Virus record (IMG/VR): IMGVR_UViG_2537561977_000020
Source of the DNA: a virus
Lineage: Duplodnaviria > Heunggongvirae > Uroviricota > Caudoviricetes
Length of the DNA: 41,610 bases
Strand: one strand, 5' to 3'
Part shown: one piece after another, positions 1-41,610 of the stretch
Layout: each line of letters opens with the position of its first letter
Position numbering within the stretch: the first letter of the stretch is position 1
Program-made: the position numbers and the translations under genes
Notes under the pieces: generated by a model
What the model saw: only the letters and a program-made list of their open reading frames with translations
The model's database searches: none
What the model was told of the DNA's origin: nothing

Positions 1-270
<270 letters not shown>

Positions 271-475
271 TTACCGTTAAATCATTTTAAAATCAGTAAG
301 TTGTATCGAGTTTGTATGCTTTACTGTCATTAACTTACTGTATGTTGATCCAGTGTATTTAACCTTGATAAACTCAGTCCAGCAACACAAAACCGCAACA
401 CATTGCATTTTGTCCCGTAGAAAAGACTTGTATGTGTGAGCTTGTTTTCTGCGCCTACGCAGATAAGGATTGAGA

Positions 476-1873
476 ATGCCGCGCACTGTAACACATAATC
501 CGGATAGCCCCAATAATGACGATGTTTTAGCCGCATCTGAAAAATGGGACGCCTGTAAACCCCCCTATACCAGCGCACACATGAAAATCTGTGTTGCTGC
601 CGCCAAAATCATCCTCGCTGCTTCCGGCGTGGCTCGCCGTTCCAAATACGAAAAAGAGAACTATCTCCGTATCGATTTCAGCAAAGCCGGTAAGGTTACA
701 TTTTACGCCGAGTTTCCAAAAAAGATGGGCCTCAAAGGTAAAAAGCTCGGCGAGTGGCCGGAGCTCGCTATCCAGCTGGCGCGCGAAAAAGCACTAGGTA
801 TGGCTGACGGTGGACTGCGGGCAGAGTCCGTACATGCAGCGCTGGAAATGTACCGGGATGACCTCAAAGCCAAAGTAGCCCGGCAGAAGCTGAGCCCGGA
901 CAGTTTCACAACCTACGGGGTGCGTATCGACCGGATTAAAGCAACGTTCGGCGAGCGTGAGGTGTTCAGCGACGTAACATACAATCGGCTGGTGGAAGTG
1001 CTGGACGAGTGGATCGCCACTCGCTCGAACAATAACGCCCTGGAGTTGTTTGCCGAGCTCCGTCGGTTCTGGAAGTTCTGCGCACCTACTCTTTGCAACG
1101 GCCGCAATGTTGCCGCCAGTCTGCCAGATGATTATGTTTCCTCCCGCGTACAGAAACCTACCCCCACACGGCTTTTTACCGATATTGAATCAATCGCCCG
1201 ACTCTGGCTCAATGTTGCTGCCTGCACCTCTGTACACCAGAAGAATGCTGTTCGCTTCATGATCATCACTGGTGTTCGTCCGATTAATGTCCATAACCTG
1301 CGCTGGGACTACGTTTACGAGGAGGCTGGTGAAATTGTTTATCCGGAAGGGGTTATCGGCATGCGAGGGGCTATGAAAACACAAAAGGCTTTCCGCCTGC
1401 CAATAACGCCGGAGATCCGGCGGATTATCGACGAGCAGAAAGCATGGCGTGATTCAGTTCCTGAGTGCAACAGGGATTATGTATTTTTGCAGCCGCGTGA
1501 TCCAATGCAGCCATTTTCAAAACGATCACTGGATAAGCTGGTGAAAACATACAGCCCGGACGGGGCTGTAAAAGGAATAAAACATGATGGGACTGTTAAA
1601 GGGAAAGACGGTGCATTTAATACGATGTGCCGTAAATTCCTTAAGAGCAATGTTATTGCCTTGATGAAGGAAAGAGGCTATTCCCGCTCAGACCGAAGGG
1701 AAATCAGCCTCCTTTGCCTTCACCACTCCAGTAAGTCAGATGACCCGATGGCAGAACATTACGACTTTTCTGATGAGATTTTACAGGAAGAGATTGCGTT
1801 GAAGCGCGAAGCTTTCGAGGCTCACGAGCGGAGCATACTTGCGCAGGTGGCATTGCTACGGCGGCGAGGTTAA
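476..1873 (+). CDS. int: phage tyrosine integrase
   Basis: ATG 476 preceded by AAGGA; C-terminal catalytic region with conserved Arg (ITGVRPINVHNLRWDY) and H..Y tail (LCLHHSSKSDDPMAEHYDF); sits at host/prophage junction. Track ORF begins at TTG 470. Confidence 0.75.
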   Translation: MPRTVTHNPDSPNNDDVLAASEKWDACKPPYTSAHMKICVAAAKIILAASGVARRSKYEKENYLRIDFSKAGKVTFYAEFPKKMGLKGKKLGEWPELAIQLAREKALGMADGGLRAESVHAALEMYRDDLKAKVARQKLSPDSFTTYGVRIDRIKATFGEREVFSDVTYNRLVEVLDEWIATRSNNNALELFAELRRFWKFCAPTLCNGRNVAASLPDDYVSSRVQKPTPTRLFTDIESIARLWLNVAACTSVHQKNAVRFMIITGVRPINVHNLRWDYVYEEAGEIVYPEGVIGMRGAMKTQKAFRLPITPEIRRIIDEQKAWRDSVPECNRDYVFLQPRDPMQPFSKRSLDKLVKTYSPDGAVKGIKHDGTVKGKDGAFNTMCRKFLKSNVIALMKERGYSRSDRREISLLCLHHSSKSDDPMAEHYDFSDEILQEEIALKREAFEAHERSILAQVALLRRRG

Positions 1874-2070
1874 TACTGGCTGCGACACTTTTGAATAAAA
1901 GCGTCGACATTTCGGCGCTCATAACGAACTACTTTTGCACTGAAACGAATTGGAGCCAGGATAGCCCGATGACGATGCTTAATATTCCACTCACATAGCG
2001 TTTTCTGTGTAATACCTAACTTTTGGCATACTTCATCCGGGGTGAGTAAATCGTCGGGTTTCTCGCTCAT
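1870..2070 (-). CDS. xis: excisionase / AlpA-like HTH DNA-binding protein
   Basis: 66-aa ORF, HTH-like LLTPDEVCQKLGITQKTLCEW, adjacent to int. Confidence 0.5.
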   Translation of the reverse strand: MSEKPDDLLTPDEVCQKLGITQKTLCEWNIKHRHRAILAPIRFSAKVVRYERRNVDAFIQKCRSQY

Positions 2071-3461
2071 GCTATACCTCTCTTTTTCATGGCATCGAGC
2101 AGGATGTCCTGCACTGTTCGTTTTGAGTTGCGCCGCTCCATCACCATTTCGTCCATAGTGTCGGCGGCGATAATGTGGTGAATGAACACCGGACGATTGT
2201 GTCCGGCCTGTATCTGTCTGGTTGGGCCGATACGTTCAATAATTTGCTGATATTGCTCCAGGTCCCACCAGTGTGAGAAAAATACCAGTATATATCCGCC
2301 GTCCTGCATGTTCAGACCGTGGCCCGCGCTGGCTGGGTGTGCAAAGAGAACAGGAATCTTTCCGGAATTCCAGTCACGTAGTGTCTGTGGATCCTGGTCG
2401 AGGTGACGACCGCGAGGAAATGCTTTAAGCAAGCGTTCAAGATCGTGTTTCCAGTGATAAGCAACCAGCACAGGTGCGCCAGCTGCTTCGGTCAGTATGC
2501 TGTCCAGCGCCTGTAGTTTGGTGTCATGCAGTTCTGACCAACTTCCGGCGTCGTCTGTGTATACTGCGCCACTGGCGATTTGCAGACACTTCAGTGTCTT
2601 TGCCGCGGCGTTCGGTGCTTCGATGCCTTCGCCATTCAGCTCGAGGAACATTTCCTTTTCCATTTCACGATACTGCTGACGGGCCTTCGGCGGCATATCC
2701 ACGCGGATTACGTTATGGATGGGGGCTTTGATATCGAACCAGTCGGCCGCATCCAGCGAGAGGGTCACATCGGCTAATGCTCGCTGTATTTCAGCCTGTG
2801 AGTGAGCAAACGGCTCCAGTTTGGTCCAGCTCTGCCCTGGAAACTGTATCGAGTTGAACCAGCGTGAGGTAAACGCGCCGTAAGTGCGTCCGAGACGTTG
2901 CCCCTGGTCCACAAACCACGCTTGTCCCCACAAATCTACCAGGCCGTTCGGTGCTGGCGTACCGGTGAGATTTATCCAGCGCCGGACATACTTATGCGCC
3001 ACTTTGCCCAGCGCCGCCGCGCGCTTACCACCACCTCGCAGCCGGAAGGATTTTAGCCGGGTGCTTTCATCCGGAATGACAGTACCGAACGGCCATCGTT
3101 CTCCCAATTCTTCAACCAGCCAGACAAGGTTATCGTAGTTGATGGTGAACACGCTTGCGTTGCTGTTCGCCAGCGCCGTAGAGCGCGCTTTGGCATTACC
3201 AACAATCGGCTGTACCTCGATATTGCGCAGATGCTCCCATTTCAGTGCTTCATCCGGCCATGTGCTTGCTGCAACGCGTAGCGGCGCGAGGACCAGTGCG
3301 GGGCGTGTTTCTGCCCCTGCCATAAAGAGATCTTCCAGCGTAGTGAGCGTTGCCACGGTTTTACCCATTCCCATCCCTGCCCAGATGTTGCCGCGCAGGG
3401 TCTCGATTTGATGATTGATGATGAGATCTTGGTAGGGGCGGGGGGTGAAAATTTGTCCCAT
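2067..3461 (-). CDS. SNF2/DEAD-DEAH family helicase
   Basis: Walker A GMGMGKT, DExx-like VIPDESTRLK, C-terminal helicase motifs; 464 aa. Confidence 0.7.
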   Translation of the reverse strand: MGQIFTPRPYQDLIINHQIETLRGNIWAGMGMGKTVATLTTLEDLFMAGAETRPALVLAPLRVAASTWPDEALKWEHLRNIEVQPIVGNAKARSTALANSNASVFTINYDNLVWLVEELGERWPFGTVIPDESTRLKSFRLRGGGKRAAALGKVAHKYVRRWINLTGTPAPNGLVDLWGQAWFVDQGQRLGRTYGAFTSRWFNSIQFPGQSWTKLEPFAHSQAEIQRALADVTLSLDAADWFDIKAPIHNVIRVDMPPKARQQYREMEKEMFLELNGEGIEAPNAAAKTLKCLQIASGAVYTDDAGSWSELHDTKLQALDSILTEAAGAPVLVAYHWKHDLERLLKAFPRGRHLDQDPQTLRDWNSGKIPVLFAHPASAGHGLNMQDGGYILVFFSHWWDLEQYQQIIERIGPTRQIQAGHNRPVFIHHIIAADTMDEMVMERRNSKRTVQDILLDAMKKRGIA

Positions 3462-3505
3462 AGTATTTTAGCCAGTAGGGCGCGGGGTAATCCCGCGCAA
3501 TAATG

Positions 3506-4255
3506 TCAGATCAGATCGGTGTAGTAGGTGAAGTTGCCAAACTGCGGATGTGTCCAGCGCTTGCGGTTACCTTTCGGCGGTGTCGATTCGTTTAACAGCT
3601 TTTGAGCTGCTTGTTCGATCGCTGGGAGGTTAACGAGCAATCCCCGAACACCGGTGTCTGAACGTACCGGTATACTGGCGAAGCCGATCAATTTCCGGCA
3701 TGTTGAATCAGATAAACCTGTTTTCCATGCTGCTTTGCTGACGGGGACATATTCACCTTCAACATGAGGTAAATTCGCTGGTGCTGCGGGTTGAGAATAG
3801 CCGGTTGCGTCCAGACAAGCTTTCATCGTTGCTTCTGCAACGACTCGAGCAAGTTGGACGATGCCGTCGTTGATCTGAATTTTGGGTGTGGAAGGATGGG
3901 TAACAAGCGGTTGTACTTTACCTGTTTCCAGCTCACGCCAGCGCTTAACTACTTTATACCGGTCGTGGGCGCTATAACCAGTTACAAGCGTTGTGGAAAG
4001 GTCCTGATCGAGTAGTATTTCATCAATGACTTCGCGACCATTATAGATCTTCCTTTTGACTAAAAAGTCTTTATTTTCATGATGGTACATTTCTGTACTA
4101 TGAAAACCCAACTGCTCAAGAAGTGCTTTAATATCGCGCACGACTATTTTATGTTCTTTGCTGGTAAGTTCTGCAATCTCGCGACTGCTCATCATCGGTT
4201 GCTTACCAGTGCCTGCTAGTGTTAAAGTTCTTTCGGACATTGAAGTGTTCTCCAT
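3506..4255 (-). CDS. Rha-family phage regulatory protein (antirepressor-like)
   Basis: N-terminal MMSSREIAELTSKEHKIVVRDIK resembles Phage_pRha domain. Confidence 0.6.
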   Translation of the reverse strand: MENTSMSERTLTLAGTGKQPMMSSREIAELTSKEHKIVVRDIKALLEQLGFHSTEMYHHENKDFLVKRKIYNGREVIDEILLDQDLSTTLVTGYSAHDRYKVVKRWRELETGKVQPLVTHPSTPKIQINDGIVQLARVVAEATMKACLDATGYSQPAAPANLPHVEGEYVPVSKAAWKTGLSDSTCRKLIGFASIPVRSDTGVRGLLVNLPAIEQAAQKLLNESTPPKGNRKRWTHPQFGNFTYYTDLI

Positions 4256-4300
4256 TCAGTAAAAGATGCGCTGGTAGCTGCAACTATCAGCGCGTTTTGT

Positions 4301-4477
4301 TTATTCATCCCACGGCTTGTTTGCAGCTTCCCTTGCGGCCTGCTGCGCAAAATAAATCAATTCAAAAGCTAACTGCTCTCCTTTTTCCAGCGAACTGAGA
4401 AGTCTTGCTGTTTCCAGCATGTCCGCGATATACCCGAAAATATCTGCCTGATGTAACTGCGTGATCTGAATAGCCAT
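4301..4477 (-). CDS. small hypothetical protein (58 aa from internal ATG)
   Basis: Track ORF 4301..4549 starts inside the operator array; internal start MAIQITQLHQ at 4477 is more plausible; no recognised family. Confidence 0.3.
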   Translation of the reverse strand: MAIQITQLHQADIFGYIADMLETARLLSSLEKGEQLAFELIYFAQQAAREAANKPWDE

Positions 4478-4493
4478 AGCGTTAACCTCGATA

Positions 4494-4557
4494 GAACCAC
4501 GGTGGTTCATTTTTAGTAAACCACCGTGGTTCATTGATGTCAACACCACCGTGGTGC
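4494..4557. promoter_or_regulatory. three near-palindromic operator sites between divergent genes
   Basis: GAACCACgGTGGTTC (4494-4508), AAACCACcGTGGTTC (4518-4532), ACACCACcGTGGTGC (4543-4557); centres 24-25 bp apart. Confidence 0.65.
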
Positions 4558-4591
4558 ATAATTTGGTGATTGAGTTTATGAGGTGTTTGCT

Positions 4592-4936
4592 ATGAGTCGT
4601 GAAGATGCACAGATGAAGATCCGTTTACCTGCGGAGCTGAAAGCGCAGTTAGAAAAAGCAGCTCTGGAAAATAAGCGGTCTATGAATGCGGAAGTACTCC
4701 ATCGTCTCAAAGAAAGCTTTAATGTTTTAGTTCACATAACATATAAAGATTCCGAGGGGGAGTTATCAGATAGTAATACCTGGAAGCGTTTTTTGGAATC
4801 ATCTGAACATGGTGATGAATATAAAAAAGGCTTTGTTAAGCTTGTCAAAGAAAAATATAAACTTGATAAGGAAAATGAGAGGTTATATAGCTTAATTATA
4901 AGCTATTTGAACCCCACAAAGAGTGAAGATGATTAG
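4592..4936 (+). CDS. Arc/Mnt-type ribbon-helix-helix repressor
   Basis: N-terminus KIRLPAELKAQLEKAALENKRSMNAEVLHRLKESF resembles Arc/Mnt RHH fold; ATG 4592 with GAGGTG upstream (track lists GTG 4583). Confidence 0.6.
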   Translation: MSREDAQMKIRLPAELKAQLEKAALENKRSMNAEVLHRLKESFNVLVHITYKDSEGELSDSNTWKRFLESSEHGDEYKKGFVKLVKEKYKLDKENERLYSLIISYLNPTKSEDD

Positions 4937-5066
4937 TTTGTGTTTGTAAGTCTGAATAATATTTCTGCATTTACTGAACGCATATTTTTCTTTGCTGTTT
5001 TCTTTAACTCCTCCGCTAATGCGCGGGGGACCCGTAATTTAAACTGTAAGTGCTCATCTGATTTTT

Positions 5067-5336
5067 TCACAATATTCCCTCCAGATTTTTGCTATCCAGC
5101 ACCACTACGGTAAAGCCCAGTTTTCGCAGACGTTCATGTTCGCGCAATTGGTCAGGCCGTGGTGGCTTGCCGGGAGATTTACATTCAACGAAAACGATAC
5201 GACCACCTGGTAGCAGGACAATGCGATCCGGTACCGAGCGGTGACCGGGAGATACAAACTTAAAGGCCACTCCGCCAGCTTTTTTCACTTCAGCGACGAG
5301 GTGCTTTTCGATAAGGCTTTCACGTTCATAGGCCAT
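5067..5336 (-). CDS. VRR-NUC domain nuclease
   Basis: Motif VFVECKSPGKPPRPDQ typical of VRR-NUC; probable start MAYERE at 5336. Confidence 0.55.
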   Translation of the reverse strand: MAYERESLIEKHLVAEVKKAGGVAFKFVSPGHRSVPDRIVLLPGGRIVFVECKSPGKPPRPDQLREHERLRKLGFTVVVLDSKNLEGIL

Positions 5337-5625
5337 CTGAATCCCACTCTTCAAAAAGCACATTCAATTCCAGTTTCTCTGCCAATGCGTTTTCTGCACG
5401 TGCGCCGGCAGAGTACTCCCACTCTTTGAGCATATAAATCGTATCGGCACAGCGAAGCATTGCGAGGCAGATGTCCATATACTGAGCCTGTGTCAAACCA
5501 TTGGGTAAAGTTGCGGGGTTAAGCACAACGTATCCCTTGTCCGTTAGCCTCTTTGCTGCGGAATGAAAGGCCGGGCGGTTAAATTGTTCGTAACCGCTCA
5601 TAGGCCCGGCAACGTAAACGATCAT
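5326..5625 (-). CDS. DUF4406-like protein (nucleoside deoxyribosyltransferase-like fold)
   Basis: MIVYVAGPMSGYEQFNRPAF...NPA pattern recalled for DUF4406. Confidence 0.45.
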   Translation of the reverse strand: MIVYVAGPMSGYEQFNRPAFHSAAKRLTDKGYVVLNPATLPNGLTQAQYMDICLAMLRCADTIYMLKEWEYSAGARAENALAEKLELNVLFEEWDSDGL

Positions 5626-5837
5626 TCTTCGACCGCCTTACGCTTTTCACGCATATTCTGCATCAGGCAAAAATCAGATCTGCGTTCACTCCATTCCTGA
5701 TTCAGTTCGTGATGTGATTCGCGGTTGGCTTTTGCCCAGGCCTTCGCTGCCCGGTCATATTCGCCGGACTGCTCAAGGCGCAAGGCCTCCCTCGCAGCCC
5801 GGTAATAAAGTGGGCTGTCCCGATATTTAAATGACAT
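5622..5837 (-). CDS. small hypothetical protein, possibly ANR-family-like regulator
   Basis: 71 aa, helical, resembles small prophage ANR proteins from memory; weak. Confidence 0.3.
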   Translation of the reverse strand: MSFKYRDSPLYYRAAREALRLEQSGEYDRAAKAWAKANRESHHELNQEWSERRSDFCLMQNMREKRKAVEE

Positions 5838-5853
5838 AGCTTTCGAGTCCTGT

Positions 5854-5878
5854 AAAAAGCCCCTGACTGAGCAGGGGC
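5854..5878 (-). terminator. intrinsic terminator after antirepressor cassette 1
   Basis: Minus-strand hairpin GCCCCUG-CUCAGU-CAGGGGC then U5; near-identical copy at 10090..10114. Confidence 0.6.
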
Positions 5879-5889
5879 GAATTGAAGGA

Positions 5890-6654
5890 TTAACGGGGTA
5901 ACTCTGGTGGAATATATCTGCCGATGCGGTCTTCTATGGTCGGCAGAATGCACATGCTGTCGTTAAAGCGGTCATGCAGTTTGTAGACCAGTTTCGAATC
6001 CATTTTTTCGAGAGCAGGCATTAACTGCGCTCGCCAGATTTCATTAATACGTCGGAAGTTATGACAGACGGCGCGGAGATTGTTGATGAACATTTCCTTT
6101 TCTGCGTCACTGATTCCGGTCTGTGCTTTCTGAATGCATTTCGTGCTGCCATTCCGGTAGAAGCGTTCCTGGGCAGCGACAGCCTCATCCACGGATGGAT
6201 AACACCCTACGTAAACGCTTTTCTCTCCGTTCCATGCGTAGGCTCTGTACGGGTTGTATTTGCTCTGGTGATGGTAAACCATCTTCGGCAGGCACTCCCT
6301 GTGCGGCGCCAGTATCGTGGAGGACTGCTGGTGCAGTTTGCGTTCGCATTCGATGAAGTATCGGCGTATCTGGCGACCTTTTTCGTTACGCTCGACCATC
6401 GCCAGTTCTTTGGCTGTATCGAGGGTGAGGTGGTAGTCCTTACAAAGAACATTTTTACGCTTTCCAGTTTTGGAAAGCGTTACGATATAATCCTGATTTT
6501 CAACGAATTTATAGTCTGCAATTCGTGATGTAATCCATGCTGCAAACACTTTCCCTACCCCAAGGAATGCGTGCAGATCGCGAGCATTGCAGAGCAGGGT
6601 GATTTCGTTGGCGATAGCGCCGTTGAAAACGGGGATGAGTTGAGCTGCCATCAC
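5890..6654 (-). CDS. antirepressor (AntA-like N-domain + KilA-C-like C-domain)
   Basis: N-terminal IPVFNGAIANEITLLCNARDLHAFLGVGKVFAAWITSRI; C-terminal ~145 aa nearly identical to ORF 10126..10899. Confidence 0.6.
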   Translation of the reverse strand: MMAAQLIPVFNGAIANEITLLCNARDLHAFLGVGKVFAAWITSRIADYKFVENQDYIVTLSKTGKRKNVLCKDYHLTLDTAKELAMVERNEKGRQIRRYFIECERKLHQQSSTILAPHRECLPKMVYHHQSKYNPYRAYAWNGEKSVYVGCYPSVDEAVAAQERFYRNGSTKCIQKAQTGISDAEKEMFINNLRAVCHNFRRINEIWRAQLMPALEKMDSKLVYKLHDRFNDSMCILPTIEDRIGRYIPPELPR

Positions 6655-6941
6655 AGTTACCTCTAACGGTGAAATTCACCGCCACCACTGAGTTGCAAAT
6701 CTCATATGGGTGGCGAACTGACGAGGTTTGCAATACCGGCGTTAGAGGAAACCGGCGCGCCGAAGCGCCCCCGCCAGCCCGCCATAATGCGAACGTGGCA
6801 AAGCTTGCGACAATAAAAAAGACGCTGGCGCGTCTGGTGTCGCCCCTAACAATTCCGGGTTGCAAATCCCGATCTCCATTTGGGAGATTCGGTGAGCATA
6901 AACCGGAAGGGGGTGATGAGTCAATATCGGGGTAGCAGGGC

Positions 6942-7022
6942 GGTCGGGTACTTGAACACCGCAGCAAGTCGGCCCGTATCCTTAGCCTTTCGGCTGTTTT
7001 TCGGTATACGCGCTACCCGACC
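6942..7022 (-). promoter_or_regulatory. structured leader element (long-range stem enclosing GNRA-type hairpin)
   Basis: Inverted repeat GGTCGGGTA (6942-6950) / TACCCGACC (7014-7022) enclosing 63 nt with AGCC-GAAA-GGCU hairpin; homologous element with compensatory changes at 10938..11016. Confidence 0.45.
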
Positions 7023-7106
7023 ATATCTGAAAATGGACATAAAAAATCCGCATGACTGACGGGCGCGGTTTCCGCTTGCTGTGGTGTGTTCAGCACCATG
7101 AAGCGG

Positions 7107-7136
7107 AATATACCTATTGGTCATCGCGGATGTCAA
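7107..7136 (-). promoter_or_regulatory. sigma70-like promoter of antirepressor cassette 1
   Basis: Minus strand TTGACA (7136-7131), 18-bp spacer, TATATT (7112-7107); conserved copy at 11121..11150. Confidence 0.55.
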
Positions 7137-10059
7137 TCTTTCCGGTATCTGTAAGATTCGAATCCTCCGGCGTTTAGTGGAATGCTCGTGGCCCAGTCAG
7201 GAACGGTTGCCAGTAACTGGCTGACATGTTCTGCTGAGTAATCGGGTGAGTCAGGGGCCTCACTTATAATTTCATCGTGTACCGTCAGCACAATGCTGTA
7301 ACCGGCATCTTCGATAAGCGGCATGTTTCCGGCCAGAACGTCGCGGGCGGCCGCCTGGGTGACGTTCTCCACCAGCTTTCCGCCGTAGGTTTTGAGTCGT
7401 TGCCATTTACGCGAATAAGAGTTAACACCCATATAGGTGATATTCCCTTTTTCGATAACCGGAGACGGGTAGCATACAGCGCGTCCGGATGGTAGCTGTA
7501 TGCGCAGCCACGCGCCATCGCGGCGGATTTTAAGATAACCGCAATACAATGTTTTTTGCGGTGTGGCGATTGCAGTGCGGACGGTGCGCTCCAGTTCGTA
7601 CCAGAAATCGCAGGTCGCCGGGTGCGCCCTGCGCCAGAGACGTTTAAGTGAGTCGCAGGCGATAAATACCCGTTCAGAAAGGCCGTAGGTTGACTTACGT
7701 TTAACCGATTCGTAGTACCAGCTTTTCGCCTCGCGGATAACATCGCGGGGAATGTTTGGCAGTGCGGCGTTCGCCAGCTCGTCGAGATCGAGACTGTAAA
7801 CCAGTGCAAAAGTGATGAAGGCCGACACACCACCACCGTACCCGCAGTTGTGAACGATTAAATGTCCTGAGTCGGTTTTAATCGTGAATCTGTTTCGAGG
7901 CCCCGCATGTGCAATGTCGTAAACATCGCTCCAGCTCGTCGATACGTTTTTGCAGGTCTGCGATTTTTCTTCTGTTGCGGTTATTGTCTGCTTTGGAGAC
8001 GAACTGGATATTACCCGGTTCGTAGCCTTTGTTATTGTCGATGCGATCCATTTCCAACTTTGGGTCATTAAACCCTTTGATTTCCCTGACGTGTAGCAAA
8101 AAAGCTCTTTTATCTTCCTGCCATAGCTGACAAACGTAGATCCCCCGACCGCCGTAGTTGTGAAACAACCTGTTGGTGGGTTTATGGCAACGGCTGATTG
8201 CGGCAGACAATCGGTTAAGTAGCCTGCGACGGGTTTCGTCATCTGCAATAGCATCCGCATAGCATAAGAATTTTTTACGATACTCGTTATGCTTTTTCTT
8301 TGCGCAAATGTTACATCGGGTACTTTTTCCTTTAAGGAGATTGCTGATTGTTGCGGTGTGAGGCATTGCACCACATTTGCATTTGACAAGTATCCTTCGG
8401 TCTTTTCCGGGTACTTTTTCCAGTTCTTTGATAACGGTAAGTTCTCCGAAGCAAGTTCCAGGCTTTGGTGAAGCGTATTTTTGTTTAAAGCGATAAGGTT
8501 TGCCAGCTTCCATCCAGTAGGGGTTAGCACCTGGTGATCCGGGGTCATTTTTGCTCCGTCCAGTGATATTAAGGCTTTGTACCCCCTGTAAATCAGTCCT
8601 TCGTGTTTTACCCATTCTTCTCCGTCCCATAACAAATCCGCGCCCGAAATACTAACAAGCGGCTTATAGCCTTTATCGGTGAGCACTAAAGTATCCGGAG
8701 CTATGCAAGCCAATTCCAGCACTTTACCTATCTGGCGCTGGTCTTTGGTGACGCGCTCAACTTCAATTCCGTAAGCTTTTGCATACGCCAGTTTATATAA
8801 GTCCGGACCCGCTCCGGCGTCGTACTCTCTGAATGCATTCAGTTTCCATTCTTCTCCCGCCAGCCATGCCAGCATACGGCCTTCAATGTTCGACAAGTCA
8901 CTTACCACCAGTTTTTACCTGTTGGCGCGATAATGCAGCCACGTAACGCTGAACTGGTTAGTTCCATGATATTGTCAAACAGCAGGTCTGCACATCCGGC
9001 TTTCAGTGCTTCGATGCCTTCGTCTATTTGTTCCTGTTTTAGTGAAGGGCGGGGAAGATTCTGGGGCTGGAATAGCCGTCCGGCCCAGCGCCCGGTACGT
9101 GACGCCCCGCAGAACTGTAGCGTACCGCGTAAGCGCCCGTCGTGGCTTACGCCTTTCATCAGTGCCTTGTATTTACTGGTGCTGGTAGTACTGGCTTGCT
9201 GGCGGATAGCCAGCAGTTCTTTCACGGCAGATGGTAAATCGGGGTCGGCTATACGACGTTCCAGGGTACTGCGTTGCATGTCTGGTAGCTCCACACCGTA
9301 GGATTCAACGATGTGCTTAATCAACGCGTCCCGTTGTGTGGCTGCCTGCACTTCGCCATCAGTCATTTCCTGTGTACGCTTTGCCAGGCGCTTTTGCTCC
9401 TGGTCTACCGCTTCGATCGCAGCGCGCGCGAGTTGAATGTCCATGCAGACGCCCCGGTCGTTGATCTGCTGATCACGATGCCAGAGCGCCAGTTCTGTCC
9501 CCTGATAATTCCACTTCGGCAGACGTTTATAGACTTCGCGCATTGCCTCGATATCCAGCCCGGCGTAAGCAACAAAGCGCCGCCATTCTTCCGGGTGGGT
9601 TTTACTGGTGGCCCGACGCAGTTTGCTGTTTTTCGGGCGTGGCTTACAGAACAGCTGGATCAGCGCTTTACCTTCTTTGTCCTTCGCTTTGTCTTGCGGG
9701 ACGCCGAGTATTTCGCAGAGTTCCCCCAGAGACCCCGGGAGGCCGTGCGCCAGCGCCTGCACCATTGTGTCGCGCCAACGTTCGACTGGCGGTGCCAGTC
9801 GCGGCATTGCATAACGCAGGACGGTGCGGTCGAAGTGAGAGTTATGAAAATAAAGCAGGGTCTCAGGGGCTGCGATTGCTTCGTATAAGCCGTGTGGAAT
9901 ACCACCACCGGCAGTGATATCCCACACGTTTACGGGCCCGTCGTTGATAGCCCATGCGAACAGCATCACTTCAACGCCTTCGGCATACGCATGGGTACCG
10001 TTCGTAATAGGGATTTCGCAATAGGTTTCCAGGTCGCCCCATAGAATGTTTTCAGACAA
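7133..10059 (-). CDS. family A DNA polymerase (3'-5' exo + pol), frame-broken and intein-containing
   Basis: Exo motifs [33 protein letters not shown]; pol motifs [26 protein letters not shown] (motif A), [10 protein letters not shown]|CGYGGG (motif B split), LTVHDEI (motif C). Two track ORFs (8902..10059, 7133..8908) joined by -1 shift at T5 run 8912-8916. TTG start 10059 with GGAGGA upstream. Confidence 0.7.
7847..8707 (-). mobile_element. intein inserted in DNA polymerase motif B
   Basis: Begins Cys after KVLELA (CIAPDTLVL...), block B TPDHQVLT, ends ...HLIVHN followed by +1 Cys (CGYGGG); 287 codons. Confidence 0.6.
7878..8630 (-). CDS. HNH homing endonuclease ORF nested in the intein, different frame from Hint blocks
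   Basis: [12 protein letters not shown]...[28 protein letters not shown] plus Cys-rich N-region (CKCG...RCNIC); recognisable domain from about 8513 (MEAGKPYRF); frame is -1 relative to intein splicing blocks. Confidence 0.55.
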   Translation of the reverse strand: MGRRRMGKTRRTDLQGVQSLNITGRSKNDPGSPGANPYWMEAGKPYRFKQKYASPKPGTCFGELTVIKELEKVPGKDRRILVKCKCGAMPHTATISNLLKGKSTRCNICAKKKHNEYRKKFLCYADAIADDETRRRLLNRLSAAISRCHKPTNRLFHNYGGRGIYVCQLWQEDKRAFLLHVREIKGFNDPKLEMDRIDNNKGYEPGNIQFVSKADNNRNRRKIADLQKRIDELERCLRHCTCGASKQIHD

Positions 10060-10089
10060 GACAGGGTCCTCCGTGGACTAAACGGTGAC

Positions 10090-10114
10090 AAAAAGCCCCT
10101 GGCTGAGCAGGGGC
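10090..10114 (-). terminator. intrinsic terminator after antirepressor cassette 2
   Basis: Minus-strand hairpin GCCCCUG-CUCAGCC-AGGGGC then U5; paralogous to 5854..5878. Confidence 0.6.
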
Positions 10115-10125
10115 GGATTGAATGA

Positions 10126-10899
10126 TTAACGAGGTAAAGTGGGTGGAATATATCTGCCGATGCGGTCTTCTATGGTCGGCAGAGCACACATGCTGTCGCT
10201 GAAGCGATCATGCAACTGGTAAACCAGTTTCGAATCCATTTTTTCGAGGGCAGGCATTAACTGCGAGCGCCAGATTTCATTGATGCGCCGGAAGTTATGA
10301 CAGATGGCGCGGAGATTGTTGATGAACATTTCCTTCTCTGCGTCATTGATTGCTGTCTGCACTTTCTGAATACGCTTTGTGCTGCCGTTCCGGTAAAAGT
10401 CCTTCTGCGCAGCGACAGCCTCATCCACGGTTGGATAGCACCCGACGTAAACGTTCTTCTCTCCGTTCCATGCGTAGGCTCTGTACGGGTTGTATTTGCT
10501 ACTGTGGTGGTAAACCATTTTCGGCAGACACTCCCTGTGCGGCGCCAGTACCGTGGAGGACTGCGGAATAGCGGTTTCTTTCTCTATAAGATCAAGCACC
10601 CAACGGCGAAATTCTTTTGCTACTGGCGTTGTTGCGAACATCGCTACCAGGTGAGCACCGCGTAGAGAGAAAATGCGGTTATTCATTTGGACGGAGCCGG
10701 TTTTCCTAACGACCGTCAATTTGACGGTCGTTGTCATTTCAACTGAAAACTCATCCCGATTACGGTCATAAATACGAGCGACTGAGTCCGTTCGTGAGTA
10801 TTCCAGCGCGGTCGCCAGAGTGGCAGCGGTGAACCAAGATTTGCCGTTATGTTCGATCGTTTCGAGAATGTGGGATTTGAATACGAGTTGGGTACTCAT
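10126..10899 (-). CDS. Bro-N/KilA-C type antirepressor-like protein
   Basis: Probable start MSTQLVFKSH at 10899 (track ORF extends to 11064 through the leader); Bro-N-like N-domain; C-terminal domain paralogous to 5890..6654. Confidence 0.55.
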   Translation of the reverse strand: MSTQLVFKSHILETIEHNGKSWFTAATLATALEYSRTDSVARIYDRNRDEFSVEMTTTVKLTVVRKTGSVQMNNRIFSLRGAHLVAMFATTPVAKEFRRWVLDLIEKETAIPQSSTVLAPHRECLPKMVYHHSSKYNPYRAYAWNGEKNVYVGCYPTVDEAVAAQKDFYRNGSTKRIQKVQTAINDAEKEMFINNLRAICHNFRRINEIWRSQLMPALEKMDSKLVYQLHDRFSDSMCALPTIEDRIGRYIPPTLPR

Positions 10900-10937
10900 G
10901 GTTTTATGCCCTAGTAGATATTTTGAATTTACCCTTT

Positions 10938-11016
10938 TTGAGAGGGTGGTCGGGCGCTCAAAACCGCTACTAGTCGGCGGGCGTATTTCCCTTCGGAAGG
11001 GTGTTGTATTAGCCGC
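10938..11016 (-). promoter_or_regulatory. structured leader element, cassette 2
   Basis: GGTCGGGCG (10938-10946) / CGCCCGACC (11008-11016) enclosing 61 nt with CCCUUCGGAAGGG hairpin; arms covary with cassette 1. Confidence 0.45.
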
Positions 11017-11120
11017 ACGCCCGACCATTGAATTCTCAATATCATGGACATAAAAAATCCGCATGACTGACGGGCGCGGTTTCCGCTAGTAGAAAAGGTG
11101 TTTTGAGCACCATGAAGCGG

Positions 11121-11150
11121 AATATACCCATTGGTTATCGCGGATGTCAA
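11121..11150 (-). promoter_or_regulatory. sigma70-like promoter of antirepressor cassette 2
   Basis: Minus strand TTGACA (11150-11145), 18-bp spacer, TATATT (11126-11121). Confidence 0.55.
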
Positions 11151-11184
11151 TGTATGCTTTTGCAAAAGGTTGTCATCCCCTTTG

Positions 11185-11210
11185 CAAAAACACCCGGCGT
11201 GTAACCGGGC
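11185..11210 (-). terminator. intrinsic terminator after SSB gene
   Basis: Minus-strand hairpin CCCGG-UUACACG-CCGGG then UGUUUUUG. Confidence 0.5.
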
Positions 11211-11225
11211 GTCTATGAAGAAGGG

Positions 11226-11773
11226 TTAAATTAGTGCTTCAGCATCAGCACTTTCGCTGATATCGTCGAAATCGTCAGCGCTTGCCACTCCGCCGCCAGC
11301 GAATGCATCGCCGTCTCGCAGGAACTGGACTCCGCCGAGTGAGGCATTAATGCGTTTACCGAAATTATTGTCCTGTGCCCAGATATCGATAACGGCGTTT
11401 ACATAGCACCCTGCATAGGGACGTCCATCAGCCTGAATTAGTGGCGAACGATCGCGATCAAGAACAGCTGGGCGCGCTTTGTTAGCAGCGTTCAGGAAGA
11501 AATTGCCGGGAAAGCCTTCATACTCTGCTTTTTCATCACCATCATGCAGGCACAGATTGAGTTTTTCTCCAGCTGGTTATAAATGGACTCCAACTTCTCC
11601 CCCCATTTTTCCTTCGCTACCTGCTTCATAGCTTTACGGATTTCTTCCAGTTGTGGGTGTTTGGGAGACATTAAAAATACTGCGGAGAAACGCGGATCGC
11701 CTTCGCCGTTTACAGTTTTAGCTTCAAACAGAGCAGGAAAAGCTAATCTCACGTTATTTAATTTAATCTTCAT
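11226..11773 (-). CDS. DUF2815-type phage single-strand DNA-binding protein, frame-broken
   Basis: N-terminus MKIKLNNVRLAFPALFEAK; continues in -1 frame after T5 run 11562-11566 as LCLHDGDEKAEYEGFPGNFF...ending 11226; track shows only 11492..11773. Confidence 0.6.
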
Positions 11774-12285
11774 TTCAAAACTCCTATAAATTCTATGGAT
11801 TCTTTTTCCGCTGCTTTACGCGCAATTACAGCTTCCGCTACGGAATTAAATAGACCTAAATGTTTTTCTTTGCCGTGCAGCTTTATATAAGCTCTCCACT
11901 TATTACGGTGACGGCAAACCCCAACGGCACCGCTTTTATTATCAGAGCGTAAGGATTGGTTAATGTTATTTTCGGTAGAGGTTACAAGTCGTAGATTAGA
12001 AAGGGTGTAATTGCTCCGATTTTTGTCTATGTGATCTACCTCTAATCCCGAGGGGATACTACCGTTATGCATAACCCAGACGATGCGATGTAACAACATT
12101 TTCCGACCGTTTACACTTACGTGATAATACCCGTCCGGCCTTATATGTCCCGCTTGCTTATCTGCATATTTAGCATTCCAGGACAAATAGTCTCGCCGGG
12201 TTTTAAAATGGGTGAGCGGACGATATTTCCATATTAAAACGCCATTGTGATACCGGAAGCATTCATTTAAATATTCTTGATCCAA
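11770..12285 (-). CDS. HNH homing endonuclease (HNH + AP2-like DNA-binding domain)
   Basis: EVDHIDKNRSNYTLSNLRLVTSTEN and SGAVGVCRHRNKWRAYIKLHGKEKHLGLF. Confidence 0.65.
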   Translation of the reverse strand: MDQEYLNECFRYHNGVLIWKYRPLTHFKTRRDYLSWNAKYADKQAGHIRPDGYYHVSVNGRKMLLHRIVWVMHNGSIPSGLEVDHIDKNRSNYTLSNLRLVTSTENNINQSLRSDNKSGAVGVCRHRNKWRAYIKLHGKEKHLGLFNSVAEAVIARKAAEKESIEFIGVLK

Positions 12286-12299
12286 ATAACCTCCTTAAA

Positions 12300-13601
12300 T
12301 CAGATGAGGTCTGCGGTTAGCGTATCGTCGGATACGTCGTCGAAATCATTTACAGGGTTGATATTGAGTGCGGGGTGTGGGTCTGACTCGGGAACGACGG
12401 TGGGTTTACCATCAGCTCGTGTTATCAGTGCCTCGACTTTTGACCAACGGCGCGGACTGGCCTTTTTGATAAGTTTTTCGGCTTTTGTGGGACTAATAAG
12501 TTTAAAGTCGAATACTTCTTCAGTTTTGTACCTGAACTGGTCCTTCAGAAGTGCGCGAGCTGCCTCTTCATCACTCCAGGCCCGGTTACCTTGTTTTCCT
12601 GTTACCAGTTTAAACCCCGGTACCGGATGTCCGGCATTGAGTTCATTGTGAACCCGGTCCCGTACTGCCTTTAGCCAGGATTCAATAAAGTCGGCCTGAC
12701 TATAGATCTCCGCAAGCTGCTCAATGGTTAACAGAGGTACACGTGCGCTGGCATTGGTGATTATTTCGCTGACAGGCTTTGTCAGATCTTCAAAATCGCT
12801 GGCCGCTGTTTGTAAATGCTGCATTTTCTGGGCAGTGCAAATAGCTTTTGCTTTACAGAAGCGGCACTGTTTTTCTCCAGGTATGAAGTTTTCCAGCGGT
12901 AGTGTCTCAATGCCTTCGCATTCAGCAATATTGAGAACAAGGATCGCACTGGTTGCGGCCTCCAGCGCCCGTTCACCGAAAGACTGAAGTTCCTGTACGG
13001 TTAACGACCATTCTGAAACGTGGTTGAGCCTTGGCTGGTGAATAAATAATCTTACAGTTTCAAAGTCATACAGCATGCTGAATTGTTCAAGCGCACCCAG
13101 AGCATATAGTTGTAGTTGCTCATTTTGTTCTGCATCAATGCGGACGCCTTTGCCATATTTCAGGTCGTGGATTTGTAATTCGTTACCAGCGATGATTATG
13201 CCGTCGGCAGTTCCGAAAGATTCTTCCACCCCCGTTATATGTGAGAAATCAACACGTTGTTCAACCAATAGTTCATTATTCTGTGCAAGAGTCCAGACCG
13301 TATCAACATACCGGCCAACGGCTTCGACCATTTCATCATCCACCTGTGGGCCAGATGTATCATCAGGATTTTCGCGAAGGGGGTATGAGCCGAGAAACAT
13401 AGAAACATTGCATCCGGCGTAGTGTTCCGGGTGGCTTTGCCTGTTTCGTAGAACTTTTTCAGCAAGTGCGTGCGCTGCAGTGCCCTCGATTGCAAAAGTT
13501 GTTTCTTTATCCGGTTGTGTGGCCTCCAGCGCCAGACTACCCGCACACCTTAGCCAACGATGTGCAGATGATGGTGATAATCGTGCATGAACATCAGGCA
13601 T
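12300..13601 (-). CDS. DUF2800-type PD-(D/E)XK nuclease
   Basis: N-terminal [16 protein letters not shown] and C-terminal Cys cluster [10 protein letters not shown], recalled for DUF2800 proteins that accompany DUF2815 and PolA in phage replication modules. Confidence 0.6.
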
Positions 13602-14112
13602 TCATGACCTCCTGAATGTGTTTTCGCCGCGCAGCCGCTGCGAGTTGTTTGGTGGGGAAATGACCGAGAGATTTGAATTTGCCGTTTACTCGTCCGTAGG
13701 CCTGCCACGGTTTTTTCTTACCTTCGCTGAACCGAACGCCAACCACTCCAGATTTATTTTTTCTGGTGTGAGAGTTAGCCCTGTTTTGTGAAAGAGAGGC
13801 CCAGCGAAGATTTACCGCCCGGTTGTCATCTCGACGACCGTTAATGTGGTCAACTTCAGGGGCAGATCCGGGAATAAATGCTGCGGCAACGAGACGGTGT
13901 ATTTTGACGGTTACCTTTTTACCCGCTTTCCATAAGTCGGTGATTAGATATCCGTCTGTGTCATAGCGTGGTTTTAGTGACTTACCTTTAATGGGATAGG
14001 TGCAGCCAGAACCTTTGTTTAATACAGTTCTGTCGAGGCTTCTCAGGTTGCCAGCGTCTGAAATCTGGTAAATGCCTTCAAAGCCTGAAATATCCTTCCA
14101 GGCTTCCGGCAT
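13594..14112 (-). CDS. HNH homing endonuclease (NUMOD4 + HNH + AP2-like)
   Basis: [79 protein letters not shown]. Confidence 0.65.
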
Positions 14113-14114
14113 GA

Positions 14115-15017
14115 TTAACCCTCCAGTGCTTTTTCAGCCAGGGTGATTACTTCAGCGAGATTTTCATCCGTTACTTCACCAAGTTTCCTGGCTCCCTGTT
14201 TTTCCAGAATTGCAATAGCTTCTGCCCGGTAGCCCCCTTTTGCTAACTGGAGGATCAACCCTTCAGCTTGTTTGCGTAGTGCCGCGAAATCAATTGTATG
14301 GTCATCTTTGGCGTCATTATTCTGGCTGGAATTTGCTGCGTCTCTGCGTGCAAATTCTTCCTGCAGCTGAAGGTACTCAACACGGTTGATCTCGATATGG
14401 CCTTTTTTCAGCATCTCGTTCAACTTGCGTAAGGTGTGGAGTTCACTGGCTGCTGTGCCGGATACATTTTTGACGTAAAACGGCCCCGTGCGTTCTCCAT
14501 CTTTGTTACTGGCCTTTTTCGGTTTAACTTCATCACGCCCATCCGCAGGTGCATCAAGTAGCTGCTCGGCAAAAGCACGTCGCTCGCCGATGGTTGGCAG
14601 GTCGTCCCAGAACTTAAGGATGTTACGGGACAGGTCCAGGAGAGCAGGTTTAAGCAGCGCCCTGGCTCGTTTGACGCCCTGTAATGCGCTGTCGAGAGCA
14701 TCAATCTGAACTACTCGTTTATCGCCTTCAGCATCACGGTAGGCAACAGCACGTTGCAGCATGTCTTCTGTGATAGGGGTGGCTACCGGGTAGAAACCAG
14801 CCAGTGCGATAACGTCGCTGAACTCCAGATCATCCAGTGTCATTGCCGCTGACATGTTTTCAGCTTCAGTTGCTGTATCCCGACATTCCTGCACTCGTGA
14901 AATCGTGTCAGGATGCATAACAATACCTGATGCCATTGTGCGGATAAGACGTTCAAGCAGCGCATTATGTTGTGCCAGAAGTTGATTATTAAGTTCTAGA
15001 CTGGTTTCTAAACTCAT
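14115..15017 (-). CDS. hypothetical protein (300 aa)
   Basis: Long ORF tightly packed in operon; no family recognised. Confidence 0.4.
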   Translation of the reverse strand: MSLETSLELNNQLLAQHNALLERLIRTMASGIVMHPDTISRVQECRDTATEAENMSAAMTLDDLEFSDVIALAGFYPVATPITEDMLQRAVAYRDAEGDKRVVQIDALDSALQGVKRARALLKPALLDLSRNILKFWDDLPTIGERRAFAEQLLDAPADGRDEVKPKKASNKDGERTGPFYVKNVSGTAASELHTLRKLNEMLKKGHIEINRVEYLQLQEEFARRDAANSSQNNDAKDDHTIDFAALRKQAEGLILQLAKGGYRAEAIAILEKQGARKLGEVTDENLAEVITLAEKALEG

Positions 15018-15196
15018 ACTGTGGTCCTCGCTACAAGGAGAATGAAAGTGATGATCAGACCGAGCGCAGTGGCAACGGCCAGACCGGTCATCAAATCGAA
15101 GTTTTTACGGCGATAACGGAGAACATCGCGCCCCGTCAGTCGATGGAGGTATTCAGGTTTCATCGGTTGTATTCCTTTTTTCATATCGGGGAGCAC
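15014..15196 (-). CDS. small hypothetical membrane protein
   Basis: 60-aa ORF with hydrophobic C-terminal segment LAVATALGLIITFILLV; first ORF after PL-side terminator. Confidence 0.3.
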   Translation of the reverse strand: MLPDMKKGIQPMKPEYLHRLTGRDVLRYRRKNFDLMTGLAVATALGLIITFILLVARTTV

Positions 15197-15222
15197 GCTG
15201 TTGCGAGTGCGCTTTCAGACAT

Positions 15223-15248
15223 AAAAAAGCCCGTCACTTGCGGCGGGC
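15223..15248 (-). terminator. intrinsic terminator (tL-like) upstream of early-left genes
   Basis: Minus-strand hairpin GCCCG-CCGCAAGUGA-CGGGC then U6. Confidence 0.5.
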
Positions 15249-15322
15249 AAAGACTACACACAGCAATTACATGGATATCATCGAGTGCCTGCTTTTAACC
15301 ACATCAGGCGAGGTGGTTCTCC

Positions 15323-15370
15323 TTGTACCCCTACAGTGAGAAATCGTCTAATATCTCTTCACCCCTACAG
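15323..15370 (+). promoter_or_regulatory. putative promoter with direct-repeat sites upstream of ORF 15388
   Basis: TTGTAC (15323-28), 18 bp, TCTAAT (15347-52); exact 10-mer ACCCCTACAG at 15327-15336 and 15361-15370; inverted repeat around RBS. Confidence 0.35.
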
Positions 15371-15387
15371 TTTGAGAGAGATTAGAT

Positions 15388-15957
15388 ATGTCTGAAGAAA
15401 AAGGAATTCTTTCCCGGATAACTGAATCGTTATCCGGCGTGGGAGGAGCAATTAAAGGCGCGGTTGGAGCAGCAAGAGAGATTCAGAATCTGACTGTCGA
15501 CTATGCAGTTAAAGAGAAGACGCACACCTTACTCGATAAGTTAATGGATGTTCAGATGCAGCAAATGTCGCTTCAGGAGCTGCTGATTGCGGCTAAGGAG
15601 AAAATTGTTGAACTGGAAAATGAGAAAGTAAAGCAAGAGAACTGGGCCGCTGAAGCGGCGAGCTATGAACTTTACCAGCCTATGCGGGGTACTCTGGTCT
15701 ATCGCAGCAAGCTTTCTGCAGATGCTGACCAATCTCCGGTTTATATTTGTCCCAATTGCTACGAGCAAAAGAGAAAATCTATATTGCAAGCGGAAGGTCT
15801 GGTTACTAAGCCAGGCCTTGAGCGAGCCGTTAATATGGTTTGTTCGCACTGTAGGGCTTCCTATCTGTTCAACCGAAATGCTTTAGAGGCCCGACTGCCT
15901 TCTGAAGATGAAAATCCGGGGAAGGCAATCACGGATTACGATCCTTACAACCAGTAA
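15388..15957 (+). CDS. hypothetical protein with Gly-rich N-terminus, coiled coil and C-terminal zinc ribbon
   Basis: 189 aa; CPNC...CSHC Cys pairs; ATG 15388 with GAGAGAG upstream; convergent with PL transcription. Confidence 0.5.
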   Translation: MSEEKGILSRITESLSGVGGAIKGAVGAAREIQNLTVDYAVKEKTHTLLDKLMDVQMQQMSLQELLIAAKEKIVELENEKVKQENWAAEAASYELYQPMRGTLVYRSKLSADADQSPVYICPNCYEQKRKSILQAEGLVTKPGLERAVNMVCSHCRASYLFNRNALEARLPSEDENPGKAITDYDPYNQ

Positions 15958-16171
15958 TTTCTTTAAGCATGGGTACCCTTCCGGCCACCCAGAGTTAAAG
16001 GAACTAAGCGCCCCATCGTCGGGGCGTTTCAACTTGCGTGACTTATCAGTTCGTCGCGGTGTTGTCCTCTACGCTTACCGTACGCATACGGACTCGGCGC
16101 TTACCTCGATCCCATCGGGTGCCATTTCATTTTGCCAGGAGTACTGCGGCTTACCTGTCACGCGGTTCAGT

Positions 16172-16184
16172 TTGTTAAAGAGCG
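16172..16184 (-). promoter_or_regulatory. boxA-like antitermination element downstream of PL-like promoter
   Basis: Minus strand CGCUCUUUAACAA, matching rrn/lambdoid boxA consensus GCTCTTTAACAA. Confidence 0.5.
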
Positions 16185-16201
16185 ATTACTTATTGCGATT
16201 A

Positions 16202-16236
16202 AAAATACAAGCAAACCTGTGAATGCGTCAACAGGT
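16202..16236 (-). promoter_or_regulatory. PL-like early-left promoter with operator-like sites
   Basis: Minus strand TTGACG (16231-16226), 18 bp, TATTTT (16207-16202); operator-like TACAAGCAAACCTGTG (16206-16221) and ACCTGT/ACAGGT inverted repeat flanking -35. Confidence 0.45.
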
Positions 16237-16292
16237 ATTTTGGTAATAAAATGCATTATTAACCTAATTACTTGTTTTTACGGGTAATAAAA

Positions 16293-16312
16293 AAGAGGGC
16301 CTAAGCCCTCTT
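16293..16312. terminator. bidirectional intrinsic terminator downstream of cI
   Basis: AAGAGGGC-CTAA-GCCCTCTT hairpin flanked by A6 on one side and TTTGTTT on the other. Confidence 0.6.
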
Positions 16313-16333
16313 TGTTTAGTAGTCAGGATGCGA

Positions 16334-16963
16334 TTATCTTTTTCTGCGGAATATGCGATGTTCTACCATTGTCCCTATGATCTTAATTGGTTTTTCCCAG
16401 GAGCGACAAATAGGGTAATCACTATTCAATGGAACAAGTTCAAAGTCTTCCTCACCTTTAGCGCCAATCCCTACCGGGCGGTATTTTTTGAACGTTGCTT
16501 CGTGGCTACCGTTACATGCCGCAACGAATTCACCAGGAGTAGGGTATACGTCAGTGTCAATTATAACGATGTCCCCCTCTTTAAATTCAGGTTCCATTGA
16601 ATCCCCACGTATACGTAGCGCAAATGAACTTTCTGATAGCTCAGCCGTGGTGAGAATGTATTCGAAATCACCTTCTTCACGAAGTAGCTCAGCGCTTGTG
16701 AAAGCCCCGGCTTGTACGTAGCTTAGAACAGGCACCCTTCGAGCTCCGTAGTTGAAATCTGTAACAACATCGCCCCCAAGAAGTAGCCATTTAGGATCGC
16801 ATTCAAGAGCTGACGCTAAAGCAAGAAGATTGCGTGGTTTAAGTGTTTTCCCATTCTCTATAGCTTCAATCGACTGCTGGCTAATGCCCGCTCGTTTCGC
16901 AACTTCGACCTGAGTTAAGTTTAGTTCTGTTCTGCGTTTTTTAGCTCGGTTGGCAAGATTCAT
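16334..16963 (-). CDS. cI: CI-type repressor (HTH + S24 LexA-like peptidase domain)
   Basis: HTH LNLTQVEVAKRAGISQQSIEAIENG; S24 motif RIRGDSMEP; start MNLANRAKK at 16963 with AAGGAG RBS. Confidence 0.8.
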   Translation of the reverse strand: MNLANRAKKRRTELNLTQVEVAKRAGISQQSIEAIENGKTLKPRNLLALASALECDPKWLLLGGDVVTDFNYGARRVPVLSYVQAGAFTSAELLREEGDFEYILTTAELSESSFALRIRGDSMEPEFKEGDIVIIDTDVYPTPGEFVAACNGSHEATFKKYRPVGIGAKGEEDFELVPLNSDYPICRSWEKPIKIIGTMVEHRIFRRKR

Positions 16964-16990
16964 GTTGACTCCTTTTCTGTCATTGATGAT

Positions 16991-17051
16991 TACAGATACT
17001 TCTGTATTTGACAAACAAGGTTGCCTGTGAGGTAATTACAAGTAAACCTGT
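16991..17051. promoter_or_regulatory. OR-like operator/promoter region between cI and cro
   Basis: Palindrome TACAGAtactTCTGTA (16991-17006), TACAAGTAAACCTGTA (17036-17051), TTGACA (17008-17013) with 17-bp spacer to GGTAAT. Confidence 0.5.
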
Positions 17052-17070
17052 AATAATGAGGGCTTACTCA

Positions 17071-17295
17071 ATGACCAGTTCTACCCTTGCTTCACGTATA
17101 AAGGAGCGCCGCAAAGCCTTAGGTATAACCCAAACTTCATTGGCTGAAAGTGTTGGCATGCGCCAGCAGTCTGTTCAATACCTTGAGTCCGGACGCGCCA
17201 CCCGTACCGGTTTCATCCTTGAATTGGCAAAAGTTCTGAAATGCGATCCTGACTGGCTATTAAACGGCGAAAATTCAGAGCAGCAAAAGGTGTAA
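17071..17295 (+). CDS. cro: Cro-like HTH (XRE family) regulator
   Basis: HTH LGITQTSLAESVGMRQQSVQYLESG; divergent from cI; start ATG 17071 chosen downstream of predicted promoter (track ORF from 17008). Confidence 0.6.
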   Translation: MTSSTLASRIKERRKALGITQTSLAESVGMRQQSVQYLESGRATRTGFILELAKVLKCDPDWLLNGENSEQQKV

Positions 17296-17298
17296 CCC

Positions 17299-19445
17299 AT
17301 GTCTGATAACAAACCATGGGGAGCTACGCCCGATGAGTGGTTCCACTTCGATCTGGTGTTGGGGATGACAGACAGGCTTTTACCTGTGGTGTCCAATCCC
17401 TGTGCAGAACTGTCGCCTAATAGCAAGCTTTCTCATAATTTTGGCAAAACTCCCTGTCGCTACAATGGCCAACGTAAGGTTGTTGGTATCCCCGACTGGG
17501 CTAACTATGTTGTTACGGAAAACGATTTTGCCCGGTGGTCGAACGAACCCGATTACGGTATTTGCGTTCGTACTGGCGACGGGGTGGTGGCTCTGGACTG
17601 CGATATCAATGACGCCGGGATGCAGGAGATCGTACGCAATATTATCCTGTCATGCCTGGGGGAACTTCCGCCACGTCGCTGGCGGGCTGACAGTCATAAA
17701 TGCCTGTACCTGATTGCTGTTGATGGCGACTACCGTAAACGTGGTCACCGCCTGGAAGGCGAAAATAAACAAATAGAGCTGCTCGCTAAGGGCCAGCAGT
17801 TTGTGGCTTGTGGTACCCATCCGGCAGGCGAACGTATTCAGTGGGACTGCGGTTTGCCCGGCGAACCTCTGAAAATTACATCTGAACAGCTCGAAAGCCT
17901 GTGGCAGCGCCTGGCGGATAACTTACCCGTGAAAGACAGCTATACCGCAGGTGCGGGACGTCAGCGTGACCTTTCCTGTGTCGATCCTTCCGCGACAGAT
18001 GATGTCGCCGACTGGCTTGACGCGAACGGGTGGACTCTGTCGGTCAGCTCTGATGGTTCCCGCAATCTGAAACCGTTTCGGGATGAGTCAGAATACAGCA
18101 ACGGTTGCAGCGAAACATCCATTAAGTATTTCCCAAAAGGGACGGGGGGATTTGAACAGGGACATTTTAAAAGCATGCACAACACCGATGCGGGGCTTAC
18201 TGATGCCGACTGGCTGGAAGGCTACGGCTATACGCAATCTCTGTTCGAAGATCTCACGGTGGCTGAAGATGGCGATAAGCCTGAATTTACCGATATTAAT
18301 ACAGATATGACAGCCCATTTTCTGGAACGCTTTATCTACGTCATCGAGGGTGACCAGGTATGTGATCTTAGCCGACCGCCATATCAGTGCATGATGGATA
18401 TGAAGTCGTTCAAAAACCTGATGGCGCCTTACCAGTTCCCGCCAGAAGGGAAAGGGCAACCAGTCCCCGCAACCAAACGGTGGATAGAGCACCGGCATAA
18501 GAAGATTGCTGAGACGACAGGCTATAAGCCCGGTGCGGGACGTATTATCGAGCGTTTCGACGGGCGGTTTGAAATAAACGAATTTTATATGCCTGAGCAT
18601 CCACGTACAGCGGATACAAGTAAGGTGTCCACGTTCCTTAATCATATGGCGTATCTGGTACCTGATGCCTGGCAGCGCGAGTTTTTCATCGCCCGTCTGG
18701 GATGGATGGTTCAGCGTCCGGAGCGTCGATGCCCGATTTCTATTCTGCATGTGGCTACCGCACATGGTACGGGCAGAGGATGGGTCAGCCAGTTAATGGA
18801 GCGCGTGCTCGGCCCGTGGAACTGTGCTCGTACTCGCATGAAGATCCTGTGCGATAACCAGTTCCATGACTATCTGTACAATACGCTTCTATGCACCATT
18901 GACGAGGTGCGCGAAAACGATAAGCGGTATGAGGTGAACGATAAGATCCGTGACGTGCTGACAGAACCACGGTTTGAAGTGAACCGCAAATATGGCAGCA
19001 AAAAACGATGGATATATACACCGGCTTTCTGTTCTACACCAACCACTTTGATGCGCTGGCGCTGCCAGAGGAAGACCGACGTATAGCTGTGCTGGGGGGC
19101 CCTGACTTCGCCGCAACTGAAGAGCATTACGCCAGCCTGTACGGTGCGCTAAGCGACAGCGACTTTATCGCCCAGGTGTACTGGTATCTGATGGGCGTTG
19201 ACCTGTCTCGCTTTAACTGGCAGCGCGCCCCCGAGACGAAAGAACGCCTTCTGATGATTGAAAGCAATAAGAGCGATGTGGAGGCTGCTCTTACTGAAAT
19301 CCTGGATAATCCGCCTGTACCAGCAATGACTTATCAACAAATTGTTAACGCAATACTGGCAGAAGCAGGAATGGATGTAGAAATTAACCAGAAGCACATA
19401 ACAAAGCTATTGCGAGAAAAACAAAAAGGCAGCCAACAGATTTAG
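17299..19445 (+). CDS. prim-pol type DNA primase with D5-like C-terminal region, frame-broken
   Basis: Prim-pol motifs VVALDCDIND and ELLAKGQQFVACGTHP; track ORFs 17299..19086 and 19008..19445 joined by -1 shift at A6 run 19000-19005. Confidence 0.55.
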
Positions 19446-19564
19446 TAAAAATTGACGGAATGGGTTATCGCTTCTGGATACTTGCAAAAAATTGCGACTT
19501 CAATAATGAGGAATTGCGCGAAATATATAAAACTTGCGAAATTTTGCAATCTGGATTGTAAAAA

Positions 19565-19825
19565 GGTAACAGTAAGGTAACAGTAAAACGACTAACTGTT
19601 ACCTTGAAAATATCAATAAATTCACATGGATAACTAAAAAGGTAACAGGTAACAGTAGTATTTAGTTTATATACGCGAGACTTTATATTATACGTACTAT
19701 ACCTGCGCATACGTATATAGAACTAAAAGTAACTGTTACCTGTTACCCAAAACGGGGTTAAGCCTTATGTGGCGCTCCCTACAGGAGGTAACAGTTAGCT
19801 ATTTATCTGTTACCTTACTGTTACT
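19565..19825. repeat. iteron array flanking AT-rich core (putative replication origin or regulator-binding array)
   Basis: GGTAACAG at 19565, 19576, 19641, 19648, 19787; inverted CTGTTACC at 19596, 19733, 19740, 19807 (+ partial 19819); AT-rich core 19660-19725 with ATACGTAT palindrome. Confidence 0.55.
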
Positions 19826-19876
19826 TCAACAATAAACTTGCAGAAAACTGCAAATAGCTAAGTGGAGTAAACAAAC

Positions 19877-20296
19877 GTGCAAAAAATACAAGTTTCAAAA
19901 ATGATAGAAAATGAAACAGCGGAACCGGGAGAAGCATCCACGGCCATACGTTCAGTGGAAGCCGAGACAACCCGAAGGTTTTGGGTCGTAGAGCCCATTA
20001 TTGACAGGGACCAGACTCCTGCAGGTGAGGTTTTTTGGTTTCGCAGGGTGATTGCCTGGGCTGTTGTTCTTGAGCAACTGGAGGGTTTCTCACCGGTTTC
20101 TGCGGTACGTCCGCTTGCTCTGGATAGCGATCTGGGTCAATTGGAGGTTTCCCACGGCAACGTTGTTGAGCTGGAAGATATTCCAAAGGGCGCGACACAC
20201 ACCTCCCCGGAGAAAATAGCATCTCGCAAACTGCCTGATGGGTTAGAGATGTCGTTAGACCTTGCGGTAAACGAGTTCTTCTTCCCTGTTGGGTGA
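19877..20296 (+). CDS. hypothetical protein
   Basis: 139-aa ORF (GTG 19877; alternative ATG 19901); no family recognised. Confidence 0.35.
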   Translation: MQKIQVSKMIENETAEPGEASTAIRSVEAETTRRFWVVEPIIDRDQTPAGEVFWFRRVIAWAVVLEQLEGFSPVSAVRPLALDSDLGQLEVSHGNVVELEDIPKGATHTSPEKIASRKLPDGLEMSLDLAVNEFFFPVG

Positions 20297-20344
20297 TAAT
20301 CTTAGAAAAGTTTTTCCGTAACAAAACGTAGAGAGCAGATAACT

Positions 20345-20767
20345 ATGCGCAGAGATATGCAACTTGTTCTGGAGCGGTGGGGGCGATGGGCCGCGAGCGA
20401 GGAATACTGTTCAATGGTTGACTGGCCTTCGATGTCGGTGATTCCTCAACGCGTAACCGCCAGTGGCAAACCCGGTTGCTCCGACGAGGACGGAGCCGCA
20501 ATTGACACCTGCATCGCCCACATGAGCATGGTGTGTCCGCATGACGACTTGCTGGTTCTTGGCCTACGTTTCATCGGCGGCTTTTCTACGCGCTCAATCG
20601 CTGAATCTGTGAATCGTAGCCACCTTAGCGTCAGAACATCGCTTAGAGCGTCAGAGGCATTTCTTGAGGGAGCGCTGGTGCTCCAGGGAATTCGACTGGA
20701 TATGGACCCTGAAGTTGCTTTACCTGAAAAGGTTGTGTGCGCACAAAAACATGTGCTATGGTTGTAG
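20345..20767 (+). CDS. Q: late-gene antiterminator Q-like protein
   Basis: N-terminal QLVLERWGRWAA and C-terminal GIRLDMD resemble recalled small Q-family antiterminators; located just before terminators and lysis genes. Confidence 0.5.
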   Translation: MRRDMQLVLERWGRWAASEEYCSMVDWPSMSVIPQRVTASGKPGCSDEDGAAIDTCIAHMSMVCPHDDLLVLGLRFIGGFSTRSIAESVNRSHLSVRTSLRASEAFLEGALVLQGIRLDMDPEVALPEKVVCAQKHVLWL

Positions 20768-20796
20768 CATCTAGAATTGTATTCTACGTTCTGAAA

Positions 20797-20823
20797 GGCT
20801 CCGCTAACCCCGGAGCCTTTTTT
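20797..20823 (+). terminator. intrinsic terminator downstream of Q
   Basis: GGCTCCG-CTAACCC-CGGAGCC hairpin followed by T6. Confidence 0.65.
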
Positions 20824-21052
20824 CTTACCCCATTCTGGGGAAAAGTTAATAAAACAGGGTTTTCGTCGTGAAAAAACGCTATGCAGTTTTTGCCCTTTTT
20901 TATGCACCTTTTATTCACTCGAATTTCGCCATTCTGGACCACTTAAGTTGATTAAATAGGCCTTTCATCGCAAATCTATTGCGAGCGGTGATCGTGTGGT
21001 TCCTATAACGTACATTATGTTAAATAACCTCCTTTTTTAACAAATTTAACAA

Positions 21053-21075
21053 GGTTCGCTATGGCGAACTTTTTT
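21053..21075 (+). terminator. tR'-like intrinsic terminator upstream of lysis genes
   Basis: GTTCGC-TATG-GCGAAC hairpin followed by T7. Confidence 0.6.
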
Positions 21076-21177
21076 TGTATTCAGGGCCCACCGAAGGACG
21101 GCTCATAACCCAATCCTACGGGTGTATACGCAGGGCCCGCCTTTCAACAACACCCCGTAATGGCGGAGGTGGGAAGT

Positions 21178-21519
21178 ATGAAAATGCACAATGCTCCTCA
21201 TTCCTGGCCTGACTTACTGGAACTCTTACAAAGTTGGTGGCGTGGAGATACGCCGCTGGGCGCAGTGATTATGTCGATTGTTATGGCTGGTTTGCGCATC
21301 GCCTATTTTGGCGGTGGTGGTGGCTGGAAGCGAAAAACGCTCGAGATTTTGCTATGTGGCGCTCTGACGCTGACTTTTGCATCCGCTCTTGAGTATGTCG
21401 GATGGCCTAAATCACTTTCTGTTGCCATTGGTGGTGGCGTTGGGCTGATCGGTGTCGATGCTATTCGTGGGGCTGCAATGCGAGTAATCGGTAACAAGTT
21501 TGGTAGCTCGAAGGAGTAA
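21178..21519 (+). CDS. holin (class I-like, dual-start motif)
   Basis: Met-Lys-Met dual start after GGAGG; three hydrophobic segments; first gene of lysis cassette (track ORF from 21160). Confidence 0.6.
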   Translation: MKMHNAPHSWPDLLELLQSWWRGDTPLGAVIMSIVMAGLRIAYFGGGGGWKRKTLEILLCGALTLTFASALEYVGWPKSLSVAIGGGVGLIGVDAIRGAAMRVIGNKFGSSKE

Positions 21520-21522
21520 TTT

Positions 21523-21999
21523 ATGCAGGTACTAAATTCCCAGCGTAAAGCTTTCCTGGATATGGTTGCATGGTCAGAAGGAACGGATAACGGGCGACAA
21601 CCGACACGTAACCACGGTTATGATGTTATTGTCGGTGGTGAACTGTTTACTGATTACTCCGATCACCCTCGCAAACTTGTCACGCTAAACCCCAAACTCA
21701 AATCAACAGCAGCCGGACGTTACCAGCTTCTTTCCCGTTGGTGGGATGCCTACCGTAAGCAGCTTGGCCTGAAAGACTTCTCTCCCAAAAGTCAGAACGC
21801 TGTGGCATTGCAACAGATTAAAGAGCGTGGCGCTTTGCCGATGATTGATCGCGGTGATATCCGTCAGGCAATCGACCGTTGCAGCAATATCTGGGCTTCA
21901 TTGCCGGGTGCTGGTTACGGTCAGTATGAACATAAAATCGGTGATCTGATTGCCCGGTTTAAAGAGGCTGGTGGGGTGGTAAATGAAGCTGACTTATAA
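21523..21999 (+). CDS. R: endolysin, lambda R-type lytic transglycosylase
   Basis: Near-identical over most of its length to recalled lambda R (QRKAFLDMVAWSEGTDNGRQ...HGYDVIVGGELFTDYSDHPRKLVTLNPKLKS...). Confidence 0.85.
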   Translation: MQVLNSQRKAFLDMVAWSEGTDNGRQPTRNHGYDVIVGGELFTDYSDHPRKLVTLNPKLKSTAAGRYQLLSRWWDAYRKQLGLKDFSPKSQNAVALQQIKERGALPMIDRGDIRQAIDRCSNIWASLPGAGYGQYEHKIGDLIARFKEAGGVVNEADL

Positions 22000-22507
22000 G
22001 ATTGTCATCGCGGCACTTTTCTTCTCTGCCTTTGGGGCGCTCGTCTGGTCTGCAAACCATTACCACAGCAAGTATCAGGCAGAAAAGTTGCGGGCTGATA
22101 AAGCGGAAGGTGAAGCTGAATATCAAGGGAAAGTGATAGCTAATCAGGCATTAAACTTCAATCGTTTTAACCAGATAGCAGAAAACGCAAGCCGATTAAA
22201 TTCTCTGGTCGACATCGGTCACGAGAAGACAGTCATCAAATACCGTGAGGTTTTGCTCCGTGAAAAGAACTGTGATTTCCCTGTTCCTGTTGATATTGCT
22301 GTCGGGTTGCTCAACTACGCGAACCGTTTACGCGCCAGCGCATTGCACTCCGATTCCGGGGACATTGACTCAGCCGGTGATCGTGCCACTACCACCAGAA
22401 CGTTGACATATTGCCAGGCTGTTCTGTGGATTAACCCACTGTTGGCAGCCATCGAGAAGGCGAATAACCAGTTGGCTGGTGTCCGACAAATAGAACAGTC
22501 CCGGTAA
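21983..22507 (+). CDS. Rz: Rz-like i-spanin
   Basis: N-terminal TM (IVIAALFFSAFGALVW), coiled-coil periplasmic domain, directly after endolysin. Confidence 0.6.
   Translation: MKLTYKIVIAALFFSAFGALVWSANHYHSKYQAEKLRADKAEGEAEYQGKVIANQALNFNRFNQIAENASRLNSLVDIGHEKTVIKYREVLLREKNCDFPVPVDIAVGLLNYANRLRASALHSDSGDIDSAGDRATTTRTLTYCQAVLWINPLLAAIEKANNQLAGVRQIEQSR
22260..22406 (+). CDS. Rz1: Rz1-like o-spanin lipoprotein embedded in Rz (+1 frame)
   Basis: VKRTVISLFLLILLSGC lipobox then Pro-rich tail (PIPGTLTQPVIVPLPP); below the 60-aa track cutoff, translated manually. Confidence 0.55.
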   Translation: MKRTVISLFLLILLSGCSTTRTVYAPAHCTPIPGTLTQPVIVPLPPER

Positions 22508-22568
22508 TAGCATTACAGAAGCTCTTCCTGGAGGGGCTTCGATAATGACCTGATAACTGGAAAATAAA

Positions 22569-23141
22569 ATGACTAAGAAGCTGAAAGCAAAACACGAGGT
22601 GTTTTGTCGCGAGTTTCTTGTCGATCTGAATGCTACACAAGCAGCTATTCGCGCAGGCTACGCCTCCAGGCGAGCACATGTTACGGGGGCTGAACTATAC
22701 GGTAAACCTGAGATACGCGCCCGTATTAACGAGCTAAAGCAGGAGCGTATTGATCAACTGGGCATTGATGCGAATTATGTGCTGATGCGACTGGTTGAGA
22801 TCGACAGGCTCGATGTGGCTGACATCCTGGAGGACGATTTAAGTATTAAGCCTCTGTCTGCGTGGCCGGAATCGTGGCGTCGGTACCTGAGTGGATTTAA
22901 CCTCGCTGAAATGTTTGAGGGGCGAGGAGATGACAGAGAAATGGTCGGGATCCTTAAAAAGATTAAGTGGCCTGATAAGGTTAAAAACCTTGAGTTGCTT
23001 GGGCGTCATGTTTCTGTTCAGGCGTTTAAAGACAACGTCAAAAATGAAGTGACTGGCGCTGACGGAGGACCAGTCAGAACAGAAATTACCAAATTAACGC
23101 CTGAGCAGGCCGCAGAGGTGTATAGAAAAATGATGGGCTAA
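22569..23141 (+). CDS. terminase small subunit
   Basis: N-terminal [24 protein letters not shown] typical of Terminase_2-type small subunits; precedes large subunit. Confidence 0.6.
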
Positions 23142-23143
23142 GT

Positions 23144-24763
23144 ATGCCGTTACCATTCCCCTTCGATTTTAAACATCCTGATTACCAGATGGTTTTTGAA
23201 TGGCGGATGGAACGCCTACAGCGCATTCGCCAGAATCCTGAAATATTGCCTGCACTAAAACAGTTTTACCGTACCAACCCGGCTCAGTTCATTATCGACT
23301 GGGGCATGACAACGGACCCGCGTAATATTGATTATGGCCTGCCGGTGACCATTCCGTTTTTACTCTTCCCTAAGCAGGAGGAGTGGATCCACTGGATTAT
23401 GGAACGCTGGAGCAATCGGGAGAATGGTATTACCGAAAAATCCCGTGAAATGGGGCTCAGTTGGACCGCGATCGGACTGGCCTGCTCGCTTTGTCTCTTC
23501 AACAAAGAAATGGTTATCGGTTTCGGCTCCCGTAAAGAGGAATACGTCGACAGCACCGGTGACCCGAAAGCATTGTTCTGGAAGGCGCGCAAGTTCGTGG
23601 AAACACTACCTGTAGAGTTTCGCGGTTCGTGGAGCGAGAAGAAGCACGCGCCATATATGCGTGTTGAGTTTCCTGAAACTGGTGCCGTTATCAAAGGCGA
23701 GGCTGGCGATAATATCGGTCGTGGTGACCGTACGACCCTTTATTTTGTGGATGAGGCTGCTTTTCTCCAGCGACCATTACTTATTGATGCCGCGCTTTCT
23801 CAGACAACCCGATGTCGTATCGATCTCTCATCGGTTAACGGCATGAACAACCCCTTCGCACAGAAGCGGCACAGTGGAAAAATCCCGGTGTTTACGTTTC
23901 ACTGGCGTAGCGATCCGCGTAAAGACGATGAGTGGTATCACAAGGAGTGCGAGAAAATTGATAACCCAGTCATCGTTGCCCAGGAACTGGATCTTAATTA
24001 CCAGGCATCAGCAGAAGGCATCCTGATCCCCTCAGAATGGGTACAGGCTGCGGTTGATGCACATATCAGACTGGGCATTCAGCCCGGCGGCCAACGGCTT
24101 GGTGCAATGGATGTCGCCGACGAAGGGCGGGATAAAAACGCCTGTTCGCTCCGTTATGGCATCCTGCTGAATGACGTACAGGAGTGGTCAGGTAAGGGGA
24201 GTGACATCTATGACTCTGTGGTTAAGGTTTTTGGTCTGTGCGATGACTTTGGTGCCGATGAGTTTCGCTTTGATGAGGACGGATTGGGTGCTGGCGTTCG
24301 TGGTGATGCGCGCGCTATCAACGAACTGCGTGAAGCGGAGGGCATCTGTCAAATCACCGCCACTCCATTCCGGGGCAGCGGGAGCGTGTTTCATCCTGAA
24401 AATGAAGCTGTTCCCGGTGATAATGGTAAACCGGCTCGTCTGAATAAGGACTTTTTTGTCAATGCCAAAGCCCAGGGGTGGTGGCATCTTCGCAAATTAT
24501 TCCGCAATACATTTCGTGCACTACAGGGTATGGAGTATGACCCGGATGAGATTATTTCCATCAGCAGCACAATGGAGAATAAAGACCGGCTGTTGATGGA
24601 GCTGTCACAACCTACCTGGTCAAAAAATGCCACCGGAAAAATTCTTGTGGATAAGCAACCTGACGGAACGAAATCTCCAAACCTGGCTGATTCTGTGATG
24701 ATTGCTTATGCCCCGATGGAAATGCCCATCGTAATTTCTGATGACTTTATGGAGTGGATCTGA
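23144..24763 (+). CDS. terminase large subunit
   Basis: 539 aa between TerS and portal; nuclease-like acidic motifs; position and size. Confidence 0.6.
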
Positions 24764-26304
24764 TGTGGCCGTTTAAACGAAAAGAACCGTCAGCGCCGGC
24801 GGTACCGGACAAACAACCTGAACCACAGCCACCGGAAATTAACGATGAGGTGATCGCTTCCGTCCGGCAGAAACCACGGAGGGAGTTTGTTCGCTATGAG
24901 CCACCACCGGGCGTTATCCCGGCACCGGTTCGCGACGCTGTGCTGGCAATGGATGCAACACCGTATGACACCCTGAACAGTCATTATCCTGATTTTGTTT
25001 ATGGTGGTTTCCCGGGCTATCCGTATCTGGCACTTCAGGCGCAGTTACCGGAGTACCGGCGTATGGTCAGTGTGCTTGCCGAGGAGATGACCCGTAAGTG
25101 GATAAAGGTTAAGGCGGTCGGAGAAGGGGACGACAGCCACGCGTCACGCATAGCGCAGCTTACTGACGCACTGGAGCACTATAACGTACAGGACGTTTTC
25201 AGACTGGCGATTGAGCACGACGGCTTTTTCGGGCGAGGGCAGATTTATATTGATGTGCGTTCGCCATCGGGTATATCTGCCTGGACTGACCCGGCGGAGC
25301 TGGGATCCGGACTGTTTATTTCCGACAAAAAAATCCCGAAAGGTTCCCTGCTGGGGCTTCGTGTTATTGAACCCGTCTGGACGTATCCGGGTATATATAA
25401 CGCGGATAATCCGCTGAGTGATGATTTTTACCGTCCGTCCGAATGGTACGTAATGGGAAAAACGGTTCACGCCAGCCGCATGATTGATCTGATCTCCCGT
25501 CCGGTTCCGGACATGCTGAAGCCGGCCTACAACTTTGGCGGCCTGTCACTGGTTCAGATTGCTGAGCCTTATGTTGATAACTGGCTGCGAACACGCGACA
25601 GCGTGGGCGATATGCTGCATTCGTTTTCGCTGAGCGGGATTAAGACGGATATGACACAGGTATTAAGTGGTAAAAGGGACCCGAATTACGCAAAACGCGC
25701 GGAGTTGTTTAACCGTACCCGTGATAACCGCGGGCTGCTGATGCTGGACAAGACGAACGAAGAGTTTTTCCAGTTCAACACTCCCCTGAGCGGCCTCGAC
25801 ACCCTTCAGGCGCAGGCACAGGAACACATGTTCTTTGTCAGTGCCATACCGTCCGTAAAATTCGCCGGGCTGAGCCCAACGGGACTGAATGCGTCGAGTG
25901 AGGGTGAAATCCGGGTGTTTTACGACACCATTGCTGCACTTGCCACCCGTCTTCTGAAGAAACCGCTGAAAAAGGTGCTGGATATTATCCAGTTGTCTGA
26001 GTTCGGCGATATCGATCCTGATATCACGTTTGAATTTGAACCCCTGCATGAACTGACGCGTGAGCAACTGGCGAATATCCGTAAAACTGAGGCGGAAACG
26101 GATCAGATTTATGAGAGCACCGGAGCAGTGACCAATAACGAAGTACGCGAACGGCTGGCGACTGCGCAGGACAGCCCGTACAGCGGTATTGACCTGAGCG
26201 GGGACATCGAAATTGACGACACTGAAATTGACAACACCGAAGAAAATCCGCCGCAAGGCCCGAATGCAGACCCTGAGGCGGATTTCACCCAACGCGGGGA
26301 TTGA
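24763..26304 (+). CDS. portal protein (Mu gp29-like)
   Basis: ~513 aa following TerL with ATGA overlap; acidic C-terminus. Confidence 0.55.
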
Positions 26305-27034
26305 GGCCTGGTACCGCAGACAACTGGATAATGCCGTCAGTGGGATGCACAACAGTGTACTTTACTGGCTGCGGGCTGAGTACCGTAAAACAGACCTCGC
26401 GCAGGATGCGTCCCCCGTTAACCTGATGCGTGGTGCCATGCAGCAACTTGCCAGGCGCTGGCAGAAAAATTTTGACGAAATGGCCCTGCGGCTGGCGAGG
26501 CGGTTTGCCGGTGATGTCCTGAAAAACAGCGATGCGTCACTGTACACTGCGCTCCGTGATGCCGGGTTTACGGTTCCTTTCCGTATGACAACGGAGATGA
26601 ATACCGCACTTCAGGCCAGCATCACGGAGAATGTGAACCTCATTCGCTCCATCCCGCAGCAACATCTCACCCAGGTGGAAACACTGGTCATGCAGTCTGT
26701 TGGCCGGGGACGTGACCTGAAAACGCTGACCGATGAACTGGAAAAACGTTACGGCATCACACGACGGCGCGCGGCGCTGATTGCCCGCGACCAGAACAAT
26801 AAGACAACGTCGGTAATGCAGGCCGCCAGACAGCGTTCGGTGGGTATCACTGAAGGTGTCTGGCGGCATTCCCGCGCGGGTAAAACATGGCGTCCGTCGC
26901 ATGTGAAGGCGAACGGTAAACGGTTTGACCTGCGAAAGGGGATGTTTCTGGATGGTAAGTGGGTACTGCCGGGCGAAGAAATCAACTGCCGGTGTGGCTG
27001 GGAGGCCGTTATTCCCGGACTGGAGAAAAAATGA
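26264..27034 (+). CDS. head morphogenesis protein (Mu F / SPP1 gp7-like)
   Basis: C-terminal [24 protein letters not shown]...CRCGW motif; start uncertain (track 26213). Confidence 0.55.
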
Positions 27035-28379
27035 TTATTACCGAAATGCTGGCGTTTGACCGGGCATCGGTAAGGCAGTTCGATAAAGTCGGTCGCCTCC
27101 AGATTGAGCGCAGTAATCTCAGCAAGGCGAACGTCTGCGGTTATTTCGGGTATGAAATACCGGGGGCGGAAGCGCTGGGACTCGACCCCAAAAAACTTTA
27201 TCAGCTTTACCGTGACCCCGATGAACTGCGCAAGGCAGTTTCAACCTTCAACAATATTCCCGTCCTGTGCCGACACAAACCCGATTATCCGGGCGCGCCC
27301 GCGCGCGAGTACCGGGTGGGGACGACTCATGCCAACAGCGAGTTTGACGGTACCTATCTGGTTAACGGCATGTCCATCTGGGACAACTCCGCCATCGCGG
27401 GGATAGAAACGGATGAACAACGGGAAATCTCATCGTCATATGCCTATGTGGCAGATATGACGCCGGGAACCACCCCCGACGGTGAGCCGTATGACGGCGT
27501 TATGCGGAATATCGTGGGAAATCATGTGGCCCTGGTCGGCGATGGCCGGGTAGGGTCGGACTGTCTTGTTATGGACTCTCTCCCTCAGGAGCTAAAACGC
27601 ATGAAACTGAGTAAAAAGAAGTGGCGGTGCTTACCGCGCTGGGAACCTATCTTGCGCCGCGTCTGGCGCAGGATGCGGCTCCCGGGGATTTGTTACGCCT
27701 GATGGCGCAGTATAAGCGTCCGGCAGCTATCGCCAGCGCGGTAAAAACTGCTTACAGCGAACGGCTGGCACAGGATATGGATATTGAACCGGCGGAGCTG
27801 GCGCAACTGATGGAATCAGCAGAAGCCGTACCGGAGCTGGTCGGGGATGATGATACCGGGTTAACTGACGAGTCGAAGGCATTTGATACCGACAGCCCGA
27901 TGGAAAGTGTACTGGCGTTGCTGTCCGGCAAAGTTCCTGATGATGTGCTGGAAAAAATTAAATCCGCACTGTCTCCGACAACCGACGAAGCCCCCGAAAC
28001 AAAAGAGGCTGATGTGAAACCCGACGATGTGAAAGTCGATAAACCTGCGATGGATGCAGCAATCAGGCTGGCAACTGACCAGGCAACGAAACGGGCTGCT
28101 GAAAATTTCCGCGCCGTCCGTGTGGCTGAAGCTGAAGTGCGACCGCTGATTGGCGATGTGGTGGCGATGGACTGCGCCGAAGATGTTTACCGTACCGCGC
28201 TGGAACAGACGGGGATCGATATTCAGGGTATTCACCCCGGTGCGTACCGCAGCATGGTGAAGTTTGCCGTTGAGCAGAAGCAGACGGCCAAATCCTCTCC
28301 CCGTGTGGCGATGGATCAGGCCAGCGCATCGACGTTTGCGGCAGATTTCCCCGGTGCAAAACTGAAACGAGGTTACTGA
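27031..28379 (+). CDS. head protease/scaffold-like protein (Mu gpI/DUF2213-like), possibly frame-broken
   Basis: N-part [11 protein letters not shown]...[12 protein letters not shown]; acidic scaffold-like C-part begins at GTG 27621 in -1 frame; A5 run 27613-27617 at junction. Confidence 0.45.
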
Positions 28380-28380
28380 T

Positions 28381-28863
28381 ATGAATACTTTTCAGACACA
28401 CATGAACCAGTACCCGGCACCGGGTATTCCGGGGGCGTTTGCCAGTGCTAACCCTCATGCCTCGTATGTGGCGGGAGATGGCGGGCTGATTACCGGCCCT
28501 GACGGGCTGGTAATTGCCCGGTTTGCCTGGGTAACCAAAGGTGTTGCCGCTAATAAGGGGGCCGGCGCACCGGCGGGTTTTGTTCCTCGTGACGGGCAGG
28601 CTTCCATTGTGGAATGGCTGGCCGGGGACTCGAACACCATTTATCCGGGGCGTGAATGCACCCTGATGGTGTCGGGGGATTTCTGGGCGCTGACCACCAC
28701 TACTGCGACGATCGGGCAGAAAGTATTTGCCTCACTGGCCACCGGGGAGATAGCCACGGGGGCGGCTGGCACCTCGATGGCGGGGTTTGTCGAAACCTGG
28801 TTTTCCGTTGCCAGCGCTGCGGCGGCAAAAGAAGTCATTAAGATCAGTACCTGGAGCAAATAA
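28381..28863 (+). CDS. head-associated structural protein (hypothetical)
   Basis: 160-aa Gly/Ala-rich ORF between scaffold and capsid genes. Confidence 0.35.
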
Positions 28864-29893
28864 TGAATAAATTTAAACAGCATTATGCGACGGCAAGTCG
28901 CGACTACGGGATTATTCTTCCCGGAGCACAGGCTTATTTGCCGAAGGAGTACGCCGCCGATTACGGACTGGCGATGGACGCGCAGCCTGCGCTGGTCACA
29001 GCGGCTAACAGCGGTATCCCTGCGTATTTCACCAATTACGTTGAGCCAGAACTGATCCGCGTGCTGGTGACGCCGATGAAAGCCGCTCAGATTCTGGGCG
29101 AAACCAAAAAAGGTGACTGGACGACACTGTCGGCACAATTCCCGATTGCAGAATCTGACGGGGAGGTGAGTTCCTACGGGGATTACAGCAACAACGGGGT
29201 GGTAAGCGCAAATGTCAACTGGGTACCGCGCCAGAGCTATCACTTCCAGACCTTCACCGTATGGGGCGAACGTGAGCTGGAGATGTACGGCGCAGCCCGT
29301 ATTGGCTGGGCGGCAGAGCTGAACGTGGCGTCAGCACTGACGCTGAATAAGTTCCAGAATAAGTCCTATTTCTACGGTATTGCCGGACTGACGAACTACG
29401 GTTTGCTGAATGATCCGTCGTTATCTGCACCAATCACCCCGGATACCGTTGACGGTAAACTGAAGTGGGACGACAAGGACGGACAGGGCGTGTATGACGA
29501 TATCGTGAAACTCTTTAAGCAACTGGTGAAACAGACTAACGGTCATATTGAGCGTACCGACAAAATGAAACTGTGCATGTCGCCGCTGGCAGAGGTGAAC
29601 CTCACCAAAACAAACCAGTACAGGGTTAACGTGTCCGATCTGCTGGCGAAAAATTTCCCGGCGATGACCATTGAAACGGCGGTGGAATACACCTCTGACG
29701 CTGGCGAGCTGGTACAGCTTATCGCGGAGCGTCTGGGTGAACAGGATACAGGCTATTGCGCTTTCACTGAAAAAATGCGCGCCCATGCGGTAGTGGCAGA
29801 TACGTCTTCCTGGAAACAAGAAAAAATCCGCTGGTACCGTGGGGGGCGATTATTCGCCAGCCGCCGGCGTATGCACAAATGCTGGGGGTGTGA
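28863..29893 (+). CDS. major capsid protein (Mu gpT-like), frame-broken near C-terminus
   Basis: Track ORF ends in basic junk after A6 run 29821-29826; -1 frame gives ...[17 protein letters not shown] ending 4 nt before next ATG. Confidence 0.55.
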
Positions 29894-29896
29894 GTT

Positions 29897-30243
29897 ATGG
29901 CTGAAATGGTAACAGTGGGCTGCAAACTGCCGAACGGTCTGGTGCTGGAAGTGGGTCAGAAACGGGTTCAGGTGGCAGGCTGGCGGAATAACGCGGTTAA
30001 AATTGTGGGGGGCTATGGTCTGACGCAGGTCGATAAGGTGTTTTTGACGCCTGGCTGGCGGAGCACGGACAGCAACCTTATGTGAAAAATGGCGTTATTT
30101 TTGCGCAGGATAAGGCGAACAGTGCAGTCTCGCAGGCTACGGAGCAGAAAGCCGTTAAATCCGGCCTTGAACCGCTGCCGCAGAAAAATCCGGCTCCGGG
30201 CGTTAACCGCAATGATGAAGTGATGGGTAAACCTCAGGAGTAA
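29897..30243 (+). CDS. hypothetical head/neck protein, frame-broken
   Basis: Track ORF 29897..30085 continues in -1 frame after T5 run 30041-30045 to TAA 30241-30243. Confidence 0.4.
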
Positions 30244-30248
30244 ACGCT

Positions 30249-30707
30249 ATGGGTACGGTGACGTTTGACTGTCGGATGTTTGTCAGTCTGTACCCGGAGT
30301 TTTCCATGGTGACACCGGAGCTACTGACGGCGGTGTTTAACCAGGCGACCGCGTTGTACCTGGATAACACGGACGACAGTCCGGTTACCGACCTGAAGGA
30401 GCGGGAACAGCTTCTGTTCCTGCTGGTTGCGCATCTGTGCGCATTGCGGGGGCTGGGAAACGGGAGAGACGGGCAGGCTGGTCTGGTGGGGCGTATCACC
30501 AGTGCGTCGGAAGGTTCTGTATCGGTATCGGTGGATAATAGCGGCAGTAATGATGCGTCGTGGTGGTATCTCCAGACCCCCTGGGGTGCTGACTACTGGC
30601 AGGCGACAGCGCCATACCGCTCAATGCAGTATCATTCCGGGGGGGCACCTTCGCGATATCCGGGGCATTATTACCGGGGATACGGGAGGGGCGTCGATGG
30701 TAAATAA
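30249..30707 (+). CDS. DUF4054-like phage protein
   Basis: 152-aa ORF in head-tail joining region; contains a G7 run (30639-30645) so C-terminus is uncertain. Confidence 0.35.
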
Positions 30708-31280
30708 AGTCACAGGTGGCAAACAGTTCCGGCAGAAGCTGAAACAGGTTGCCGCGAACCTTTCATTGGGTAAAAACTCAAAGTGGGTTTTCTTGAGGGA
30801 GCAACTTACCCTGACGGTACGTCAGTGGCTTATATTGCCGCAGTTCAGGAGTTTGGTGGAAGAGCGGTCATACCTGCCCGTGAGCAGACGCTCCACTTTC
30901 GCTATAACGAAAAAACGGGAGAAACCGGGCACCGCTTTGTCAAAGCCGGTAAAGGGAATTTTGTTCAGGATGTGGTTATTCCTGAGCACACGGTCACCAT
31001 TCCCCCCCGTCCGTTCTTCCGTAAGATGATCGAACATAAAAGTCCCGAATGGGGCGAAAAAATGGCGACCTTATTACGGGCGAATGATTTTGATACTGCG
31101 ACCGCTCTGGTGTGTATGGGAGAACATATCAAAGGGCAGTTGCAGATGTCTGTTCGCGACTGGGAAAGTCCGCCCAACGCTGCATCCACTGCCCGGCAAA
31201 AGGGTTTTAACAACCCGCTTATTGAAACCGGACATATGATGGACAGCGTTGATTATTCTGTAGACGGGGGCAAAAAATGA
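30697..31280 (+). CDS. HK97 gp10-like head-tail joining protein, frame-broken
   Basis: ATG 30697 after GGGAGGGG; N-part [22 protein letters not shown], -1 shift at A5 run 30772-30776, then track ORF 30783..31280 ([12 protein letters not shown]...AAVQEFGG). Confidence 0.5.
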
Positions 31281-31643
31281 ACTTTCACGGTATTGTTTCC
31301 GGCGCAGTACGTCGGGTAAATCCCTTTACAGACGCGCTGGTTTATCGTTCCCGCGGGAGTACACAGCAGGCAGATTATTCCCGCGTACCTGAGTATGAAG
31401 ATCCGGTTTCCGTCAGGGTGCAAAAGCAGGCTGTCACCCAGGCTGATTTACGTCATCTTGATAATCTTAACCAGCAGGGAGTTTTTCGCCACATTGTATA
31501 CCGATGGTAACTGGTGCGGGCTTAACCGTGCCCGGCGACAGGGAGGCGATAAATTTGTTATTGGCGATGAAACGTGGCTGGTGATTGAGGTACCGGAAAT
31601 CTGGCCTGACTGGACGAGGGTTATTGTATGCCTTCAGGTGTGA
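31277..31643 (+). CDS. hypothetical tail-associated protein, frame-broken
   Basis: Track ORFs 31277..31510 and 31395..31643 differ by +1; junction at T5 run 31482-31486. Confidence 0.35.
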
Positions 31644-32154
31644 CCCTCTCCGTTACGGAAAGCGCTCTTTATCAGGCCCTCGGTGATTATCTCCGGGGGC
31701 TTTTTTCTGATGCCGGGATTGAACGAACGCAGCAGAACCAGGTCCCGATGCCTCAGGGGAATTTCATCACCATGACGGGCATTGATGTTACCGGATTATC
31801 CACTGCGGTAGTGGCATATTCTGCGCCAGCGCAGGCTGGTGAGGGCTCTCAGCATATCACCCGTACCACAAAATGGCGTTGCCAGCTTGATTTCTACGGC
31901 CCTCACGCGGCAGATAACGCGCAGGTGCTGGCTAACGCTTTTCCGGTCTGAATTTTCCGTACGGCTTTTCCGGCAGGGCGGTGGGCTGATTTCCCCGCTG
32001 TATTGCTCAGAGCCCTTTAACACCACATTCCCCAACGGTCAGCAACAGTATGAACCGCGCTGGACGCTTGATATTCAGATGCAGATTAACCCTGTGGTCA
32101 CAACTTCCCTGATGTTTTTTGACAACGTGATCACCCGGACAACGGAGGCTGATA

Positions 32155-32174
<20 letters not shown>
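31628..32174 (+). CDS. hypothetical tail-associated protein, frame-broken
   Basis: Track ORFs 31628..31951 and 31839..32174 differ by +1; junction near T4 run 31939-31942. Confidence 0.35.
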
Positions 32175-33639
<1,465 letters not shown>

Positions 33640-34086
33640 ATGTCGGGTAACAACAACACCATCACTGCGGCGGATGCCATTATCACGCTGACAGTGAATA
33701 ATCTGTATCCCTCCGGCGTACGACTTCAGGGATTTGCAACAGATAACGTTTATGGCACCGATCCACTGGTACTGGCGGAAACTGCCCGCGGTATTGACGG
33801 TAAACTGTCCGCGGGATTTGTGTACAGCAACATTATCCAGACGTTTCATATCATGCCGGATTCCCCCAGCCGGGATATTTTTGATACCTGGTCAACCACA
33901 TCCCGGGCCAGTCGGGCTGTATTCCGTTGTAACGCTGTCGTCCTGCTTCCGGCGATTGGCCGTAAATATACCTGCGTGAATGGCGTACTCAAACAATGGA
34001 AAGCGCTGCCTGATGCAGCTCGTACGTTGCAGCCAGGGCAGGCGGTTATTGAGTGGGAAACCATTACTCCGGAGGTTTTTAACTGA
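33640..34086 (+). CDS. tail tube protein
   Basis: 148-aa ORF directly after sheath and before chaperone/tape-measure genes. Confidence 0.5.
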   Translation: MSGNNNTITAADAIITLTVNNLYPSGVRLQGFATDNVYGTDPLVLAETARGIDGKLSAGFVYSNIIQTFHIMPDSPSRDIFDTWSTTSRASRAVFRCNAVVLLPAIGRKYTCVNGVLKQWKALPDAARTLQPGQAVIEWETITPEVFN

Positions 34087-34490
34087 TGGCCCGTAAAGAG
34101 AAATTTATCACTATTGAAGGTCAGGGACGGGATAAGGGCAAGGTATTTCATCTTACCGAAATGTCTGCCTCACAGGCGGAATGGTGGGCGATGCGTGCCA
34201 TTATGGCAATGGGGCGTGGTGGCGTGGAGTTACCGGATGATGTTCGTAGTCTGGGGATGGCTGCGCTTGCCCTTGAAGGGCTGAAAGCATTATCGAAAAT
34301 TCCGCCTGATGAGGCGCGTCCGTTGATGGATGAAATGATGGACTGTGTGCAGTTTGTTCCCGATCCGAAAAAACGCAGCATCCGGAGACCGCTTGTTGAA
34401 GAGGATATTGAAGAAATCATTACCCGTCTTAATCTGCGTGCGGAGGTCTTTAAGCTGCATGTGGATTTTTTCGCTACCGTCGTCAGCTAG
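34086..34490 (+). CDS. tail assembly chaperone (G-like)
   Basis: 134-aa acidic protein between tube and tape measure; slippery heptamer near 3' end. Confidence 0.5.
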   Translation: MARKEKFITIEGQGRDKGKVFHLTEMSASQAEWWAMRAIMAMGRGGVELPDDVRSLGMAALALEGLKALSKIPPDEARPLMDEMMDCVQFVPDPKKRSIRRPLVEEDIEEIITRLNLRAEVFKLHVDFFATVVS

Positions 34491-34714
34491 ATATCCCCCC
34501 GCGTTATCTCGACCCCGACAGACCGTTCGGGGTGGTGGATTACGTTAATGTTCCCCGTACCATTGCGACCGTTATCTCCTCCGGTAAGGCTTCAAAAGCT
34601 GAACTGGATTCTGTCCTTGGTGTGCAGGACTTATGGGATCTGCTGGAAATAATTCATGTGGATGCCCATAACGAACAGGTGATACAGGAGAACAGAAATG
34701 GCGCAGGTACTTGA
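34086..34714 (+). CDS. tail assembly chaperone frameshift product (GT-like, -1 frame)
   Basis: Heptamer T TTT TTC at 34466-34472; -1 frame open to TGA 34712-34714. Confidence 0.45.
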
Positions 34715-36718
34715 TGAGCTTGTTCTGTCCCTCGGGATTGATGACAGGGACTTTACTGCCGGGGAACAGGCAGTACATGCTGCCCTTAACCGGCTCACGA
34801 CGGTGATGGAAGGTGTCGCTGACACATTCAGTCAGGGACAGAAGAAAACCAGTGAATCACTGGAAAAAACCGGAAAAGATGCTGATAAAACGGCCCGTCG
34901 AATGGAAGATGCCGGGAAACGGGCGTCCCGTTTTTTTTCAGGGATCCGTAGCGAGATTCTGGCTCTTGCGGGTGTCAGTCTGACGCTGGGGGGGCTGAAG
35001 AACCTGGTAACAGGTTTTGCCCGTGATCTGAACCGTCTGTCCGTGGAATCTGATGCTTTTGGCATGAAGGCCAGAAATCTGGACGGATGGTTACGGGCTG
35101 CGCGGGCAAATAATGTTGATGAAGGGGAAATGTCTGGGGCATTTTCCCGGCTTGCAAATGCAAAAGCGGCCTTCAGAGCCGGAAGGTCCTTTGATCCTGT
35201 GTTACAGGATTTGTTTCAGGTTGCAGCCAGGGCGGGCATTAGTGTTGATTTAAATACTGACAGCACTGAAGCCATCATGCGCAAGCTGGCGGTTATTTTT
35301 CCGCGACTGACAAAGTCCGAACAAACTGCCTACGGCAACGCGCTGGGCTTCAGTTATGCCGGACAGCAGTTTCTTGGCTCCGGTCATGCGCTGAAAGATG
35401 TGGACGAATTTACTTCCCGTTCGCAGGTTACGCCGGGGCGTATAGCGCTGGCCCGTAAGCTACGAAAAGAGCTTGTTGAGCTCGATCAGACCTGGTCCGG
35501 CATCGGGATGACGATTAGCACCGCGTTGATGCCGTACGCGCTGAAGCTCAGCCACTGGCTGGAGACACTCGGTGACTGGATGCAGCAACATCCGGAGGAA
35601 GTGAACAGGTTTATCACCACATTTCTGAATGACGTTGAGTCAGTGGCCTCCCTGGCGAATAAGGCTGCCGGAGAACTGGGGGGCTGGCAGAATGTCATTA
35701 TTACGCTGATCGGGCTGAAAGTGGCGTCATGGGTGCGGGGGTTGACAAAAGCCCTCAGTGGCCCCGGAGGCCTTCTTTTTGCGATAACGGCGCTTTACCC
35801 GGTTGTTGACGGATTACTGACATCCATTGTTGGCAGGGAAAATAAGGACTGGCTGGATTCACATGGTTTTTTCTGGGCTTCAGACGGGACTTTCTTTTTC
35901 AATAAGAAAGAGATGGAGACGTATCAGACAAAACTGGATGCCGGAGAAAAGCCTGGCAACATCACCCGGGCACAATCACCCACAGTATGGCAGCAGGGCA
36001 TGCTGGATACTCAGGCTTCTCAGGCAACCGGGAGGGAAGCAGCCTTCGGTGAATCCTGGCTACAGGGTATGCGTGCGACGCAGGAAAAACTCGGTAATGC
36101 CATGCAAAACCGCCAGCGACCGACGAAGACCGGGGAAGCCCTGTTAGGCTGGCTGCAACCGAAACTGTCTCAACTGGAGGAAAAATATAACCTGCCGCCC
36201 GGACTGCTGCGCAGCGTTGCGATCACCGAATCCCGTGGTAATCAGTTTGCCGTCTCACCTGCTGGTGCGATGGGACTGTTTCAGTTCATGCCGAAGACGG
36301 CCAGTGAATTTGGTCTGAGGGGGAACGATGCCTTTGATCCCGAAAAAGCCGCTGATGCCGCCGCGAGAAAACTTGGTGGCCTGATACGTTTTTTCATGGC
36401 GATCTGGCTAAGGCTCTGGCGGCATATAACTGGGGAGAGGGAAATGTTCAGCGTAAGGGACTGGCTGCTGCTCCGGAGGAGACCCGCAACTATATTCCGC
36501 GGGTGCTGGCGAACCTGCCTTATCCGGGTGCGGCAATGGCCATACGGTCGCGCCATCCTGCGCCTGTATCGCAGTCCACCGTAACGGAAACCACGCATAT
36601 CGGGACACTGAATGTCACCACAACGTCGGACAATGTGAAGGGTATTACCGATGACGCACGTCGGCGTATCACGAATTCGGCGCTTGTGTCGGTTTATTCC
36701 AGCGGGGTAACAGGATGA
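34698..36718 (+). CDS. tail tape measure protein with C-terminal lytic transglycosylase (SLT) domain, frame-broken
   Basis: SLT motifs ITESRGNQFAVSPAGAMGLFQFMP and (after -1 shift at T6 run 36389-36394) ALAAYNWGEGNV; track ORFs 34698..36584 and 36503..36718. Confidence 0.6.
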
Positions 36719-37425
36719 GTTTTTCTTTCGATAATATTTCCCTGAATAACTTTTCGCTCAGTGAAAGTAACGTACTGAGTGCGGTTCGTGGCGGCGGTGT
36801 CCTGGGACTCATTAACAGTGTACTGGCACCGTCATTCGGTATTTATTACGCACGGAATGATCCGGCAGGTGCCCATCAGAAGGGTGGCAAACCTTTCTCC
36901 CCGGATTCTTTTGTTGTCGTTGAGGTGGGCGCGGAGGCTTCTGTTTCCACCGTCCCCGTGGAGCAGGGGGCTTATACCACCTTTAATAAAATCCAGAGAT
37001 CGCCGGAACTGCATGTGACTTTCACTGTAGAGGGGTGGACGGCCTTTTCCGGATCCGTCCCGAACCTGACAAATTTTTCCACCACCTCGCGGACGAATGT
37101 GCTGGAAACGCTTGAAAGGATGCGTACCACGGCAGGACTCTACGATATTGAGACGCCGGACAAGACATGGACATCCTGCGACCTTGTGAAATATGACTAC
37201 CGAATGCGAAGTAATAATGGTCCGACCTTACTGACGGTTACTGCGGTATTTCAGACCGTAATGAATACAGGAGAGGTGTCAGTGGGAAGTACGGATAAGT
37301 CGTCTCCCACGGACAACGATAAAGCAAAAGGGGCCGCATCGGTTAAAACGCAGCCAGTTACGGCGTCGGTGACACAACCGTCAGACGCTGACAGACGAAG
37401 CGCCACGAACAGGGGGATCACCTGA
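36715..37425 (+). CDS. tail/baseplate protein (hypothetical)
   Basis: 236-aa ORF after tape measure; position only. Confidence 0.35.
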
Positions 37426-37727
37426 TGCTGGAAATTGTTTTATCTCCCGTTAAAGCCCAGCAGTTTACGGTGACACTGGGCGCTCAGGTCTGCACCATTC
37501 GCCTGAATCAGCGTACTACGGGGATGTATATCGATATCATTGTTAATGGTGAACCGTGCCTGTATGGCGTGCTGTGTCTGAATAATAACCGGATTGTCCG
37601 GTACGGATACCTGCCGTTTCAGGGGGACCTGTTTTTTACCGACACGGAGGGGAATAGTGACCCTGACTGGCGGGGGCTCGGATCCCGGTACCGGCTCTAC
37701 TGGCTGTTACCTGAGGAACTGATATGA
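37425..37727 (+). CDS. tail/baseplate protein (hypothetical)
   Basis: 100-aa ORF with start/stop overlaps in tail operon. Confidence 0.35.
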
Positions 37728-38593
37728 GCTACAGACAACGTAAAATAACGGTGGAGTTCACTCTTTCAGACGGACGAACGTTTGGTAATGGCCAGGGCAA
37801 TATGCTGACCATTACCGACGCAAGCTGTTTTGCCAGTATTGGCGTATATGGAGGGGTGGCTGGTACACAAATCACGCTGTATATCTGGGGAATGTCACCG
37901 GCGCATATGACGAATTTAAGCTGGCGCGGTGTGTGGCGACAGGAGCAGAGTACCGCAAATAAAATGCGGCTGTGGGCCGACGGGCGGCTTATTTTTGAAG
38001 GTGATATTACTGATGCATACGCCGACTACAACCAGGCGCCGGATATTCCGCTCATTCTGACAGGACAGATTCATTTTAATCTGCGTAATCAGCCGGCGGC
38101 AGATTTCAGCGCAAAGGGCGATGTTGCGGTTGCAGATATTATCCGTGCGCTGGCGTCAACTGTCGGGCTTGGATTTGAAAACCAGGGGGTCAGCCGCAGT
38201 CTGTCTGACCCGCATTTTTCCGGTAATGTTGTACAACAAATGCTGGATGTCGCTTCAGCCGCCGATATTAACATTGATCTGGGGAATGTGGAGAAAGTCA
38301 CCATCTGGCCGAAAGGGCAGAACCGGAATATTCCGCCGGTACTGATTTCGCCGGATCACGGACTGACTGGCTATCCGGTTTACACCATGACCGGACTCAG
38401 CGCCACCACGATATTCTGCCCCGATCTCTTTACTGGCAGGCCAGCGCATCTGGAATCGTCACTGCCTGATATGACGGGCGATTATACGATCACAGGGGTG
38501 ATACACACCATTACTTCGCGAACCGTGGGCGGTCCGTGGAGTTCCAACTGTACCATGATGAGGGCTGAAGAAAATGGCACAACCACTCAGTAA
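37724..38593 (+). CDS. baseplate/tail hub-like protein (hypothetical)
   Basis: 289-aa ORF upstream of V-like spike gene. Confidence 0.35.
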
Positions 38594-39251
38594 CCCGACA
38601 GACGTGAACAGCGAAATCAATGCACAGGACTTTATGCTGCGGCAGTTTCTCGGACGTCATGCGTTTATCACTCTGGGACGGGTGGTAGCCGTGGAAGAGG
38701 AATTTATTGAGGCCCGACCGATGGTAATGGGCGTTGCAGCAGACGGTTCCCCGGTTGAACATGAGGTGATTTATAACATTCCCGTATGGCGACTACAGGG
38801 GGGCGGTAATGCGGTGATTATGCCGCCACATGTGGGGGATATCGGTTTTCTTGCCATCTGCGATCGGGATATCAGTGCGGTAAAAGCCACGCGTCAGGCT
38901 GCGATGCCGGGATCAAAGCGTACCCATAATTATGCTGATGCCATCTGGCTGGGTGGCGTGCTCAACGGTGATCCCGTCCAGTTTGTGGTATTTGATGACA
39001 ACCAGATACGGATTGTATCTCCCTGGAAAGTGGAGATATCTGCGCCTGAGGGTGTGATTAATGCGCCGAAAAGCTTCACCGTTAACTCACCACAAATTGC
39101 GCTGAACGGCGATACCGCCGTCAGTAAGGGGCTTAACGTTACCGGGCAGTCCAGGCTTTCCGGCGGTTCGAACATCGGGGGTATTGATTTTGGAAACCAC
39201 GTTCACGGCGGCGTTGAGTCCGGCGGCTCAACCACGCAGGGACCCCGGTAA
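38574..39251 (+). CDS. baseplate assembly protein V-like (spike)
   Basis: 225 aa, Gly-rich C-terminus GGIDFGNHVHGGVESGG; position before W/J-like genes. Confidence 0.45.
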   Translation: MAQPLSNPTDVNSEINAQDFMLRQFLGRHAFITLGRVVAVEEEFIEARPMVMGVAADGSPVEHEVIYNIPVWRLQGGGNAVIMPPHVGDIGFLAICDRDISAVKATRQAAMPGSKRTHNYADAIWLGGVLNGDPVQFVVFDDNQIRIVSPWKVEISAPEGVINAPKSFTVNSPQIALNGDTAVSKGLNVTGQSRLSGGSNIGGIDFGNHVHGGVESGGSTTQGPR

Positions 39252-39263
39252 ACAGGAGAAAAC

Positions 39264-39620
39264 ATGCAGTCACGATCACTTCTTCTTGACACCGGGACAT
39301 GGGATATCCTGCTTGATGATACCGGAAATCTTGCCATTACTGATAATCCCCATGCGGTAGCTCAGGATGTGGCGTGTGCGTGCAGTACTTTTCTGGGGGA
39401 GTGCTGGTACGACTCAACGGCTGGCATACCTTACTGGCCACGCATCCTCGGACACTGGCCCGGCACACAACTGGTGAATGCCACTCTGCAACAGGAAGCA
39501 CTTAAACTGCCGACCGTGAGCGCCGCTGTCTGCCAGGTCACAGCTGATCAAACCCGGACAGTAACAGGTGTGCTGCGTATTACAGATACCAATAATGACA
39601 TTTTTACGGTATTGCTATGA
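39264..39620 (+). CDS. baseplate protein W / gp25-like
   Basis: 118 aa, between V-like and J-like genes. Confidence 0.4.
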   Translation: MQSRSLLLDTGTWDILLDDTGNLAITDNPHAVAQDVACACSTFLGECWYDSTAGIPYWPRILGHWPGTQLVNATLQQEALKLPTVSAAVCQVTADQTRTVTGVLRITDTNNDIFTVLL

Positions 39621-40858
39621 GTGAAAATAAATCTTTTTCTACCGCAGTGCCCGCTGTACAGATTTCGGATCGCGGGCTGAATGTGCCGGATGAAGCGGAT
39701 ATTCTGAGCGGCAGGCTTGCTGATTTTTCGGCGGCGCTGGGCGGGGCCATGAGTACCAGTCTGAGCAGTCCGCAGGGACAACTTGCATCCAGCGAAAGCG
39801 CCATTATTGCGGATAAAAACGACCAGTTGCTGTATATCGTTAACCAGATCAACCCTGACTTTTCCAGTGGTCGCTTTCAGGATGCAATAGGCAGGATTTA
39901 TTTCCTGGAGCGCCGTGGGGCCACAGGTACGACAGTAACAGCGACCTGTACCGGGCTGGTTGGCACGCTGATCCCGGCGGGCAGTATGGCGCAGGATGAG
40001 GCCGGTTATAAGTATGTCAGTCAGTCAGACGTCACTATCGGCGCATCAGGGCAGGTTGATGCGGTATTTCTGAATTTGTCCACCGGCCCCGTCGGCTGTC
40101 CTGTGGGGACGCTGAATAAAATTTATAAGGCAATACCTGGCTGGTCAGGTGTCACTAACGCCCGTGCCGGTGTGCCGGGCAGCGATGAGGAAACCCGTGC
40201 GGACTTTGAAAACCGCCGACGTAATTCAGTTGCCCGTAATGCCCGGAATATTCTGGAAGCCATCCGGGGTGAAATACTCTCCACGGTGGAAAACGTGGTG
40301 GATGTTTACGTCACCCATAATCCGAAAAAAACAGAACAAAAAGCCGGAGTCAGTCAGTATCCATTAACACCCGGTTCGCTTTATGTTGGCGTGTACGGCG
40401 GCAGCCCGGCAGATATCGCGGCGGCCATCTGGCGTAAGGCTCCGCCGGGTATTGATATGAATGGCAACACAACGTTCACTGTTGCAGATAAGGAGTACGA
40501 TCCGCCGTATCCTGAATACGTGATCAGCTGGCAGACACTCAAACCCGTCAGTCTGCATGTCAGTGTGACGCTGAAAAAAAGTGACTACCTGCCTTCAGAT
40601 ATTACCCGACAGGTACAGCAATCCGTGCTGGACGCATTTAATGGTACAGATGGTGGTCTGCGGGCAAGAGTTGCCTCTGTTGTCTCTGCCGGGCGCTACT
40701 ATGCCGGCATTTACAAAACCGATCCGGAACATATTGATATTCTGGGCCTTACTGTGAGCCGTGACGGTTCGTCATGGACAACGGCTGTCACTTTCGGGAT
40801 AGATGAGATTCCGGTTCTGGATGTGTCGGATATCAGTGTGAAACTCCAGGAGGCATAA
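39617..40858 (+). CDS. baseplate J-like protein
   Basis: 413 aa following W-like gene; size and position. Confidence 0.45.
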   Translation: MSENKSFSTAVPAVQISDRGLNVPDEADILSGRLADFSAALGGAMSTSLSSPQGQLASSESAIIADKNDQLLYIVNQINPDFSSGRFQDAIGRIYFLERRGATGTTVTATCTGLVGTLIPAGSMAQDEAGYKYVSQSDVTIGASGQVDAVFLNLSTGPVGCPVGTLNKIYKAIPGWSGVTNARAGVPGSDEETRADFENRRRNSVARNARNILEAIRGEILSTVENVVDVYVTHNPKKTEQKAGVSQYPLTPGSLYVGVYGGSPADIAAAIWRKAPPGIDMNGNTTFTVADKEYDPPYPEYVISWQTLKPVSLHVSVTLKKSDYLPSDITRQVQQSVLDAFNGTDGGLRARVASVVSAGRYYAGIYKTDPEHIDILGLTVSRDGSSWTTAVTFGIDEIPVLDVSDISVKLQEA

Positions 40859-40859
40859 C

Positions 40860-41465
40860 GTGCAGAATGTGGCTGCCACTGTGCTTGCGCAGTATGCTGC
40901 CAGCCCCCGACTCAATGCCCTCATTAACAGCTTTAACGCAGCGCTTTCCCCCGACAGTTTTATCAGTGATTTTTATGGTCTTATCTGGAACATCGATACC
41001 GCAGAAAAGTATGGTCTTGATGTCTGGGGAAAGATTGTGGGTGTCAGTCGCCGGCTGACGGTAAAGGACGATTTTAATTACCTGGGCTTCAGCGAGTCCA
41101 GGATGGACACCCCGGTAATGGATGATCCCTGTCCGTTTAATCAGGCACCGTTTTACAACGGAAAATCGGATACCCGGACTGTTGACCTGTCTGATGCTGT
41201 ATACCGGCGGCTGATACTGATGAAAGCCATGTCGAACATTACTGACTGTTCCGTTCCGGATATTAACCGGATGCTGAGATTTATGTTCGGAAAAAAACGC
41301 CGGGCTTATGTTCTGAATAATGGTGGATTGAGGATGAGTTACATCTTTGAGTCCGCGCTCTCGTTGGCAGAACTGGCGATTATCCAGTCGTCGGGTGCAC
41401 TGCCATCCCCGCCGGGTGTTTATGTTTCAGTAGTTTTAAAGGAGTCCCGTAATGAAGGCCAGTGA
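40860..41465 (+). CDS. tail protein (Mu gp48 / DUF2313-like)
   Basis: 201 aa after J-like gene and before tail fibre start. Confidence 0.4.
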
Positions 41466-41610
41466 TAAACCCCGCCAGCTGGCGGTCCCCTTTGCGAGTA
41501 CCGGAGATAAAAACCGTATCCCGGACAAGGCGACACAGCAGACCAGAGAGAGCGGTAATGCTGCGTATGATTCAGGTTTTCCTCCGGTGACCATGACAGC
41601 GGTCTCAGCG
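41453..41610 (+). CDS. tail fibre protein, N-terminal fragment (runs off window)
   Basis: ATG 41453 overlapping previous stop; [24 protein letters not shown]...GFPP resembles side-tail-fibre N-termini. Confidence 0.35.

Follow-up and report, generated by a model that had tools for sequence, protein, structure and literature searches.

What kind of regulatory switch is formed by the compact group of genes lying between the VRR-NUC and SNF2 genes of a prophage, and how does it relate to the switches already described in temperate phages? The window, i.e. the whole stretch of 41,610 nucleotides that was analysed, carries a prophage whose lineage is of the myovirus type and has pol A, SNF2 and VRR-NUC genes. 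Secondary immunity and operator recognition by RHH proteins have their textbook case in immI of phage P22, whose logic is described in PMC2629481 and PMC11016777 and which has been studied almost only in P22-like podoviruses. Positions 3506-5070 of the window probably form a mobile and self-contained cassette for secondary immunity, of the same kind as P22 immI but rearranged. The switch is a rearranged, P22 immI-related form of a known kind and not a new kind. In the reading that appears most likely from the sequence, an Mnt-like protein sits on three palindromes and silences two antirepressor-type genes. A preliminary description had proposed an immI-like switch with an RHH repressor; the likeness is closer than was claimed there because the cassette also presents an Omnt-like operator core, a second Arc-like repressor and a plausible sar-like antisense element. 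No published description of this cassette was found in literature searches.

The gene layout initially recognized, an Arc-family gene (4592..4936, + strand) diverging from a 58-aa ORF and a Rha-family gene (4477..3506, - strand), is found at the same coordinates (Table 1). Two parts of the cassette had been left out of the preliminary description, namely the short Arc-like gene (4933..5070, - strand) and the hairpin with its antisense terminator between orf58 and rha.

Table 1. Observed and predicted features of the cassette, in window coordinates.
Feature	Position	Strand	Description
Long Arc-family repressor gene	4592..4936	+	114 aa; RHH domain (residues 1-44) and helical C-terminal extension; Mnt-like
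Short Arc-family repressor gene	4933..5070	-	45 aa; convergent with the long gene, 4-nt overlap
orf58	4301..4477	-	58 aa, acidic, conserved; first gene of the putatively repressed operon
rha (effector)	3506..4240	-	Rha-family N-terminal domain and conserved C-terminal domain of about 125 aa without known family
Predicted leftward promoter (orf58-rha)	4515..4543	-	TTGACA (4543-4538), 17 nt, TTTACT (4520-4515), TGn before the -10; read from sequence
Predicted rightward promoter (long Arc/Mnt-like gene)	4534..4562	+	TTGATG, 17 nt, CATAAT; promoter scan
O1	4495-4507		AACCAC-G-GTGGTT; centre 4501; about +1 to +13 of the leftward promoter
O2	4519-4531		AACCAC-C-GTGGTT; centre 4525; fills the leftward promoter spacer
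O3	4544-4556		CACCAC-C-GTGGTG; centre 4550; fills the rightward promoter spacer; putative autoregulatory site
Candidate antisense promoter	4199..4228	+	TTGCTT (4199-4204), 18 nt, TGt-TAAAGT (-10 at 4223-4228); within the first rha codons; read from sequence
Candidate sar-like antisense RNA	4235..4305	+	About 70 nt; deduced from the promoter-like element and the terminator
Conserved hairpin and terminator-like element	4268..4305	+	GCGCTGGTAG / CTATCAGCGC (4268-4293), then GTTTTGTTTATT; terminator scan

Profile searches place the long RHH ORF inside the Arc family, as had been proposed, with P22 Arc and Mnt as its best solved relatives. The long protein matches the Pfam Arc family (PF03869) with E = 1.7e-10 and 41 bits, and the short protein matches it with 1.4e-9 and 38.1 bits, for a cut-off of 20.4. 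The best matches in a PDB profile search were P22 Arc, Mnt (1mnt) and AmrZ. The long protein is 31% identical to P22 Mnt (E = 2e-9), the short one is 41% identical to P22 Arc, and both share 50% identity with each other across the RHH domain. Aligned to Mnt/Arc, the RHH signatures read QMKIRLP...NKRSMNAEV in the long protein and QFKLRVP...NMRSVNAEI in the short one, and both proteins display alternating DNA-facing polar residues leading to R-x-P, two helices and the sequence G/N-R-S-x-N-x-E. As all four proteins are approximately 31-42% identical in pairwise comparisons, orthology of the long protein to Mnt and of the short one to Arc is unassignable, and the terms Mnt-like and Arc-like refer to architecture only. 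The C-terminal extension attributed to the long protein is real, covering approximately residues 45-114 beyond the RHH domain, but it is not unusual since, in the alignment, P22 Mnt is also extended past its RHH domain. By analogy with Mnt, this extension would be an oligomerisation tail. Homologues of the long protein combine one N-terminus with at least four different C-termini. The AF2 monomer model of the long protein is poor (pLDDT 52); multimer prediction is needed for an obligate dimer or tetramer.

The region between the divergent genes had been reported to contain three near-identical palindromes, and these are indeed perfect inverted repeats of the form (A/C)ACCAC-N-GTGGT(T/G), spaced 24 and 25 bp from centre to centre. 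Chance would yield 0.04 copies of the exact pattern ACCACNGTGGT per window (mean 0.045 and maximum 1 over 2000 shuffles), and three copies stand within 60 bp; no further copy was detected elsewhere in the 41.6 kb, even allowing one mismatch. Their core, CCAC-N-GTGG, equals that of the mnt operator as annotated in P22, GGTCCACGGTGGACC, and O2 and O1 hold the positions that the P22 annotation gives to Oarc and Omnt at Pant. Both promoters listed in Table 1 are predictions based on consensus matches, and their -35 hexamers overlap. The leftward one associates a perfect -35 with a -10 hexamer matching four of six consensus positions, and it was missed by the promoter scan, which demands an A at position 2 of the -10 hexamer.

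RHH proteins are common as antitoxins and centromere binders, and phrog_795 and phrog_2685, both labelled 'partition protein ATPase', are among the top PHROG matches of both Arc proteins. The RHH protein and its repeats could on these grounds be taken for a ParG-type partition site, or for a toxin-antitoxin or defence module. This identity is however highly improbable, as no ParA/ParF ATPase, toxin or known defence gene lies nearby, the element is a prophage, integrated and equipped with an integrase, the repeats lie across two predicted divergent promoters and the neighbouring genes are of the Ant type. In addition, PADLOC returned one sub-threshold match, of the long Arc protein to a type II restriction-enzyme model (14.9 bits, E = 0.0036), and none for the other three proteins, and the NCBIfam matches were all sub-threshold.

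The reading of the palindromes as operators gains from comparison with other prophages. Approximately 45 related prophage loci, from E. coli, Salmonella, Serratia and Xenorhabdus, carry the cassette in two specificity types. In type A, which is that of the window, the DNA-reading strand Q-x-K-x-R (QMKIR in the long Arc protein) is found with three copies of ACCAC-N-GTGGT, whereas in type B the strand Q-x-R-x-R (QLRVR in the long Arc protein) is found with two to three copies of CTCAC-N-GTGAG. The geometry is common to both types, with O3 and O2 separated by 25 bp and the -35 located between them. Repressor and operator types always switch together in these loci (about 45), even when orf58 and the effector are unchanged, and the two are concordant in 24/24 assessable IMG/VR loci. 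Thus, loci L009 and L010 have orf58 and the effector in common, as do L044/46 and L042/43/45, and in both comparisons the Arc pair and the operators are swapped. Within 10 type-A loci belonging to four genera, the arms ACCAC/GTGGT are invariant, and the central base and the flanks vary; the outer bases of O3 are always unlike those of O1 and O2. The hexamers TTGACA, TTTACT and CATAAT are also invariant in 10 type-A loci, and the CATAAT block is kept in type-B loci of Serratia and Xenorhabdus. Because the arms are invariant and the palindromes change with the DNA-reading strand of the repressor, the comparative data support the view that they behave as operators, to which the Arc proteins would bind in a sequence-specific manner.

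The short Arc gene is present in essentially every related cassette, its type always matching that of the long protein and of the operators, and the tail-to-tail arrangement of both genes is kept in all loci. In the window, its start codon and the stop codon of the VRR-NUC gene upstream overlap in the sequence GTGA. In type B, 12-13 of the first 14 residues are identical between the long and short proteins, with 7-8 of the codons differing synonymously, and identity of the residues despite these codon differences indicates selection for the same DNA specificity. In type A, to which the window belongs, 6/13 positions of the N-terminal arm are identical between the short and the long protein; therefore, other sites may be preferred by the short protein, and linkage alone could account for the way in which it co-varies with the operators. 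Another role can be imagined for the short protein, that of an antagonist made from the early operon after CI inactivation, which would compete with the long, tetrameric repressor or enter mixed dimers with it while convergent transcription silences the long gene, so that the cassette would couple induction to a burst of orf58 and Rha. This would agree with the translational coupling of the short gene to the upstream early gene, with its convergence with the long gene (3' ends overlapping by 4 nt and no terminator between them) in the layout common to all loci, and with the 50% identity between the RHH domains. Such an antagonist is nevertheless improbable. Indeed, the promoter would remain blocked with a short RHH protein on O1 and O2, the nearest known analogue, P22 Arc, acts as a repressor, nothing points to mixed dimers, and the identical type-B N-termini kept by selection fit a shared DNA target better than a poison subunit.

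The first gene downstream of the leftward promoter, orf58, encodes the 58-aa protein initially described as unclassified. AF2 predicts a helical hairpin (helices 10-28 and 33-53, pLDDT 73.5), and no match was obtained in Pfam, NCBIfam, PADLOC, PDB or fold searches; the PDB profile search gave nothing below E = 0.3, and neither did a Foldseek search of BFVD and PDB with the helical-hairpin model. The family is narrow, with 20 clusters, and about 9 clusters at 50% identity among 1.84 billion representatives; across four genera, its members are 52-88% identical and their length is kept. Two other identities considered for orf58 were rejected, a degenerate RHH protein or decoy (hhalign probability of 0.2 against the long-Arc profile) and an Icd homologue (no alignment with D6 Icd).

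The hairpin and T-run located between orf58 and rha resemble an intrinsic terminator in antisense orientation to both genes. The stem is kept in 10 sequences, three of its pairs displaying compensatory changes, and the T-run is conserved on the antisense strand only; the G-U versus A-C asymmetry of the stem favours the antisense strand by just 5 to 3, and the hairpin is absent from the Xenorhabdus cassettes. Because this conserved hairpin and antisense terminator are preceded by a promoter-like element, the sequence suggests a sar-like antisense RNA. The candidate RNA (4235..4305) folds at -25.9 kcal/mol (z = -4.7), is complementary to two sites of rha, the start codon (4240-4238) and the Shine-Dalgarno sequence GGAG (4253-4250), and has the position and size of P22 sar, annotated as 70 nt between arc and ant. 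The pattern TTGCnn-17/18-TA(A/G)A(G/T)T is found in seven distinct loci, one of them with a Bro-N effector; the candidate promoter is a consensus match overlapping coding sequence, and its conservation could stem from the peptide TLTL..KQ. No Rfam family, sar or any other, was detected at 3900-5200, including at the candidate RNA, the only matches being chance miRNA-type ones on the palindromes.

The effector gene is open back to position 4255, and its RefSeq relatives start at an ATG equivalent to 4240. The Rha protein matches the Pfam family Phage_pRha (PF09669) over residues 22-110 (1e-9, 39.3 bits, cut-off 29.9) as well as PHROG anti-repressor families, and scores 19.1 against NCBIfam TIGR02681, below the cut-off of 45.95. 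In Pfam and PHROG, it has no match to the P22 antirepressor families and matches Phage_pRha instead. A word-indexed search for homologues of its C-terminal domain gave just three matches. Aligned over 92% of its length, the Rha protein is 29% identical (E = 3e-13) to a protein annotated 'Ant' in the P1-like phage D6, where this 'Ant' follows c4-a1b1, C4 RNA and icd. Among the cassettes, the effector slot is occupied by Rha, Bro-N or KilA-N+ANT(KilAC) proteins. The ant slot held by the D6 homologue and the swap with a KilA-N+ANT protein point to an antirepressor, by context; no demonstration of antirepressor activity was found for Rha-family proteins.

The same switch could carry another cargo. 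Rha would then regulate phage development by binding DNA, as a counterpart of the phi80/P22 Rha and HK022/HK97 Roi proteins, for which no role has been defined, and the Arc-controlled promoter would provide CI-independent expression of this regulator and, in the window, also of the downstream SNF2 helicase and AlpA-like genes. The name 'Rha family transcriptional regulator' given to the gene in a 97.9% identical RefSeq locus goes in this direction, as do the N-terminal Rha domain, a DNA-binding-type module according to Pfam, the D6 record, which calls its 'Ant' 'similar to HK97 Roi protein', and the SNF2 gene starting 44 bp after rha with no convincing terminator between them. However, the Salmonella cassette lies downstream of SNF2, so that helicase expression cannot be the conserved purpose, the slot also accepts KilA-N+ANT(KilAC) and Bro-N proteins, which have the usual antirepressor-type architectures, and the D6 homologue sits in the ant slot of a c4-icd-ant region. 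A regulator without antirepressor function is thus considered unlikely.

The cassette is found between VRR-NUC and SNF2 in the window and after SNF2 in Salmonella, and it is absent from related phages. It moves as a unit, because its location varies among prophages and because it is missing from related phages. A tblastn search of 50,697 phage records (INPHARED) revealed no known-phage homologues of the long Arc protein and orf58, and matches in a DNA search against known phages were confined to the flanking helicase and nuclease genes. In the window, the cassette lies inside a long leftward early operon; therefore, read-through from this operon could express orf58-rha whatever the operators do.

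In the preferred reading, that of an immI-type cassette, the long Arc protein would be made in the lysogen from its own rightward promoter and would bind O1, O2 and O3, probably with a dimer of dimers on each. With O2 in the spacer of the leftward promoter, presumably a strong one with its perfect TTGACA, and O1 over the transcription start, this promoter would be shut, and orf58 and the Rha-type effector would not be made, whereas occupation of O3, in the spacer of the long-repressor promoter, would limit repressor synthesis. Upon infection of a repressor-free cell, the leftward promoter would fire briefly, and would then be shut by newly made long Arc together with short Arc, the latter being a translation product of the last gene in the upstream early operon and presenting the same DNA-facing residues as the long protein. 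The antisense RNA of about 70 nt ending at the orf58/rha terminator would probably damp effector translation, as sar does for P22 ant. The effector, and possibly orf58 too, would most likely be of the antirepressor type and directed against a CI-type repressor, either the CI-like one of its own prophage, encoded at 16334..17014, or those of co-resident prophages.

A more ambitious version of this scheme, doubtful as a whole, considers the cassette as a mobile plug-and-play secondary immunity unit whose conserved payload would be orf58, a new small antirepressor or host-directed factor, and not the interchangeable effector. It would also imply that both RHH paralogues read the same three operators, the long one serving the lysogen and the short one being fed forward from the early operon, that a sar-like antisense RNA adds a layer of control, and that prophages otherwise alike fall into distinct secondary immunity groups according to which of the exchangeable specificities, A or B, they carry.

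The immI parts, i.e. Mnt-like and Arc-like repressors, an Omnt-type operator, an Ant-type gene and probably an antisense RNA, are rewired in this cassette and carried as a portable unit by an unrelated prophage lineage, which is common in Salmonella and also occurs in E. coli, Serratia and Xenorhabdus. The matched natural set formed by Q-x-K-x-R/ACCAC and Q-x-R-x-R/CTCAC could serve the study of DNA reading by RHH beta-strands. With this cassette, it can also be asked whether cross-induction between co-resident prophages, those of STEC strains among them, is shaped by secondary immunity groups, and attention is drawn to a conserved 58-aa protein that takes the place of a regulated phage effector.

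Compared with P22 immI, the cassette similarly includes a maintenance repressor, in which an RHH domain is prolonged by a C-terminal tail and whose gene diverges from the effector operon, as well as another repressor, short and of the Arc type. Its operators have the CCAC-N-GTGG core of Omnt, and a promoter with TTGACA as its -35 has one operator in its spacer and another at its start. In both systems, a small first gene is followed by a hairpin/antisense terminator, a predicted one in the cassette, and then by the effector ribosome-binding site, and the whole unit behaves as a mobile 'moron'. In contrast, arc is the first gene of the ant operon in P22, whereas the Arc-like gene of the cassette is tail-to-tail with the mnt-like gene and ends the upstream early operon, the first gene of the cassette encoding instead an unrelated 58-aa protein, predicted to be helical and not RHH. 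Three operators of one specificity replace one Omnt and one Oarc, and the predicted promoters, instead of being entirely superimposed, stand back-to-back and overlap at their -35 hexamers. In place of P22 Ant, the effector is of the Rha, Bro-N or KilA-N type, the cassette is located in the early region and not in the late operon, and it exists in two exchangeable specificity types.

The P1-type immI (c4-icd-ant), as in phage D6, also places a small ORF directly upstream of an Ant-type gene, and the 'Ant' of D6 is a full-length homologue (29% identity) of the Rha protein of the window. Control is exerted there by the c4 antisense RNA, whereas RHH repressors would ensure it in the cassette, and orf58 has no similarity to Icd. 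No C4 RNA is present at 3506-5070; that of the window is at 6706-6789, upstream of a different Ant gene. The window has a separate C4/isrK-AntA module, 1 kb from the cassette.

LexA-controlled antirepressor modules are known in Gifsy phages, in 186 (tum) and in SPC32H. As would be the case here, a trans-acting antirepressor gene is silenced in the lysogen by a dedicated repressor, but no LexA box is found near the cassette, which speaks against SOS control, and regulation would rely on phage-encoded RHH proteins.

Finally, the 'ant morons' of P22-like phages (epsilon34, ST64T, HK620 and others) are variable, independently regulated insertions bearing mnt, with or without arc and ant, in various combinations (PMC2629481). 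The cassette is likewise a variable insertion with its own putative regulation. Whereas these morons lie in the late operon of P22-like podoviruses, the cassette occupies the early/replication region of an unrelated, myovirus-type prophage lineage.

The window is a temperate prophage, with an integrase gene and a long leftward operon of replication genes (pol A, exonuclease, HNH genes, VRR-NUC and SNF2 helicase). Within this operon, between VRR-NUC and SNF2, lies a cassette of two Arc-family genes (short and long Arc), an operator array, a 58-aa ORF (orf58) and an effector gene. The same gene set recurs in prophages of E. coli, Shigella, Salmonella, Serratia and Xenorhabdus, certain members being found on hundreds of Salmonella contigs, where the cassette stands 3' of SNF2 beside alpA/int. 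In related E. coli phages (vB_EcoM-689R2 and its relatives), similarity is confined to the helicase and nuclease genes on either side, an unrelated 305-aa gene occupying the cassette position. Judging from these sequence comparisons, the cassette is mobile as a single unit. No carrier of long Arc or orf58 was found among the sequenced phages of the collection searched, and no description of this cassette in the literature searched.

The preliminary description placed here an RHH repressor gene diverging from a small ORF and a Rha-family gene, with three near-identical palindromes 24-25 bp apart in between. All of these parts are present where that description puts them, both Pfam matches exceed their cut-offs, and the three palindromes, all within the 114-bp intergenic region and separated centre to centre by 24 and 25 bp, are perfect. 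The pattern ACCACNGTGGT, expected 0.04 times per window (mean 0.045 and maximum 1 in 2000 shuffles), occurs three times inside 60 bp and nowhere else in the window, one mismatch being allowed. That description did not list the second Arc-family gene, short Arc, which converges on long Arc with a 4-nt overlap. It starts with a GTG that shares bases with the stop of the VRR-NUC gene ahead of it (GTGA), which makes it the final gene of the leftward operon upstream. Both proteins are 50% identical over the RHH domain and have in common Q-x-K-x-R, the DNA-facing beta-strand residues.

Features of the cassette and of other regulatory loci in the window
Feature	Coordinates	Strand	Details
Integrase	470..1873
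Rha-family ORF	3' end 3506	-	downstream of orf58; PF09669, 39.3 bits (cut-off 29.9)
Promoter-like element	4199-4204, 4223-4228	+	TTGCTT, 18 nt, TGt-TAAAGT; within first rha codons
Candidate antisense RNA	about 4235 to about 4305	+	~70 nt; spans rha Shine-Dalgarno and start codon
Hairpin	4268-4293		GCGCTGGTAG/CTATCAGCGC; between orf58 stop (4303-4301) and rha start (4240)
orf58	4477..4301	-	58 aa; divergent from long Arc gene
O1	4495-4507		AACCAC-G-GTGGTT
O2	4519-4531		AACCAC-C-GTGGTT
O3	4544-4556		CACCAC-C-GTGGTG
Candidate leftward promoter	4543-4538, 4520-4515	-	TTGACA, 17 nt, TTTACT, TG extension; consensus match and conservation
Candidate rightward (repressor) promoter		+	TTGATG, 17 nt, CATAAT; promoter scan, consensus match and conservation
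Long Arc	4592..4936	+	114 aa; Pfam Arc PF03869, 41 bits (cut-off 20.4)
Short Arc	4933..5070	-	45 aa; Pfam Arc, 1.4e-9
Terminator-like hairpin	5878..5859	-	after AntA-family gene
AntA-family antirepressor gene	5890..6654	-	directly downstream of isrK-like and C4 RNAs
C4 antisense RNA	6706-6789	-	Rfam gathering-level match
isrK-like RNA	6815-6888	-	Rfam gathering-level match
sRNA-Xcc1 matches	6934-7022, 10940-11026	-	Rfam, 72.8 and 70.3 bits
Third Ant-like ORF	10126..11064	-	PHROG anti-repressor
CI-like S24 repressor	16334..17014	-	S24 peptidase-type C-terminus
cro-like HTH gene	17008..17295	+	divergent from CI-like repressor

Comparison of related loci distinguishes two operator-repressor specificity types. 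Type A, as in the window, combines a long protein with MSREDAQMKIRLP and a short protein with ..LQFKLR.P with three ACCAC-N-GTGGT sites, whereas in type B both proteins carry ..DDPQLRVRIP and the sites are CTCAC-N-GTGAG, Serratia and Xenorhabdus loci having three clean copies and E. coli and Salmonella loci two plus half-sites. The geometry is common to both types, O3 and O2 being 25 bp apart with a -35 hexamer in between and O2 and O1 23-31 bp apart. When ten type-A intergenic regions, drawn from four genera, are aligned, the arms ACCAC/GTGGT, TTGACA, TTTACT and a CATAAT-type block are invariant, and the central bases of the palindromes and the flanking sequence vary. Protein type agrees with operator type in all 24 assessable IMG/VR loci. 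Indeed, two loci (L009 and L010) with identical orf58 and effector have opposite Arc/operator types, and the same swap separates L044/46 from L042/43/45. The palindromes are thus predicted to be the operators of the Arc proteins, this co-variation being the strongest non-experimental evidence available. In L014 (Xenorhabdus bakwenae, locus coordinates 2364-2500), O3 gives way to a hybrid palindrome, CCTCAC-A-GTGGAC, with a type-B left half and a right half as in the P22 mnt operator, O1 and O2 being still type A; recombination may have left it as a scar, or it may be a mixed-specificity site.

Operator choice in Arc and Mnt is reportedly set by N-terminal residues, a result attributed to Knight and Sauer in 1989. 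In type B, 12-13 of the first 14 residues are identical between long and short proteins despite synonymous differences in 7-8 of the codons, which argues for selection rather than recent gene conversion, and the pair should therefore read the same DNA. For type A the case is less secure: only 6 of 13 N-terminal residues match in the window. Since both proteins have the same DNA-facing residues (Q, K and R) and no other conserved motif appears in the ten-locus alignment, shared operators are the best guess.

The -35 hexamers of the two candidate promoters overlap back-to-back. O2 lies inside the leftward spacer, O1 at about +1 to +13, and O3 inside the rightward spacer. The outer bases of O3 always differ from those of O1 and O2 in the ten type-A loci, which would fit a weaker, autoregulatory site. 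In a lysogen, the long Mnt-like protein would occupy O1 and O2, keep orf58-rha silent and limit its own synthesis via O3. When the phage enters a naive cell, the leftward promoter would fire briefly before being closed by newly made long Arc and also by short Arc, fed forward from the early operon, and an antisense RNA would trim effector translation. No LexA box was found at the cassette, hence no sign of direct SOS control. Because the cassette lies inside the leftward early operon and the terminator scan lists none between the convergent Arc genes, read-through and convergent transcription may also contribute to its control in the window.

Whether this antisense RNA exists is, on sequence grounds, a roughly even bet. 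In its favor, GTTTTGTTTATT follows the hairpin on the + strand, on which the terminator scan lists it, the T-run is conserved on the antisense strand only, and the stem is retained in ten distinct sequences with compensatory changes at three pairs. A similar TTGCnn-17/18-TAnnnT element occurs in seven loci with differing effector N-termini, one Bro-N included, and the fold of 4235-4305 has z = -4.7. The candidate also resembles P22 sar, which is 70 nt long and has the equivalent place, between arc and ant. Against it, the promoter-like element overlaps coding sequence, the strand asymmetry of wobble pairs in the stem is only 5 to 3, the hairpin is absent from Xenorhabdus cassettes, and there is no Rfam sar match at the cassette.

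By its conservation, orf58 is a real gene: identity across genera is 52-88% with length preserved. It belongs to a very narrow family: 1.84 billion representatives yield ~9 clusters at 50% identity. The predicted structure is a helical hairpin, and profile, structure and defence-database searches gave no family or fold match; kinship with Icd or with RHH proteins was considered and ruled out. Exchange of the Arc pair, or of the effector, leaves orf58 unchanged, which makes action via specific contact with either of them unlikely.

The effector slot holds Rha with swappable N-termini and a common C-terminal domain, Bro-N, or KilA-N+ANT(KilAC). The Rha gene (3506-4240) is itself a mosaic when compared with L003, L005, L015, L017 and H14-H22, its ~125-aa C-terminal domain being conserved and the N-terminal Rha domain exchanged between strains; many E. 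coli matches span one third of the query only. Over 92% of its length it aligns with 'Ant' of the P1-like phage D6 (29% identity, E = 3e-13), encoded directly after c4-a1b1, C4 RNA and icd, the ant slot of P1-type immI. From this context, an antirepressor-type role is supported but falls short of proof, because we know of no defined mechanism for Rha and Roi proteins; the alternative closest to it is that the protein regulates phage development by binding DNA. If the effectors are antirepressors, their likely target is the CI-like repressor region, the apparent primary immunity region (16334-17295). A GC-rich hairpin, GCGCGGGGTAATCCCGCGC (3479-3497), occupies part of the 44 bp that separate rha from the SNF2 helicase gene, and no T-run accompanies it on the coding strand.

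A second immI-like module, of P1 type, stands 1 kb from the cassette (5890-6888, -). The sRNA-Xcc1 match at 10940-11026 overlaps the 5' end of the third Ant-like ORF, and the prophage thus holds three Ant-type genes, each preceded by a different kind of upstream element. Among the neighbours, a family-A DNA polymerase (7133-10059, -) is divided between an ORF at 8902..10059 and another, overlapping it, at 7133..8908; the N-terminal part of the second has an additional match to an endonuclease PHROG. The division may be natural, or may come from an insertion or a frameshift. HNH homing-endonuclease-type ORFs (11770-12285 and 13594-14112, both -) are scattered among the replication and recombination genes.

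The kind of switch is not surprising, and the cassette is useful for work on phage regulation and RHH specificity. The mnt operator of the annotated P22 genome, GGTCCAC-G-GTGGACC, has the core CCAC-N-GTGG in common with the window operators, and at P22 Pant the -35 is TTGACA, the spacer behind it holds Oarc, and Omnt lies over the start site. Long Arc is 31% identical to P22 Mnt (E = 2e-9, aligned from residue 1) and short Arc 41% identical to P22 Arc, and the best solved relatives of the long-protein family profile are Arc and Mnt. As the four proteins are about equidistant, shared architecture is claimed and orthology is not. The resemblance to P22 immI previously proposed holds for the kinds of parts and, by analogy, most likely for the way they work. 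The cassette is not a member of that system, as two features that define it are lacking: in P22, arc leads the ant operon, where it gives feedback, and has an operator to itself, whereas short Arc belongs to the upstream early operon, and the window effector is not a homologue of P22 Ant.

Follow-up and report, generated by a model that had tools for sequence, protein, structure and literature searches.

The window analyzed here, a stretch of 41,610 nucleotides from an E. coli prophage, contains two promoter-to-terminator units on either side of the DNA polymerase gene, at positions 5854-7136 (cassette A) and 10090-11150 (cassette B). All genes of both cassettes, and all cassette features described below, are on the minus strand. 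Each unit begins with a predicted promoter of the form TTGACA-18-TATATT (P_A1 at 7136..7107 and P_B at 11150..11121), which matched the consensus at 11 of 12 positions and was the top promoter-like site of its region. The two promoters were identical at 28 of 30 positions, spacer included, and the 21-nt spacer motif occurred at only two places in the window, both of them the cassette promoters (0 expected, 100 shuffles). The polymerase stop codon TGA falls within the -35 hexamer of P_A1. Further downstream, a 44-nt run, AGCGGAAACCGCGCCCGTCAGTCATGCGGATTTTTTATGTCCAT, was identical between the cassettes (7076..7033 and 11087..11044); promoter and block together were identical at 97 of 111 positions, with the mismatches concentrated in two short sites, whereas the structured leader that follows showed only 61% identity. 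At the other end are predicted terminators of the form GCCCCTGCTCAG(T/C)CAGGGGC+T5 (5878..5854 and 10114..10090), which were called by the terminator scan as a GC-rich 7-bp stem followed by T5 and differ in one loop base. The first-pass annotation had described paralogous cassettes flanking the polymerase gene, with the same promoter, a conserved promoter-proximal block of ~45 nt, a homologous structured leader and near-identical terminators. All of these points agree with our alignment, in which promoter, block, C-terminal coding part and terminator were conserved, identity extended beyond the coding C-domain to promoter and terminator, and both leaders contained full-length matches to the same RNA family, sRNA-Xcc1. 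Across all leader variants the promoter hexamers were kept and the spacer sequence varied. No operator-like repeat of the spacer was found elsewhere in the window, so we draw no link to the CI-type repressor encoded at 16334-17014, and no C1-type operator could be identified at the promoter.

Gene A (5890..6651; 253 aa from ATG 6651) encodes an AntA N-domain (PF08346, 1e-24) and gene B (10126..10899; 257 aa from ATG 10899) a Bro-N N-domain (PF02498, 2.1e-11; both Pfam), each followed by a shared C-domain of ~145 aa. The 146 C-terminal codons were 88% identical at the DNA level (25 codons differed synonymously and 16 non-synonymously) and the N-terminal parts 50%, which bears out the earlier view of near-identical C-domains with swapped N-domains. 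With regard to gene A, which is a RefSeq CDS in L004 (99.5% identical), the open reading frame proposed before (5890..6654) was borne out as a gene, but its start at GTG 6654 is less likely than ATG 6651. The start of gene B agrees with its homologs, which have an upstream in-frame stop. In RefSeq, both leaders are covered by coding sequences: a 45-aa 'hypothetical protein' in cassette A, and in cassette B a gene start that extends across the leader RNA and is probably wrong. Among 78 protein clusters, the C-domain was fused to AntA, Bro-N and, once, a pRha N-domain. It had no match in Pfam even at E<=10 and no relative in PDB by sequence. Its structural model contained a beta3-alpha arrangement plus helices, with AP2 DNA-binding domains as the top, non-significant fold match (E 0.4); identification as AP2 was considered too weak to keep, given that neither Pfam nor PDB sequence comparison supported it, and kinship to the Rha protein of the window was rejected because the two are unrelated. 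Thus, the term antirepressor used in the first-pass annotation fits the AntA and Bro-N N-domains, whose family names are its only basis, but not the C-domain, which differs from the canonical C-terminal ANT/KilAC domain. Every PHROG match was to a family annotated as anti-repressor. As the prophage encodes its own LexA-like CI repressor (16334-17014), the need for antirepressors is not evident.

The occurrence of the cassettes in other genomes points to mobile units. The whole region was present in 4 of 5426 complete E. coli genomes, and the full cassettes in 9 and 5 of 5426. Three relatives collinear with the window (L005, L001 and L006) are missing at least one of the two units. In L005, the polymerase gene directly adjoins an ANR gene and has an unrelated gene on the plus strand upstream of it; in phage vB_EcoM-689R2 and in L006, the downstream slot is occupied by a TIR-like gene. 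L006 also carries the isrK-C4-AntA unit of cassette A, 95% identical to 5853-6942, in the other slot, upstream of the polymerase. Moreover, the 5' promoter/leader module was also found before AntA-, Bro-N- or ORF6N-type genes in other prophages, Stx phages among them. The absence of units from collinear relatives, the change of slot, the recurrence of the module and the C-domain fusions support the earlier proposal of modular promoter-leader-gene-terminator units. Phage morons are independent promoter-gene-terminator units located between conserved genes (Juhala/Hendrix concept), and the cassettes fit this pattern, each having its own predicted promoter upstream and its own predicted intrinsic terminator downstream of the gene. 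On one side, the boundary of exchange lies inside the last ~115 bp of the polymerase gene, which suggests that the units move through recombination in homologous flanks and not by precise insertion. In a widespread prophage family of E. coli, the polymerase gene has two cargo slots beside it, which hold antirepressor-type units, TIR genes or other cargo. It should be noted that a link of the Salmonella homolog to Gifsy-1 (antQ) was considered and discarded, its context being the same polymerase-encoding prophage family.

In cassette B, the promoter is followed by a 5' target block (11044..11120) containing the hairpin GGUG[CUCAAAA]CACC with site a1 (11100-11108), site b1 CUACUAG (11086-11092) and a U-tract hairpin (11052-11079). 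In both cassettes the U-tract hairpin is weak, with 5 bp and a loop of 11 nt, and the terminator scan did not pick it up. When the leader of cassette B was searched against Rfam with relaxed settings, its 5' block gave no isrK- or C4-like match; this block resembles IsrK in design and not in sequence. The next element is an RNA of the sRNA-Xcc1 family (10940..11026; Rfam RF02221, 70.3 bits with a gathering score of 53), with loop site b' CUAGUAG (10967-10973) and junction site a' GUUUUGAGC (10956-10964). Downstream targets occupy 10900..10947, where site a2 is presented by the hairpin ACCCU[CUCAAAA]AGGGU (10931-10947) and site b2 together with the Shine-Dalgarno (SD) sequence reads CUACUAGGG (10909-10917). 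The family match was full length in both leaders, and copies in relatives scored 67-78 bits. The layout of the Xcc1-type RNA, with a long closing stem, two hairpins and an (A/G)CCCU tail, is C4-like; the C4 covariance model did not match it at E<=5 (10850-11200), and the analogy to C4 is therefore architectural only.

The leader of cassette A is ~270 nt longer than that of cassette B and holds two further RNA elements (isrK and C4) and a second promoter-like site. Its 5' target block (7033..7106) contains the hairpin GGUG[CUGAACA]CACC displaying site a1 (7086-7092), site b1 CAGCAAG (7075-7081) and then a U-tract hairpin, CCGCG-11 nt-UGCGG+U6 (7041-7068). The Xcc1-type RNA of this cassette (6934..7022; RF02221, 72.8 bits) has loop site b' CUUGCUG (6962-6968) and junction site a' GUGUUCA (6953-6959). 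A search of the whole window revealed no a2/b2 target for it. L015 and L036, in which the RNA has the same specificity, have UCAGCAAGGA over the SD; the cognate target sequence of L036 was present in one other E. coli genome only and was absent from the host of this prophage. Considering that it has no ribosome-binding-site target in the window or, as tested, in the host, the Xcc1-type RNA of cassette A may be a relic. A second promoter-like site, P_A2 (TTGACT-18-TATGCT, 6895..6924), would serve the isrK-C4-AntA unit that follows, and was kept in L006, where this unit stands without the upstream Xcc1 module. The IsrK-like RNA (6815..6888) was a marginal match (RF01394, 50.9 bits with a gathering score of 50), and its copy in L006, which has a 1-nt deletion, scored below the threshold. 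Its hairpin loop AUUUGCAAC (6859-6867) corresponds to the upstream site a1 for C4 and GUUAGGGG (6843-6850) to site b1, followed by an intrinsic terminator (6815-6835) that was called independently by the terminator scan. The C4 antisense RNA (6706..6789; RF01695, 70.6 bits with a gathering score of 45) has loop site CCUCUAAC (6741-6748) and junction site UUGCAAA (6727-6733). Its downstream targets (6655..6705) are UUUGCAA (6693-6699) and GUUAGAGG (6660-6667), the latter overlying the SD (GAGG) of the AntA-type gene. The RefSeq reading frame of 45 aa lies over isrK and C4 and starts inside isrK hairpin 1; another possible reading frame begins at the 5' end of C4. As the latter has merely 26 codons and stops ~50 nt before the gene, coupling of the orf45 type is doubtful. 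Judging from this anatomy, cassette A is a composite, in which an Xcc1-type module that has lost its ribosome-binding-site target is joined to another unit that is complete, with promoter, IsrK-like RNA, C4 and AntA gene. The order Xcc1, IsrK, C4 recurs, being found in this window and in Xylella De Donno. The first-pass annotation had called the leaders structured and missed what they contain, namely a C4-type antisense RNA together with its target sites; it also overlooked that two such modules are combined in cassette A.

Complementary sites fell exactly where the P1 layout predicts and nowhere else in the 41.6-kb window. All three RNAs (the two Xcc1-type RNAs and C4) had an upstream a1/b1 pair complementary to their recognition elements, and the downstream a2/b2 pair over the ribosome-binding site was present for C4 (AntA gene) and the Xcc1-type RNA of cassette B (Bro-N gene). 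We measured covariation on 7-mers that were defined by anchors of our own choice in seven leader variants; a MAFFT alignment of whole leaders was abandoned, as it put the variable loops out of register. Sites b1, b' and b2 changed together across the seven variants. Pairing of b1 with b' was 100%, both partners having changed in 5 of 7 pairs, and that of b' with b2 was 98%; none of 500 shuffles reached the observed score in either case, and sliding the register lowered pairing to 33-55%. The a sites formed three co-varying classes, and the stems of the a1-presenting hairpin and of the U-tract hairpin covaried too, a hairpin stem of the 5' block being CCAAC/GUUGG in L046. In every variant b2 adjoined or overlapped the SD. 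Because the flanking conserved parts are near-identical, selection on the variable sites is indicated. Predicted duplexes gave a similar picture. The Xcc1-type RNA of cassette A reached -26.6 kcal/mol with its own 5' target and -10.7 kcal/mol with that of B, whereas the RNA of cassette B reached -18.0 and -18.1 kcal/mol with its own 5' and 3' targets and -9.7 kcal/mol with the target of A. On these energies, the two Xcc1-type RNAs of this prophage are predicted not to cross-react. The effector region of C4 reached -34.5 kcal/mol both with isrK and with the SD region, compared with -21.6 +/- 3.6 kcal/mol for shuffled targets. The C4 loop (CGGUUUCC) also matches GGAAACCG, present in both 5' blocks, over 8 nt, but this was no better than the shuffled background and was discarded. 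The covariation proves pairing; trans pairing and intramolecular folding of a long leader are indistinguishable by it.

We consider it likely, although well short of certain, that each cassette is a moron-type unit gated by an antisense RNA from its own leader, in the manner of P1 immI, P4 and Gifsy-1. Such a cassette would comprise a single gene between a sigma-70 promoter and an intrinsic terminator of its own, and would have been recombined into one of two variable slots beside the polymerase gene. The near-consensus promoter would produce a short 5' segment with a1 in a hairpin loop, b1 and then a leaky U-tract hairpin, and read-through transcripts would contain the ~87-nt RNA of the sRNA-Xcc1 family, which is probably excised and then accumulates. 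RNase P excises the RNA in P1 and P4. The loop of the second hairpin (b') and the adjacent junction (a') would pair in trans with a2/b2, which in cassette B cover the SD of the Bro-N gene, and translation would be blocked; we infer that the control is repression. As the same surfaces of the RNA pair with a1/b1, short 5' transcripts could titrate it, an activation similar to that by IsrK; alternatively, pairing with a1/b1 might modulate termination. The 7-nt b site would be the specificity code, and since it differs between the cassettes and among relatives, each RNA would act on no unit other than its own, as with P1 and P7. In cassette A, the Xcc1 module, minus a2/b2 and gene, would be joined to P_A2, the IsrK-like RNA providing a1/b1 and a terminator, C4, and the AntA-type gene with a2/b2 over its SD.

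The strongest competitor of antisense gating, which we nevertheless regard as unlikely, is that the sites act mainly in cis: the leader would fold (a1/b1 with b'/a') into a silent form, the short 5' RNA would be a trans activator, and the Xcc1 or C4 element a structural part of the mRNA. This logic has been shown at isrK-orf45-anrP, where helix b-I is intramolecular and the short IsrK activates (PMC4825925), and here, too, minimum-free-energy folds of the whole leaders join the 5' block to the downstream RNA region, and a short RNA would be released at the U-tract hairpin with which each 5' block ends. However, the closing stem and two hairpins of Xcc1 and C4 are conserved as self-contained folds, matched by the covariance models over their full length, and family members accumulate as discrete RNAs (sRNA-Xcc1, PMC2996969; STnc1160, PMC4825925). 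In addition, the position of a2/b2 over the SD is directly explained by occlusion by an RNA, in trans or in cis, but not by an activator alone. It should be noted that the cis-folding and antisense-RNA models are not exclusive. A much less probable reading takes the units as toxin/antidote-like or defense modules, whose KilA-N-superfamily proteins (AntA or Bro-N plus an AP2-like C-domain) would be harmful DNA-binding effectors held in check by the leader RNA as antidote until phage infection or stress. In Xanthomonas integrons, sRNA-Xcc1 lies upstream of, and co-oriented with, the toxin gene symE; TIR-domain genes occupy the polymerase-side slots in relatives; the C-domain is no known antirepressor domain, with AP2 as its best, non-significant fold match; and the prophage already has a CI repressor of the self-cleaving type. 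On the other hand, similarity to known defense proteins appears not to go beyond the neighborhood, a C4/IsrK leader before an AntA, Bro-N or ORF6N gene is the classic setting of antirepressors (P1 Ant, AnrP), and the PHROG families point the same way. Finally, it is very improbable that the likeness of the leaders reflects mere shared ancestry of duplicated morons, with RNAs that are relics or host-directed trans sRNAs and do not control the adjacent gene, since b1, b' and b2 covary three ways in seven variants while b2 stays on the SD of the gene next to it, which would be unexpected for either, even though the literature treats sRNA-Xcc1 as trans-acting and virulence-linked with many predicted targets and the RNA of cassette A has no adjacent ribosome-binding-site target.

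Beyond antisense gating of these two cassettes, a bolder proposal is possible, although we hold it to be somewhat less likely than its opposite. The whole sRNA-Xcc1 family (in E. coli/Stx prophages, APSE, Xylella and the symE cassettes of Xanthomonas integrons) might be a second lineage of addressable leader RNAs of the C4/CI type, in which a hypervariable 7-nt loop and a junction site are keyed to sites before and after the RNA and gate an adjacent KilA-N-type or toxin gene, and not a host-directed virulence sRNA; the order Xcc1, IsrK, C4 might then be a deliberate two-tier RNA cascade and not a scar of recombination. If so, many orthogonal specificities could coexist in one cell. For the window itself, two unannotated leaders become a testable regulatory model. 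This model would also supply the sRNA-Xcc1 family, now discussed as a virulence sRNA of plant pathogens, with a concrete mechanism and targets. The leader variants amount to seven or more orthogonal RNA/target specificities that exist naturally on one scaffold, a set that may be a resource for design and bears on cross-talk between prophages in polylysogens, including Stx phages, which carry the same module before antirepressor genes.

Antisense gating of an antirepressor gene is known in phages (P1, P4 and Gifsy-1), whereas the sRNA-Xcc1 family has not been read in this way previously in the literature searched. As units, the cassettes resemble morons in having their own promoter and terminator, in lying between genes that, in relatives, are directly adjacent or separated by other cargo, and in occurring at different positions and in different phages; they differ in that one exchange boundary lies inside the end of the polymerase gene. 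Both Xcc1-type RNAs are full-length members of RF02221, whose Xanthomonas representative is a discrete 88-nt RNA detected by Northern blot and end mapping (PMC2996969), and which is also found in Xylella and APSE phages. In APSE (before an ORF6N gene) and Xanthomonas (before symE), as here, the RNA immediately precedes a small regulatory or toxic gene of the same orientation. In contrast, the published role is that of a trans-acting, virulence-associated sRNA, and neither a1/b1/a2/b2 sites nor a C4-like role has been described for sRNA-Xcc1 in the searchable literature. With the immunity system of satellite phage P4 (seqA - CI RNA - seqC), an analogy also drawn in PMC4825925 and made here by description, the cassettes would share a processed leader RNA that pairs with one site upstream, near a termination signal, and one downstream, and that controls the element's own transcript; in P4 replication genes are terminated prematurely, whereas the downstream target in the cassettes is the SD. 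At isrK-orf45(STnc1160)-anrP of Salmonella Gifsy-1, the effect of the 5' RNA shown experimentally is activation and not repression (PMC4825925). Cassette A is similar in that an IsrK-family RNA with an intrinsic terminator, complementary to the downstream RNA, directly precedes C4 and an Ant-type gene, and read-through would extend into a processed RNA region and an antirepressor-like gene. It differs in that the region after isrK is a clear C4-family RNA, an additional Xcc1-type module lies upstream, and antQ is absent from the neighborhood of the cassettes. The closest parallel is the immI operon of P1/P7, in which the c4 antisense RNA is followed by icd and ant1/2 (Citron & Schuster 1990, summarised in PMC8198154). 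Unlike immI, neither cassette has an icd-like reading frame between RNA and gene, the target lying over the AntA or Bro-N gene's own SD; a U-tract hairpin follows the upstream sites; cassette B and the 5' module of A use the sRNA-Xcc1 family, which is undetected by the C4 model; and the proteins share just the AntA type of N-domain with some Ant proteins. On the other hand, cassette A holds a bona fide C4-family RNA, and in both systems a same-strand antisense RNA lies in the leader of an antirepressor gene, has pairs of sites upstream and downstream over the ribosome-binding site, and owes its specificity to a few bases, as in the heteroimmunity of P1 and P7.

We compared the two cassettes by pairwise alignment of 5840-7150 against 10080-11170, using segment identities and exact coordinates, and every element that the first-pass annotation had listed as common to both was recovered. 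All genes of both cassettes are on the minus strand. The promoter TTGACA-18-TATATT was found at 7136..7107 and 11150..11121 (28 of 30 positions identical, including the spacer), and its spacer motif had no further copy anywhere in the window. The conserved promoter-proximal block is a 44-nt identical run (7076..7033 and 11087..11044), and the structured leaders show only 61% identity, yet both copies match one Rfam model over its full length. Different N-domains (AntA and Bro-N) are joined to a common C-terminal part of ~145 aa, for which DNA identity was 88% (25 synonymous and 16 non-synonymous codon differences), and the near-identical terminators differ in one loop base. Alignment identity reaches both promoter and terminator, beyond the coding C-terminal part, and the earlier observation of paired cassettes is confirmed. 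Its reading of them as modular promoter-leader-gene-terminator units was supported by slot comparison among relatives and by N-domain swapping, but it was incomplete.

Based on Rfam searches with curated thresholds, four RNAs were identified in the window, every one inside the two leaders: sRNA-Xcc1 at 6934-7022 (72.8 bits, gathering score 53) and at 10940-11026 (70.3 bits, gathering score 53), isrK at 6815-6888 (50.9 bits, gathering score 50) and C4 antisense RNA at 6706-6789 (70.6 bits, gathering score 45). By analogy with P1, we labeled the target sites a1, b1, a2 and b2 in transcript order. In cassette B, a1 is presented by the hairpin GGUG[CUCAAAA]CACC, located 3' of the promoter; it is followed by b1 (CUACUAG) and a U-tract hairpin (CCGCG-11 nt-UGCGG-U6). 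The Xcc1-type RNA then carries b' in its second hairpin loop (CUAGUAG) and a' at its 3' junction (GUUUUGAGC). Downstream, a2 is presented by the hairpin ACCCU[CUCAAAA]AGGGU, and b2 plus the Shine-Dalgarno (SD) sequence (CUACUAGGG) lies 10 nt upstream of the ATG at 10899. The 5' module of cassette A has the same layout (a1 UGAACAC, b1 CAGCAAG, b' CUUGCUG and a' GUGUUCA). Neither the a2/b2 part nor the gene follows the tail of its Xcc1-type RNA (..CGCCCUGCU); a second promoter-like site (6924..6895) is present where they would be. It is followed by the IsrK-like RNA, whose loop AUUUGCAAC and subsequent GUUAGGGG provide C4 with its upstream sites and which ends in a terminator, and by the C4 RNA (loop CCUCUAAC, junction UUGCAAA), whose downstream sites are UUUGCAA and GUUAGAGG over the SD of the AntA-type gene. 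Thus, IsrK has the design of the 5' block, that is, a hairpin-loop site, a single-stranded second site and then a terminator. It should be noted that none of the four RNAs is annotated in RefSeq. In the prophage of E. coli O121 strain 201805972 (L004), the annotated Bro-N CDS (6128-7030, corresponding to window 10126-11028) runs 43 codons upstream across the whole Xcc1-type RNA; this extension is probably wrong, because in homologous leaders a stop codon interrupts this frame before the ATG. A 45-aa hypothetical protein is also annotated over isrK and C4 (L004 2743-2880, corresponding to window 6742-6879).

Within the 41.6-kb window, composite sites were confined to the predicted positions. 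Leader variants gathered from Stx phages, IMG/VR contigs and E. coli genomes fell into seven specificity classes on near-identical scaffolds, with b1/b'/b2 reading CAGCAAG/CUUGCUG/CAGCAAG in the A-type (related sequences L036 and L015), CUACUAG/CUAGUAG/CUACUAG in cassette B of the window, UCGAAAG/CUUUCGA/UCGAAAG in L007, UGCAAAG/CUUUGCA/UGCAAAG in L002, AUACAAG/CUUGUAU/AUACAAG in phage phiSTEC1589-Stx1c (L003), GCGAUAG/CUAUCGC/GCGAUAG in L045 and UCUAAAG/CUUUAGG/GCUAAAG in L046. Covariation was counted on anchor-defined 7-mers with 500 shuffles. For b1:b', 100% of cells were paired and both sides had changed in 5/7 pairs, giving a score of 0.99 (0.20 +/- 0.08 for shuffles) that was reached by 0/500 shuffles; for b':b2, 98% were paired and the score of 0.94 was likewise reached by 0/500. 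Sliding the register lowered pairing to 33-55%. The a sites formed three co-varying classes, and covariation was also observed in the stem presenting a1 (GGUG/CACC versus GAGG/CCUC) and in that of the U-tract hairpin (CCGCG/UGCGG versus CCAAC/GUUGG). Predicted duplex energies were -26.6 and -18.0 kcal/mol for cognate pairs versus about -10 for cross pairs, by which the two Xcc1-type RNAs of the prophage are predicted to be orthogonal. For C4, pairing with isrK and with the SD region was predicted at -34.5 kcal/mol in both cases, versus -21.6 +/- 3.6 for shuffled targets. As a separate observation, the loop of the U-tract hairpin, CCCGUCAGU (7046-7058 and 11057-11069, minus strand), was unchanged in every leader variant, even in the most divergent one (L046 2400-2700), where the stem differs; it resembles CCCGAC, the 3' strand of the closing stem of the Xcc1-type RNA.

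Cassette A is a fusion of two modules, since L015 and L036 combine its specificity with UCAGCAAGGA intact over an SD, and another relative, L006, has an isrK-C4-AntA unit without the Xcc1 module. Upstream of this stand-alone unit (L006 6345-6400, minus strand) we found 'gcacccagtcgccctgct', which resembles the 3' strand of the Xcc1-type closing stem plus the tail; the corresponding junction in the window is at CGCCCTGCT (6934-6942). In Xylella De Donno, sRNA-Xcc1, isrK and C4 occur in the order of cassette A (PMC12189769). This order and the L006 remnant suggest that the arrangement of three RNAs may be long-standing, not accidental.

The window is an E. coli prophage and is 99.5% identical to the one in strain 201805972. 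It contains an integrase, a minus-strand replication module (SNF2 helicase, VRR-NUC/PDDEXK, DUF4406, family A polymerase, DUF2815 and DUF2800) and a CI-type repressor with HTH and peptidase S24 domains (16334-17014). Relatives were present in 337/5426 complete E. coli genomes, and the whole 5000-12400 region in only 4; full cassettes A and B were found in 9 and 5 genomes, respectively. Comparison with relatives revealed two variable slots: slot A, between an ANR-family gene and the polymerase gene (insert 5840-7132), and slot B (10051-11192), which separates the polymerase gene from the DUF2815 terminator. The relative L005 has nothing in slot A and an unrelated plus-strand gene in slot B. Slot A is occupied by a TIR-like gene in phage vB_EcoM-689R2 and in L006, whose slot B contains the isrK-C4-AntA unit (95% identical to 5853-6942). 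Given this variable content and the rarity of full cassettes, the cassettes are movable, self-contained units. At 7131-7247 (minus strand), the TGA stop codon of the polymerase falls within the -35 hexamer TTGACA of the cassette A promoter, and the last ~38 polymerase codons (~115 bp) are a diverged allele co-travelling with slot-A cassettes, so the polymerase gene itself seems to be where recombinational exchange takes place. Tandem pairs of such units occur in Stx and lambdoid prophages, within the nin region or close to the integrase gene (L003 2161-3962 and L046 860-2700), either as isrK-C4-antirepressor followed by Xcc1-leader-Bro/Rha or as two Xcc1-type leaders with different specificities.

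Several other features of this region were observed. Relative to the 99.7% identical copy in L004, which is a single 945-aa CDS, the polymerase gene has a 1-nt deletion in an A-run (8902-8915) that divides it into two ORFs (8902..10059 and 7133..8908, minus strand); this reflects either a true frameshift or a sequencing error in the homopolymer. Polymerase motif B is interrupted by an 870-bp insert (7844-8713, minus strand; ..KVLELA|C...VHN|CGYGGG) that is missing in three relatives and looks like an intein. The insert contains, in another frame, a 250-aa ORF (7878..8630) that matches HNH endonucleases (phrog_374, 4.7e-37) and has no RefSeq annotation; the polymerase/intein frame is open across it too, so that two long open frames overlap. 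The replication module also has two free-standing HNH endonuclease genes on the minus strand, at 11770-12285 (HNH_3; within a segment, 11734-12291, absent from relatives) and 13594-14112 (NUMOD4 plus HNH_3). With these genes and the intein-like insert, the module is heavily colonised by selfish elements. Directly downstream of the replication genes are two Arc-family DNA-binding genes (4583..4936, plus strand; 4933..5070, minus strand) with overlapping 3' ends.

The label 'antirepressor' is putative, based on the N-domains and PHROG names. The shared C-domain had no match in Pfam and no sequence match in PDB. In its AlphaFold model (pLDDT 75), a beta3-alpha unit precedes a helical hairpin; the best fold matches were AP2 DNA-binding domains and were not significant (E 0.4). 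Consistent with them, the AP2-like part of HNH endonucleases gave a weak PHROG match. The domain was found in Enterobacterales only, fused to AntA, Bro-N and (once) pRha N-domains, which makes N-domain swapping a feature of the family.

From P1, P4 and IsrK, we infer how such leaders might work. The promoter would be constitutive or under some control, and the 5' U-tract hairpin would stop many transcripts. An RNA of ~87 nt would be released from read-through transcripts and accumulate; in Xanthomonas, sRNA-Xcc1 is a discrete 88-nt RNA (PMC2996969). Its b' and a' would pair, in trans or in cis, with a2/b2, covering the SD and leaving the gene untranslated; a1/b1 on short 5' RNAs or nascent transcripts would compete for the same surfaces. 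The outcome would be either a switch by titration, demonstrated for IsrK, or, as in P4, an effect on termination. Because of its hypervariable b site, each module would be blind to the others, so that two modules could share one prophage; we liken this specificity to the heteroimmunity principle of P1/P7. At the level of RNA-RNA pairing, the proposed mechanism is well supported by these sequence comparisons; how the RNAs are processed, in which direction they control the gene and what the proteins do are inferred.

In the P1/P7 immI operon, C4 acts as the antisense repressor, made from the c4-icd-ant leader and pairing with sites on the same transcript (PMC8198154). A description of the C4 and c4-a1b1 motifs dates from 2010 (PMC2864571). 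IsrK is the 5' RNA of the Gifsy-1 antirepressor locus isrK-orf45-anrP, whose authors pointed out the downstream processed RNA STnc1160 and the analogy with P4 seqA/CI (PMC4825925). In APSE phages, c4 and isrK adjoin a Bro-N gene and the polymerase gene, and sRNA-Xcc1 is upstream of an ORF6N gene; in Xanthomonas integrons it is upstream of symE. In the literature searched, no paper was found that interprets sRNA-Xcc1 as a leader RNA of the C4 type that has paired targets both upstream and downstream. Considering these earlier descriptions, the system is of a known kind in variant form, namely immI / IsrK-type control of antirepressor-family morons. Compared with immI / IsrK-type systems, the cassettes use a different RNA family and have no icd-type ORF, and the prophage combines two orthogonal modules, by predicted energies, with one composite two-RNA leader.

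Follow-up and report, generated by a model that had tools for sequence, protein, structure and literature searches.

The antisense mechanism of the P1 c4 RNA, which is processed by RNase P, has been known since 1990 (Citron and Schuster). In the immI regions of P1 and P7, this small RNA (RF01695; c4-a1b1, RF03163) lies upstream of an antirepressor gene on the same transcript; its long closing stem encloses two internal hairpins, and its 3' tail is of the RCC type. The a' and b' sequences of the RNA are complementary to a1 and b1 upstream and to a2 and b2 downstream, with b2 lying over a ribosome-binding site; RNA and targets vary together, such that c4 variants define heteroimmunity (P1 c4 biology is summarised in PMC12197685). 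In Salmonella Gifsy-1 (isrK-orf45/STnc1160-anrP), a leader RNA with a terminator precedes a processed stable RNA and the antirepressor gene, and the short leader RNA IsrK acts in trans to switch on antirepressor translation, with anrP increased 140-fold (PMC4825925). The CI RNA of satellite phage P4 is likewise processed from the leader of the operon that it controls and has complementary sites (seqA/seqB/seqC) up- and downstream (PMC4825925). P4 CI exerts control by premature transcription termination. The sar RNA of P22 immI also represses ant translation as a small antisense RNA; it is transcribed opposite the ant ribosome-binding site and is thus a true cis-antisense RNA.

The sRNA-Xcc1 family (RF02221) has been viewed quite differently. 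Its founding member in Xanthomonas campestris is encoded in an integron cassette upstream of symE and has been described as a trans-acting RNA controlled by HrpG/HrpX (bioRxiv 10.1101/2025.06.18.660453; PMC2996969), and Northern blots and end-mapping established it as an 88-nt RNA (PMC2996969). No link of sRNA-Xcc1 to antirepressor control or to the a/b target logic was found in the searchable literature. The DNA analysed here, a 41,610-nt stretch of a caudoviricete genome (IMG/VR record IMGVR_UViG_2537561977_000020; hereafter the window), carries two members of this family in antirepressor cassettes. We propose, at a probability of roughly 0.78, that an RNA of the sRNA-Xcc1 family serves here as a c4-like antisense RNA that pairs with the ant ribosome-binding site and keeps the antirepressor of an E. 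coli prophage silent. The features of the two cassettes are as follows.

7107-7136, minus strand: predicted sigma-70-type promoter of cassette 1 (TTGACA, 18-nt spacer, TATATT; 11/12 consensus)
7075-7094, minus strand: a1 (GCUGAACAC, 7094-7086) and b1 (CAGCAAG, 7081-7075) of the copy 1 leader, complementary to a' (GUGUUCAAG) and to loop CUUGCUG
7035-7075, minus strand: leader segment GCGG-AAA-CCGC-N13-GCGG-AUUUUUU-AUGUCC, alternative short hairpins followed by a U-run
6934-7022, minus strand: copy 1 RNA, sRNA-Xcc1 family, orphan (stem 7022-7014/6950-6942; b' loop 6969-6962; a' 6957-6951; tail GCCC)
6895-6924, minus strand: second predicted promoter, for isrK-C4-antA (TTGACT, 18-nt spacer, TATGCT; 9/12 consensus), 10 nt past the copy 1 RNA
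6815-6888, minus strand: isrK element with C4 a1/b1 decoy sites and intrinsic terminator (RF01394, 50.9 bits; gathering score 50)
6706-6789, minus strand: C4 antisense RNA, which probably controls antA directly (RF01695, 70.6 bits; gathering score 45)
6660-6700, minus strand: C4 targets, a2 (AUUUGCAAC, 6700-6692) and b2/Shine-Dalgarno (CGUUAGAGG, 6668-6660)
5890-6651, minus strand: antA-type antirepressor gene (Pfam AntA 1e-24; PHROG 'anti-repressor Ant' 2e-51; ATG as in the PGAP annotation of VL40)
5859-5878, minus strand: intrinsic terminator at the end of cassette 1, near-identical to that of cassette 2
11121-11150, minus strand: predicted sigma-70-type promoter of cassette 2 (TTGACA, 18-nt spacer, TATATT; 11/12 consensus)
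11086-11108, minus strand: a1 (GCUCAAAAC, 11108-11100) and b1 (CUACUAG, 11092-11086) of copy 2, complementary to a' (GUUUUGAGC) and to loop CUAGUAG
10940-11026, minus strand: copy 2 RNA, in a complete module (stem 11026-11018/10956-10948; b' CUAGUAG 10973-10967; a' 10964-10956; tail ACCC)
10909-10946, minus strand: copy 2 target region, a 5-bp hairpin with a2 (CUCAAAA, 10942-10936) in its loop, an a2-like UUCAAAA (10927-10921), and b2 (CUACUAG, 10917-10911) running into the Shine-Dalgarno AGGG
10126-10899, minus strand: BRO-N-type antirepressor gene under copy 2 (Pfam Bro-N 2e-11; PHROG 'anti-repressor Ant' 2e-30)
10095-10114, minus strand: intrinsic terminator called at the end of cassette 2

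An earlier note on this sequence had drawn attention to a long-range stem in each cassette, and its interpretation was largely right. The cassette 1 stem is as it described, with GGTCGGGTA (6942-6950) and TACCCGACC (7014-7022) enclosing 63 nt, whereas for cassette 2 the lengths hold and the coordinates given (10938..11016) are 10 nt too low; the arms are GGTCGGGCG (10948-10956) and CGCCCGACC (11018-11026), with 61 nt between. The arm differences are indeed compensatory, pairs 8 and 9 being U-A/A-U in copy 1 and C-G/G-C in copy 2, and a short internal hairpin does occupy the equivalent position in both (GCCGAAAGGC in copy 1, CCCUUCCGAAGGG in copy 2). A 9-bp stem is by itself weak evidence because perfect inverted repeats of that length with spacers of 55-70 nt give 10 index matches in the window, against 2.4 +/- 1.7 after shuffling, and the minimum free energy (MFE) z-scores of the two elements are a modest -2.7 and -2.0. 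The note could name no RNA family, but a covariance-model search supplies one: RF02221 aligns over all of its positions (1-87 of 87) to copy 1 (72.8 bits, 6934-7022, minus strand) and to copy 2 (70.3 bits, 10940-11026, minus strand), with E of about 1e-11, and since both scores exceed the gathering score of 53 bits the elements are assigned to this known family, which they also match in size (~88 nt). Model R1 scores the two copies at 58.2 and 75.2 bits, respectively.

The paired arms are conserved in further homologues, and strong covariation of the fold is evident across 113 distinct sequences. Alignment A3, with 71 distinct rows, shows pairing in 96.9% of its cells, compared with 75.3% after shuffling and at most 54.7% when partners are slid, a control that bears on the tendency of alignments A3 and A4 to lean towards the structure of the covariance model to which they were fitted. 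Changes on both sides are seen in 14 of the 16 pairs, the covariation score is 0.562 against 0.178 for shuffled alignments, and four nested helices covary. Over A3 and A4 together, read on the ant strand, G.U cells outnumber A.C cells by 170 to 22, which fixes the RNA strand as minus, the strand of the ant genes. The architecture comprises a 9-bp closing stem, a conserved hairpin 1, a hairpin 2 with a hypervariable loop (b'), and a variable single-stranded junction (a') 3' of hairpin 2; in almost every one of the 113 members, the closing stem runs straight into an RCC(C/A) tail. Both elements are interpreted as genes for sRNA-Xcc1-family RNAs of approximately 80-89 nt, encoded on the minus strand. 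In E. coli EDL933, an RF02221 match has been reported as abundant with low ribosome coverage (PMC5331693). The published coordinate (1392052) could not be tied to a sequence, as it falls in the hok/gef region of NZ_CP008957.1, and because of this disagreement the EDL933 RNA is equated presumptively with the Stx2a-type homologue.

Across homologues, b' and a' are complementary to a1/b1 in the RNA's own leader and to a2/b2 over the Shine-Dalgarno of the downstream gene. Read by eye, the loop, b1 and b2 sequences are CUAGUAG, CUACUAG and CUACUAG in copy 2 of the window; CUUUGCA, UGCAAAG and UGCAAAG in Stx2a phages; CUUUCGA, UCGAAAG and UCGAAAG in locus L004; CUUGCUG, CAGCAAG and CAGCAAG in L022; CUACUUG, CAAGUAG and CAAGUAG in phages 2851, P13374 and POCJ13; CUUCGUA, UACGAAG and ACGAAG in Acinetobacter phage 4316; and CUGUUUG, CAAACAG and CAAACAG in Aaphi23. 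When the entire 3' half of the RNA was subjected to longest-common-substring tests, a few shared a' variants dominated the outcome, and loop and a' were therefore tested separately, with hairpin 2 and its loop parsed from the covariance-model alignment. Among 122 distinct RNA-plus-flank cases, a perfect loop complement of at least 7 nt is present downstream in 61% (4.0% of non-cognate pairs) and upstream in 68% (4.3%). Matches occur on both sides for 60 of the 78 distinct loops, and in 60/60 of these the b1 word equals the b2 word, while about 20% of loops have no clear b2 match, a fraction due in part to automatic parsing and contig ends. The a' junction co-varies as well, downstream in 48% versus 8.4% and upstream in 32% versus 4.5%. 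Where a b2 match of at least 6 nt accompanies a called start codon, the 3' end of b2 lies 7-11 nt before that codon in 76 of 92 cases. Duplexes between the RNA 3' half and its own translation initiation region average -17.6 kcal/mol compared with -11.3 for non-cognates (79% of cognates in the best decile). The downstream genes are overwhelmingly antirepressors: 108 distinct downstream ORFs yield about 87 matches to antirepressor-type N-terminal families (KilA-N 20, Bro-N 19, AntA 18, P22_AR_N 11, ORF6N 10, Rha 9), and the short ORFs (~75-110 aa) that follow some family members have no Pfam match.

Cassette 2 represents the complete module, and the positions of its promoter and terminator suggest that RNA and ant are co-transcribed. 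Here CUAGUAG can pair with the CUACUAG that lies 12 nt ahead of the ATG, and GUUUUGAG can pair with CUCAAAA; the RNA ends 41 nt from the ATG of the BRO-N antirepressor gene. This layout parallels that of c4 in P1 and P7 in the position of the RNA upstream of the antirepressor gene on a probable common transcript, in the closing stem with two internal hairpins and an RCC-type tail, in the flanking a1/b1 and a2/b2 complements with b2 at a ribosome-binding site, and in the joint variation of RNA and targets. The same window provides an internal control, since 145 nt from copy 1 lies a true C4 with exactly the c4 layout, its loop (CCUCUAACG) being perfectly complementary over 9 nt to CGUUAGAGG (6668-6660) in the antA Shine-Dalgarno region; the C4 duplex is put at -33.4 kcal/mol for the antA translation initiation region and at -36.4 kcal/mol for isrK, values that count as supporting evidence only, because RNAduplex applied to unstructured halves separates GC-rich sequences poorly. 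The scaffolds differ: c4 has a closing stem of approximately 17 bp, whereas the Xcc1 type closes with 9 bp, adds a helix P2 and has a strongly conserved hairpin 1 (AAUACAAnACCCGnAAGGGG). At E up to 1, RF01695 leaves both Xcc1-type elements unmatched, and the C4 element of the window is likewise missed by model R1; because neither covariance model detects the other family, the demonstrated relation to c4 is one of equivalent layout only. A further difference concerns the target, as c4 acts via a small upstream ORF (icd), with coupling to ant or polarity on it, whereas no ORF lies between the copy 2 RNA and ant, and b2 abuts the start of ant itself.

The two cassettes also resemble the Gifsy-1 arrangement, in that cassette 1 contains an isrK-C4-antA unit and an analogous layout of a1, b1, hairpins and U-run is seen in the leaders of the Xcc1 type. 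The isrK terminator lies at 6835-6820, and isrK carries AUUUGCAAC, identical to a2 at 6700-6692. RF03163 scores 29.8 bits at 6852-6901, below threshold. At the Xcc1-type leaders themselves (7030-7101 and 11034-11115), neither RF01394 nor RF03163 matches at E up to 1, their only matches falling within 6815-6901, in the C4 module. The leader segment is conserved with variable loops in 28 IMG/VR loci, phage 2851, Aaphi23 and L156, and its hairpins fold no better than shuffles; by analogy with the isrK terminator it may act as an attenuator. Separately, part of the isrK-C4 region of the window shows weak DNA similarity to P4. Unlike P4 CI, for which premature termination is the mode of control, the Xcc1-type RNAs have a b2 that overlaps the Shine-Dalgarno, which suggests a translational block, with termination still a candidate. 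Unlike sar, they are encoded on the ant strand and would pair through a short loop and junction. They differ from the founding sRNA-Xcc1, too, in residing in antirepressor cassettes rather than an integron cassette.

Copy 1 departs from this scheme. The earlier note had placed both stems in antirepressor leaders, which is true of copy 2 and not of copy 1, from which antA is separated by a second promoter, isrK with its terminator, and C4. Its leader sites are intact, and the energy calculated for pairing between the leader and the 3' half of the RNA (-34.0 kcal/mol, compared with -11.8 to -27.2 for other regions) is, again as supporting evidence only, consistent with their pairing; no a2/b2 pair for copy 1 occurs anywhere in the window. 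The sequence CAGCAAG at 4404-4410 (minus strand), before a third (Rha-type) antirepressor, was considered as a trans target. It lies inside an ORF, lacks an a2 partner and is one of 12 such 7-mers in the window (about 5 would be expected from length alone), and is therefore treated as a chance occurrence. In Stx2a-converting phages, sequences closely related to copy 1 (92.9% identity over 179 nt) lie between antirepressor genes. The Phi24B small RNA 24B_1, which has been proposed to repress an antirepressor, belongs to a different locus, the lom region.

Copy 1 may be a non-functional remnant whose original a2/b2-ant part was replaced by isrK-C4-antA through recombination, a possibility to which we assign clearly less than even odds. 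L022 contains a complete version that shares the promoter and specificity of copy 1, and homology to it breaks 8 nt past the RNA, inside the a2 hairpin. In L156, where the junction sequence found here at the second promoter comes after a different Xcc1-type RNA, the orphan occupying this position carries a b1 that is no longer complementary to its own loop. Against decay, the copy 1 promoter (11/12), a1, b1 and every helix are intact, and its sequence is identical in independent genomes (L017 and E. coli VL40); Table 4 of PMC12189769 gives the order Xcc1, isrK, C4 for Xylella fastidiosa De Donno as well, and L131, L113 and L099 have further stacks of stand-alone RNA genes. Stand-alone copies that have no downstream gene, namely copy 1 and L131 (the latter with its own terminator), argue against a purely cis-acting leader (a translational or transcriptional attenuator, thermosensor or ligand sensor) that folds inside the ant mRNA and is never a separate RNA. 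In favor of such a leader, the element is co-oriented with ant and immediately upstream of it, and a1/b1 and a2/b2 could be alternative partners in cis. In the fold of the whole copy 2 transcript (MFE -73 kcal/mol, z = -4.1) the RNA flanks pair and bury the Shine-Dalgarno, and conserved UUUUAUGUCC following the leader U-run forms an 11-bp pairing with GGACAUAAAA in Stx2a phages that is likewise present in the full-transcript fold. As a candidate anti-Shine-Dalgarno, however, UUUUAUGUCC pairs barely better in cognates (-11.2 kcal/mol) than in non-cognates (-10.4), homologues are discrete RNAs of 88-89 nt (PMC2996969, PMC5331693) and the tRNA-like RCC(C/A) tail is conserved, all of which makes a leader that acts solely in cis unlikely. 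The note's suggestion of a conserved RNA structure controlling antirepressor expression stands as regards a structured RNA on the ant strand with a covarying closing stem and a tie to antirepressors, while the element is probably a discrete processed antisense RNA and not a passive leader structure.

The remaining explanations carry less weight. The literature treats sRNA-Xcc1 as a virulence-associated, HrpG/HrpX-controlled trans RNA with many predicted host targets (PMC2996969, PMC12189769), and the linkage to ant would be incidental if the RNAs described here were trans-acting Hfq-type sRNAs directed mainly at host genes, as proposed in Xanthomonas and Xylella. This is highly improbable, given that, for 60 of 78 loop classes, the loop co-varies with sites on its own transcript at a distance of only a few tens of nucleotides, and that downstream genes are overwhelmingly antirepressors; no host target could track 78 different loop sequences. 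An inverted repeat that functions as DNA (a protein-binding, recombination or integron attC-like site) would also be palindrome-like and visible on both strands, as these arms are, and the family's founding member does sit in an integron cassette. The excess of G.U over A.C on the ant strand, the covariation of four nested helices and the finding that loops match the flanking sites solely as their antisense leave a DNA-level repeat with virtually no likelihood.

In the antisense model that we favor, each RNA would be transcribed on the minus strand from its own sigma-70 promoter within the antirepressor operon and excised from the transcript, its 5' end being cut by RNase P as for P1 c4. The b' and a' sequences of the freed RNA would then pair with downstream a2 and b2, the latter overlapping the Shine-Dalgarno of the antirepressor gene, so that ribosome binding would be blocked and the antirepressor kept off in the quiescent prophage. 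The leader copies of a1 and b1, situated beside short alternative hairpins and a U-run, are by analogy with isrK probably a decoy or attenuator, through which the leader would govern how much antisense RNA is free relative to its target. Immunity specificity would reside in the b' and a' sequences, with copy 2 (CUAGUAG) directed at the BRO-N antirepressor and C4 at AntA. Copy 1 (CUUGCUG) would be a stand-alone RNA gene devoid of a cis target, and either may target, in trans, those modules of other phages that share its specificity or may be a recombination remnant.

Antirepressors decide between prophage silence and induction, and the rule that the hairpin 2 loop is the reverse complement of both the Shine-Dalgarno word and the leader word makes testable predictions about the gating of antirepressor expression, possibly including Shiga-toxin phage induction, and about which phages cross-react. 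Because the c4-type mechanism has been known since 1990, these results extend and re-annotate known biology and do not constitute a new principle. An Rfam family treated as a plant-pathogen virulence sRNA appears here chiefly in the role of a phage regulatory module, and the genes that it precedes encode antirepressors with N-terminal domains from at least six unrelated families. A broader suggestion, which we offer tentatively and consider rather unlikely as it stands, is that sRNA-Xcc1 RNAs are a second class of phage immunity RNA that is widespread and can be freely reprogrammed, with at least 78 specificities in this sample alone, and whose orphans act in trans as a cross-immunity array. 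If this were true, prophages would collect stand-alone orphan genes (copy 1, the L131, L113 and L099 stacks, and the five-gene array reported in Xylella), which would silence the antirepressors of incoming or co-resident phages, and such RNA-based cross-immunity would stop a competitor from inducing the prophage.

Scanned whole against Rfam at gathering thresholds, the window gave four matches, all on the minus strand. With the promoters and genes of the two antirepressor cassettes, the features, all on the minus strand, are as follows.

7136-7107, minus: promoter of cassette 1 (TTGACA, 18-nt spacer, TATATT; 11/12 consensus matches)
7022-6934, minus: sRNA-Xcc1 (RF02221), copy 1; 72.8 bits, gathering score 53
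6888-6815, minus: isrK (RF01394); 50.9 bits, gathering score 50
6789-6706, minus: C4 antisense RNA (RF01695); 70.6 bits, gathering score 45
6651-5890, minus: AntA-type antirepressor gene (antA)
11150-11121, minus: promoter of cassette 2 (TTGACA, 18-nt spacer, TATATT; 11/12 consensus matches)
11026-10940, minus: sRNA-Xcc1 (RF02221), copy 2; 70.3 bits, gathering score 53
10899-10126, minus: BRO-N-type antirepressor gene

The paired element, which the earlier note could not assign to a known RNA family, therefore has one, both copies scoring above the gathering score of RF02221. Relaxing the Rfam scan of the window brought in just one more match, to c4-a1b1 and below threshold, over the isrK region; no C4 match appeared over the Xcc1-type elements. 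Copies 1 and 2 are members of RF02221 and lie outside the C4 family, since RF02221-type and C4 covariance models do not cross-detect. The stem at 6942-7022 has the arms GGTCGGGTA and TACCCGACC around 63 nt, exactly as first described; its cassette-2 counterpart (GGTCGGGCG and CGCCCGACC, 61 nt enclosed) was correct in sequence and length but lies at 10948-11026, not 10938-11016. The two arm differences between the copies are indeed compensatory. A 9-bp stem of such spacing is not rare (10 index matches in the window versus 2.4 in shuffles) and folding energies of the single elements are only ~2-2.7 SD below shuffles, so the case stands on comparative evidence. Further perfect inverted repeats of 9-11 bp with 56-69-nt spacers lie at 183-269, 23011-23104 and 26552-26629, none matching an Rfam family at gathering thresholds.

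Positions 6934-7112 are 92.9% identical to unannotated DNA between two antirepressor (ant) genes of Stx2a-converting phages. Distant-mode BLAST located relatives upstream of antirepressor or KilA-N genes in phages 2851, P13374 and POCJ13, as well as Acinetobacter phage 4316 and Aggregatibacter phage Aaphi23; a search with the conserved leader motif yielded 28 viral contigs, and a pattern from hairpin 1 of the Rfam consensus 120 additional viral loci. When the window and 154 loci were searched with a covariance model based on 24 diverse members, 165 copies emerged. The fold covaries strongly over 113 distinct homologues. Standard pairs fill 96.9% of cells in the first alignment (71 distinct rows), compared with 75.3% in shuffles and at most 54.7% with slid partners, and 14 of its 16 pairs show two-sided changes. 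The 113 distinct sequences of the two alignments contain 170 G.U cells and only 22 A.C cells, which puts the RNA on the ant-gene strand and argues against a DNA-level repeat. The closing stem of phage 2851 (GACCGGGCG and CGCCCGGUC) differs from that of copy 2 (GGUCGGGCG and CGCCCGACC) by two more two-sided changes. RCC(C/A) directly follows the closing stem in nearly all members, resembling the tRNA acceptor-stem end and the C4 consensus. Within a variable RNA, the hairpin-1 segment AAUACAAnACCCGnAAGGGGAAU (10985-11008; L033-L154) hardly changes between phages of Enterobacteriaceae, Acinetobacter and Aggregatibacter; hairpin 1 differs in copy 1 and the Stx2a type, where it reads ACAGCCGAAAGGCU.

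When seven modules were read side by side, the scaffold was constant while the hairpin-2 loop (b'), a leader site upstream (b1) and a target site downstream (b2) varied in concert.

Loop and site sequences of seven sRNA-Xcc1-type modules
Window copy 2: loop CUAGUAG; b1 CUACUAG; b2 CUACUAG
Stx2a phages: loop CUUUGCA; b1 UGCAAAG; b2 UGCAAAG
L004 (a homologous locus): loop CUUUCGA; b1 UCGAAAG; b2 UCGAAAG
L022 (a homologous locus): loop CUUGCUG; b1 CAGCAAG; b2 CAGCAAG
Phage 2851: loop CUACUUG; b1 CAAGUAG; b2 CAAGUAG
Acinetobacter phage 4316: loop CUUCGUA; b1 UACGAAG; b2 ACGAAG
Aaphi23: loop CUGUUUG; b1 CAAACAG; b2 CAAACAG

The junction between hairpin 2 and the closing stem (a') co-varies with its own sites, GUGUUCAAG with CUGAACA, GUUUUGAGC with CUCAAAA and CUUUCGAAC with UCGAAA. 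Among 122 distinct RNA-plus-flank cases, a perfect loop complement of at least 7 nt was found within 120 nt downstream in 61% (non-cognate pairs, 4.0%) and within 150 nt upstream in 68% (non-cognate, 4.3%). Matches on both sides were present for 60 of 78 distinct loops, and in all 60 the upstream word equals the downstream word. Where b2 matched over 6 nt or more and a start codon was called (92 cases), the 3' end of b2 lies 7-11 nt ahead of that codon in 76, and the 3' half of the RNA forms a mean duplex of -17.6 kcal/mol with its own translation initiation region (-11.3 for non-cognate regions). The domains in 108 distinct downstream ORFs were varied (KilA-N 20, Bro-N 19, AntA 18, P22_AR_N 11, ORF6N 10, Rha 9), indicating that the RNA module goes with antirepressor function rather than with a single protein lineage. 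In a GC-rich subgroup (loop CAUGCGG, junction AUCGGAAU; L036, L039, L057, L058, L084, L104, L124, L149, L152) the loop complement lies ~70 nt downstream, versus ~30 nt otherwise, and the RNA is followed by a promoter-like TTGAC...repeat and by ~83-87-aa ORFs lacking Pfam matches; the gene controlled there is no obvious antirepressor.

On the 5' side of copy 2 the minus strand carries, in order, the promoter, GCUCAAAAC (a1), CUACUAG (b1) and GCGG-AAA-CCGC-N13-GCGG-AUUUUUU, then the RNA. On the 3' side follow a 5-bp hairpin with CUCAAAA (a2) in its loop, UUCAAAA, and CUACUAG (b2), which runs into AGGG, 9 nt and ATG. With CUAGUAG as b' and GUUUUGAGC as a', the RNA is complementary to the site pair before itself and to the pair over the ribosome-binding site after itself. 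The RefSeq annotation of the region in strain VL40 contains no ncRNA and draws the BRO-N CDS across the RNA. The longest BRO-N ORF (10126-11064, minus strand; 10829-11731 in L155) starts upstream of the RNA and reads through it; a start at the ATG at 10899 is supported by b2 and the Shine-Dalgarno (SD) sequence and by homologues. The full copy-2 transcript folds with the two flanks of the RNA paired, enclosing it (z = -4.1). A conserved UUUUUUAUGUCC stands 3' of the leader hairpins at 7035-7047 in the window, in L001 and in other homologues, and can pair with the GGACAUAAAA(A) SD/spacer of the downstream ant gene, over 11 bp in Stx2a phages; flank/SD pairing energies did not clearly differ between cognate and non-cognate pairs. 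A near-perfect inverted repeat, UUUUGCAAAGG N9 CCUUUUGCAAAA, just upstream of the cassette-2 -35 (11155-11190, minus strand) and absent from cassette 1, could be the operator through which a regulatory protein acts on the promoter.

The evidence best supports an immunity circuit of the c4 type built on another scaffold. The RNA would be transcribed from the operon's own promoter and then freed from the transcript, perhaps by RNase P, as the acceptor-like stem and tail suggest; b' and a' would pair with b2 and a2, occluding the SD of the antirepressor gene. In its proposed mode of action the module matches P1/P7 c4, and it is similar to P4 CI with seqA/seqC. Its leader (a1/b1, alternative GCGG/CCGC/GCGG hairpins, U-run) is arranged like isrK, which bears a terminator as well as C4 a1/b1 sites. 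Antirepressor translation in Gifsy-1 rose 140-fold when the short IsrK RNA was provided in trans, and the C4 position there is occupied by STnc1160, a stable processed RNA (PMC4825925). If the parallel holds, the leader of the Xcc1 type would titrate the antisense RNA or attenuate its production; the folds of these leaders are unexceptional.

Cassette 1 has three RNA elements in a row ahead of antA. Copy 1 carries the equivalents of the copy-2 elements (a1 GCUGAACAC, b1 CAGCAAG, loop CUUGCUG, a' GUGUUCAAG), with no a2/b2 pair downstream or elsewhere in the window. A second promoter (TTGACT, 18-nt spacer, TATGCT) begins 10 nt past the RNA and is followed by isrK with its terminator, C4 and antA. 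The C4 hairpin-2 loop CCUCUAACG is a perfect 9-nt complement of CGUUAGAGG at the antA SD, and the C4 junction UUGCAAA matches AUUUGCAAC, present downstream (6700-6692) and in an isrK loop (6867-6859), providing an internal example of the classical c4 layout. Control of the ant genes by the reported stems, as first proposed, thus fits copy 2, with a2/b2 at the BRO-N SD, but not antA, of which C4 is the likely direct controller given its loop complementarity.

Copy 1 is intact but without a cis target. What it lacks is shown by L022, which has the promoter and specificity of copy 1 plus complete a2/b2 sites and a BRO-N antirepressor; homology between the two ends 8 nt past the RNA, inside the a2 hairpin. 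Copy 1 may be a remnant of a module swap, a reading given less than even odds, and the orphan in another E. coli prophage (L156) has a loop that no longer matches its b1. However, the promoter, sites and helices of copy 1 are perfectly preserved and identical in other genomes, and the order Xcc1, isrK, C4 recurs in L156 with a different Xcc1-type RNA and is also given in Table 4 of PMC12189769 for Xylella fastidiosa De Donno. Stand-alone RNA genes stacked ahead of complete modules also recur (L131, with its own terminator, L113 and L099). On the alternative reading, copy 1 would be a working immunity RNA in its own right, directed in trans against modules with CAGCAAG specificity, for example that of L022.

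The window is an E. coli prophage adjoining yfhL, 99.9% identical to one in strain VL40, and its cassettes are moron-like inserts in a replication module (DUF2800 exonuclease, DUF2815/Enc34-type SSB, family A DNA polymerase, DUF4406). They share a C-terminal protein domain and close with almost identical terminators. In a related prophage (L157, E. coli JNEC-KY203) an isrK-C4-antA cassette lies between DUF2815 and the DNA polymerase, where the window has cassette 2; it seems that the replication module offers two fixed intergenic sites between which cassettes move. Many Stx-type prophages have two tandem ant cassettes with separate Xcc1-type RNAs that differ in specificity (L006, L012, L015, L028, L043 and L080 from IMG/VR; L032, phage P13374), and in P13374, the O104:H4 outbreak phage, an Xcc1-type module directly follows an isrK-C4 module. 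Two stretches of the minus strand, 7133-10059 and 11492-12285, show signs of interruption. The family A DNA polymerase is split over two ORFs (a two-piece pseudogene in VL40 in RefSeq), and in the 591-aa ORF the polymerase segments are separated by one that is endonuclease-like (PHROG 93, residues 87-378). An HNH endonuclease gene (11770-12285) lies directly against a short piece of the gene for the Enc34-type SSB. These look like homing-endonuclease or intein-type insertions in the replication module. A third antirepressor-like gene, of the Rha family (3506-4255), adjoins two Arc-family repressor genes, with repeated ACCACGGTGG-type inverted repeats around TTGACA at ~4500-4560. This region (3506-4700, minus/plus) resembles P22 immI (arc/mnt/ant), so that the prophage apparently has three antirepressor modules, each under a different kind of control.

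An 88-nt homologue is expressed in X. campestris (PMC2996969), and EDL933 contains an abundant RF02221 RNA with low ribosome coverage (PMC5331693); expression is known for homologues only and predicted for the window copies. The searchable literature held no paper tying sRNA-Xcc1 to antirepressor control or a/b target sites: an APSE study recorded the RNA upstream of an ORF6N gene and proposed no mechanism, an integron study placed it upstream of symE and suggested "a divergent regulatory mechanism", and it is absent from a review of phage sRNAs published in 2025. The function of the RF02221 family is now open to reinterpretation and testing.

Follow-up and report, generated by a model that had tools for sequence, protein, structure and literature searches.

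A conserved hairpin and U-run in the leaders of phage antirepressor genes: a candidate attenuator in a c4-like control module

RNA control of the kind considered here is well known from P1 c4, P4 CI, N15 CA and IsrK, and in P22 the sar RNA is an opposite-strand transcript that runs across the ribosome-binding site (RBS) of ant. For P4 and N15, RNA-dependent premature termination of transcription in the same operon was reportedly documented by Sabbattini in 1995 and Ravin in 1999. In both P4 seqA-CI-seqC immunity and N15 CA RNA anti-immunity, an RNA pairs with sites flanking its own gene, and IsrK-like elements are the structural equivalent of seqA (PMC3632133). The immI region of P1 and P7 combines c4 with a1/b1 and a2/b2 sites (Citron and Schuster 1990, as summarised in PMC12197685, PMC5320573 and PMC7313666), and C4-like RNAs are cut from longer transcripts (PMC5320573). 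In Gifsy-1 the IsrK leader terminator is leaky, part of the transcripts stopping there as a short RNA and the rest reading through into the antirepressor operon; the short product affects the read-through mRNA in trans, and the processed RNA STnc1160 is encoded downstream (PMC4825925). The founding member of the sRNA-Xcc1 family is an 88-nt integron-borne trans-acting sRNA of Xanthomonas campestris (PMC2996969), and papers that list sRNA-Xcc1 handle it as a Xanthomonas virulence-related sRNA.

Here we follow up a promoter-proximal hairpin and U-run that a first-pass annotation had placed inside the leaders of both antirepressor genes in a 41,610-nt stretch of tailed-phage DNA (IMG/VR record IMGVR_UViG_2537561977_000020; the window, below, is this whole stretch), a placement with which our results agree. 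With a probability of roughly 0.55, we take the hairpin and U-run to be a leaky intrinsic terminator, or attenuator, that forms the 3' end of a decoy leader of ~60 nt in an antirepressor control module of the c4/CI/IsrK type. The original suggestion of attenuation and/or a short RNA is still the most likely reading, with IsrK as its closest analogue studied by experiment (PMC4825925), but the idea that the short RNA is the repressor does not hold, since that RNA would carry copies of the target sites a1 and b1 and so be a decoy or cis-partner.

Two leaders, their RNAs and a neighboring isrK-C4 module

An exact search of the window with the 28-mer CCGCGCCCGTCAGTCATGCGGATTTTTT returned two minus-strand matches, 7041-7068 and 11052-11079, where chance would give 0. 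The first is exactly where the hairpin and AU6 had been reported; the second had correctly been called identical, but at 11042-11069, 10 nt away from its true position. Both copies lie in a 44-nt block that cassettes 1 and 2 share at 100% identity (7033-7076 and 11044-11087). The promoter and first hairpin are 93% identical between cassettes, and the sole variable patch between them and the 44-nt block is 6-9 nt long. From the cassette 1 promoter onward, the minus strand reads TTGACA-18-TATATT (7136-7107) and then ccgcttcAUGGUGCUGAACACACCACAGCAAGCGGAAACCGCGCCCGUCAGUCAUGCGGAUUUUUUAUGUCC. Taking a start ~7 nt past the -10, the hairpin and U-run cover roughly +32 to +59, close to the 35-55 nt from the predicted start given at first pass. 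The parts of the two cassettes are as follows.

7107-7136, minus strand: cassette 1 promoter, TTGACA-18-TATATT, an 11/12 sigma-70 match; predicted start ~7098-7100
7083-7097, minus strand: leader hairpin A of cassette 1, GGUG-CUGAACA-CACC, with b1, which copies the second target of the sRNA, as its loop
7075-7081, minus strand: a1 site of cassette 1, CAGCAAG, complement of the sRNA loop CUUGCUG
7072-7075, minus strand: S1a of cassette 1, a conserved GCGG whose first G also closes a1 and which pairs with CCGU of the hairpin loop
7041-7068, minus strand: hairpin and U-run, copy 1, CCGCGCCCGUCAGUCAUGCGG then AU6
7064-7068 with 7048-7052, minus strand: copy 1 stem, CCGCG paired with UGCGG
Between these two strands, minus strand: copy 1 loop, C, then CCGU (S1b, 7059-7062), then CAGUCA; the stem is followed by A and then U6 at 7041-7046
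7023-7040, minus strand: spacer from U-run to sRNA in cassette 1, AUGUCCAU...AUAU
6934-7022, minus strand: sRNA-Xcc1-family RNA of cassette 1, 72.8 bits; closing stem with 3' GCCC tail, a' CUUGCUG at 6962-6968, b' UGUUCAAG at 6951-6958
11121-11150, minus strand: cassette 2 promoter, TTGACA-18-TATATT, an 11/12 sigma-70 match
11083-11111, minus strand: 5' part of the cassette 2 leader, with hairpin A at 11097-11111 (loop CUCAAAA, b1), a1 CUACUAG at 11086-11092 and GCGG at 11083-11086
11052-11079, minus strand: hairpin and U-run, copy 2; stem 11075-11079 with 11059-11063, loop CCGU 11070-11073, U6 11052-11057
10940-11026, minus strand: sRNA-Xcc1-family RNA of cassette 2, 70.3 bits; a' CUAGUAG at 10967-10973, b' UUUUGAG at 10957-10963
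10126-10946, minus strand: ant2 (Bro-N, Pfam) with its 5' sites; b2 hairpin 10932-10946 with loop CUCAAAA, a2 CUACUAG 10911-10917 fused to the Shine-Dalgarno (SD) sequence, ATG 10897-10899

Immediately downstream of each hairpin and U-run sits an sRNA of ~85 nt, and both of these RNAs score above the 53-bit gathering score of Rfam sRNA-Xcc1 (RF02221). On the 5' side of the sRNA, the short spacer holds no separate promoter, and the closing stem is followed by an RCCC tail, two features that hint at a 5' end cut by RNase P from a longer transcript. Relatives keep RYGYCC at the start of the spacer, where, judged by eye, a small hairpin forms. No Rfam family matches the leaders themselves (7033-7100 and 11044-11114) even at E<=1, including isrK (RF01394) and c4-a1b1 (RF03163), and the Xcc1-type RNAs of the window have no C4 (RF01695) match at E<=1. 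RF02221 belongs to no clan; its architecture, 3' RCCC tail and target logic are the same as in C4 (RF01695), yet it stands outside the C4 clan.

Some further features surround the starts of these transcripts. In enterobacterial copies, the predicted start falls on an AUG (cAUGGUGCU, window 7097-7099) that would open a leaderless ORF; family-wide, neither this AUG nor any reading frame is conserved. Leader-peptide attenuation was set aside, as length differences in the a1 region are not multiples of three and thus no frame is conserved across the hairpin. Just 5' of the cassette 2 -35, the palindrome TTTTGCAAA(A) occurs in two copies 22 nt apart (window 11159-11188), a pair that looks like an operator and that has no equivalent in cassette 1. 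RefSeq places two Arc-family DNA-binding genes downstream of ant1.

Between the cassette 1 sRNA and ant1 lies a separate module, with these parts.

6895-6924, minus strand: promoter-like site, TTGACT-18-TATGCT, ending 7 nt before the isrK match
6815-6888, minus strand: isrK-family leader, 50.9 bits; b1 UUUGCAA at 6860-6866, a1 GUUAGGGG at 6843-6850
6820-6835, minus strand: stem of the canonical isrK terminator, with U6 at 6815-6820, forming the 3' end of the Rfam isrK match
6706-6789, minus strand: C4 antisense RNA, 70.6 bits against a threshold of 45; a' CCUCUAAC at 6741-6748, b' UUGCAAA at 6727-6733
5890-6667, minus strand: ant1 (AntA family, Pfam); a2/SD GUUAGAGG at 6660-6667, ATG 6649-6651, b2 UUUGCAA just upstream at 6693-6699

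Its order of parts, namely b1 hairpin, a1, terminator, c4-like RNA, b2 and a2/SD, is that of the module we describe. Only 6815-6901 gives an Rfam isrK match and a sub-threshold c4-a1b1 match (29.8 bits), and only 6706-6789 a C4 match. A hairpin at 6821-6834 with U6, first annotated as a second terminator of the cassette 1 leader, does exist, but as the isrK terminator of this separate isrK-C4-ant module; the end of the ~285-nt transcript proposed at the same time likewise belongs to that module, which has its own promoter-like site at 6924-6895.

The sites of the two cassettes differ, cassette 1 having a1 CAGCAAG and a' CUUGCUG with no a2, and cassette 2 having a1 CUACUAG, a' CUAGUAG and a2 CUACUAG. 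The cassette 1 sRNA is an orphan in that no a2/b2 follows it. A target elsewhere in the window was considered and rejected, as CAGCAAGG occurs once, at chance level and at no linkable RBS. Relatives that share the cassette 1 a1 (e.g., L129) run on into a b2 hairpin, an a2/SD and an AntA gene; in the window, similarity to such relatives ends after CCCUGCU, at a junction near 6936, and the isrK-C4-ant1 module comes next. The orphan sRNA could be left over from recombination, or could act in trans against incoming phages with that specificity.

An E. coli O121 prophage is 99.5% identical to the window over 8.4 kb, and its RefSeq annotation lists a Bro-N protein, a DNA polymerase, a 45-aa ORF and a 'phage antirepressor Ant', with no RNA genes. 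The RefSeq start of the Bro-N CDS is the equivalent of 11029, so that the CDS covers the whole sRNA (window 10899-11029); the conserved a2/SD arrangement points to the ATG at 10897-10899 as the real start of ant2. The 45-aa hypothetical ORF lies over the isrK/C4 region (window 6742-6879), and its size and position match those of 'orf45' at the Gifsy-1 isrK locus. A 300-nt direct repeat with 88% identity (5854-6153 and 10090-10389) comprises the 3' parts of the otherwise different antirepressor genes together with their near-identical terminators, GCCCCUGCUCAGYCAGGGGC+U5. The DNA polymerase frame at 7133-10059 is split in the window into ORFs 7133-8908 and 8902-10059, in different frames; its O121 RefSeq homologue is a single 945-aa CDS, and there are 7 gap openings between the two sequences over the 8.4 kb.

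Complementary sites and covariation among relatives

Scanning viral contigs with two hairpin-A 15-mers yielded 94 distinct leaders, or 95 with cassette 1. A covariance model built from these leaders finds exactly two copies in the window and also matches genomes of Raoultella, Buttiauxella, Vogesella (Betaproteobacteria) and Alphaproteobacteria. The promoter-leader-sRNA module occurs in many Stx-converting and other lambdoid phages and in one Acinetobacter phage, always ahead of antirepressor-type genes; in ten sampled loci, the downstream genes were assigned by Pfam to AntA, Bro-N, Rha, ORF6N/P22_AR_C or KilA-N, with one left without assignment. In 86 of 90 distinct upstream regions, 7-9 nt separate the end of the -10 from hairpin A, and because the promoter keeps this fixed distance we place the hairpin inside the transcript. 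More divergent second leader copies were seen in several other phage contigs, L028 (14310-14370), L225 (13162-13225), L220 (4472-4536), L154 (1815-1879), L097 (1917-1980) and L077 (7237-7301), and tandem or multiple modules per genome thus seem common.

Anatomy, a three-way complementarity, covariation and an isrK-C4-like layout can all be read from these alignments. The a1 site is an exact 7-8-nt complement of the hairpin-2 loop a' of its own sRNA in 86 of the 95 loci, where non-cognate pairs average 4.6 nt, and the same heptamer returns 3' of the sRNA as a2, again in 86/95 loci, with an ATG 8-11 nt beyond and its terminal AG fused with GAG/GAC into a Shine-Dalgarno sequence. The second site behaves in the same way: a hairpin A loop of CUCAAAA goes with the sRNA junction UUUUGA (54 loci) and CUGAACA with UGUUCA (40 loci), mixed combinations being absent (0/94), and the loop is repeated as b2 in a hairpin just 3' of the sRNA in 90 of 94 loci. 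When each sRNA was cofolded with its own leader the net gain was -3.8 and -5.8 kcal/mol, with non-cognate pairs at +0.2 or above, and sRNA2 with the ant2 RBS gave -1.5 kcal/mol; cofolding was preferred over duplex-only energies, which ignore intramolecular structure. Taken from sequence, the module follows the a1b1 - c4 - a2b2 logic of P1/P7 and P4 seqA-CI.

In 88% of the 95 distinct leaders, compared with 41% of shuffles, the U-run is directly preceded by a stem of 5 bp or more, and 50 different stem sequences occur. In the model-based alignment, double changes that compensate each other are seen at all five stem pairs (74 cells); covariation scores 0.245, while shuffles give 0.097 (0/500) and slid registers no more than 0.069. 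The hairpin A helix is 99.5% paired across the family, and the U-run is nearly invariant. These patterns identify the 5-bp stem as one maintained by selection. In a few divergent relatives (L146/L221, L034, L035 and Ancylobacter L279), strong canonical terminators, such as CCGCGA-CUGAA-UCGCGG+U and CCCGG-CGAC-CCGGG+U5, replace the hairpin at the same position, a substitution that speaks for selection on a hairpin followed by a U-run. Two alphaproteobacterial relatives have retained the hairpin, next to a degenerate U-run. That the element is a chance hairpin and U6 within a recently duplicated 44-nt block is almost certainly wrong: the window copies are identical and so cannot by themselves show selection, but ~95 distinct homologues can, as their stems come in 50 versions and each of the five pairs has undergone compensatory change.

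The hairpin has a long, conserved loop (C-CCGN-NAG...), and the GCGG immediately 3' of a1 hardly varies. In an alignment not fitted to this helix, GCGG:CCGU is paired in 87% of cells. Its covariation score is 0.110 vs 0.042 (0/500 shuffles), and 10 cells carry double changes where 1.1 +/- 0.9 are expected (0/500 shuffles), which represent few events; independent variants keep the pair as A-U, U-A, U.G or C-G. The connecting loops are compatible with an H-type pseudoknot, with L1 of 3 nt in 77/100 rows, L2 of 1 nt in 99/100 and L3 of 3-6 nt. Probably the 5-bp stem is buttressed by GCGG:CCGU in an H-type pseudoknot topology right before the U-run, which would account for the unusual loop as well as for the low hairpin energy; the alignments do not distinguish this arrangement from a GCGG:CCGU helix and a 5-bp stem that are mutually exclusive. 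Since a1 and GCGG share one base, the G at the end of a1, an sRNA:a1 helix would lie directly against the GCGG:CCGU contact.

Several other pairings were tried for this region and rejected. Hairpin B (GCGG/CCGC), a possible conserved anti-terminator, can form in ~74% of cells, but it shows 0 compensatory changes and does not track the stem when the stem changes. A short alternative hairpin abutting the U-run, CCG-CA/UG-CGG, is marginal (0.150 vs 0.122, 7 double changes) and absent as a conserved feature from the AUCAC/GUGAU and CCACA/UGUGG groups. Pairing of the loop with the 5' strand of the sRNA closing stem, hinted at by cofolding, does not differ between cognate (4.67) and non-cognate (4.61) combinations. 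Nor is AGCGG kept to lengthen pairing with the sRNA CCG-N-CU, which changes to CAG in the Acinetobacter clade; there, the leader change GCGU compensates the loop (GCGU) and not the sRNA.

How the hairpin and U-run may act

In the model that we favor, a conserved sigma-70 promoter starts the RNA at hairpin A, and the leader carries b1 in the hairpin A loop and a locus-specific a1, followed by the stem and U6-8. Transcripts that stop there would become U-tailed RNAs of ~60 nt bearing target mimics, to serve as decoy or activator, as for IsrK. Those that read through would be the precursor of the c4-like RNA, cut by RNase P as for c4, and would also provide the ant mRNA, whose translation the c4-like RNA would block at the RBS. 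With a1 abutting the pseudoknot helix, mature RNA bound to the nascent leader could tune termination in either direction. Termination at the U-run is what we infer from this arrangement, and the strongest external support for leakiness is the IsrK leader terminator, because that one is leaky by experiment (PMC4825925).

By the usual measures, the hairpin would be a weak terminator. A single base separates the stem from U6, and U6-8 is nearly invariant family-wide, as expected of an intrinsic terminator. A stable G+C-rich hairpin with a loop of 3-8 nt and a positive classical score is missing: the hairpin alone has 5 bp (one G-U), an 11-nt loop and a dG of -4.0 kcal/mol, leader fold z-scores are ~0, and a terminator scan makes no call on the hairpin and U-run. 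On the classical terminator score it reaches -47 vs +16 for the isrK-type terminator and +11 for the terminator after ant1, by a formula that cannot score a pseudoknot contribution. The low energy of about -4 kcal/mol, the 11-nt loop, the failed scan and score, and the two degenerate U-runs all count against a leaky terminator.

Nearest-neighbor folding, which is blind to pseudoknots, gives the stem a median probability of 0.20 in the free leader (0.00 and 0.07 for the window copies), a mostly unformed state that is a further point against a terminator, and masking a1 and (A)GCGG raises the predicted value from 0.20 to 0.92. With the same method, the natural upstream sequence competes with the stem more than shuffled sequence does (p ~1e-6). 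We dropped the masking result as proof of sRNA-promoted termination, as the folding model cannot represent the pseudoknot, from which one would expect an opposite or a stacking effect.

A stronger version of the attenuator model, which we regard as possible but rather unlikely, makes the leader an sRNA-responsive pseudoknotted attenuator, in which a trans RNA with a programmable 7-nt address would control whether transcription stops or continues into its own gene and the antirepressor. The stem, too weak alone, would be completed by the 3-4-bp CCGU/GCGG helix that adjoins a1, and when the mature c4-like RNA sat on the nascent a1 its 7-bp helix would either stack on the pseudoknot or compete with it. 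If this were true, the leaders would represent a third, undescribed branch of the c4/CI immunity systems, and one spread widely among temperate phages of Gamma-, Beta- and Alphaproteobacteria, Stx-converting phages included.

A U-run between two hairpins also resembles an Hfq or RNase E site. One possibility, to which we give a similarly limited chance, is a processing or chaperone platform: together with the U-run, the hairpin or pseudoknot would bind Hfq, mark a site for RNase E, or both, in a precursor that is always read through and yields no short primary transcript, and would aid sRNA maturation or pairing. The weak hairpin with its poor terminator scores, the placement of the U-run between two hairpins, the two distant relatives that keep the hairpin with a degenerate U-run, and a loop sequence conserved beyond the needs of a terminator are all in keeping with such a platform, as is the cutting of C4-like RNAs from longer transcripts (PMC5320573). 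It accounts less well for a U-run that directly abuts the stem in nearly all members, for the textbook terminators substituted in several lineages and for the proven terminator at the homologous position of isrK-type leaders (PMC4825925). Should termination not occur at all, the element would remain a conserved structured part of the precursor.

It is quite improbable that the element is an insulator, stopping transcription from upstream genes (in cassette 1, the DNA polymerase gene) and leaving the sRNA and ant to be transcribed from the module's own promoter alone. The polymerase stop codon of cassette 1 overlaps the -35, and no other terminator lies between that gene and the leader, as an insulator would have it. 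However, the element is 3' of the module's own conserved promoter in every member and would stop those transcripts equally, a separate hairpin and T-run can be seen by eye 5' of the cassette 2 promoter, and the adjacency of a1 and the GCGG:CCGU pairing would be left unexplained.

Very improbable, too, is a short RNA that itself acts as the antisense repressor of ant, as in the P22 sar analogy drawn at first pass. Such an RNA would indeed be short, promoter-proximal and U-tailed, but it comes from the same strand as ant, and its a1 and b1 equal a2 and b2, the sequence of the ant RBS sites and not the complement. No opposite-strand promoter-like site was found, all four sites in 5500-12000 being on the minus strand. 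The analogy fails at this point, as the complementary, repressor-type RNA is the downstream ~85-nt sRNA-Xcc1-family RNA, which is P1 c4-like.

Relation to described systems

Antirepressors set the exit from lysogeny in many temperate phages, including Shiga-toxin phages, where this same module precedes ant genes and is unannotated in databases and RefSeq. In the open-access literature, we found no paper containing the leader sequences and none linking sRNA-Xcc1 to c4-type a1/a2 logic, antirepressor genes or a leader attenuator; the EHEC anti-sRNAs AgvB and AsxR and the Pas sRNAs, considered as the same element, are located at other prophage positions. Within that literature three things appear to be new: the sRNA-Xcc1 family with a1b1/a2b2 logic ahead of antirepressor genes, a leader family of its own that is absent from Rfam, and a leader end made of a covarying weak hairpin, possibly a pseudoknot, with a U-run. 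Viewing sRNA-Xcc1 as a c4-like immunity RNA with a decoy leader and attenuator gives a testable model of ant silencing. The 7-nt 'address code' differs between otherwise near-identical cassettes, which could give a prophage two or three non-cross-reacting circuits, and a weak terminator, a pseudoknot and an sRNA docking site would together make a compact natural design.

With P22 sar, the module shares RNA-level control of an antirepressor gene. Unlike sar, everything here is on one strand, and the repressor RNA would be processed from the ant leader. P4 CI and N15 CA are closer, each being a leader-derived, processed RNA that pairs upstream and downstream of its own gene; RNA-dependent termination is documented there, whereas an influence of the sRNA on the leader terminator is hypothetical here. 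Membership in sRNA-Xcc1 itself is straightforward, both window RNAs exceeding the family threshold.

P1 c4, known here from published summaries, is likewise a processed RNA of ~80 nt with a closing stem, two hairpins and two short sites, a' and b', that pair at an RBS and with duplicates 5' of the RNA gene on the same transcript, and in it, too, a few bases in a' set immunity specificity. The correspondence holds in cassette 2 and family-wide, where two sites on the RNA complement RBS sites and a short variable loop carries the specificity. The P1 target is the RBS of the gene ahead of ant (icd), whereas here it is that of ant itself, and the RNA of our module falls in a different Rfam family, outside the C4 clan.

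IsrK-STnc1160-anrP of Salmonella Gifsy-1 has a true member in cassette 1 of the window (6706-6888), from which the leaders described here can be told apart. They have no detectable similarity to the isrK or c4-a1b1 models; where IsrK ends in a canonical 6-bp/4-nt hairpin, they end in a weak stem of 5 bp whose large loop is conserved and has a covarying partner upstream; the downstream RNA is of the sRNA-Xcc1 type rather than the C4 type; and orf45 has no equivalent small ORF between the sRNA and ant2. In functional layout the module is nonetheless IsrK-like and seqA-like, with target copies in a promoter-proximal leader and a hairpin and U-run before the c4-like RNA. Both it and IsrK combine a promoter-proximal leader with a target-mimic hairpin, a single-stranded site and an end formed by a hairpin and U-run.

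What the first reader, a model, noticed from the sequence alone, without database searches (positions are those of the whole stretch)
7878..8630. HNH endonuclease encoded out of frame inside a polymerase intein, with both frames open
The intein splicing blocks (CIAPD..., TPDHQVLT, ...DVYDIAHAG...HLIVHN|C) are in the polymerase frame, but the only recognisable endonuclease (YGGRGIYVC...[18 protein letters not shown]) is in the -1 frame between them. The polymerase frame still stays open for ~185 codons across the HNH region, giving low-complexity S/T/K-rich sequence; by chance that is roughly a 1e-3 to 1e-4 event. Either a free-standing HNH gene is nested in an alternative frame of a still-spliceable intein (an arrangement I do not recall being described), or a normal in-frame Hint-HNH-Hint intein is broken by homopolymer errors: inserting one A at each of three A5 runs (8478-8482, 7964-7968, 7947-7951) restores a single frame.
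Basis: partly seen in the sequence, partly recalled or inferred. Interest (0 to 1): 0.75.

Follow-up and report, generated by a model that had tools for sequence, protein, structure and literature searches.

The report
Endonuclease gene hidden inside an intein
A self-splicing protein insert (intein) in a prophage DNA polymerase gene carries a complete second gene, for an HNH-like DNA-cutting enzyme, in another reading frame of the same DNA; the layout is real and conserved in hundreds of phages, but the general design was first reported in 2025 for other phages.

Summary
A 287-codon class-1 intein (window 8707->7847, minus strand) sits in motif B of a family A DNA polymerase. A 250-codon ORF (8630->7878) lies in its -1 frame and matches phage 'HNH endonuclease' families. 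Both frames are open; the third has 19 stops.

The three-homopolymer-error reading is refuted. Four other E. coli genomes carry this intein at 99.8-100% identity with the same A5 runs, and three have an intact 944-aa polymerase. The same frame offset recurs in Salmonella phage Ent1, Pseudomonas phage MR14 and 35 diverse viral contigs.

Substitution patterns show selection on the polymerase frame at the Hint ends and on the HNH frame in the middle. There the polymerase frame is only an unstructured, stop-free linker. The nuclease start codon and a Shine-Dalgarno-like stretch lie inside a conserved Hint WDGxxW motif.

The window itself does have single-base frameshifts, mostly at homopolymer runs, in about nine genes. 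One (8912-8916) splits this polymerase.

Inteins with out-of-frame nucleases were reported for actinobacteriophages in a 2025 preprint, so this is a new variant of a known kind. The nuclease's general-base His is an invariant Arg, so activity is unproven.

The parts
7847..8707 (-). Intein coding region in the polymerase frame: 287 aa, C1 ... H286-N287, followed by +1 Cys.
   Evidence: Boundaries set by alignment with the intein-less allele: KVMELG|LGYGGG versus KVLELA-[intein]-CGYGGG. C1, HN and a +1 C/S are kept in 36 of the 37 related loci that include the intein's first codon; one has SN.
8432..8707 (-). Hint N-terminal splicing region (intein residues 1-92): block [19 protein letters not shown] motif, block B T55-P-D-H58.
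   Evidence: AF2 pLDDT 73-90. Foldseek's top 17 PDB matches are all mini-inteins, prob 0.98-1.0. Polymerase-frame column identity is 0.44-0.52 over codons 1-60. In non-overlapped codons 1-26, substitutions fall 24/0/76% at host codon positions 1/2/3.
7952..8431 (-). Polymerase-frame linker (intein residues 93-252): S/T/K-rich, no confident fold, stop-free passenger reading of the HNH core.
   Evidence: AF2 pLDDT below 50, mean about 27. Host-frame column identity is 0.18-0.33. 63% of substitutions fall at host codon position 2, which is HNH position 3.
7847..7951 (-). Hint C-terminal splicing region (residues 253-287): blocks F and [27 protein letters not shown].
   Evidence: AF2 pLDDT about 88. 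V262-Y-D264, G269, R273-F-T275, H286 and N287 are invariant in A3. 77-88% of substitutions fall at host position 3.
7878..8630 (-). Nested ORF in the -1 frame, 250 codons plus TAA, encoding an HNH-like endonuclease. Its likely start is the conserved ATG at 8615-8613, giving 245 aa.
   Evidence: More than 160 homologues were found; most of the listed ones are 240-260 aa and cover most of the query. AF2 mean pLDDT is 86.6.
8613..8615 (-). Conserved start codon of the nested ORF, formed by the last base of E31 plus TG of Trp32 of the Hint motif LWDGEEWV.
   Evidence: ATG in 21 and GTG in 7 of 28 non-redundant relatives at this exact position.
8620..8628 (-). Shine-Dalgarno-like stretch GGGACGGAG, made by the W-D-G-E codons of the Hint motif.
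   Evidence: Predicted anti-SD pairing is -6.6 kcal/mol here and averages -6.9 over the 28 relatives, against a background mean of -2.6; only about 5% of background positions pair as strongly.
7968..8459 (-). Conserved core of the nested protein (residues 58-221): FGELTV, a Cys4 zinc ribbon (C84, C86, C106, C109), [15 protein letters not shown], and an HNH_3-like beta-beta-alpha motif [28 protein letters not shown].
   Evidence: This is the region shared with free-standing phage homologues, which match residues about 58-221. pLDDT is 89-98. Invariant residues are listed. BLASTP to the window's own Pfam HNH_3 protein aligns 192-225 with 81-115 at E = 2e-4.
7914..7964 (-). C-terminal helix of the nested protein (residues 223-239, coiled-coil-like). 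Its far end runs into the start of Hint block F in the other frame.
   Evidence: Helix 223-239, pLDDT about 86-88. Several family members give weak coiled-coil or bZIP Pfam hits.
7133..7846 (-). C-extein of the family A DNA polymerase, starting with the +1 Cys in CGYGGG (motif B).
8708..10059 (-). N-extein of the polymerase (exonuclease domain and N-terminal polymerase part). In this window it is broken by a 1-nt deletion.
8912..8916 (-). A5 run (coding strand) in the N-extein. The four related genomes have A6 here. The missing base splits the window's polymerase into 385-aa and 591-aa ORFs; it is probably an assembly error.
8708..8772 (-). Upstream extein tract that diverges from the intein-less allele; probably co-converted with the intein.
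   Evidence: Identity to phage 689R2 falls to 50-77% from -65 to -1 nt, against 90-100% further out.
7817..7846 (-). Downstream extein tract with reduced identity to the intein-less allele.
   Evidence: 73% identity over +1 to +30 nt, then 93-100%.

Best explanation
This is a two-gene mobile element written in overlapping frames. Frame 0, the polymerase frame, encodes a class-1 intein inserted in motif B of a family A DNA polymerase of a temperate E. coli phage. Only its ends are functional: Hint-N (about 92 aa) and Hint-C (about 35 aa). These fold together and splice the polymerase. The 160 residues between them are a disordered linker whose only requirement is to contain no stop codon. Frame -1 encodes a separate protein of about 245 aa: a basic, disordered leader of about 45 aa, a Cys4 zinc ribbon, an HNH_3-like beta-beta-alpha motif and a C-terminal helix. 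It is most likely translated from the polymerase mRNA by internal initiation at an ATG and Shine-Dalgarno-like stretch supplied by the codons of the conserved Hint motif (L/V)WDGxxW(V/I). This protein most likely acts as the homing endonuclease. It would cut intein-less polymerase alleles near the motif-B coding site, and recombinational repair would copy in the intein with a short flanking tract. Shown here: both frames and their conservation, frame-specific purifying selection, Hint termini and predicted fold, patchy distribution, and divergent flanks. Inferred: splicing activity, the translation start, nuclease activity and its target.
Confidence: 0.8

Rival explanations
1. An ordinary in-frame Hint-HNH-Hint intein that looks broken because of three homopolymer sequencing errors.
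For: Adding one A at each of 8478-8482, 7964-7968 and 7947-7951 does give a single 288-aa frame. The window also carries many single-base indels, mostly in homopolymers, that split about nine genes.
Against: All four other E. coli genomes have A5 at these three runs, and three have an intact polymerase CDS. The same out-of-frame relation holds in Ent1, MR14 and 35 viral contigs with quite different nucleotide sequences. The repaired frame would delete the conserved start, the leader and the C-terminal helix of the nested protein.
Confidence: 0.01
2. A decaying element. An ancestral in-frame HNH intein suffered real frameshifts, the polymerase frame was kept open by selection for the polymerase, and the HNH ORF is an unexpressed relic.
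For: Real indels can change the frame relation. Relatives exist in the other alternative frame (L062, L088). Others have Hint-N fused in frame to the HNH core (SS3e, L090).
Against: An unexpressed frame would gather stops and lose its third-position bias. Instead it is intact in 28 non-redundant lineages, and 63% of core substitutions fall at HNH position 3. A start codon is present in 28/28, and the leader region is almost free of stops.
Confidence: 0.05
3. The nested protein is made, but as a fusion: programmed -1 ribosomal frameshifting from the polymerase frame would give N-extein-Hint-N-HNH, not an independently initiated protein.
For: The HNH frame is -1 relative to the polymerase frame. 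The window has a U UUA AAC-type heptamer in the right phase just upstream of the core. No promoter-like site lies inside the intein.
Against: No slippery heptamer is conserved: 17 of 28 relatives have none in the first 110 codons, and the rest differ in sequence and place. The HNH frame is kept open about 45 codons upstream of the core, with a conserved start codon and SD-like stretch. A frameshifting mechanism would not need either.
Confidence: 0.03
4. The nested protein is expressed and under selection but is not itself the double-strand nuclease. It could be a nickase, a DNA-binding targeting factor, or a partner of another nuclease such as the free-standing HNH_3-AP2 gene at 11770-12285.
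For: An invariant Arg sits where HNH_3 has the general-base His. No curated HNH model hits it. Structural similarity to His-Me nucleases is weak.
Confidence: 0.1
5. The insert is not an intein but a tolerated in-frame loop carrying a hidden nuclease gene, as proposed for the ShiLan domain.
For: Pfam and NCBIfam do not call a Hint domain at threshold.
Against: C1, TxxH, and HN followed by a nucleophile are conserved. The ends are predicted with confidence and match solved mini-inteins. The site splits motif B (K...G|xxYG), and from established knowledge of family A polymerases a 287-aa insert there is unlikely to be tolerated.
Confidence: 0.01

Closest known systems
Actinobacteriophage inteins with an out-of-frame ('frame 3') endonuclease VII-like homing endonuclease (Gosselin, Arsenault and Gogarten, bioRxiv 10.1101/2025.01.02.630785)
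   Same: A contiguous intein whose splicing blocks lie in the host frame, with the nuclease ORF on the same strand in another frame inside it. The in-frame reading of the middle has no recognisable structure. The distribution suggests continuing transfer.
   Different: The nuclease family and architecture differ: zinc ribbon plus a C-terminal HNH_3-like motif here, against an N-terminal EndoVII-like domain there. The match to phrog_1035 'endonuclease VII' is only E = 3e-7, against 4.7e-37 for phrog_374. Hosts here are Gram-negative phages and prophages. [quoted passage not shown] Here the ORF starts inside the Hint N-terminal splicing region and ends inside block F, and its start signals are built from a Hint motif. 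The text has no occurrence of Salmonella or Escherichia.
ShiLan domain: hidden out-of-frame HNH in a mycobacteriophage DNA methylase insertion (Arsenault, Gosselin and Gogarten, Genes 2025, PMC11855218)
   Same: An insertion read through in the host frame without stops, with an HNH-type ORF in another frame that starts a few codons into the insert and stops just before its end. It behaves as a homing element.
   Different: ShiLan has no detectable splicing domain and is proposed to be tolerated as a loop; translation is proposed to be leaderless from GTG. Here Hint blocks and fold are present, and an SD-like stretch plus ATG is conserved.
Fractured genes: split inteins with a free-standing homing endonuclease gene between the halves (Dassa et al., NAR 2009, PMC2677866)
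   Same: A nuclease gene of a free-standing type is associated with an intein but not fused to it in frame. This supports the idea that nuclease genes invade pre-existing inteins.
   Different: There the host gene and intein are split into two ORFs. Here the intein is contiguous and the host frame stays open. One relative (L090) does look fractured.
Canonical in-frame HNH inteins and antisense LAGLIDADG inteins (Dalgaard 1997 and Gorbalenya 1998, as cited in the 2025 preprint)
   Same: An intein paired with a non-LAGLIDADG or non-collinear nuclease.
   Different: Those are in frame or on the opposite strand, not same-strand out of frame. I did not read these papers directly; they are cited.
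Jerseyvirus DNA polymerase intein, as annotated in Salmonella phage vB_SenS-Ent1 (HE775250, gp37)
   Same: Homologous intein and nested ORF (48% HNH identity) in the same kind of polymerase with the same frame offset.
   Different: The record annotates the intein as 'encoding splicing domains' only, with no nuclease. Some other records call the nested ORF a separate 'endonuclease' or 'hypothetical protein'. I found no paper that describes the overlap.

Membership tests
Intein (class 1, Hint fold) | N-terminal Cys or Ser nucleophile at position 1 | tested here: met
   C1 in CIAPD. Conserved in every related locus that includes the first codon.
Intein (class 1, Hint fold) | Block B TxxH motif | tested here: met
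   T55-P-D-H58 is aligned with T.DH in most relatives; a few vary at T or D.
Intein (class 1, Hint fold) | C-terminal His-Asn followed by Cys, Ser or Thr at +1 | tested here: met
   HLIVHN|C in the window. Of 38 loci, 37 have HN and one has SN; all have +1 C or S.
Intein (class 1, Hint fold) | Hint fold of the splicing domain | tested here: met
   AF2 pLDDT is 73-90 for residues 1-92 and about 88 for 253-287. The top 17 Foldseek PDB hits are mini-inteins, prob 0.98-1.0, E from 3.6e-3, rmsd 2-4 A over about 85 residues. This is a prediction from a shallow six-sequence alignment.
Intein (class 1, Hint fold) | Match to curated intein or Hint sequence models | tested here: not met
   Pfam gives no hit at E <= 10. 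TIGR01445 intein_Nterm scores E = 0.02, 15.9 bits, against a cutoff of 24.5. phrog_93 matches at E = 3e-20 but is labelled only 'endonuclease'.
Intein (class 1, Hint fold) | In-frame insertion at a conserved site, absent from close orthologues | tested here: met
   Inserted in polymerase motif B and absent from phage 689R2. 155 of 159 E. coli genomes with this polymerase match only the extein flank.
Intein (class 1, Hint fold) | Protein splicing activity | not testable with these tools
   Needs expression and a western blot or mass spectrometry.
HNH / His-Me finger nuclease | Match to a curated HNH sequence model | tested here: not met
   No Pfam HNH-type hit for the window protein or any of 116 relatives. 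NCBIfam gives none. PHROG families labelled HNH endonuclease do match: phrog_374 at 4.7e-37, and phrog_2081 and phrog_3377.
HNH / His-Me finger nuclease | Beta-beta-alpha metal-finger motif | tested here: inconclusive
HNH / His-Me finger nuclease | General-base His at the end of the first strand (the first H of HNH) | tested here: not met
   LEMDRID aligns with LEVDHID of the HNH_3 protein. R196 is invariant in 116 sequences.
HNH / His-Me finger nuclease | DNA cleavage activity | not testable with these tools
   Needs purified protein and the intein-less target.
Inteins with a same-strand out-of-frame homing endonuclease (2025 preprint) | Splicing blocks in the host frame, nuclease ORF in another frame of the same strand within the intein, host frame open throughout | tested here: met
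Inteins with a same-strand out-of-frame homing endonuclease (2025 preprint) | Nuclease of the endonuclease VII-like type | tested here: not met
   The best family is phrog_374 HNH; the phrog_1035 'endonuclease VII' match is weak at 3e-7. Here the catalytic motif is C-terminal (residues 192-221). The preprint's nuclease matches EndoVII over its residues 1-67.
Inteins with a same-strand out-of-frame homing endonuclease (2025 preprint) | Distribution pattern suggesting continuing horizontal transfer | tested here: met
   4 of 159 E. coli genomes carry it. The flanks diverge over -65 to +30 nt. The same intein-plus-HNH unit sits in an SNF2-like helicase in L040.
ShiLan-type insertion (hidden HNH, no splicing domain) | Absence of Hint or intein features | tested here: not met
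   Hint termini and predicted fold are present, so it is not filed here.
Fractured gene / split intein with free-standing nuclease gene | Host gene and intein split into two separate ORFs | tested here: not met
   The intein is contiguous in the window and its four E. coli relatives. The window's break at 8912-8916 lies in the extein and is probably an error.

The most novel reading that the evidence does not exclude
This may be a widespread, stably maintained intein-nuclease partnership in Gram-negative phages that has gone unrecognised. It is present in well over a hundred cultured Jerseyvirus and related genomes. About 250 codons are dual-coding, and the nuclease's ribosome-binding site and start codon are built into a conserved Hint motif. 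The nuclease carries an Arg in place of the HNH general-base His. Relatives show every frame relation: -1, +1, and in-frame or fractured. That would give a natural series for how free-standing nuclease genes become intein domains (the 'splicing-first' model), in hosts where homing, splicing and overlapping translation can be tested genetically.
Probability: 0.45. Interest if true: 0.65.

Novelty: new variant of a known kind. Interest (0 to 1): 0.55.

Why it matters
It shows that an intein's dispensable middle can serve as real estate for an independent gene. Selection on the host frame there reduces to a single rule: no stop codons. This is one of the longest same-strand dual-coding stretches one could expect in a phage gene. 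Each frame leaves a clean signature, so it is a good test case for overlapping-gene detection.

It also bears on the origin of intein-nuclease associations. The nuclease core matches free-standing phage genes, which supports invasion of a pre-existing mini-intein. Relatives in other frame states suggest how an in-frame domain or a split intein could arise from one or two indels.

There are practical consequences. Annotation pipelines miss the nested gene; PGAP calls only 'DNA polymerase', and the Ent1 record says 'splicing domains' only. Some records look frameshifted because of it. Because the hosts are E. coli and Salmonella phages, splicing, internal initiation and homing can all be tested with standard genetics.

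Tried and rejected
- **Curated models for the nested ORF and its 116 relatives.** Pfam and NCBIfam gave no HNH hit, only weak coiled-coil hits on the C-terminal helix.
- **Curated models for the intein.** Only a sub-threshold TIGR01445 hit.
- **Foldseek of the nested-protein model against PDB.** Nothing below E = 1.
- **PDB sequence search with the family profile.** Only weak zinc-ribbon resemblance to Cox5B.
- **Word-indexed protein search with the polymerase-frame intein.** Only 6 hits, too few for a deep alignment, so the intein model rests on 6 sequences.
- **Internal promoter scan.** None found in 7700-9000, so I assume translation from the polymerase mRNA.
- **Programmed -1 frameshifting.** The window has a UUUAAAC heptamer, but nothing is conserved across relatives. 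Rejected.
It works arithmetically but is contradicted by comparative data.
- **Apparent in-frame relatives.** P0083/SS3e and P0092/L090 each carry a 1-nt shift that breaks the polymerase. They are either record errors or natural fractured states; one record each cannot decide.
- **Eight full-text literature searches.** None found a description of this arrangement in family A polymerases, Jerseyviruses or E. coli prophages. Subscription-only papers were not searchable.
Full report
**Setting.** The window is an E. coli prophage; in strain O121 201805972 the same prophage lies next to yfhL. On the minus strand it carries a family A DNA polymerase gene, 10059->7133. In this window the gene appears as two ORFs, 8902..10059 (385 aa) and 7133..8908 (591 aa). 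Three Escherichia phages (vB_EcoM-689R2 and relatives) have a 96%-identical polymerase that lacks about 0.9 kb.

Alignment with that intein-less protein sets the insert exactly. The intein-less allele reads ...RQIGKVMELG|LGYGGG..., and the window reads ...[10 protein letters not shown]-[287 aa]-CGYGGG.... The insert is window 8707->7847. It begins with Cys, contains T55-P-D-H58, and ends HLIVHN followed by Cys. The site is polymerase motif B.

ORF 7878..8630 (-) is in the -1 frame of the polymerase. Its residues 57-223 match phrog_374 'HNH endonuclease' at E = 4.7e-37. The polymerase frame has no stop across all 250 codons of this ORF, while the third frame has 19. I held the HNH protein fixed and shuffled its synonymous codons 100,000 times. 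The polymerase frame then averaged 6.0 stops and was stop-free once. With extein codon usage it was stop-free 7 times in 100,000.

**The arrangement is not a sequencing artefact.** Among 5,426 complete E. coli genomes, 159 match the query, but only 4 match across the intein. Two are 100% identical to the window over 7700-8800. In three of them PGAP annotates a single 944-aa polymerase.

- All four relatives have A6 where the window has A5 at 8912-8916. This is what splits the window's polymerase.
- Against the CP119441 prophage, the window has about 14 isolated single-base indels, mostly in homopolymers.
- Nine genes that are intact there are split in the window, with the pieces typically 93-100% identical on both sides of each break.

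The window therefore probably comes from an error-prone assembly, but the errors are not inside the intein.

**The arrangement is a family trait.**
- A protein search with the nested ORF found more than 160 relatives. Most of the listed ones are 240-260 aa and cover most of the query at 40-53% identity. Many come from contigs of about 1 kb.
- tblastn against 50,697 phage records found 315 records. Of these, 157 cover at least 80% of the ORF, and most listed ones lie under an annotated DNA polymerase. They include Jerseyviruses such as Ent1, SE2 and f18SE, Shigella phage EP23, Pseudomonas MR14, Vibrio 97.13 and EBPR siphovirus 2.
- In Ent1 the polymerase CDS starts at locus position 1038 and the HNH match at 2501. 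In MR14 the positions are 696 and 2501. Both give offset 2 mod 3, as in the window. Ent1's record annotates the intein as 'encoding splicing domains' only.
- In IMG/VR, 35 loci of the nested type all have the +1-offset frame open for 1.4-3.7 kb across the match. Of 43 loci that match only the core (about residues 58-221), 40 have no open overlapping frame across the match.
- Two exceptions, L062 and L088, are nested at the same polymerase site but in the other alternative frame.
- All nested loci that include the first codon keep C1. All keep a +1 C or S, and all but one keep HN.
- One locus (L040) carries the unit in an SNF2-like helicase instead.

**Each frame is selected in a different place.** In 28 non-redundant sequences, polymerase-frame column identity is 0.44-0.52 over intein codons 1-60 and 0.43-0.53 over 256-285. 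It is only 0.18-0.33 over codons 91-255. HNH-frame identity is 0.34-0.66 over codons 106-255 and low at the ends.

In 32 pairs of 80-98.5% nucleotide identity, substitutions fall at polymerase codon positions 1/2/3 as follows:

| Region (intein codons) | Pos 1 | Pos 2 | Pos 3 |
|---|---|---|---|
| Hint-N, non-overlapped (1-26) | 24% | 0% | 76% |
| Hint-N / HNH leader overlap (32-75) | 34% | 25% | 41% |
| HNH core (80-250) | 12% | 63% | 25% |
| Hint-C / HNH tail overlap (256-276) | 11% | 11% | 77% |
| Hint-C, non-overlapped (277-287) | 12% | 0% | 88% |

Polymerase position 2 is HNH position 3. The middle is therefore under protein-level selection in the HNH frame, and the polymerase frame there is a passenger that must only stay open.

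Structure prediction agrees. For the polymerase-frame intein, pLDDT is 73-90 for residues 1-92, about 27 for 93-252, and about 88 for 253-287. Its 17 best PDB matches are all mini-inteins. The nested protein has mean pLDDT 86.6. Its first roughly 40 residues are low-confidence and the block means from residue 51 to 240 are 86-98.

**How the nested gene is probably expressed.** Its frame is open from a start codon that sits on the second Trp of the Hint motif (L/V)WDGxxW(V/I). This is ATG in 21 and GTG in 7 of 28 relatives. The W-D-G codons just upstream form a purine-rich stretch, TGGGAYGG. Its predicted anti-SD pairing averages -6.9 kcal/mol, against a background mean of -2.6. In the window these are ATG 8615-8613 and GGGACGGAG 8628-8620.

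Across the 28 sequences, the HNH frame has 51 stops in intein codons 1-30 but only one in codons 31-75 (my tally). So the roughly 45-codon leader that overlaps Hint-N is kept open, although its sequence is poorly conserved. Apparent conserved spots in the leader and tail (N.GS, LRHC.CGA) are shadows of Hint blocks B and F in the other frame (read directly from the sequence). No internal promoter-like site was found and no slippery heptamer is conserved. Internal initiation on the polymerase mRNA is therefore the best reading. This step is inferred.

**Is it an HNH nuclease?** The evidence is mixed.
- PHROG families and several GenBank records call relatives HNH endonucleases.
- The window also has a free-standing Pfam HNH_3 gene at 11770-12285 (E = 3.4e-19).
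- BLASTP aligns the nested protein's [28 protein letters not shown] with that protein's LEVDHIDKNRSNYTLSNLRLVTSTENNIN at E = 2e-4.
- No Pfam or NCBIfam HNH model matches any family member, and Foldseek finds nothing.
- The residue aligned with the catalytic His is an Arg that is invariant in 116 sequences.

Nuclease activity is thus plausible but unproven.

**Signs of mobility.** The intein is present in only 4 of 159 E. coli genomes that carry this polymerase. Compared with the intein-less allele, the extein is 90-100% identical except from -65 to +30 nt around the insertion site, where identity falls to 50-77%. This is what co-conversion during homing would leave, and it would also make the intein-bearing allele differ from the likely target.

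**Comparison with what is known.** A 2025 preprint on actinobacteriophage inteins reports nucleases encoded in a frame other than the intein's. These include a same-strand 'frame 3' endonuclease VII-like type that the authors call previously unreported. They propose invasion of inteins by free-standing nuclease genes. A companion paper describes a hidden out-of-frame HNH in a methylase insertion that lacks splicing domains. Neither mentions Salmonella or Escherichia.

The present case has the same general architecture. It differs in nuclease family, host gene and host phages. It also differs in the depth of overlap, since the ORF begins inside the N-terminal splicing region and ends in block F. 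Eight full-text searches found no description of it. I rate it a new variant of a known kind.

**Verdict.** The feature is real, conserved and under dual-frame selection (confidence about 0.95 for the architecture). It most likely works as an intein plus a separately translated homing endonuclease (overall 0.8). The main open points are whether the Arg-bearing HNH-like protein cuts DNA, and where translation starts.

Noticed in passing
window 8912-8916; also about 11567, 19006, 27618, 29819/29839, 30046, 30777, 31486, 31933: Compared with the same prophage in E. coli CP119441, the window has about 14 isolated single-base indels, mostly in homopolymer runs. Nine genes intact there are split here: DUF2815, DNA polymerase, DUF2213, three hypothetical genes, the major capsid C-terminus, DUF5906 and the neck terminator. 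This looks like uncorrected assembly error rather than decay.
   Followed up: yes
window 11770-12285 (-): A free-standing HNH_3 homing-endonuclease-like gene (171 aa, Pfam HNH_3 E = 3.4e-19) lies between the DUF2800 and DUF2815 genes. Its C-terminal half looks AP2-like to me (recalled, not tested). The intein-less phage 689R2 has no gene there, so it is probably a second mobile nuclease in this prophage.
   Followed up: partly
window 5854-6153 and 10090-10389; ORFs 5890-6654 (-) and 10126-11064 (-): The polymerase gene is bracketed by two paralogous cassettes, an AntA-type antirepressor and a BRO-N protein. They share a 300-nt direct repeat (88% identity) and near-identical C-terminal halves, and further repeats of about 105 nt lie nearby. 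The downstream cassette is absent in strain RMDEC465, so these look like exchangeable modules.
   Followed up: partly
L062 2489-3295 and L088 2306-3082 (IMG/VR contigs): These are inteins at the same polymerase motif-B site (ELA|CIAEG...VHN|CGYGGS). They carry a related HNH-like ORF (31-35% identity) nested in the other alternative frame. So the frame relation has changed, or the invasion happened more than once.
   Followed up: partly
L090 (ENA contig_91067) 2032-4162: In this relative, a 1-nt shift near GDRFG|ELTV fuses Hint-N in frame to the HNH core and leaves linker-Hint-C-C-extein as a separate ORF. The polymerase is also interrupted by an extra 121-aa ORF. This is either assembly error or a natural fractured-gene or split-intein state.
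   Followed up: partly
L030 (Salmonella phage SS3e, AY730274.2) 2501-3221: The SS3e record has a frameshift inside the nested ORF (two tblastn pieces in different frames), and its polymerase frame is not open. Its annotated 268-aa 'HNH endonuclease' is a Hint-N/HNH chimera. This is probably an error in an old record.
   Followed up: partly
L040 (IMG/VR 3300050202_000021): The same intein with its nested ORF sits in what looks like an SNF2-type helicase (DEAH box and ...ALTGTLLLNRPSE|C...), not a polymerase. This suggests a switch of host gene.
   Followed up: no
L005 (E. coli VL40, CM177011), equivalent to window 8389: One of the four intein-bearing genomes has an extra A in a short A run inside the intein. 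It breaks both frames, and PGAP marks the polymerase as a pseudogene. It could be real decay or an assembly error.
   Followed up: no
L089 2745-10325 (CP119441 prophage tail region): In strain O121 201805972 the tail gene DUF3383 of this prophage is broken up by IS600, IS421, IS66 and IS1 copies. That copy of the prophage is defective, although its polymerase and intein are intact.
   Followed up: no

What the first reader, a model, noticed from the sequence alone, without database searches (positions are those of the whole stretch)
7847..8707. Intein interrupting motif B of a phage family-A DNA polymerase
The extein sequence [10 protein letters not shown] / [10 protein letters not shown] reconstitutes the family-A motif B (R...K...YG) once 287 codons are removed. 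The insert starts with Cys, has a TxxH block B, and ends with HN followed by Cys. Inteins at polymerase active-site motifs are known, but this one lies in a temperate enterobacterial prophage alongside three free-standing HNH genes.
Basis: partly seen in the sequence, partly recalled or inferred. Interest (0 to 1): 0.55.

Follow-up and report, generated by a model that had tools for sequence, protein, structure and literature searches.

The report
Polymerase intein hiding an out-of-frame nuclease gene
The insert is a real self-splicing intein in a prophage DNA polymerase gene, and its middle is also read in a second frame as a separate 250-residue nuclease gene that probably spreads the element, an arrangement described so far only in a few other inteins.

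Summary
On the minus strand, 8707..7847 is a 287-codon insert (Cys1, TPDH, HN|Cys) that splits motif B of a family-A polymerase. It is absent from 155 of 159 related E. coli prophage polymerases.

The central 170 codons are not an endonuclease domain in the polymerase frame. A 250-residue HNH-type endonuclease ORF (8630..7878) lies in the +2 frame of the same strand.

In 83 of 83 related loci the HNH ORF sits in the same frame relation inside a large PolA ORF. These loci include Jerseyvirus, Pseudomonas and Vibrio phages and IMG/VR contigs.

- **Polymerase frame kept open:** 0 stops in 74 of 74 distinct loci, against 5.2 expected per locus.
- **Selection switches frame:** the most variable codon position moves to the HNH frame in the middle of the intein.
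- **Start codons:** ATG starts for the HNH are built from conserved Hint Trp codons.
- **Homing footprint:** a burst of substitutions flanks the insertion site.

Out-of-frame intein endonucleases were first reported in 2025-26 preprints for other inteins, so this is a large new variant rather than a new principle. In this window the polymerase also carries a 1-nt homopolymer frameshift upstream. Splicing, HNH expression and cleavage are inferred, not shown.

The parts
8902..10059 (-). N-terminal part of the family-A DNA polymerase (385-aa ORF), cut off from the rest by a frameshift in this window
   Evidence: ORF list. It is continuous with the C-part in L002, L004 and L005 as a 944-aa CDS.
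8912..8916 (.). Homopolymer run (A5 on the coding strand) one base shorter than in five related copies; causes the polymerase frameshift
   Evidence: Alignment and sequence comparison (GGTAAAAACTGG against GGTAAAAAACTGG). Coordinates.
8708..8908 (-). N-extein segment: motif A ([10 protein letters not shown]) to the first half of motif B ([10 protein letters not shown])
   Evidence: Pfam DNA_pol_A match to residues 3-65, profile 157-214. Translation.
7847..8707 (-). Intein: 287 codons, stop-free in the polymerase frame
   Evidence: It is absent from 155/159 E. coli alleles and 3 phages.
8438..8707 (-). Hint N-terminal splicing region (intein codons 1-90; block A Cys1, LWDGEEW, block B)
   Evidence: Conserved in the polymerase frame, with the most variable position at polymerase codon position 3. 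Family profile hits PDB inteins.
8534..8545 (-). Block B TPDH (TxxH)
   Evidence: T55 and H58 are invariant in 28 relatives.
7928..8437 (-). Polymerase-frame 'linker' (intein codons 91-260): poorly conserved Ser/Thr/Ala-rich reading of DNA whose selected frame is the HNH frame
   Evidence: Per-frame conservation, codon-position diversity, stop-avoidance test, composition equal to the shuffle expectation, AF2 pLDDT 25-38.
7847..7927 (-). Hint C-terminal splicing region (blocks [29 protein letters not shown])
   Evidence: H121 and N122 of the mini-intein alignment are invariant.
7844..7846 (-). +1 Cys codon of the C-extein (Leu in the intein-less allele)
7133..7846 (-). C-extein: rest of motif B (CGYGGG) to the polymerase C-terminus
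7878..8630 (-). Nested HNH-type endonuclease ORF (250 aa plus stop) in frame +2 relative to the polymerase. It overlaps intein codons 27-277, including block B and most of block F.
   Evidence: phrog_374 'HNH endonuclease' E 4.7e-37. 166 homologues, E down to 1e-72, 98-100% coverage. Frames. AF2 pLDDT 80.
8613..8615 (-). ATG-2, the family-wide start of the HNH ORF, formed by GAA|TGG (Glu-Trp of the Hint motif); GGAG lies 4 nt upstream. ATG-1 is at 8630..8628, formed by TTA|TGG.
8304..8381 (-). CxC...CxxC zinc-ribbon of the HNH protein
   Evidence: C84, C86, C106 and C109 are invariant. Profile similarity to Cys4 zinc modules.
7974..8054 (-). Nuclease core [27 protein letters not shown] (HNH_3-like beta-beta-alpha, with Arg in place of the first His)
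   Evidence: hhalign to the window's own HNH_3 gene, E 9e-5. D, R, Y, N, F and N are 74/74 invariant. Strands 193-196 and 208-211 plus a helix in the model.
8708..8775 (-). Upstream tract of dense substitutions relative to the intein-less allele (putative co-conversion tract)
   Evidence: 22 differences in the first 60 nt (5 more in the next 60), against about 1% elsewhere.
7815..7846 (-). Downstream tract of dense substitutions relative to the intein-less allele
   Evidence: 8 differences in 30 nt.

Best explanation
This is a class-1 intein inserted six residues after the motif-B lysine of a prophage family-A DNA polymerase. Its homing endonuclease is not a domain of the intein polypeptide. 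It is a separate gene overprinted in the +2 (= -1) reading frame of the same DNA.

Proposed mechanism:
1. Ribosomes in the polymerase frame read through 287 stop-free codons.
2. The Hint-N part (codons 1-90) and the Hint-C part (codons 261-287) fold together across a 170-residue linker of no specific sequence and splice the polymerase.
3. From the same mRNA, ribosomes start at an ATG made by the xxA|TGG codon pair of the conserved Hint 'EW' motif. They produce a 245-250-residue protein with a disordered tail, a zinc ribbon and an HNH_3-like nuclease.
4. That nuclease cuts intein-less polymerase alleles near motif B. Repair from the intein-bearing copy copies in the intein together with short flanking tracts.

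Shown here: the anatomy, purifying selection on both frames, conserved start codons, and a homing-like footprint. Inferred: splicing, translation of the HNH ORF, and its cleavage specificity.
For: - **The nested gene is real.** PHROG HNH families match at E 4.7e-37. There are 166 homologues of about 247 aa with 98-100% coverage. The AF2 model has pLDDT 80, with residues 50-240 at 82-96 and the tail 1-45 disordered. The core aligns to a Pfam-confirmed HNH_3 gene of the same window, E 9e-5.
- **The nesting is constant.** In 83/83 related loci the roughly 250-aa ORF lies in the same frame relation inside a 600-1280-aa ORF, and the third frame is closed.
- **The polymerase frame is kept open by selection.** The middle 170 codons hold 0 stops in 74/74 distinct loci. 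Synonymous shuffling predicts 5.2 per locus, with a median P(0 stops) of 0.001. The third frame shows 10.1 observed against 8.9 expected. Free-standing relatives have 2-15 stops in that frame.
- **Selection switches frame.** Nucleotide diversity peaks at polymerase codon position 3 in the exteins and Hint ends (0.60-0.65). In codons 91-260 it peaks at polymerase position 2, which is HNH position 3 (0.62). Per-frame amino-acid conservation crosses over at about codons 71-90 and 260.
- **Start codons are selected.** A-ending codons before the two Hint Trp codons occur in 56/73 and 61/73 loci, against 9.6 and 23.1 expected. Every locus keeps at least one usable NTG start.
- **Hint identity.** The catalytic residues are invariant and the family profile hits only inteins at the top of the PDB list.
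- **Homing footprint.** The intein occurs in 4 of 159 alleles. There are 22 substitutions in the 60 nt upstream and 8 in the 30 nt downstream, against about 1% elsewhere. A 100% identical intein sits in a polymerase with a different 3' end.
Against: - No expression, splicing or cleavage data exist.
- Pfam detects neither a Hint nor an HNH domain, and NCBIfam intein_Nterm is below its cut-off.
- The first His of the HNH motif is Arg in all members, so the catalytic mechanism is not the textbook one.
- The Shine-Dalgarno signal is weak in most relatives.
- The AF2 model of the in-frame intein is poor everywhere (mean pLDDT 39, five-sequence alignment), so it does not show that the Hint fold closes over the linker.
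- In this window the polymerase is frameshifted upstream. If that is real, this copy makes no full-length precursor.
- The 74 loci are related, so the P values overstate independence.
Confidence: 0.8

Rival explanations
1. The insert is an ordinary intein whose middle is a decayed in-frame endonuclease or a plain linker. The alternative-frame ORF is a chance or dead reading frame. This is in effect the first reader's view and the GenBank view of the Jerseyvirus homologue ('encoding splicing domains').
For: The in-frame reading is open. GenBank annotates the homologous Jerseyvirus intein with splicing domains only. PGAP annotates no nested gene.
Against: The alternative ORF matches HNH families at E 1e-37 to 1e-72 and is intact (240 aa or more) in 73/74 distinct loci. 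It carries the selected codon periodicity. It folds with pLDDT 80, while the in-frame middle scores 25-38.
Confidence: 0.02
2. The HNH moiety is not translated from its own start. It is made by programmed -1 ribosomal frameshifting out of the polymerase frame, giving an N-extein-Hint-N-HNH fusion protein.
For: The HNH frame is the -1 frame of the polymerase. The Shine-Dalgarno signal is weak. Database proteins P0100 and SS3e P0091 read as Hint-N fused in frame to HNH.
Against: No conserved slippery heptamer is seen in the alignment of the only possible zone. Two NTG start positions are strongly selected. The P0100 contig is frameshifted in several places and its Hint-C is in another frame. The SS3e match is broken into two pieces.
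Confidence: 0.06
3. The nested HNH gene is expressed but no longer drives homing of this intein. It might be a domesticated or generalist nuclease (phage competition, DNA processing), or it might target another site.
For: The catalytic His is replaced by Arg. The same intein family sits at three neighbouring positions (K+2, K+3, K+6) and at a second polymerase site, so specificity is not obviously fixed. Free-standing relatives exist in unrelated contexts.
Against: The gene is always physically inside the intein (83/83). Distribution is sporadic and flanking substitution tracts are present at the E. coli site. The DR motif is shared with widespread free-standing homing-type genes.
Confidence: 0.1
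4. The insert does not splice. Either the polymerase tolerates it as a loop (as proposed for the ShiLan insertion in a phage methylase), or the gene is dead in prophages.
For: Pfam finds no Hint domain. This window's polymerase is frameshifted and one E. coli copy has an indel inside the intein. A non-intein insert with a hidden HNH is described in PMC11855218.
Against: All class-1 catalytic residues are invariant and under polymerase-frame purifying selection. The family profile hits solved inteins. The insert splits the motif-B helix of the active site. Homologues occur in virulent Jerseyviruses, which must replicate with this polymerase (the last step is inference).
Confidence: 0.02

Closest known systems
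[quoted passage not shown]
   Same: The homing endonuclease is encoded on the same strand inside the intein, in 'reading frame 3' relative to the intein. The in-frame reading is stop-free and has no recognisable fold. The authors propose an origin by invasion of an intein by a free-standing endonuclease gene. Distribution is sporadic.
   Different: The host phyla differ (Proteobacteria and Firmicutes phages and prophages), as does the host gene site (PolA motif B). The nuclease family differs: a zinc ribbon plus an HNH_3-like DRxD core, with best match phrog_374 and endonuclease VII only a secondary match at E 3e-7. Here the ORF overlaps about 64 codons of Hint-N (including block B) and about 17 of Hint-C. 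[quoted passage not shown] Here the start codons are built from conserved Hint codons.
Jerseyvirus DNA polymerase intein (e.g. Salmonella phage vB_SenS-Ent1 gp37, GenBank HE775250.1, 'intein-containing DNA polymerase precursor')
   Same: It has a homologous Hint domain and a homologous nested HNH ORF (about 49% identity) in the same frame relation within PolA motif B.
   Different: It is inserted four residues earlier (GKA|C...HN|CELGLGY, K+2 rather than K+6). The GenBank annotation mentions splicing domains only and no endonuclease.
ShiLan insertion: hidden out-of-frame HNH in a mycobacteriophage DNA methylase (Arsenault et al. 2025, PMC11855218)
   Same: An out-of-frame HNH gene sits inside an insert that stays open in the host gene's frame. 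The question of how the hidden ORF is translated is also open there.
   Different: ShiLan has no detectable splicing domains and is thought to stay in the protein as a loop. The present insert has complete, conserved class-1 intein blocks.
Canonical homing inteins with in-frame LAGLIDADG or HNH domains (e.g. PI-SceI, PI-MtuI RecA intein; established knowledge)
   Same: A Hint splicing domain is split by a homing-endonuclease-coding segment at the usual position between blocks B and F. The insert lies in a conserved active-site motif. The allele distribution is presence/absence.
   Different: In those inteins the endonuclease is a domain of the intein polypeptide. Here it is a separate translation product from another frame, and the intein polypeptide carries a 170-residue spacer of no specific sequence instead.
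Free-standing HNH homing endonuclease genes of phages (e.g. Enterococcus phage ZJGS2 and Escherichia phage VEcB 'HNH endonuclease'; T4 mobE-type genes)
   Same: The protein family is the same at 27-34% identity, with the same DRID...Y.P.N.R(F/W)...N..N core.
   Different: Those genes lie between or beside genes and have 2-15 stops in the frame that is always open in the nested members.

Membership tests
Intein (Hint domain, class 1) | N-terminal Cys/Ser nucleophile in block A | tested here: met
   Cys1 ([10 protein letters not shown]) is invariant in 28/28 aligned relatives.
Intein (Hint domain, class 1) | Block B TxxH | tested here: met
   TPDH at 8545..8534; T55 and H58 are invariant.
Intein (Hint domain, class 1) | C-terminal His-Asn followed by Cys/Ser/Thr at +1 | tested here: met
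   LIVHN|C in the window. HN is invariant; +1 is Cys in most relatives and Ser in several.
Intein (Hint domain, class 1) | Sequence similarity to known Hint domains above a curated threshold | tested here: inconclusive
   Pfam gives no hit at E<=10. NCBIfam intein_Nterm scores 15.9 bits against a 24.5 cut-off. A profile of 28 family members hits solved inteins only: Neq Pol 8e-5, Spl DnaX mini-intein 5e-4 over 109 positions, Mtu RecA 0.007. One relative also hits Pfam Vint at 5.8e-5, below its cut-off.
Intein (Hint domain, class 1) | In-frame insertion in a conserved host motif, with intein-less homologues that are colinear once it is removed | tested here: met
   The 861-bp insert is absent from 155/159 E. 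coli alleles and 3 phages. K and Y of motif B are eight residues apart after removal.
Intein (Hint domain, class 1) | Protein splicing activity | not testable with these tools
   Needs expression of the precursor. Inferred from purifying selection on the blocks.
HNH (beta-beta-alpha-Me) homing endonuclease | HNH core motif and beta-beta-alpha topology | tested here: met
HNH (beta-beta-alpha-Me) homing endonuclease | First histidine (general base) of the motif | tested here: not met
   The position is Arg (DRID) in 74/74 nested members and in the free-standing relatives examined.
HNH (beta-beta-alpha-Me) homing endonuclease | Match to a curated Pfam or NCBIfam HNH model | tested here: not met
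   No Pfam or NCBIfam family matches the 250-aa ORF.
HNH (beta-beta-alpha-Me) homing endonuclease | Cleavage of the element-free allele and biased inheritance | not testable with these tools
   Indirect support only: 4/159 allele distribution and flanking substitution tracts.
Inteins with an out-of-frame homing endonuclease (Gosselin et al. 2025 type) | Endonuclease ORF within the intein, same strand, different frame, with the intein frame left open | tested here: met
   Frames. Stop-avoidance test.
Inteins with an out-of-frame homing endonuclease (Gosselin et al. 2025 type) | Endonuclease VII-like nuclease | tested here: inconclusive
   phrog_1035 'endonuclease VII' matches at only E 3e-7, far behind the HNH families. 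No direct comparison with their sequences was possible.
Inteins with an out-of-frame homing endonuclease (Gosselin et al. 2025 type) | Secondary ORF lies outside the splicing domain | tested here: not met
   The ORF spans intein codons 27-277 and overlaps block B and most of block F.

The most novel reading that the evidence does not exclude
The window holds an E. coli member of a very large, so far unrecognised clade of family-A polymerase inteins. A search of cluster representatives found 2,595 clusters at 50% identity, 177 of them at E<=1e-30. In this reading the homing endonuclease is always overprinted in an alternative frame, and that is the stable, selected state rather than a passing accident.

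Observations that fit this reading:
- The clade occupies three adjacent positions in motif B and a second site (TYGGKL|C...HN|CEN).
- It uses both alternative frames.
- It builds the endonuclease start codons from conserved Hint Trp codons.
- It tolerates a 170-residue spacer of no specific sequence in the splicing domain.

If true, many database 'mini' or 'endonuclease-less' inteins are mis-classified. Translation of the host protein and of the endonuclease would also be coupled on one mRNA.
Probability: 0.5. Interest if true: 0.7.

Novelty: new variant of a known kind. Interest (0 to 1): 0.6.

Why it matters
Inteins are defined as in-frame elements whose endonuclease is a domain of the same polypeptide. 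Here one stretch of DNA is under selection in two frames at once: as an open, content-free spacer for protein splicing and as a separate nuclease gene.

- **Annotation.** Annotation pipelines and intein surveys miss such endonucleases. PGAP and GenBank do so here, so counts of 'endonuclease-less' inteins are probably inflated.
- **Origin of homing inteins.** The result supports the view that they arise when free-standing endonuclease genes invade splicing elements.
- **Intein engineering.** It shows that a Hint domain can apparently accept a 170-residue insert of no specific sequence.
- **Experimental system.** Because this copy lives in an E. coli prophage, it offers a tractable system for two open questions: how hidden endonuclease ORFs are translated, and whether they drive homing. 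Earlier examples are in actinophages and cyanobacteria.

Tried and rejected
- **Pfam and NCBIfam on the insert and on the nested ORF.** No usable hit. The evidence had to come from PHROGs, family profiles and comparative analysis.
- **phmmer of the single intein against PDB.** Only E of about 1. The family profile was needed.
- **Apparent in-frame Hint-HNH fusions.** These were P0100 and SS3e P0091. The P0100 contig is multiply frameshifted and its Hint-C is in a different frame. The SS3e match is split in two. Both were rejected as evidence for an in-frame version.
- **Mycobacteriophage tblastn hits.** These are free-standing cluster-C HNH genes that match the core only. They are not the inteins of the 2025 preprint.
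- **AF2 of the in-frame intein.** With a 5-sequence alignment the model was too poor (mean pLDDT 39) to say anything about the Hint fold.
- **Fold and profile searches of the HNH protein.** Foldseek against PDB gave nothing. The HNH profile against PDB sequences gave only zinc-ribbon similarity.
- **Word-indexed search with the mini-intein profile.** It found one protein. The exhaustive search was informative instead.
- **Selection on linker composition.** The hydrophobic fraction is 0.285 observed against 0.264 in shuffles. This gives no evidence for selection beyond stop avoidance.
- **Slippery frameshift site.** No conserved one is visible near the HNH start.
- **The 2026 dnaX-intein preprint.** It could be seen only as a title and the start of its abstract.
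Full report
**Observation.** The polymerase lies on the minus strand. ORF 8908..7133 (591 aa) contains [10 protein letters not shown], then [10 protein letters not shown]...MTPDHQVLT...[27 protein letters not shown], then [10 protein letters not shown]. The insert is exactly 8707..7847, 287 codons with no stop. Pfam DNA_pol_A matches the N-extein up to profile position 214 and stops where the insert begins.

Megablast shows the same polymerase at 96-98% identity without these 861 bp in three Escherichia phages and in 155 of 159 E. coli chromosomes. Four chromosomes carry the insert at 99.8-100% identity. After the insert is removed in silico, the gene is colinear with the intein-less allele, which reads GKVMELG|LGYGGG. 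The motif-B Lys and Tyr are eight residues apart in both. The observation and its coordinates are therefore confirmed.

**Context.** The locus is a prophage next to yfhL. It carries an integrase, a LexA-like repressor, SNF2, Rha, Ant and Bro-N genes, DUF2800 and DUF2815 genes, and terminase, capsid and tail genes.

In this window the polymerase is split into 10059..8902 and 8908..7133 by an A5 run where five relatives have A6. I cannot tell whether this is an assembly error or a real inactivation. In three E. coli genomes the gene is one 944-codon CDS.

Two free-standing HNH_3 genes are confirmed at 11770..12285 and 13594..14112.

**The hidden gene.** Of the three forward frames of the intein, the polymerase frame has 0 stops and frame +1 has 22. 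Frame +2 holds a 250-codon ORF, 8630..7878. That ORF matches phrog_374 'HNH endonuclease' at E 4.7e-37, along with several other HNH families. It has 166 database homologues of about 247 residues, with E down to 1e-72 and 98-100% coverage.

By contrast, the polymerase-frame reading of the middle is Ser/Thr/Ala-rich and matches nothing.

AlphaFold gives the +2-frame protein a mean pLDDT of 80. Residues 1-45 are disordered and residues 50-240 score 82-96. The in-frame intein scores 25-38 through its middle, although that model is poor overall.

**Family-wide test of dual coding.** I fetched 83 loci that encode relatives of the HNH protein at 42-65% identity. They include Jerseyvirus Ent1, Pseudomonas phage MR14, Vibrio phage 97.13 and 80 IMG/VR contigs.

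- **Constant nesting.** In all 83 loci the roughly 250-aa ORF lies inside a 600-1280-aa ORF that is one frame ahead of it, and the remaining frame is closed. The large ORF is PolA with the same Hint blocks at motif B.
- **Stop avoidance.** Across 74 distinct loci, the 170 middle codons have no stop in the polymerase frame. Synonymous-codon shuffling of the HNH gene predicts 5.2 stops per locus, with a median probability of zero stops of 0.001. The third frame behaves as expected, with 10.1 observed and 8.9 expected.
- **Natural control.** Free-standing relatives from Enterococcus, Staphylococcus, Ralstonia, Klebsiella and E. coli phages have 2-15 stops in that frame.
- **Codon periodicity.** Nucleotide diversity peaks at polymerase codon position 3 in the exteins and in the Hint parts not overlapped by the HNH ORF (0.60-0.65). 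In codons 91-260 it peaks at polymerase position 2, which is HNH position 3 (0.62).
- **Overlap zones.** The N-terminal tail of the HNH ORF, which overlaps Hint-N, follows the polymerase frame. In codons 71-90 both frames appear constrained.
- **Linker composition.** It equals the shuffle expectation, so I see selection only against stops.

**Translation start.** The HNH frame begins at two NTG codons 15 nt apart. Each is made from the last base of a codon plus the TGG of a conserved Hint tryptophan (L|W and E|W of LWDGxEW).

A-ending synonymous codons before these tryptophans occur in 56/73 and 61/73 loci, against 9.6 and 23.1 expected from extein codon usage. In 25 of the 74 distinct loci a stop separates the two starts, so only the second can serve. 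In the two loci that lack the second start, the first is an open ATG.

In the window, GGAG lies 4 nt before ATG-2 at 8615. In most relatives only a GGGAYGG stretch is present, which is a weak Shine-Dalgarno signal.

**Is it an intein?** Cys1, Thr55, His58 and the terminal His-Asn are invariant, and +1 is Cys or Ser. Curated models fail: Pfam gives nothing and NCBIfam intein_Nterm is below its cut-off.

A profile of Hint-N plus Hint-C from 28 relatives finds only inteins among its ten best PDB hits. These are the Neq Pol intein at 8e-5, the Spl DnaX mini-intein at 5e-4 over 109 positions, and the Mtu RecA mini-inteins at about 0.01. With the exact intein-less alleles added, membership is well supported. 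Splicing itself is inferred.

An invariant CxC...CxxC zinc ribbon precedes the core. The first His of the motif is Arg in every member, and in the free-standing relatives examined that show the motif. This is therefore a distinct HNH_3-like subfamily, and I file it as 'HNH-like' with that reservation.

**Homing footprint.** Between the intein-bearing and intein-less E. coli alleles there are 22 substitutions in the 60 nt upstream of the site and 8 in the 30 nt downstream. Most of the rest of the gene differs by about 1%. These changes turn GKVMELG|L into GKVLELA|C, so the +1 Cys arrived with the intein.

The identical intein also sits in a polymerase whose 3' end follows the intein-less allele (L004). 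This pattern, together with the 4/159 distribution, is what double-strand-break-driven homing with co-conversion leaves behind.

**Variation in the family.**
- **Insertion positions.** The intein is at K+6 in 52 loci (the window type), K+2 in 18 (Jerseyviruses, MR14) and K+3 in 3. The classes are mixed among HNH clusters.
- **Other frame.** Streptococcus phage Javan255 has the K+6 intein with a related HNH ORF in the other alternative frame.
- **Second site.** L010, L042 and L073 carry a second, related intein at TYGGKL|C...HN|CEN, with its own nested HNH ORF in frame +1.
- **Extra inteins.** Cluster representatives P0185 and P0224 show two and three such inteins by their protein sequences alone. 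Their DNA was not examined for nested ORFs.
- **Loss of the nuclease.** P0166 has a roughly 160-residue mini-intein at the same site. In L086 the HNH ORF is truncated while the polymerase frame stays open.
- **Size of the family.** An exhaustive search with the in-frame intein finds 2,595 cluster representatives at E<=1e-3 and 177 at E<=1e-30. Most of the best 150 listed match over a stretch of about 287 residues inside proteins of 900-1350 residues. All eight representatives scanned with Pfam are family-A polymerases.

**Comparison with the literature.**
- Gosselin, Arsenault and Gogarten (bioRxiv 2025) describe actinophage inteins with an endonuclease VII-like gene 'in reading frame 3' and call this unreported.
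- Arsenault et al. 2025 describe a hidden out-of-frame HNH in a non-intein methylase insert.
- A 2026 preprint title reports an out-of-frame endonuclease in the cyanobacterial dnaX intein (the text was not readable).
- Searches for this arrangement in PolA or Jerseyvirus inteins found nothing. GenBank describes the Ent1 intein as 'encoding splicing domains' only.

The principle therefore has recent precedent. This family, its size, its deep overlap with the splicing blocks and its start-codon construction appear to be new.

**Mechanism and confidence.** I consider the dual-coding anatomy established. Three steps are inferred: that the intein splices, that the HNH ORF is translated from ATG-2 (or ATG-1), and that its product cuts intein-less motif-B alleles. 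Overall confidence is 0.8. The rivals are a spurious ORF, frameshift-made fusion, a nuclease with another role, and a non-splicing insert. Together they hold about 0.2, and most of that is the possibility that the nuclease no longer drives homing, or does not only drive homing.

**Caveats.** The loci are phylogenetically related, so the P values are upper bounds on significance. The window's own copy may be a pseudogene because of the upstream frameshift. No tool here can show expression or activity.

Noticed in passing
window 8912-8916 (A5 run on the coding strand): The polymerase gene is frameshifted in this window by a homopolymer one base shorter than in five related copies. The E. coli VL40 copy (L003) instead has an extra A inside the intein, near window 8390.
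   Followed up: partly
window 11770-12285 and 13594-14112 (minus strand): Two free-standing HNH_3 endonuclease genes flank the DUF2800 gene; the second also has a NUMOD4 motif. The first is present in three of the five fetched relatives that cover its position. The second is absent from the three fetched loci that reach its position (L096, L003, L001). This is the pattern expected of mobile endonuclease genes.
   Followed up: partly
window 5890-6654 and 10126-11064 (minus strand): The AntA-domain and Bro-N-domain ORFs on either side of the polymerase share a 197-residue C-terminal module at 71% identity. Part of it weakly resembles the C-terminal region of the HNH_3 proteins.
   Followed up: no
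L010, L042, L073 (second intein); window equivalent 7390-7364 is uninterrupted: Close relatives carry a second, homologous intein at TYGGKL|C...HN|CEN in the same polymerase. It has its own nested HNH ORF, this time in frame +1. Cluster representatives P0185 and P0224 show two and three such inteins by their protein sequences; their DNA was not examined.
   Followed up: partly
L093 (Streptococcus phage Javan255, DNA polymerase I): The same motif-B (K+6) intein is present in a Firmicutes prophage, but the nested HNH ORF is in the other alternative frame (polymerase = HNH + 2).
   Followed up: partly
L006-L088, insertion junctions: Homologous inteins sit at three adjacent positions in motif B: K+2, K+3 and K+6. 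The positions are mixed among HNH sequence clusters, which suggests repeated small shifts of the insertion site.
   Followed up: partly
P0166 (cluster representative) and L086: These are decay products. P0166 has a roughly 160-residue mini-intein at the same site with the HNH region deleted. In L086 the HNH ORF is cut to 143 codons while the polymerase frame stays open.
   Followed up: no
L096 (E. coli O121 copy of the prophage): In the O121 genome the tail region of this prophage is broken up by IS600, IS421, IS66 and IS1 insertions, so that copy is probably defective.
   Followed up: no
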